A stretch of DNA of 11,677 nucleotides from an uncultured Deinococcales bacterium (lineage in GTDB: Bacteria; Deinococcota; Deinococci; Deinococcales; JAAFIG01). Position numbers and translations under genes: made by a program. Location of the stretch: contig CAXTTL010000152.1 of the NCBI GenBank assembly GCA_964247135.1, positions 1-11,677 of the forward strand, in the 5' to 3' direction. The notes under the pieces were generated by a model, which worked only from the letters and a program-made list of their open reading frames with translations, searched no databases and had not been told where the DNA came from. Shown here piece by piece: positions 1 through 11,677 of the stretch; position 1 is the stretch's first letter; each line of letters begins with the position of its first letter.

Positions 1-426
1 TCTGTCAAAATTGTTCTAGAGGTTGCACCGTGTGCGCTTGCCAGGATTGTCAAGCTCGAGCCTGAAGTCAAAAAAGCCAAAGCTGGCGATGTGGTTGGCG
101 TGAACGTGCGTTTGCAACCGTATCGCGGTACACCTGTGGTGCGCCGTGTGACGTTCAAAATCCCTGAATCTCAAGCCGAGGGCGCGTTAAAACTTCGGGT
201 GCGCGGTGGGCTAACCCCGCGTCCAGCCGACCCGAACGACTCCAACGACATTTTCGAGGGTGTGTTGACCTTCGAGGATTTGCTCGAGAAACTCAAGAAC
301 CGCCTCTCGAGCGAGAACATGTTCGTCGAATCGGGTTTTGGGCATGATACCGACATCATTGGCTTGGAAAAATTCGCCGATCCGGTGCTTGGTCTGATTC
401 CCTTCGAGATCACCGTGGTCAAGTAG
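1..426 (+). CDS. 3' part of a probable SpoIVB peptidase S55 domain-containing protein (5'-truncated by window)
   Basis: Frame is open from base 1 (SVKIVLEVAP...) to TAG at 424-426. The segment KAGDVVGVNVRLQPYRG...FKIP...GALKLRVRGG resembles the C-terminal region of S55-domain proteins. The catalytic domain is not in the window. Confidence 0.55.
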   Translation, partial: SVKIVLEVAPCALARIVKLEPEVKKAKAGDVVGVNVRLQPYRGTPVVRRVTFKIPESQAEGALKLRVRGGLTPRPADPNDSNDIFEGVLTFEDLLEKLKNRLSSENMFVESGFGHDTDIIGLEKFADPVLGLIPFEITVVK

Positions 427-465
427 CATCTCGAGTGCGGGTTTCAAGTTAAGCTGGGGGAACCT

Positions 466-1503
466 GTGAACAGAACCTTGACTTGGACCCGCGCAACCCT
501 GGCAAAACTTCTCGGCGGTGTGCTCGAGGGTGAGAACGCCAGCGTTGAAGCGATCAAAGAACCCAAAGATGCCACAGAGCACGACCTGACTTGCGTTTTG
601 CGTGAGCAGTATTTACCAGCCGCGCTCGACTCAGAGGCTGGGGTGCTGGTGGTTTCCACCGAGGTTAAAATCCCAGGCGCTCGAGCCGTGATTCGGGTTG
701 CGGACATCGAAACCGCCTGGGTTTCGTTACTGCGGGCGTTTGCCCCCAGCCTCGAGCGCAACCCTGGAATTCACCCTTCGGCGGTGGTTCACGAGACGGC
801 GCGGCTCGGGGCGGGCGTTTGCGTTGGCGCGAATGCGGTCATCGCTCGAGATGCTTTTATCGGAACGGGCAGTGTGATTGGGGCTGGAAGTTATATCGGT
901 GAACGTTCAACCCTGGGCGCAGATTGCCTGATTCACCCGAATGTCACGGTCTTGCACGACGTTCAAATGGGCGCTCGGGTCTTGGTGCAATCGGGCGCGG
1001 TGATCGGCTCGGACGGTTTTGGGTTTCAACGCACCAGCGAAAAACGCCACATTCGCCAAGAGCAAATTGGCGGCGTTTTGATCGAAGACGATGTCGAAAT
1101 TGGGGTGCACACCGTCATCGACCGTGGCACGATCACCACCATTCGGATTGGCGCAAGGACCAAAATTGGACCCGCCTGCATCATCGCGCACAACTCGAGC
1201 GTCGGTAGCGATTCGCTGTTGATTGGGGCGGTGCAACTGGCGGGTAGCGTGACCATTGAAGACCGTGTGGTGATGTGGGGACAGGTCGGCAGCGTCGGGC
1301 ATATTACGGTCGGCAGCGATTCGATGGTCACCGCGCAATCGGGTATTTCCAAAGACCTTGCGCCTGGCGGCACGTACCGAGGTTCGCCCGCCCAACCCAT
1401 CCGTGACCAGCTCAGGCTCGAGGCAAATCAACGTGAAATTGGCGGTTTGAAAGAAAAATTGCAGTCCCTCGCCGCCAAAATTACCGAACTCGAGTCCAAA
1501 TAG
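466..1503 (+). CDS. lpxD: UDP-3-O-acyl-glucosamine N-acyltransferase LpxD
   Basis: 345 aa with an N-terminal uridine-binding domain, hexapeptide left-handed beta-helix repeats (IHPSAVVHETARLG...), GSDGFGF, IDRG, catalytic IAHN, a GHI motif and a C-terminal helical extension. Confidence 0.95.
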   Translation: MNRTLTWTRATLAKLLGGVLEGENASVEAIKEPKDATEHDLTCVLREQYLPAALDSEAGVLVVSTEVKIPGARAVIRVADIETAWVSLLRAFAPSLERNPGIHPSAVVHETARLGAGVCVGANAVIARDAFIGTGSVIGAGSYIGERSTLGADCLIHPNVTVLHDVQMGARVLVQSGAVIGSDGFGFQRTSEKRHIRQEQIGGVLIEDDVEIGVHTVIDRGTITTIRIGARTKIGPACIIAHNSSVGSDSLLIGAVQLAGSVTIEDRVVMWGQVGSVGHITVGSDSMVTAQSGISKDLAPGGTYRGSPAQPIRDQLRLEANQREIGGLKEKLQSLAAKITELESK

Positions 1504-1576
1504 GGCACTTTATAATTTGAAAGTAAGACTTTGGATGAATTGAATGGTGTTTTTAAGGCGAAAACAGCCTCTGGCA

Positions 1577-1612
1577 TGATACGATGCGCCGTGGCATTTC
1601 TTGGGTGGGAGG
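1577..1612 (+). promoter_or_regulatory. Putative extended -10 (TGaTACGAT, 1577-1585) and Shine-Dalgarno (GGGAGG, 1607-1612) for lpxC
   Basis: Motifs read directly from the sequence. The SD lies 4 nt before the in-frame GTG at 1617. A perfect TATAAT also occurs at 1511-1516. Confidence 0.45.
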
Positions 1613-1616
1613 CTTC

Positions 1617-2468
1617 GTGAATACAACATTGCAAAAACTCGCGGAGAACGCTGCGGTCAACAATGCTATCCGTCCCTGGAATGGTCGAGGCGTCTCAAGT
1701 TGGATTCAAGGCATTGGCATACACTCGGGAGTCAACTCTCGAGTTCGTTTTTTGTCAGCTCCCAACGAACCGATTCGGATTCGCACCCAAAAAACCGAAA
1801 TCATGCTGGTCGCCGAGAGCGTGATCGACACGACGCTCGCCACCAAGCTCGGTTATCGCGGCGCCAGGGTTTCGACCGTCGAACACCTGCTGGCTGCCCT
1901 GTATGTGCTCGGGCATTGGCGCGGTTTTGTGATCGAGGTGGACGGTCCAGAAATCCCGATTCTCGACGGCAGCGGGCTGGGTTGGGCGCTCGCACTGGCA
2001 GAACTGACCCCAGAACCGACCCCAAACCCATTTAACCCTTACGACACCGCCGTCGAAATTCGGGGCGGTTACGTCGGACTGGAATCGTTCAAAGACGGTG
2101 AACCCATGCAGATCAGCGTCAGCGTCGGTTTCGCCCACCCCGCCATCGGCGAACAATCCTGGACGGGCAAACAAGCTGATTGGCTCAAGCTGCTCGACGC
2201 CAGAACCTTCGGTTTCGAGCGCGAGATTGAAAGGCTCTGGGCTTCGGGTCGCGGACTGGGCGCTCGAGCCGACAACGCCGTGGTTTACAACGAAACCGGA
2301 CCGAGCGTGCCAACCAGAGGCGCCGATGAGGTCGTGCGGCACAAAGCCCTGGATTTGCTGGGTGATTTGTACCTGGTCGGACGTCCACTGCAAGCCCACG
2401 TGGTTTCGGAACGCGCCAGCCACGAGGCGCACGTGGCTTTCGCGCTCGAGCTTCGTTCCCAAGGTTAA
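1617..2468 (+). CDS. lpxC: UDP-3-O-acyl-N-acetylglucosamine deacetylase LpxC
   Basis: Motifs GIGIHSG, TVEHLLAAL, EIPILDGS, ARTFGF, RHKALDLLGDL and a C-terminal ASH (catalytic His). GTG 1617 preferred as start because of the GGGAGG SD; ATG 1584 is the alternative. Confidence 0.93.
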   Translation: MNTTLQKLAENAAVNNAIRPWNGRGVSSWIQGIGIHSGVNSRVRFLSAPNEPIRIRTQKTEIMLVAESVIDTTLATKLGYRGARVSTVEHLLAALYVLGHWRGFVIEVDGPEIPILDGSGLGWALALAELTPEPTPNPFNPYDTAVEIRGGYVGLESFKDGEPMQISVSVGFAHPAIGEQSWTGKQADWLKLLDARTFGFEREIERLWASGRGLGARADNAVVYNETGPSVPTRGADEVVRHKALDLLGDLYLVGRPLQAHVVSERASHEAHVAFALELRSQG

Positions 2469-2480
2469 ATTAAAAATCTG

Positions 2481-2576
2481 GTAGGGTGCGCGTCTTGACC
2501 CTTACTACAGCACCTAGCGGGCTTGGGTCGCCGTGCGCACCGTCAGCCAAACGTTGGTGCGCAAGGCGCACCCTAC
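2481..2576. repeat. GTAG-type REP doublet (REPIN/BIME-like) between convergent genes
   Basis: GTAGGGTGCGC (2481-2491) and GCGCACCCTAC (2566-2576) are perfect inverted termini. The right unit reads GTAGGGTGCGCCTTGCGCACC on the minus strand (GTAG plus a 7-bp stem and 3-nt loop). The left unit has the same stem (GGTGCGC/GCGCACC, the latter at 2535-2541) around a 43-nt loop. Confidence 0.75.
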
Positions 2577-2610
2577 AGAATCGTGTCAGGGTCAGGCGTG
2601 TTGTCAGTTC

Positions 2611-2644
2611 AAAGAAGAGGCTCGAGATTTAAATTTCTCGAACC
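2611..2644 (-). terminator. Rho-independent terminator downstream of the molybdopterin oxidoreductase gene
   Basis: Minus strand reads GGTTCGAGA-aatttaaa-TCTCGAGCC (9-bp stem, one G-U pair) followed by TCTTCTTT, 8 nt after the stop codon. Confidence 0.65.
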
Positions 2645-2652
2645 ATTTATAT

Positions 2653-3249
2653 TTAATCGTCGCTGTAACGTTCTTGCTTCCAGGGGTCGCCGCGATCATG
2701 ATAGCCGTTGCGTTCCCAAAAACCGCGTTCGTCGTGGTCTAAAAACTCGAGTCCAGAAACCCATTTCGCAGACTTCCAAATGTACAGGTGCGGAATCACC
2801 AAACGCAGCGGTCCGCCGTGCTCGAGCGGCAATGGAGCGCCCTCGAGGGTGTGGGCGAAAAGGTTTTCTGGGCGGTTGAAATCTGAGATCGGCAAGTTGG
2901 TGGTGTAACCGCCGTAACAGTGAATCAAAACGTGCGTGGCGACTGGTTGAAGCGTCACTCGAGACATCAATTCTGGCACGGTGATGCCCGTCCAGGTGAC
3001 ATCGAGTTTTGACCAGTGCGTGACGCAATGAATGTCGTTGGTCAGCGTGGTTTGCGGCATGGCGTTTAACTCGTTCCAATCAAACGCGGTTTCGGTTGCC
3101 AAACCCCAGACCCGAATCCGCACGTTTTCGGGTTCGACCCGAGGGCTGGGACCGTAGGTCAGCACCGGAAAGCGCTCGGTAAGGGCTTGACCTGGCGGGG
3201 TGCGGCTGGCGAGGTCGTCGCTTGGTTTCTTAAAGAATTTTCCAAACAT
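2653..3249 (-). CDS. Sulfite-oxidase-family molybdopterin-binding oxidoreductase (YuiH-like, cytoplasmic)
   Basis: Motifs PPGQ..TERFPVL, IHCVTHWS (Mo-ligating Cys), EHGGPLRLVIPHLYIWKSAKW and GFWERNGYHDRGDPW. No Tat signal. Start at ATG 3249 (MFGKFFKKP), 5 nt after TGcTAACTT. Confidence 0.9.
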   Translation of the reverse strand: MFGKFFKKPSDDLASRTPPGQALTERFPVLTYGPSPRVEPENVRIRVWGLATETAFDWNELNAMPQTTLTNDIHCVTHWSKLDVTWTGITVPELMSRVTLQPVATHVLIHCYGGYTTNLPISDFNRPENLFAHTLEGAPLPLEHGGPLRLVIPHLYIWKSAKWVSGLEFLDHDERGFWERNGYHDRGDPWKQERYSDD

Positions 3250-3303
3250 GCCCCAAGTTAGCATCAAACGTTCAAGCTCGAGGTGGTTTGGGTTACGGAG
3301 TTG

Positions 3304-3816
3304 TTAAACTCGAGCGGCAATCAATTCTTGAAATTTCACAAAGGCTTGGGCGGTCACTTCGACATCCGCCAATGCGCGGTGACGCCCGTTGGGGACAAGT
3401 CCCAACCTCGAGCAAACCGCGTCAAGGTTGTGACTTCGTTCGCGCGGGAAAACACGCCTTGAAAGTTCGACGGTGCAAATGGCGTGTTTTGGAGGAATCA
3501 GGTTTAAACGCCCCGCATTTTCGCGGATGAAACCCATGTCAAAACTGGCATTGTGCGCGACCAGTTGCCGCCCAGCAATAAACTCGAGAAAGCCTGGCAG
3601 GGCGTTTTGAATGTTTGGCGCGTCGCGCACCATGCTGTCGCGGATGCCGTTGATGCGGGTGATGAAGTACGGGATGCTGCGCCCTGGGTTGACCAGTGTG
3701 TGAAAAACCTCGCCCGTCAAAACCCCGTCCTCCACGACCATCGCCCCAATCTCGAGAATCGCGTCTCTGGTGGGCGACAAACCTGTGGTTTCGAGGTCAA
3801 ATACGACGGCGGTCAT
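3304..3816 (-). CDS. Standalone DEDDh 3'-5' exonuclease (DNA polymerase III epsilon-like)
   Basis: ExoI VFDLETTG, ExoII AHNASFD and ExoIII HRALAD. Start placed at ATG 3816, 7 nt after TGaTAGGCT; ATG 3852 is the alternative. The ORF-track extension to 4143 overlaps the GNAT gene and is spurious. Confidence 0.9.
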   Translation of the reverse strand: MTAVVFDLETTGLSPTRDAILEIGAMVVEDGVLTGEVFHTLVNPGRSIPYFITRINGIRDSMVRDAPNIQNALPGFLEFIAGRQLVAHNASFDMGFIRENAGRLNLIPPKHAICTVELSRRVFPRERSHNLDAVCSRLGLVPNGRHRALADVEVTAQAFVKFQELIAARV

Positions 3817-3857
3817 CAACTCGAGCCTATCACTTTGCAGCGCTTTGGTCATGGGTT

Positions 3858-4370
3858 TTAAACTTTTCTTGACAAAATCAGGTCGCGTTGCGGGTCGCTG
3901 CCGAGTTGAAACACATGATCGCCAACCTCGAGAAAACCCATTTTCTGGTAAAAACGTTGCGCCCTTGGGTTGTGCTCCCAGACGCCCAACCAAATTTGGT
4001 CGGCATTTTTTGAAGCGACATGCTCGAGTAAAGTCTTCATCATGGTTTGTGCGATGCCCTGACCGTGCCAGGGCGAATCGACGTAAAAGCGCCTGATTTC
4101 GACTGGATTGCTTGCCTGCACGCAACTTGGGGCTGCCTGCCACGAAAGCTGAGTGTAAGCGATTAAGGCTTGTTCATGCTGGCAAACAAAGGTGTCCATC
4201 TCGGGATCAAGAATCTCTCGGGTTTGTATTTGGGCGCTGTAGGTGTCTTTGCAGTGCTGATCCATGTCGGCGCCGCTGTTGTCAGCCTCAAAAGTATCCC
4301 TGAAGGTTTTTTCGGCGAGGATTGCCAGCGCACTTGCATCCTTTGTTTCGGCTCTGCGAATCGACCACAT
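3858..4370 (-). CDS. GNAT family N-acetyltransferase (PaiA-like)
   Basis: 170 aa with EIRRFYV..WHGQGIA (acetyl-CoA motif A) and IWLGVWEHNPRAQRFYQKMGF...HVFQLGSDPQRD, typical of PaiA-like GNATs. Confidence 0.9.
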   Translation of the reverse strand: MWSIRRAETKDASALAILAEKTFRDTFEADNSGADMDQHCKDTYSAQIQTREILDPEMDTFVCQHEQALIAYTQLSWQAAPSCVQASNPVEIRRFYVDSPWHGQGIAQTMMKTLLEHVASKNADQIWLGVWEHNPRAQRFYQKMGFLEVGDHVFQLGSDPQRDLILSRKV

Positions 4371-4385
4371 GCGGATATTTTAAGC

Positions 4386-7202
4386 TTAAAGTTTGGGAAT
4401 AAATTGTGCCCGAGCCAAATCGATCCCAAATACCACCGTCAACCCGCCCCCAGGCGTGTCCTCGAGCCGCAAACTGCCGTCGGAAATCTCCAAGATGCGT
4501 TTGACCATCGCCAAGCCCACACCGGTGCCTTCGACGCTGGGGTCAAGCCTCGAGAATAAATCCAGGGCTTTGGTTTTCAGGGCGTTTGGAATGCCTGGTC
4601 CGTTGTCAGCCACGCTGAACTCGAGGGCGGTGTCGGTTTTTTCCCAGTTGATTTGAATGTCGCTGTTTGGTTTGGTGAATTTCACGGCATTGCCGATCAG
4701 GTTGGCAAAAAGTTGGTACAGGCGTTCTGGCGAGAAGGTCAGGGTCGGAAACTGCGTCGGTTGAATGATGCTCAGGTTTTTGGCGGCAATTTTGCCTTCG
4801 AGTTCTTGCAGCACCACCGCGATCACCTTGTCGACCTCGACGGCATCGAGGGTTTCGTCGATTCTTCCAATTCTGGAAAGCTCCAATAAACCGTTGACCA
4901 ACGCGGTCATGGTGTTGACGTTGGCGCGAAGCCTCGAGACAAAAAACTCGAGTTCGCTGGTGTCGCCCTCTTTTAAGCTTTCCTCGAGCAGGGTGCTCAT
5001 GCCCTCCAGGCTGACCATTGGGGCTTTCAGGTCGTGCGAGACGCTGTAAACAAAACTTTCCATCTCGGCGCTTTTTTCCTCCAGGGCGCGGTTGCGGGCT
5101 TCGAGTTCGGCTCGGGTGTTGGCACGCTCGAGCGCCAGCCCAATTGTGGCGGCGGCTCGAGCCATCAGGTCGCGTTCGCCAGGTCGCCACTCGCCGATTT
5201 CGGTTTCGCGTCCGACCGACAAGAGCGCGATCACCTGACCGTCTTCGGCTTTGACCGGTTCGATGCCGACGCTGACGCGCCTCGAGCGCATGTCTTCGAT
5301 GATGGTGTCGTTGTAGGTGGTGTCGTACCAGGCTTGGCGGGTTTCGACGATTTGTCTGGACAGAACGGTGTTGGTGATCGGCACCCCAGGTTTTTGAAAA
5401 TACCCGCTGTAGGCTTCGGGTAAATCGCCGTGAATGCCCATCGATTGCAAGAACACCCTGCCGTCCTGATGCTCGAGTTTGAGGATAATAATGTTCTTGG
5501 CGTTTAAAGCTGGCGCCAGCAGGCGCATGGCGGTTTCCGCGACCTCTTCGGCGGTCTGAACGGTTTGCAGGGCATCTGACAAGCCCGCCAAAAGTTCGGC
5601 TCGCGCCCTGGCTTGATGCAGCCGTTCGCGCACCCCAGCCCGCTCGAGCGCCAAACCGACCGTCGCGGCGGCTCGAGCCAGCAAATCTTTTTCGGTGATG
5701 CGCCAATCGCCCAATTTCGCATCGCGTCCTACGCTGAAAATGGCGACAATCTTGCCCTCAGAATCTCGGATCGGTTCGAGTCCCAAACTGACTTGGGCGC
5801 TGCCGCCAGAATCGTAAAACGCGTTGTTGGATTCGAGCACCAATTTGGTCAAACGGGTCTGCTCGAGTTGCACGCCACGGTTGACAAAATGCTGCTCGTA
5901 ACCTTTGGGCAGATCGCCCCAAGCGCCCGTGACCCGCAGTTGCAACTTGCCGCGCTGCTCATCGAGCTTGAGGGTAAAAATGTTGGTGGCGTGCAAGGTC
6001 GGACCCAGCAGGCGCATGGCGGTTTGCGCCACATCATCGGCGGTCTGGGCGCTTTGCAGGGCGTCCGAGAGCGCCGCCAAAAATTCTGCCCTGGCTCGAG
6101 CCTCAAACAGCGCCTCGGTGGTGTGAATTCGCTCGAGCGAAACCGCAATGGTGCGACCTGCGGCTGCCAGAAGATGCTTTTCAAATTCGCTCCAAGGGCG
6201 TTCACGGGCTGGGCGCAACGCCGCCAGGGCGCGGTTGCCGGCGATCAAATTCAGGTGTGATGGCAAAATCGGAATGACCGCCACAGCCCGAATGCCCGCC
6301 GTCAACCATTGACGAATCGGCGTTTGCGTGGCGGCGTAATCGTCAATAAAGCTTGGGTCGTTCGAGTGCAGCGCTTTTAACAAGGTTTGGTCATCAATTT
6401 GGTGCCAGGCGTTTAAATCTGCGGACTGGGCGATGGCTTCGTGTCCCTCAAAATCTTCAAAACGCAAATGCTGATCTTCCAGGACCGCAAAGCCCAAGCT
6501 GGCTCCGGCAAAATACGGTCTGAGCACCTCGAGCGCCGCGCGTTCCAAATCCCTGGCGTTTTGCACCCCCTCGAGCAACCTCGAGAGTGCCAGCAGGGCG
6601 CTGGCTTCTGGCGTTTGGGTGGTTTCTCGGGTTAATAAACGCTCGATGGGAATGGTCATCACGCGGGCGGTGGCAATCAGGGCGTAACGGCGCGAAGCGC
6701 CAAACGCCCGAACTTCACCGACCCGTCCCATCGCCAAAATGCCAAAGGTTCCTGCGGCGTTGGTCAAGGGCAAAAGCGCCAAACTCGAGGCTGGAATGCG
6801 TTTGAAAAGCTGATTTCCAGGGCTGTACTCGAGGTCATCGATAAACAAGGCGTGAGAGGTGTCAAAAACCGTCCAAATATCGTCGTTGGAGCGGTCATAC
6901 GACTCAATTCGGGCTTTGATACCCAGCGCCCCGCCCTGCCCAAATGCCGAGAGCAACTCGAGTTTGATGCCCTCGAGCGCGTAGAGCGCCACAAAATCCA
7001 CGTCAAAAACATCGTGGATTCCTGCCAGCAATTCCTCCAAGAGCACATCCAAAGCGGGACTGGAAATCAGCAGCGCCGTAAAACGCTCGAGCAGACTGGC
7101 GGGCAGTCGAACCTCGAGGTTTTCGCTGTCTGACGGTGCAAAATGGGTCATTGGCGCCGAAAATTCGGGCATGAGCGCTTGGTTTGGTTTTGGGCGCTTC
7201 AT
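4386..7202 (-). CDS. Cytoplasmic sensor histidine kinase with four GAF-like domains, HisKA and HATPase_c
   Basis: H-box FVYSVSHDLKAP, N-box LFANLIGNAVKF, G1 VADNGPGI, F-box LFSRL and G2 GTGVGLAMV. Four GAF-like segments each end in a helix of type (F/W)...LxxAAxx(I/V)xxxLER. No TM segment or receiver domain seen. The start could be a slightly downstream ATG. Confidence 0.9.
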   Translation of the reverse strand: MKRPKPNQALMPEFSAPMTHFAPSDSENLEVRLPASLLERFTALLISSPALDVLLEELLAGIHDVFDVDFVALYALEGIKLELLSAFGQGGALGIKARIESYDRSNDDIWTVFDTSHALFIDDLEYSPGNQLFKRIPASSLALLPLTNAAGTFGILAMGRVGEVRAFGASRRYALIATARVMTIPIERLLTRETTQTPEASALLALSRLLEGVQNARDLERAALEVLRPYFAGASLGFAVLEDQHLRFEDFEGHEAIAQSADLNAWHQIDDQTLLKALHSNDPSFIDDYAATQTPIRQWLTAGIRAVAVIPILPSHLNLIAGNRALAALRPARERPWSEFEKHLLAAAGRTIAVSLERIHTTEALFEARARAEFLAALSDALQSAQTADDVAQTAMRLLGPTLHATNIFTLKLDEQRGKLQLRVTGAWGDLPKGYEQHFVNRGVQLEQTRLTKLVLESNNAFYDSGGSAQVSLGLEPIRDSEGKIVAIFSVGRDAKLGDWRITEKDLLARAAATVGLALERAGVRERLHQARARAELLAGLSDALQTVQTAEEVAETAMRLLAPALNAKNIIILKLEHQDGRVFLQSMGIHGDLPEAYSGYFQKPGVPITNTVLSRQIVETRQAWYDTTYNDTIIEDMRSRRVSVGIEPVKAEDGQVIALLSVGRETEIGEWRPGERDLMARAAATIGLALERANTRAELEARNRALEEKSAEMESFVYSVSHDLKAPMVSLEGMSTLLEESLKEGDTSELEFFVSRLRANVNTMTALVNGLLELSRIGRIDETLDAVEVDKVIAVVLQELEGKIAAKNLSIIQPTQFPTLTFSPERLYQLFANLIGNAVKFTKPNSDIQINWEKTDTALEFSVADNGPGIPNALKTKALDLFSRLDPSVEGTGVGLAMVKRILEISDGSLRLEDTPGGGLTVVFGIDLARAQFIPKL

Positions 7203-7357
7203 GGCGATTCATAGACTAACCCAACACTCACAATTGTTTGTGAAATGGCAATTTTTTGATGTTGCAGACGCAAAAGTTTCACCACCATAATTTTCATTTT
7301 CGGCTCGGGCATTCGGGCTGACAATGCAAGAATCAAAAATGCGTTATCGTGCACAAC

Positions 7358-8092
7358 ATGGCAATAGACCTGATGCTGATTGTGGCGCACCCCGACGACG
7401 AATGCTACGGCACTGGCGGCACCTTCGCCGAATATGCCGCCAACGGCAAAGAGACCGCCCTCATCACCCTGACAAGGGGCAAATCGGGACGCTCCTTGGA
7501 GCTTTGCCTCCCAGAGGACCTGCCAGAGTTTCGCGCTCAAGAATTGCTCCAGAGCGTCAAACACCTCGGCATCAAGCACTTCTCGCATTACGAATACCCA
7601 GATGCCGCCCCCGTGTCTCGAAGTGAACAGTACGTCACCAGCATCCCAGGCACGTTCGTTGGCGGTTTACAAGACGTTCCGAGAGATGAAGTCGTGGCGA
7701 GGGTGACCCGAGAACTCGAGACGCTGCGCCCCAAAGTCTTGATGGGCTTCGCGCCAGACGGTGGCAACCGTCACCCAGACCACATCGCCAGCCACCAGAT
7801 CATGATGGCGGCATTAAAAAATACCGATTTGCTTGAGACTGGCACGCGGCTTTACTACTTTGCCTCGCCGACGTTAATGAACCCCGACTGGGCGGATACC
7901 TTTGTGCCAGCCACGCATCACCGCGATGTCCGCGATTACCTGCCGCAAAAACTTCGCGCCATTGCTTCGCACAGAACCCAGGCGCTGTCCACCGTTGGCT
8001 TTCTCTCAAGAATGGCAGAACGGATTGTGACCGAGACGTTCAGGCGCGTGCATCCCGTTTGGGACGTTGATGATCGCGGTTCGGAGTTGTAA
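7358..8092 (+). CDS. PIG-L/LmbE family N-acetylglucosaminyl deacetylase (BshB/MshB-like)
   Basis: Zn-binding motifs AHPDDE and HPDH, plus LTRGKSG and KLRAIASHRTQ. ATG 7358 lies 7 nt after TATCGT. Substrate cannot be determined from sequence alone. Confidence 0.88.
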   Translation: MAIDLMLIVAHPDDECYGTGGTFAEYAANGKETALITLTRGKSGRSLELCLPEDLPEFRAQELLQSVKHLGIKHFSHYEYPDAAPVSRSEQYVTSIPGTFVGGLQDVPRDEVVARVTRELETLRPKVLMGFAPDGGNRHPDHIASHQIMMAALKNTDLLETGTRLYYFASPTLMNPDWADTFVPATHHRDVRDYLPQKLRAIASHRTQALSTVGFLSRMAERIVTETFRRVHPVWDVDDRGSEL

Positions 8093-8244
8093 TTTATTTC
8101 GGGCTTTTGTCACTCCTTACCCCACACCACTTGAGGTGCGGAGGTCGGTTTAAACAAACCCAGAGAATTATCGGGGTGTCACTGTTCAGGCTGCCAGACG
8201 CCAAGTTCGCTGTTGAGAGATTGAACCCAAGCGTGATCGGTGTC

Positions 8245-9165
8245 CTATAAAGCCCTGGACAGGTGGTGCTCGGCGGCAGTAAGTTCCTTTCCCGCAGCAC
8301 GAACCATTCCCAGGAAAGCTGTCGTTATGGGTGCGCAATCCATCCGCGCCCATGCGGCAGCCAGTTCGACCTCGACCGATGGTCCCTCCAAAAAGCGGTA
8401 TTCGATGCCATCGCTGGGAGCCTTGCGCTGACTCGAGGATACCAACGCCAACCCCATACCCGCCGCGACGAGACCCACCACGGCTCCTTCCGTCGCCACT
8501 TCCTGCGTGACCCGGGGTGAAAAGCCAGCCGAGCGGCATAGACCTGTGATTGCGTCGTAAACGCTTGGCTTGATGGCTCGTTGGTAGAGCACAAAGTGTT
8601 CGTCTGCGGCAGCTCGCAATGGAACGCGGGTCAGCTTGGTGAGGGCATGACCTTTGGGCAAGGCGATGATCAGGGGTTCGCGCAGAACGATCTCCATCGA
8701 AAGGGCGGGGTTGCTCACGGGAGGGCATAACAAACCCACCCGCACGTTTCCCTCATTGAGGGCTGCTTCGACCTCTGGAGAACTCAGCTCGTGCAGTTTC
8801 AGCTCCACGTCTGGGTAGCGTTCGCGGAAGCGGCGCACGGTCGGAGGCAAGACGTTGTGCAAGGTTCCAGACGCGTATCCCACACTGAGCTGACCCACCT
8901 CGCCTCGAGCTGTCCGCTGAGCCGCCTCAGCCGCGTCCGCCGTGTGCTGCAAAATTGACCGAACTTCTTTTAAATACACTTGTCCCGCCTCCGTCAGCTC
9001 GACCTTGCGCGAGGTGCGCTCGAACAACCGCACGCCGAGGCTATCTTCCAATCGCTTGATGGCTGCGCTGAGCGGCTGCTGGGCGAGATGGAGTCGCTCT
9101 GCAGCCCGCCCGAAGTGAAGTTCCTCGGCGACGGCAACGAAGTAACGCATCAGGCGGTGATCCAT
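8245..9165 (-). CDS. LysR family transcriptional regulator (BenM/HcaR-like)
   Basis: N-terminal HTH YFVAVAEELHFGRAAERLHLAQQPLSAAIKRLEDSLGVRLFERTSR; substrate-binding domain with LVAAGMGLALV. Divergent from an oxidoreductase gene. Confidence 0.95.
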   Translation of the reverse strand: MDHRLMRYFVAVAEELHFGRAAERLHLAQQPLSAAIKRLEDSLGVRLFERTSRKVELTEAGQVYLKEVRSILQHTADAAEAAQRTARGEVGQLSVGYASGTLHNVLPPTVRRFRERYPDVELKLHELSSPEVEAALNEGNVRVGLLCPPVSNPALSMEIVLREPLIIALPKGHALTKLTRVPLRAAADEHFVLYQRAIKPSVYDAITGLCRSAGFSPRVTQEVATEGAVVGLVAAGMGLALVSSSQRKAPSDGIEYRFLEGPSVEVELAAAWARMDCAPITTAFLGMVRAAGKELTAAEHHLSRAL

Positions 9166-9225
9166 GAGGTTCTTTGTAGCACGATCATGCAGGTTTTAAG
9201 TGTCAGTTGGATTTCAAAGAAGTGT

Positions 9226-9254
9226 TGGACGCGGGTCATTCCCGATCCTATACT
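9226..9254 (+). promoter_or_regulatory. Putative sigma70 promoter of the oxidoreductase gene (TGGACG-17 nt-TATACT)
   Basis: TGGACG at 9226-9231 and TATACT at 9249-9254 with a 17-nt spacer, in the LysR-divergent intergenic region. Confidence 0.5.
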
Positions 9255-9389
9255 CATCTCATCACGCGGCGCGTGTCGGACGGACACAAATGGCGAACTG
9301 AAGTTCGACCGAAGCTCTTGTGTTGTTGTATATCCACAATGTTTAAGGCGTCGAGGGCAACCAATCCAGTCATCCAAAAAGGAGATTTC

Positions 9390-10382
9390 ATGCAGACCAT
9401 ATCCATCCCACGTTTTGGCACACCTGAGGTTTTGCAGGCGCTCGACAGACCCAGCCCTCATCCTGGTCCAAACGAGGTCACCATTGACGTCGCATACGCG
9501 GGTGTGAACTACGCCGAGATTTTGTTCCGAAAAGGTGTGATAGCGGATTTGCCCTTGCCCTTCACGCCTGGTATCGAGGTGTCTGGGTACGTGCGTGAGC
9601 TGGGGACAGGTGTCGGCGGGTTCGAAGTTGGTCAGCGGGTCGCGGCGCTCAGCATTGTGAACGGGGGTGGCTACGCGCAGACCGTCACCGTGCCCGCTGC
9701 GTTGACCGTACCGCTCCCGCAAAGCTTGCCGCTCGAGGTGGCGGCGGCGTTCCCGTCCAACACCACAACGGCATACCTGGTCTGGCACGAACTCGCCCAT
9801 CTGAGAGCAGGAGAGGCGGTGGTCGTCCACGCCGCTGCGGGTGGCGTCGGTGGCGTGCTCGGTCAGATGGCGCGTGCGCTGAAGGCTGGCAGGGTCATCG
9901 GCACGGTCGGAAGCGCCACCAAGATCGAGTACGCCAGGTCTTTGGGTTTTGACGAGGTGGTTCTTGCGGATGGTTTCGAGGCAAGCATAGGGCAGCTCAC
10001 AAATGGGCGCGGCGTCGATGTCGTGGTCGATCAGGTGGGCGGCACCGCCAGACAGGGCAGCTTGAACTTGCTGCGCCCCCTGGGACGCCTGGTGGTGATG
10101 GGTAACGCGAGTGACGCCGAAGACGTTCCAGTCTCACCGCTGACATTATGGTTCTCGAGCAAGTCCGTGCTGGGATTCAACTTGCAACTCCTCAGTGCGA
10201 CATATCCTGAGTTGGTTGGGCAGTCCATGCGAGCAGCCTTGGGTCACGTCCAGAGCGGTCAGGTGCGGGTGGACGTGACGCGCGTGCTGCCCCTGTCTGA
10301 GGCAGCCGAGGCGCACCGCCTCATCGAGGCGCGTGCGACGAAGGGCAAACTCGTTCTGCGGGTCGGCGGCGAACAGTCATGA
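9390..10382 (+). CDS. NADPH:quinone oxidoreductase-like protein (MDR superfamily, zeta-crystallin type)
   Basis: Motifs FGTPEVL, AGVNYAE, PFTPGIEVSG, HAAAGGVG (nucleotide binding), GRGVDVVVD and AHRLIEAR..KGKLVL. Lacks Zn-binding cysteines. Strong SD AAGGAGA precedes ATG 9390. Confidence 0.92.
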   Translation: MQTISIPRFGTPEVLQALDRPSPHPGPNEVTIDVAYAGVNYAEILFRKGVIADLPLPFTPGIEVSGYVRELGTGVGGFEVGQRVAALSIVNGGGYAQTVTVPAALTVPLPQSLPLEVAAAFPSNTTTAYLVWHELAHLRAGEAVVVHAAAGGVGGVLGQMARALKAGRVIGTVGSATKIEYARSLGFDEVVLADGFEASIGQLTNGRGVDVVVDQVGGTARQGSLNLLRPLGRLVVMGNASDAEDVPVSPLTLWFSSKSVLGFNLQLLSATYPELVGQSMRAALGHVQSGQVRVDVTRVLPLSEAAEAHRLIEARATKGKLVLRVGGEQS

Positions 10383-10572
10383 GCAATGAAAATGGTCAGG
10401 GTTTTGACGGTGGCTTCCGAAGCATAAAATCATTTGACTCGAGTTGAACCCGAATCAAGGTTTATTCACAACTCCAACGCAACTTGAGCGTCATTGCGCG
10501 TTTGTGGTGGTCTTGCGTGTGCCTAGACAAGACCAACGAACCCTCAACACAGATCACGGTATCCTAAAATCA

Positions 10573-11677
10573 ATGAGCAACGCCAAAACTTTCCCAACCG
10601 AACTCGAGATTCAACCCCTCGAGCGTCCAATCAATGCCACCGTCACACCGCCAGGTTCCAAGTCGTACACCAACCGCGCCCTGCCGATAGCGGCACTGGC
10701 GAACGGCACTAGCTCGCTGACGGGCGCATTGTTTTCCGATGACACGCATTACATGACCAAAGCGCTGCTCGAGCTTGGTTTTGAAATCTCGAGTGATGAA
10801 GAAAAAAACACTTTTTCCGTCAAAGGTACAAACGGTCGTATTCCTCGAGATTCTGCTCAAGTTTTTATTGGAAACTCTGGCACGACGGCGCGTTTCTTAA
10901 CGCCACTGATGGCGCTCGGACACGGCACGTTCGAGCTTGATGGTGTGCCAGCCATGCAAAAACGCCCGATTCAACCGCTTTTAGATGCGTTAAGTACTTT
11001 GGGCGCTCGAGCCTCGAGCATTCATGGCACGGGTTGCCCACCGATTCGGATTGAAGCCAGCGGCTTGCGCGGCGGCACAGTCAAAATGCGCGGCGACCTG
11101 ACCAGCCAAGTTTTCAGCGCCCTGCTGATGAGCGCCCCGTATTTTGAAAACGGCATCACGCTCGAGGTGGACGGCGAACTTGTCTCCAAACCGTACCTCG
11201 AGGTCACGGCGCAAACCATGAAGGCGTTCGGGGTTGATCTCGAGATTCAAAATTTCGAGCGCTTTATTGTGAAGCCTGGCGAGTACATTGCCACCAATTA
11301 TGCCGTCGAACCTGACGCCAGCGCCGCCAGTTATTTCTTTGCCGCCGCCGCCATCACCGCTGGGCGCGTGGTCGTGCCAGGACTTGGAAAAAACAGTCTG
11401 CAAGGCGACTTAAACTTTGTGCGCGTGCTCGAGCAGATGGGTTGCACGGTCAACCAAACCGAAACGCAAACCGAAGTGATCGGCACAACCAACCTGCGCG
11501 GCGTCGAAATTGACATGAGCCAAATCTCCGATACCGCCCAAACCTTGGCTGCCGTGGCGCCGTTCGCCTCGAGTCCCACCCGCATCACGGGCATTGGCTT
11601 TATTCGCCGCAAAGAAACAGACCGCGTTGGCGCTGTGGTGCGCGAATTGCAACACCTGGGCATCAATGCCATCGAAG
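10573..11677 (+). CDS. aroA: 3-phosphoshikimate 1-carboxyvinyltransferase (EPSP synthase), 3'-truncated by window
   Basis: Hand translation from ATG 10573: MSNAKTFPTELEIQPL...PPGSKSYTNRAL...SDDT...GNSGTTARF...KRPI...TSQVFSALL...SKPYLEVT...VEPDASAASYF...SLQGD...RRKETDR. Absent from the ORF track because there is no stop in the window. Confidence 0.96.
   Translation, partial: MSNAKTFPTELEIQPLERPINATVTPPGSKSYTNRALPIAALANGTSSLTGALFSDDTHYMTKALLELGFEISSDEEKNTFSVKGTNGRIPRDSAQVFIGNSGTTARFLTPLMALGHGTFELDGVPAMQKRPIQPLLDALSTLGARASSIHGTGCPPIRIEASGLRGGTVKMRGDLTSQVFSALLMSAPYFENGITLEVDGELVSKPYLEVTAQTMKAFGVDLEIQNFERFIVKPGEYIATNYAVEPDASAASYFFAAAAITAGRVVVPGLGKNSLQGDLNFVRVLEQMGCTVNQTETQTEVIGTTNLRGVEIDMSQISDTAQTLAAVAPFASSPTRITGIGFIRRKETDRVGAVVRELQHLGINAIE

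Follow-up and report, generated by a model that had tools for sequence, protein, structure and literature searches.

The question raised by this locus is why a single six-base palindrome, CTCGAG, recurs throughout a stretch of 11,677 nucleotides from an uncultured Deinococcales bacterium (hereafter the window), and whether its abundance stems from the encoded proteins or from the DNA itself. A sequence-only reading had counted about 69 copies by hand, an approximately 20-fold excess over the 3-4 expected, located in all three frames, in genes on both strands and in intergenic DNA. Our analysis agreed on each of these points. There are exactly 69 sites, one per 169 bp, in DNA with a GC content of 0.54-0.59, while 200 dinucleotide-preserving shuffles of the window averaged 2.66 copies (sd 1.57) and never exceeded 7. 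Eleven assigned genes hold 65 of the sites, of which 38 are read as CTC-GAG, 12 as xCT-CGA-Gxx and 15 as xxC-TCG-AGx, with 37 in minus-strand and 28 in plus-strand genes; the other four are intergenic (Table 1). The aroA sites that had been quoted as an example, at 11006 and 11013, do occupy two different frames.

Table 1. CTCGAG sites of the window and the features discussed in the text.
Feature	Position	Strand	Remarks
CTCGAG copies, n=69	55..11573		65 genic in all three frames, 4 intergenic
Intergenic site, orf1 / lpxD-like gene	430..435		
Intergenic site, lpxC / molybdopterin oxidoreductase gene	2621..2626		
Intergenic site, oxidoreductase gene / RNase T-like exonuclease gene	3277..3282		
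GAF histidine-kinase gene	4386..7202	-	24 sites, 8.5/kb, densest gene of the window
Site-poor segment with LysR and Zn-dependent alcohol dehydrogenase (ADH)	8099..10517		5 sites in 2,419 bp
Intergenic site directly upstream of aroA	10438..10443		
aroA site pair, 7 bp apart, frames GCT-CGA-G and C-TCG-AG	11006..11018	+	

The excess extends well beyond this contig. The 5.09-Mb assembly contains 33,925 copies, which makes CTCGAG the commonest hexamer of the genome (about one per 150 bp, 4% of all bases), with an observed/expected ratio (O/E) of 24.75 under a zero-order model and 35 under a dinucleotide model, and no contig of at least 5 kb falls below 2.56 sites/kb. A maximal-order Markov model returned an O/E of only 1.24; this is no refutation, since its expectation is built from CTCGA and TCGAG, which themselves come almost wholly from the sites. 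Densities of 4.3-6.8 sites/kb were found in all 19 genomes of the family (five genera), whereas the 22 sister-family genomes examined have 0.03-2.9/kb, and the feature recurs in public contigs from other samples. In this uncultured Deinococcales family CTCGAG qualifies as a highly iterated palindrome: an exact six-base word at near-saturating density, which parallels the cyanobacterial HIP1 word, itself still unexplained, but is denser. Our literature search found no published report of the phenomenon.

The earlier claim that amino-acid usage does not explain the sites also withstood a codon control. Coding DNA holds 28,532 sites, compared with 4,010 after synonymous shuffling and 1,692 after shuffling of whole codons. 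Of the 28,532, the CTC-GAG frame accounts for the largest share (17,385), and the two other frames exceed the synonymous shuffle 14-fold and 12-fold. Leu-Glu pairs are encoded as CTC-GAG in 76.8% of cases against an expected 4.9%, and Arg is encoded by CGA in 83% of cases within sites and in 11-13% elsewhere; outside the word, CTC and GAG are minority codons (15% and 33%). DNA outside open reading frames (ORFs) carries 7.5 sites/kb (O/E 33), a density equal to that of coding DNA. The pressure has altered protein sequences as well, Leu-Glu being the most over-used dipeptide (O/E 2.39, compared with 1.02 for Glu-Leu). These data show a force at the DNA level that prevails over the choice between synonymous codons and has enriched the proteome by about 13,000 Leu-Glu dipeptides.

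All nine classes of words one base away from CTCGAG had O/E values of 0.08-1.74 in the genome, against 24.75 for the word itself. The TaqI core TCGA is without a role of its own, occurring at expectation outside CTCGAG (20,685 vs 19,771 in the genome). The bases flanking the sites are weakly and symmetrically biased; the six positions were shown to weigh about equally, while the flanks hardly count, and no repeat family carrying the sites was found. Gaps shorter than 25 bp between sites are too few (2,363 vs 5,219 expected), gaps of 300-1000 bp are also in deficit, no stretch without a site exceeds 2,644 bp in the whole genome, and the sparsest 4-kb interval has five sites, all figures of a binned metagenome assembly from which binning may have removed atypical DNA. 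The only periodicity in spacing up to 300 bp is one of 3 bp; a helical one (10-11 bp) is absent. Site density reaches its maximum of 13/kb immediately 3' of stop codons, and site pairs make terminator-like hairpins.

The sites are also conserved. Between the species represented by genomes G000 and G005 (300,832 aligned columns, 84.7% identity), 79.1% of 4,117 site comparisons were fully conserved, against an all-hexamer average of 43.6%, and CTCGAG ranked first of 1,117 hexamers; outside ORFs the respective values were 68.6% and 38.5%. The third position of CTC differed in 6.8% of cases before GAG and in 33.4% elsewhere, that of GAG in 5.5% within the site and 29.9% elsewhere, and synonymous positions within sites change about 4-5 times less than outside. 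Differences at sites were even over all six positions, half-site transitions were equally common at the three positions (123, 121 and 104), and gaps occurred at only 25 of the 4,117 comparisons. It was shown that sites arise in place via base substitution, not insertion, in coding, non-coding and newly acquired DNA, and that existing sites are kept by a weak genome-wide force on the DNA itself. In a codon alignment of aroA, each of the two sites is kept or lost independently among same-genus relatives, and the appearance of a site is accompanied by amino-acid or synonymous changes. The LysR-ADH segment contains five sites, compared with 64 in the remaining 9,258 bp of the window (Poisson P = 8e-4), and is absent at this locus from all five same-genus genomes and from contigs of two sequencing runs; its only close homologue, in G008, has no site columns in common with it. 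Given its absence at the locus in relatives, the segment was probably acquired recently and continues to gain sites.

As regards the nature of this force, we tentatively favor the reading that CTCGAG serves as a "self" tag that works without methylation and is recognised in duplex DNA, probably during DNA uptake or recombination. A putative two-fold symmetric (dimeric) protein would read the duplex word, which would most likely mark self or kin DNA at DNA entry or recombination, as has been proposed for uptake sequences and more recently for HIP1. Copy-rich DNA would enter, or be kept and recombined, at a higher rate; site-creating changes would thereby spread and site-destroying changes be lost, and the outcome would be a self-reinforcing drive whose local benefit saturates. 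Three genomes of a single genus contributed 65 unique CRISPR spacers, in which 16 sites were found against 0.48 expected, while GGCC and GAGCTC were absent. This word content indicates that DNA reaching the adaptation machinery bears the word signature of the host; only one of the 14 unique G000 spacers matched its own assembly. The spacer signal could alternatively stem from spacers acquired out of the cell's own or related chromosomes, from phages or plasmids that have co-evolved, or from a bias in acquisition, and a search for phage of this clade found none. As a side observation, sites may be concentrated towards the 5' end and in the middle of spacers. The terminator-like hairpins and the density maximum after stop codons also point towards a kin-DNA tag. 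So does ComEC, encoded in 18 of the 19 family genomes, but it does not discriminate, since it is present in all 22 sister-family genomes. Drive and ordinary selection both fit the evidence, as do an uptake tag and a site with a protective or architectural role.

In Pasteurellaceae and Neisseriaceae, the uptake sequences (USS/DUS) measure 9-12 bases, have an orientation, are not palindromic and occur about once per kb; they are presumably driven by biased uptake and recombination, and their uptake specificity and receptor were demonstrated experimentally. CTCGAG resembles them as a family-wide and genome-wide word in genes and spacers, with peptide bias, even spread and frequent inverted pairs in terminators, but it is a 6-base palindrome occurring once per 150 bp. 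The closest parallel is HIP1 (GCGATCGC), with the alternate cyanobacterial palindromes (Elhai, 2015, PMC4390886; Xu et al., 2018, PMC5861425; Rodriguez-Cruz et al., 2026, PMC13756078). Like HIP1, CTCGAG is a short GC-rich palindrome, tens-fold over-represented in all frames and in non-coding DNA, spread via substitution, conserved past codon and protein constraint, spaced more evenly than chance and present in CRISPR repeats. It differs in belonging to another phylum (Deinococcota), in its shorter length of six bases, in a strength that puts Leu-Glu first among dipeptides, and in its density of about 6,700 copies per Mb compared with the 300-2,700 quoted for HIP1 in PMC4390886, which does not list CTCGAG. 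HIP1 itself is now argued, in PMC13756078, to be an uptake or transformation tag.

Unlike HIP1, CTCGAG seems independent of a conserved cognate methyltransferase. According to a reading modelled on Elhai's account of HIP1, a solitary or restriction-modification (R-M) enzyme would mark CTCGAG, and the methylated sites would serve replication, strand choice in mismatch repair, regulation or methylation-dependent transformation, with selection maintaining their density. We regard this as unlikely, though with a real chance of being right. In cyanobacteria, a matching methyltransferase is reported for every HIP-bearing genome (PMC4390886). The family genomes are methyltransferase-rich (11 such genes in G000), with C5 enzymes in 18 of 19 against 7 of 22 in other families, and other palindromes are extremely avoided, pointing to heavy R-M traffic. 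Non-orthologous enzymes could also have the same specificity, which sequence does not reveal, and 18 of the 19 genomes are incomplete. However, no methyltransferase orthologue common to the family was found among these 19 genomes. The C36 N4/N6 enzyme is clearly orthologous only in G002 and G007, with a 48-residue fragment in G010, and a D12 enzyme occurs in 7 of 19. The C5 enzymes form unrelated groups and none is present in G008 (91% complete), while the sole C5 gene of the closed genome G011 has no CTCGAG in 1,050 bp and its product at most 34% identity to the compared C5 enzymes. PF01555, the class accompanying XhoI-type systems, had no matches in G011. XhoI/PaeR7I-type R-M systems share the same palindrome, recognised by dimeric enzymes, but their targets are normally avoided, whereas CTCGAG is enriched 25-fold here and the XhoI family was found in none of the 19 family genomes. 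In sister families, an XhoI-family nuclease with a neighbouring N4/N6 methyltransferase is found in G021 and G033 and is broken in G031, and this methyltransferase has no orthologue in the family. A CTCGAG R-M system is also predicted for M. smegmatis (PMC7526240). The equal half-site transitions indicate that there is no 5-methylcytosine deamination hot spot, m6A and m4C remaining compatible. Of the sequence-only interpretation, the HIP1-like palindrome maintained at the DNA level, independently of codons and amino acids, is upheld by the shuffle, dipeptide and conservation data, while the solitary methyltransferase with biased repair is not, given that no common orthologue was found, that the half-site spectrum is flat and that Vsr was found in none of the 19 family genomes. 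The nucleoid-protein site and the recombination or uptake tag that it also named are both still candidates.

Instead of an enzyme, an abundant dimeric protein that organises the chromosome or protects DNA could bind CTCGAG, for example after breaks due to desiccation, freezing or UV, or as a self-mark for a nuclease, and continuous cover would select for density. This appears quite unlikely to us, although it would suit an exact palindrome with all positions equally constrained, the equal coding and non-coding density, and the even spacing in the binned assembly (maximum gap 2,644 bp, five sites in the sparsest 4 kb). A structural proposal for HIP1 rested on kilobase-scale order (PMC5861425). 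No candidate protein was found here, and spacing up to 300 bp lacks helical periodicity, as stated above. Moreover, a purely chromosomal function does not predict the word in spacers, of which only one in 14 has a counterpart in the assembly of its host. Chi, an over-represented "self" word controlling DNA-end processing, is asymmetric, strand-oriented and mildly enriched, whereas CTCGAG is palindromic; RecC was found in none of the five family genomes searched for it, which counts, as far as RecC goes, against a Chi-like role.

Biased very-short-patch or mismatch repair, in which a nicking or repair enzyme would turn near-matches into CTCGAG, would make the excess a mutational drive and the word itself functionless. 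This drive would hit coding, non-coding and acquired DNA alike, as is seen, and Dcm/Vsr of E. coli is a known repair-driven bias that likewise raises one short word regardless of coding. A methyl-directed ratchet has also been proposed for HIP1 by Elhai (PMC4390886). We nevertheless consider this reading very improbable. Vsr (PF03852) was found in none of the 19 family genomes, the precursor words CTTGAG/CTCAAG are undepleted (O/E 1.17), and the effect is at least 10-fold larger than that of Dcm/Vsr. Patch repair fixes one mismatch type at one position, whereas the differences and transitions observed here are not position-specific, and a 25-fold excess with all nine one-off classes near 1 would require conversion from every neighbour. 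Finally, an origin in codon, dicodon or amino-acid usage, or an artefact of assembly or cloning, could invoke the prevalence of the CTC-GAG frame, in which most of the 2-8-fold excess of GC-rich sister families also lies, but it is refuted by the shuffles and the non-coding density and is practically inconceivable in view of the other two frames, the minority status of both codons outside the word, the recurrence of the feature in 19 independent assemblies and in public contigs, and a 23S rRNA gene whose 2,933 bp contain one site, against 18 in 3,000 bp of flanking DNA.

In the genome from which the window derives (G000; 5.09 Mb in 386 contigs, GC 52.7%), CTCGAG was found to be the most frequent hexamer. 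Its 33,925 copies amount to one per 150 bp, about 6,660 per Mb or 4% of all bases, with an observed/expected ratio (O/E) of 24.75 under a zero-order and 35 under a dinucleotide model. The window, contig C152 of this assembly, holds exactly 69 sites, as the sequence-only reading had counted, while 200 dinucleotide-preserving shuffles averaged 2.66 (sd 1.57, maximum 7). That reading had also placed the sites in all frames, in genes on both strands and in intergenic DNA, and our analysis agrees: 65 of the 69 are genic (38 as CTC-GAG, 12 as xCT-CGA-Gxx and 15 as xxC-TCG-AGx), 28 of them in + strand and 37 in - strand genes, and four are intergenic. Its aroA example of sites in different frames is correct as well. 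As assigned by open frames and Pfam, the genes follow in the order lpxD-like acyltransferase, lpxC, molybdopterin oxidoreductase, RNase T-like exonuclease, GNAT, GAF histidine kinase, PIG-L deacetylase, LysR, Zn-dependent alcohol dehydrogenase (ADH) and aroA.

Coordinates of the features discussed in the text
Feature	Location	Positions	Remarks
CTCGAG sites	window	55..11573	
Lipid A genes	window	466-2468	
Dispersed element, about 98 bp	window	2481-2578	between lpxC and the next gene; terminal inverted repeats GGTAGGGTGCGC ... GCGCACCCTAC
LysR-ADH segment	window	8099-10517	GC 0.59, higher
CRISPR array	G000, contig C221 (locus L364)	C221:6954-8137	37-base repeat contains CTCGAG
Self-matching spacer	G000, contig C221	C221:7702-7738	35/37 bases match
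Match of this spacer	G000, contig C25	C25:927-961	inside AhpC/TSA gene adjoining rodA, ordinary chromosomal DNA
D12-class adenine methyltransferase (277 aa), overlapping the start of a 364-aa gene	G000, contig C320	L143:320-2244, - strand	364-aa gene without assigned family
N4/N6 methyltransferase gene, two overlapping versions	G000, ends of contigs C4 and C207	C4:1-397; C207:3-827	slightly different

The possibility that the excess is peculiar to this contig, which the earlier reading had raised against itself, does not hold, since the excess is genome-wide and recurs in all 19 genomes (five genera) of what we call the family. Whole-genome counts gave about 4.3-6.8 CTCGAG per kb in the family and about 0.03-2.9 per kb in 22 genomes of four sister families, a sharp boundary across 41 genomes of the order Deinococcales, although the relatives compared are not independent samples and all assemblies except the closed G011 are incomplete and binned by composition. 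Being family-wide, the system is old. The sister genomes present a modest excess, mostly in the CTC-GAG frame and 1.2-2.7-fold above synonymous shuffle, and two GC-richer family members stand 4.2- and 6.7-fold above it. One sister genome, G019 (loci L035, L061, L098, L174 and L355), looks intermediate, with 1.55 CTCGAG per kb, seven sites in a small sample of 1,983 bp of non-ORF DNA, 62 copies of GAGCTC and rare GGCC; its aroA ranks with the closest from outside the family (51% in tblastn). Among public sequencing runs, seven share 0.05-0.12 of the window's sampled words; the window itself was found in no sequencing run, and no RNA run was listed with it. Contigs from four runs that matched the window belong to relatives of about 88-90% identity (1,647 differences).

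Codon usage does not account for the word. A crude gene set for G000, consisting of the 4,514 longest non-overlapping ORFs (86% of the genome), has the codon-position base composition typical of real genes and contains 28,532 CTCGAG copies. This number stays far above the expectation of synonymous shuffling within genes in the CTC-GAG (17,385 observed, 3,120 after shuffling), xCT-CGA-Gxx (4,543 and 317) and xxC-TCG-AGx (6,604 and 573) frames, as well as above the total of 1,692 expected from whole-codon shuffling, so that the codon-usage artefact against which the earlier reading had warned can be set aside. Non-ORF DNA carries 7.5 sites per kb (O/E 33), and the interiors of inter-ORF gaps of 120-800 bp carry 6.6 per kb. 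Codon choice is context-dependent: Leu-Glu pairs are encoded by CTC-GAG in 76.8% of cases versus 4.9% expected, with CTC making up 15% of Leu and GAG 33% of Glu codons when not adjacent; within sites, Arg is encoded by CGA in 83% of cases versus 11-13% elsewhere, and Ser by TCG in 88% versus 15-23%. Leu-Glu is also the top dipeptide of the proteome, with an O/E of 2.39 (Glu-Leu, 1.02), from which the surplus of Leu-Glu pairs can be put at roughly 13,000.

It is the exact hexamer that stands out. Words that differ from it at one position fall into nine classes with O/E values of 0.08-1.74, and TCGA outside CTCGAG occurs 20,685 times versus 19,771 expected. Flanking bases are biased weakly and symmetrically (position -1 is G in 39% and position -3 is A in 37% of sites). 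The top 14-mer around the sites occurs 21 times, mostly or entirely within the CRISPR repeat, and hence no repeat family surrounds them. The reversed word GAGCTC, taken as a control, is absent from the 5.09 Mb of G000; it occurs in 3-25 copies in 15 other family genomes, 114-568 in three, and 62-3,684 in the 22 sister-family genomes. Avoidance of palindromes is extreme in G000, with O/E below 0.1 in 28, below 0.25 in 37 and below 0.5 in 48 of the 64 palindromic hexamers (for example GGGCCC 1 copy, CGGCCG 3, AGGCCT 4, CGTACG 5 and GGATCC 7), and GGCC has 380 copies (O/E 0.02).

In order to follow conservation, 400 kb of the same-genus genome G005 were compared with G000 (300,832 aligned columns, 84.7% identity). 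CTCGAG was fully conserved in 79.1% of 4,117 comparisons in both directions versus a mean of 43.6% over all hexamers, ranking first of the 1,117 canonical hexamers with n >= 200. Third positions differed in 6.8% of CTC codons in site context (n=1,099) and 33.4% elsewhere (n=1,084), with corresponding values of 5.5% (n=1,113) and 29.9% (n=1,286) for GAG, 10.6% (n=255) and 38.0% (n=442) for CGA, and 6.4% (n=406) and 26.4% (n=881) for TCG. Synonymous positions within the word therefore change about 4-5 times less often than outside, and the copies are protected to that degree at otherwise free positions. Outside ORFs, 68.6% of sites (n=220) were conserved versus 38.5% of all hexamers. Where sites are not conserved, the differences are spread about equally over all six positions; among single-change partners, transitions come first (123, 121 and 104), followed by transversions (30, 25, 23, 15, 6 and 6).

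The word spreads by substitution and not by insertion of an element, and only 25 of the 4,117 comparisons fall at alignment gaps. Aligned by codon over 27 genomes, aroA presents sites common across genera, sites specific to a genus and sites at neighbouring offsets in different lineages, made by a synonymous switch (AGG to CGA) or by amino-acid change at variable positions. The LysR-ADH segment is missing at this locus from all five same-genus genomes and from contigs of two sequencing runs (X3 and X7), and its single close homologue among the 41 genomes belongs to another genus (G008; 76% amino-acid and 72-73% DNA identity). The segment has five sites where the density elsewhere in the window predicts 16.7 (P = 8e-4), which makes it one third as dense as usual. 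No CTCGAG column is common to the segment and its G008 homologue, and the sites were therefore gained in place, in acquired DNA. In the closed genome G011, a 23S rRNA gene has one site in 2,933 bp versus 18 in 3,000 bp of flanks, so the force that makes the word yields to strong sequence constraint. Taken as an exact, symmetric word, CTCGAG is made by substitution wherever constraint allows.

The benefit of the word saturates locally. Gaps shorter than 25 bp number 2,363 versus 5,219 expected, with too many gaps of 50-150 bp and too few of 300-1000 bp; nowhere does G000 go more than 2,644 bp without the word. Spacing is more even than chance, which could be partly an artefact because binning by composition may have dropped atypical DNA. 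The sparsest 4-kb windows still hold at least five sites, and three low-GC islands (GC 0.36) keep 2.75-3.4 per kb. Density is level across gene starts and ends apart from a peak after stop codons (13.0, 9.9 and 8.6 per kb within the first 60 bp). In addition, 173 pairs of sites 9-20 bp apart carry a T-rich tail and resemble intrinsic terminators, two nearby copies pairing with each other.

CRISPR spacers carry the word as well. G000 has one array, and arrays with the same repeat were also found in G002 and G003. Together, 65 unique spacers (2,256 nt) contain 16 CTCGAG in 14 spacers versus 0.48 expected from composition, with a hint of clustering at the 5' end and centre; GGCC and GAGCTC are lacking in all 65, as in the host's own signature. 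Only one of 14 unique G000 spacers matches its own assembly. The rarity of self-matches and the abundance of the word in spacers thus indicate that adaptation samples mostly DNA that is outside the assembled genome and has the same word, with kin DNA and co-evolved mobile elements as possible sources. Four spacers, one per locus, had no exact match in viral contigs, and the G000 array had no match in GenBank phages. In a prophage search, no HK97-type capsid (PF05065) above cut-off was found in the 19 family genomes.

The comparison with highly iterated palindromes (HIPs), first drawn in the sequence-only reading, is well founded. CTCGAG is a short GC-rich palindrome, its abundance exceeds the HIP criterion of roughly 1,000 or more per Mb, it occupies all frames and non-coding DNA beyond what codon or amino-acid usage explains, it is conserved above the surrounding sequence, and it spreads by substitution. 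The word is absent from the main text of Elhai (2015; PMC4390886), and we found no full-text report of it as an iterated palindrome, although supplementary tables of HIP papers may list further words.

Other known systems are less similar. DNA uptake sequences (USS/DUS) are oriented words of about 9-12 bases occurring about once per kb, unlike a six-base palindrome with weak flanks found every 150 bp. The uptake gene comEC (PF03772) is present in 18 of 19 family genomes, as well as in all 22 other genomes of the order. USS/DUS are characterised by competent cells preferring DNA that bears them; for these uncultured organisms, the word's presence in CRISPR spacers is indirect evidence on this point. 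Chi-type words are asymmetric and strand-biased, in contrast to a palindrome, and go with RecBCD or AddAB; RecC (PF04257) was found in none of five family genomes, absence being weak evidence where assemblies are incomplete.

Since the word is symmetric and its six bases weigh equally, we infer a dimeric protein that reads duplex DNA, for which no single candidate emerged. Our favoured, though tentative, explanation is that CTCGAG marks DNA as kin when it is taken up or recombined. It would account for a drive with saturating local benefit and for the word's presence in CRISPR spacers and terminator pairs, and it agrees with the direction of HIP1 work in the available part of PMC13756078, where methylation-dependent enhancement of transformation is described and a role in uptake proposed. 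A more specific version, which we consider possible but rather doubtful, is a methylation-independent watermark of kin DNA, common to the chromosomes and the incoming or mobile DNA of this entire uncultured family. In that case a dimeric receptor or gatekeeper would read bare CTCGAG as DNA is taken up or recombined; the drive set up in this way would pack genomes to one site per 150 bp and rewrite about 13,000 dipeptides, and the system would have evolved independently of its cyanobacterial counterpart.

A function based on a methyltransferase is a live rival, although it appears unlikely. In HIP-bearing cyanobacteria a word-specific methyltransferase is found in every carrier genome, according to the part of Elhai (2015; PMC4390886) available to us, and the CTCGAG system predicted for M. 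smegmatis belongs to the N4/N6 type (PMC7526240, in part), like the methyltransferase beside the XhoI-family nucleases described below. G000 has 11 DNA methyltransferase genes of several classes. However, the flat substitution spectrum speaks against a 5-methylcytosine hot spot and, as a less firm argument, no orthologue group spanning the 19 family genomes was found, in a set where specificity is not readable from sequence and most genomes are incomplete. G002 and G007 alone have high-identity matches to a 349-aa N4/N6 enzyme of G000, with a further fragment in G010, and the D12 enzyme occurs in seven of 19 genomes. C5 enzymes occur in 18 of 19, in unrelated groups, with none in G008; the closed G011 carries a single C5 gene, which looks foreign, as its 1,050 bp lack CTCGAG and its product is at most 34% identical to any other C5 enzyme in the comparison. 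The PF01555 class had no match in G011, Eco57I/N6-type matches were HsdM-like or long type IIG/L-like proteins not common to the family, and a candidate of about 500 aa in G011, G008 and G009 was rejected as HsdM-like or unrelated. The XhoI nuclease family (PF04555) was found in none of the 19 genomes. Two sister-family genomes have it (L079 of G021 and L078 of G033), next to a convergent 340-aa N4/N6 methyltransferase without an orthologue in the family, and in a third (L080/L081 of G031) it is broken by stop codons; these three have 1.7-2.0 CTCGAG per kb. As separate observations, the D12 gene of contig C320 and its nuclease-like neighbour look like a type II restriction-modification pair, and the two versions of the N4/N6 gene at contig ends stem either from heterogeneity among strains or from an assembly break within that gene.

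A protein that binds CTCGAG and coats or protects the chromosome is likewise a live rival, though in our opinion an improbable one. The 3-bp coding period is the sole periodicity at spacings up to 300 bp in the 386-contig assembly; a kilobase-scale periodic spacing is described for HIP1 (Xu et al., 2018, PMC5861425, in the part available). Creation of the word by patch repair, as in a Dcm/Vsr system, is argued against by the flat spectrum, by the lack of Vsr (PF03852) in the 19 mostly incomplete family assemblies and by the undepleted T:G-derived precursor CTTGAG/CTCAAG (O/E 1.17 in G000), and the solitary methyltransferase with biased repair suggested from the sequence alone is thus not supported.

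To our knowledge, the HIP1 problem has stood for three decades, with work confined to a single phylum. CTCGAG offers a second, independent and stronger case, with a different word, a reshaped proteome and apparently no conserved methyltransferase, which allows methylation, a repair ratchet, an uptake tag and chromosome structure to be tested against one another by comparison. If the kin-DNA watermark is true, iterated palindromes would be a general, convergent route to self-DNA recognition. There are practical consequences too: k-mer-based binning, codon models and dipeptide statistics are all biased by the word in this clade, XhoI-type enzymes are predicted to shred the family's genomes, and CTCGAG provides a simple signature for DNA of the clade, perhaps including its mobile elements, in metagenomes. 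Its density is higher than any HIP figure in the available parts of PMC4390886, PMC5861425 and PMC13756078.

At least 120 stretches of viral contigs contain three clustered CTCGAG. The densest among the matches listed (3.4-6.8 per kb, GC 0.58-0.72) have plenty of GGCC, mostly also GAGCTC, and only one protein similar to G000; on these grounds they were rejected as phages of the clade and attributed to other hosts. IMG/VR contigs such as L231, L283, L262 and L197 (GC 0.64-0.70) reach 4.9-6.8 per kb; L283 carries the word in all frames and outside ORFs, and GAGCTC is absent from L283 and L197. Compared at the DNA level with five family genomes, L283 had nothing beyond weak matches of 35-116 bp and no host link. 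These contigs suggest iterated CTCGAG in further hosts of higher GC or in their phages.

Finally, this Deinococcales relative has lipid A genes, in the window as well as in genomes related to it. A search for LpxC (PF03331) detected it in 17 of the 19 family genomes; the sister families gave 5/6, 1/5, 2/5 and 0/6 genomes with it, and the controls Deinococcus radiodurans and Thermus thermophilus had no match. The dispersed element that follows lpxC contains no CTCGAG and has dozens of copies or half-copies, 75-98% identical, in the related genomes G001-G005.
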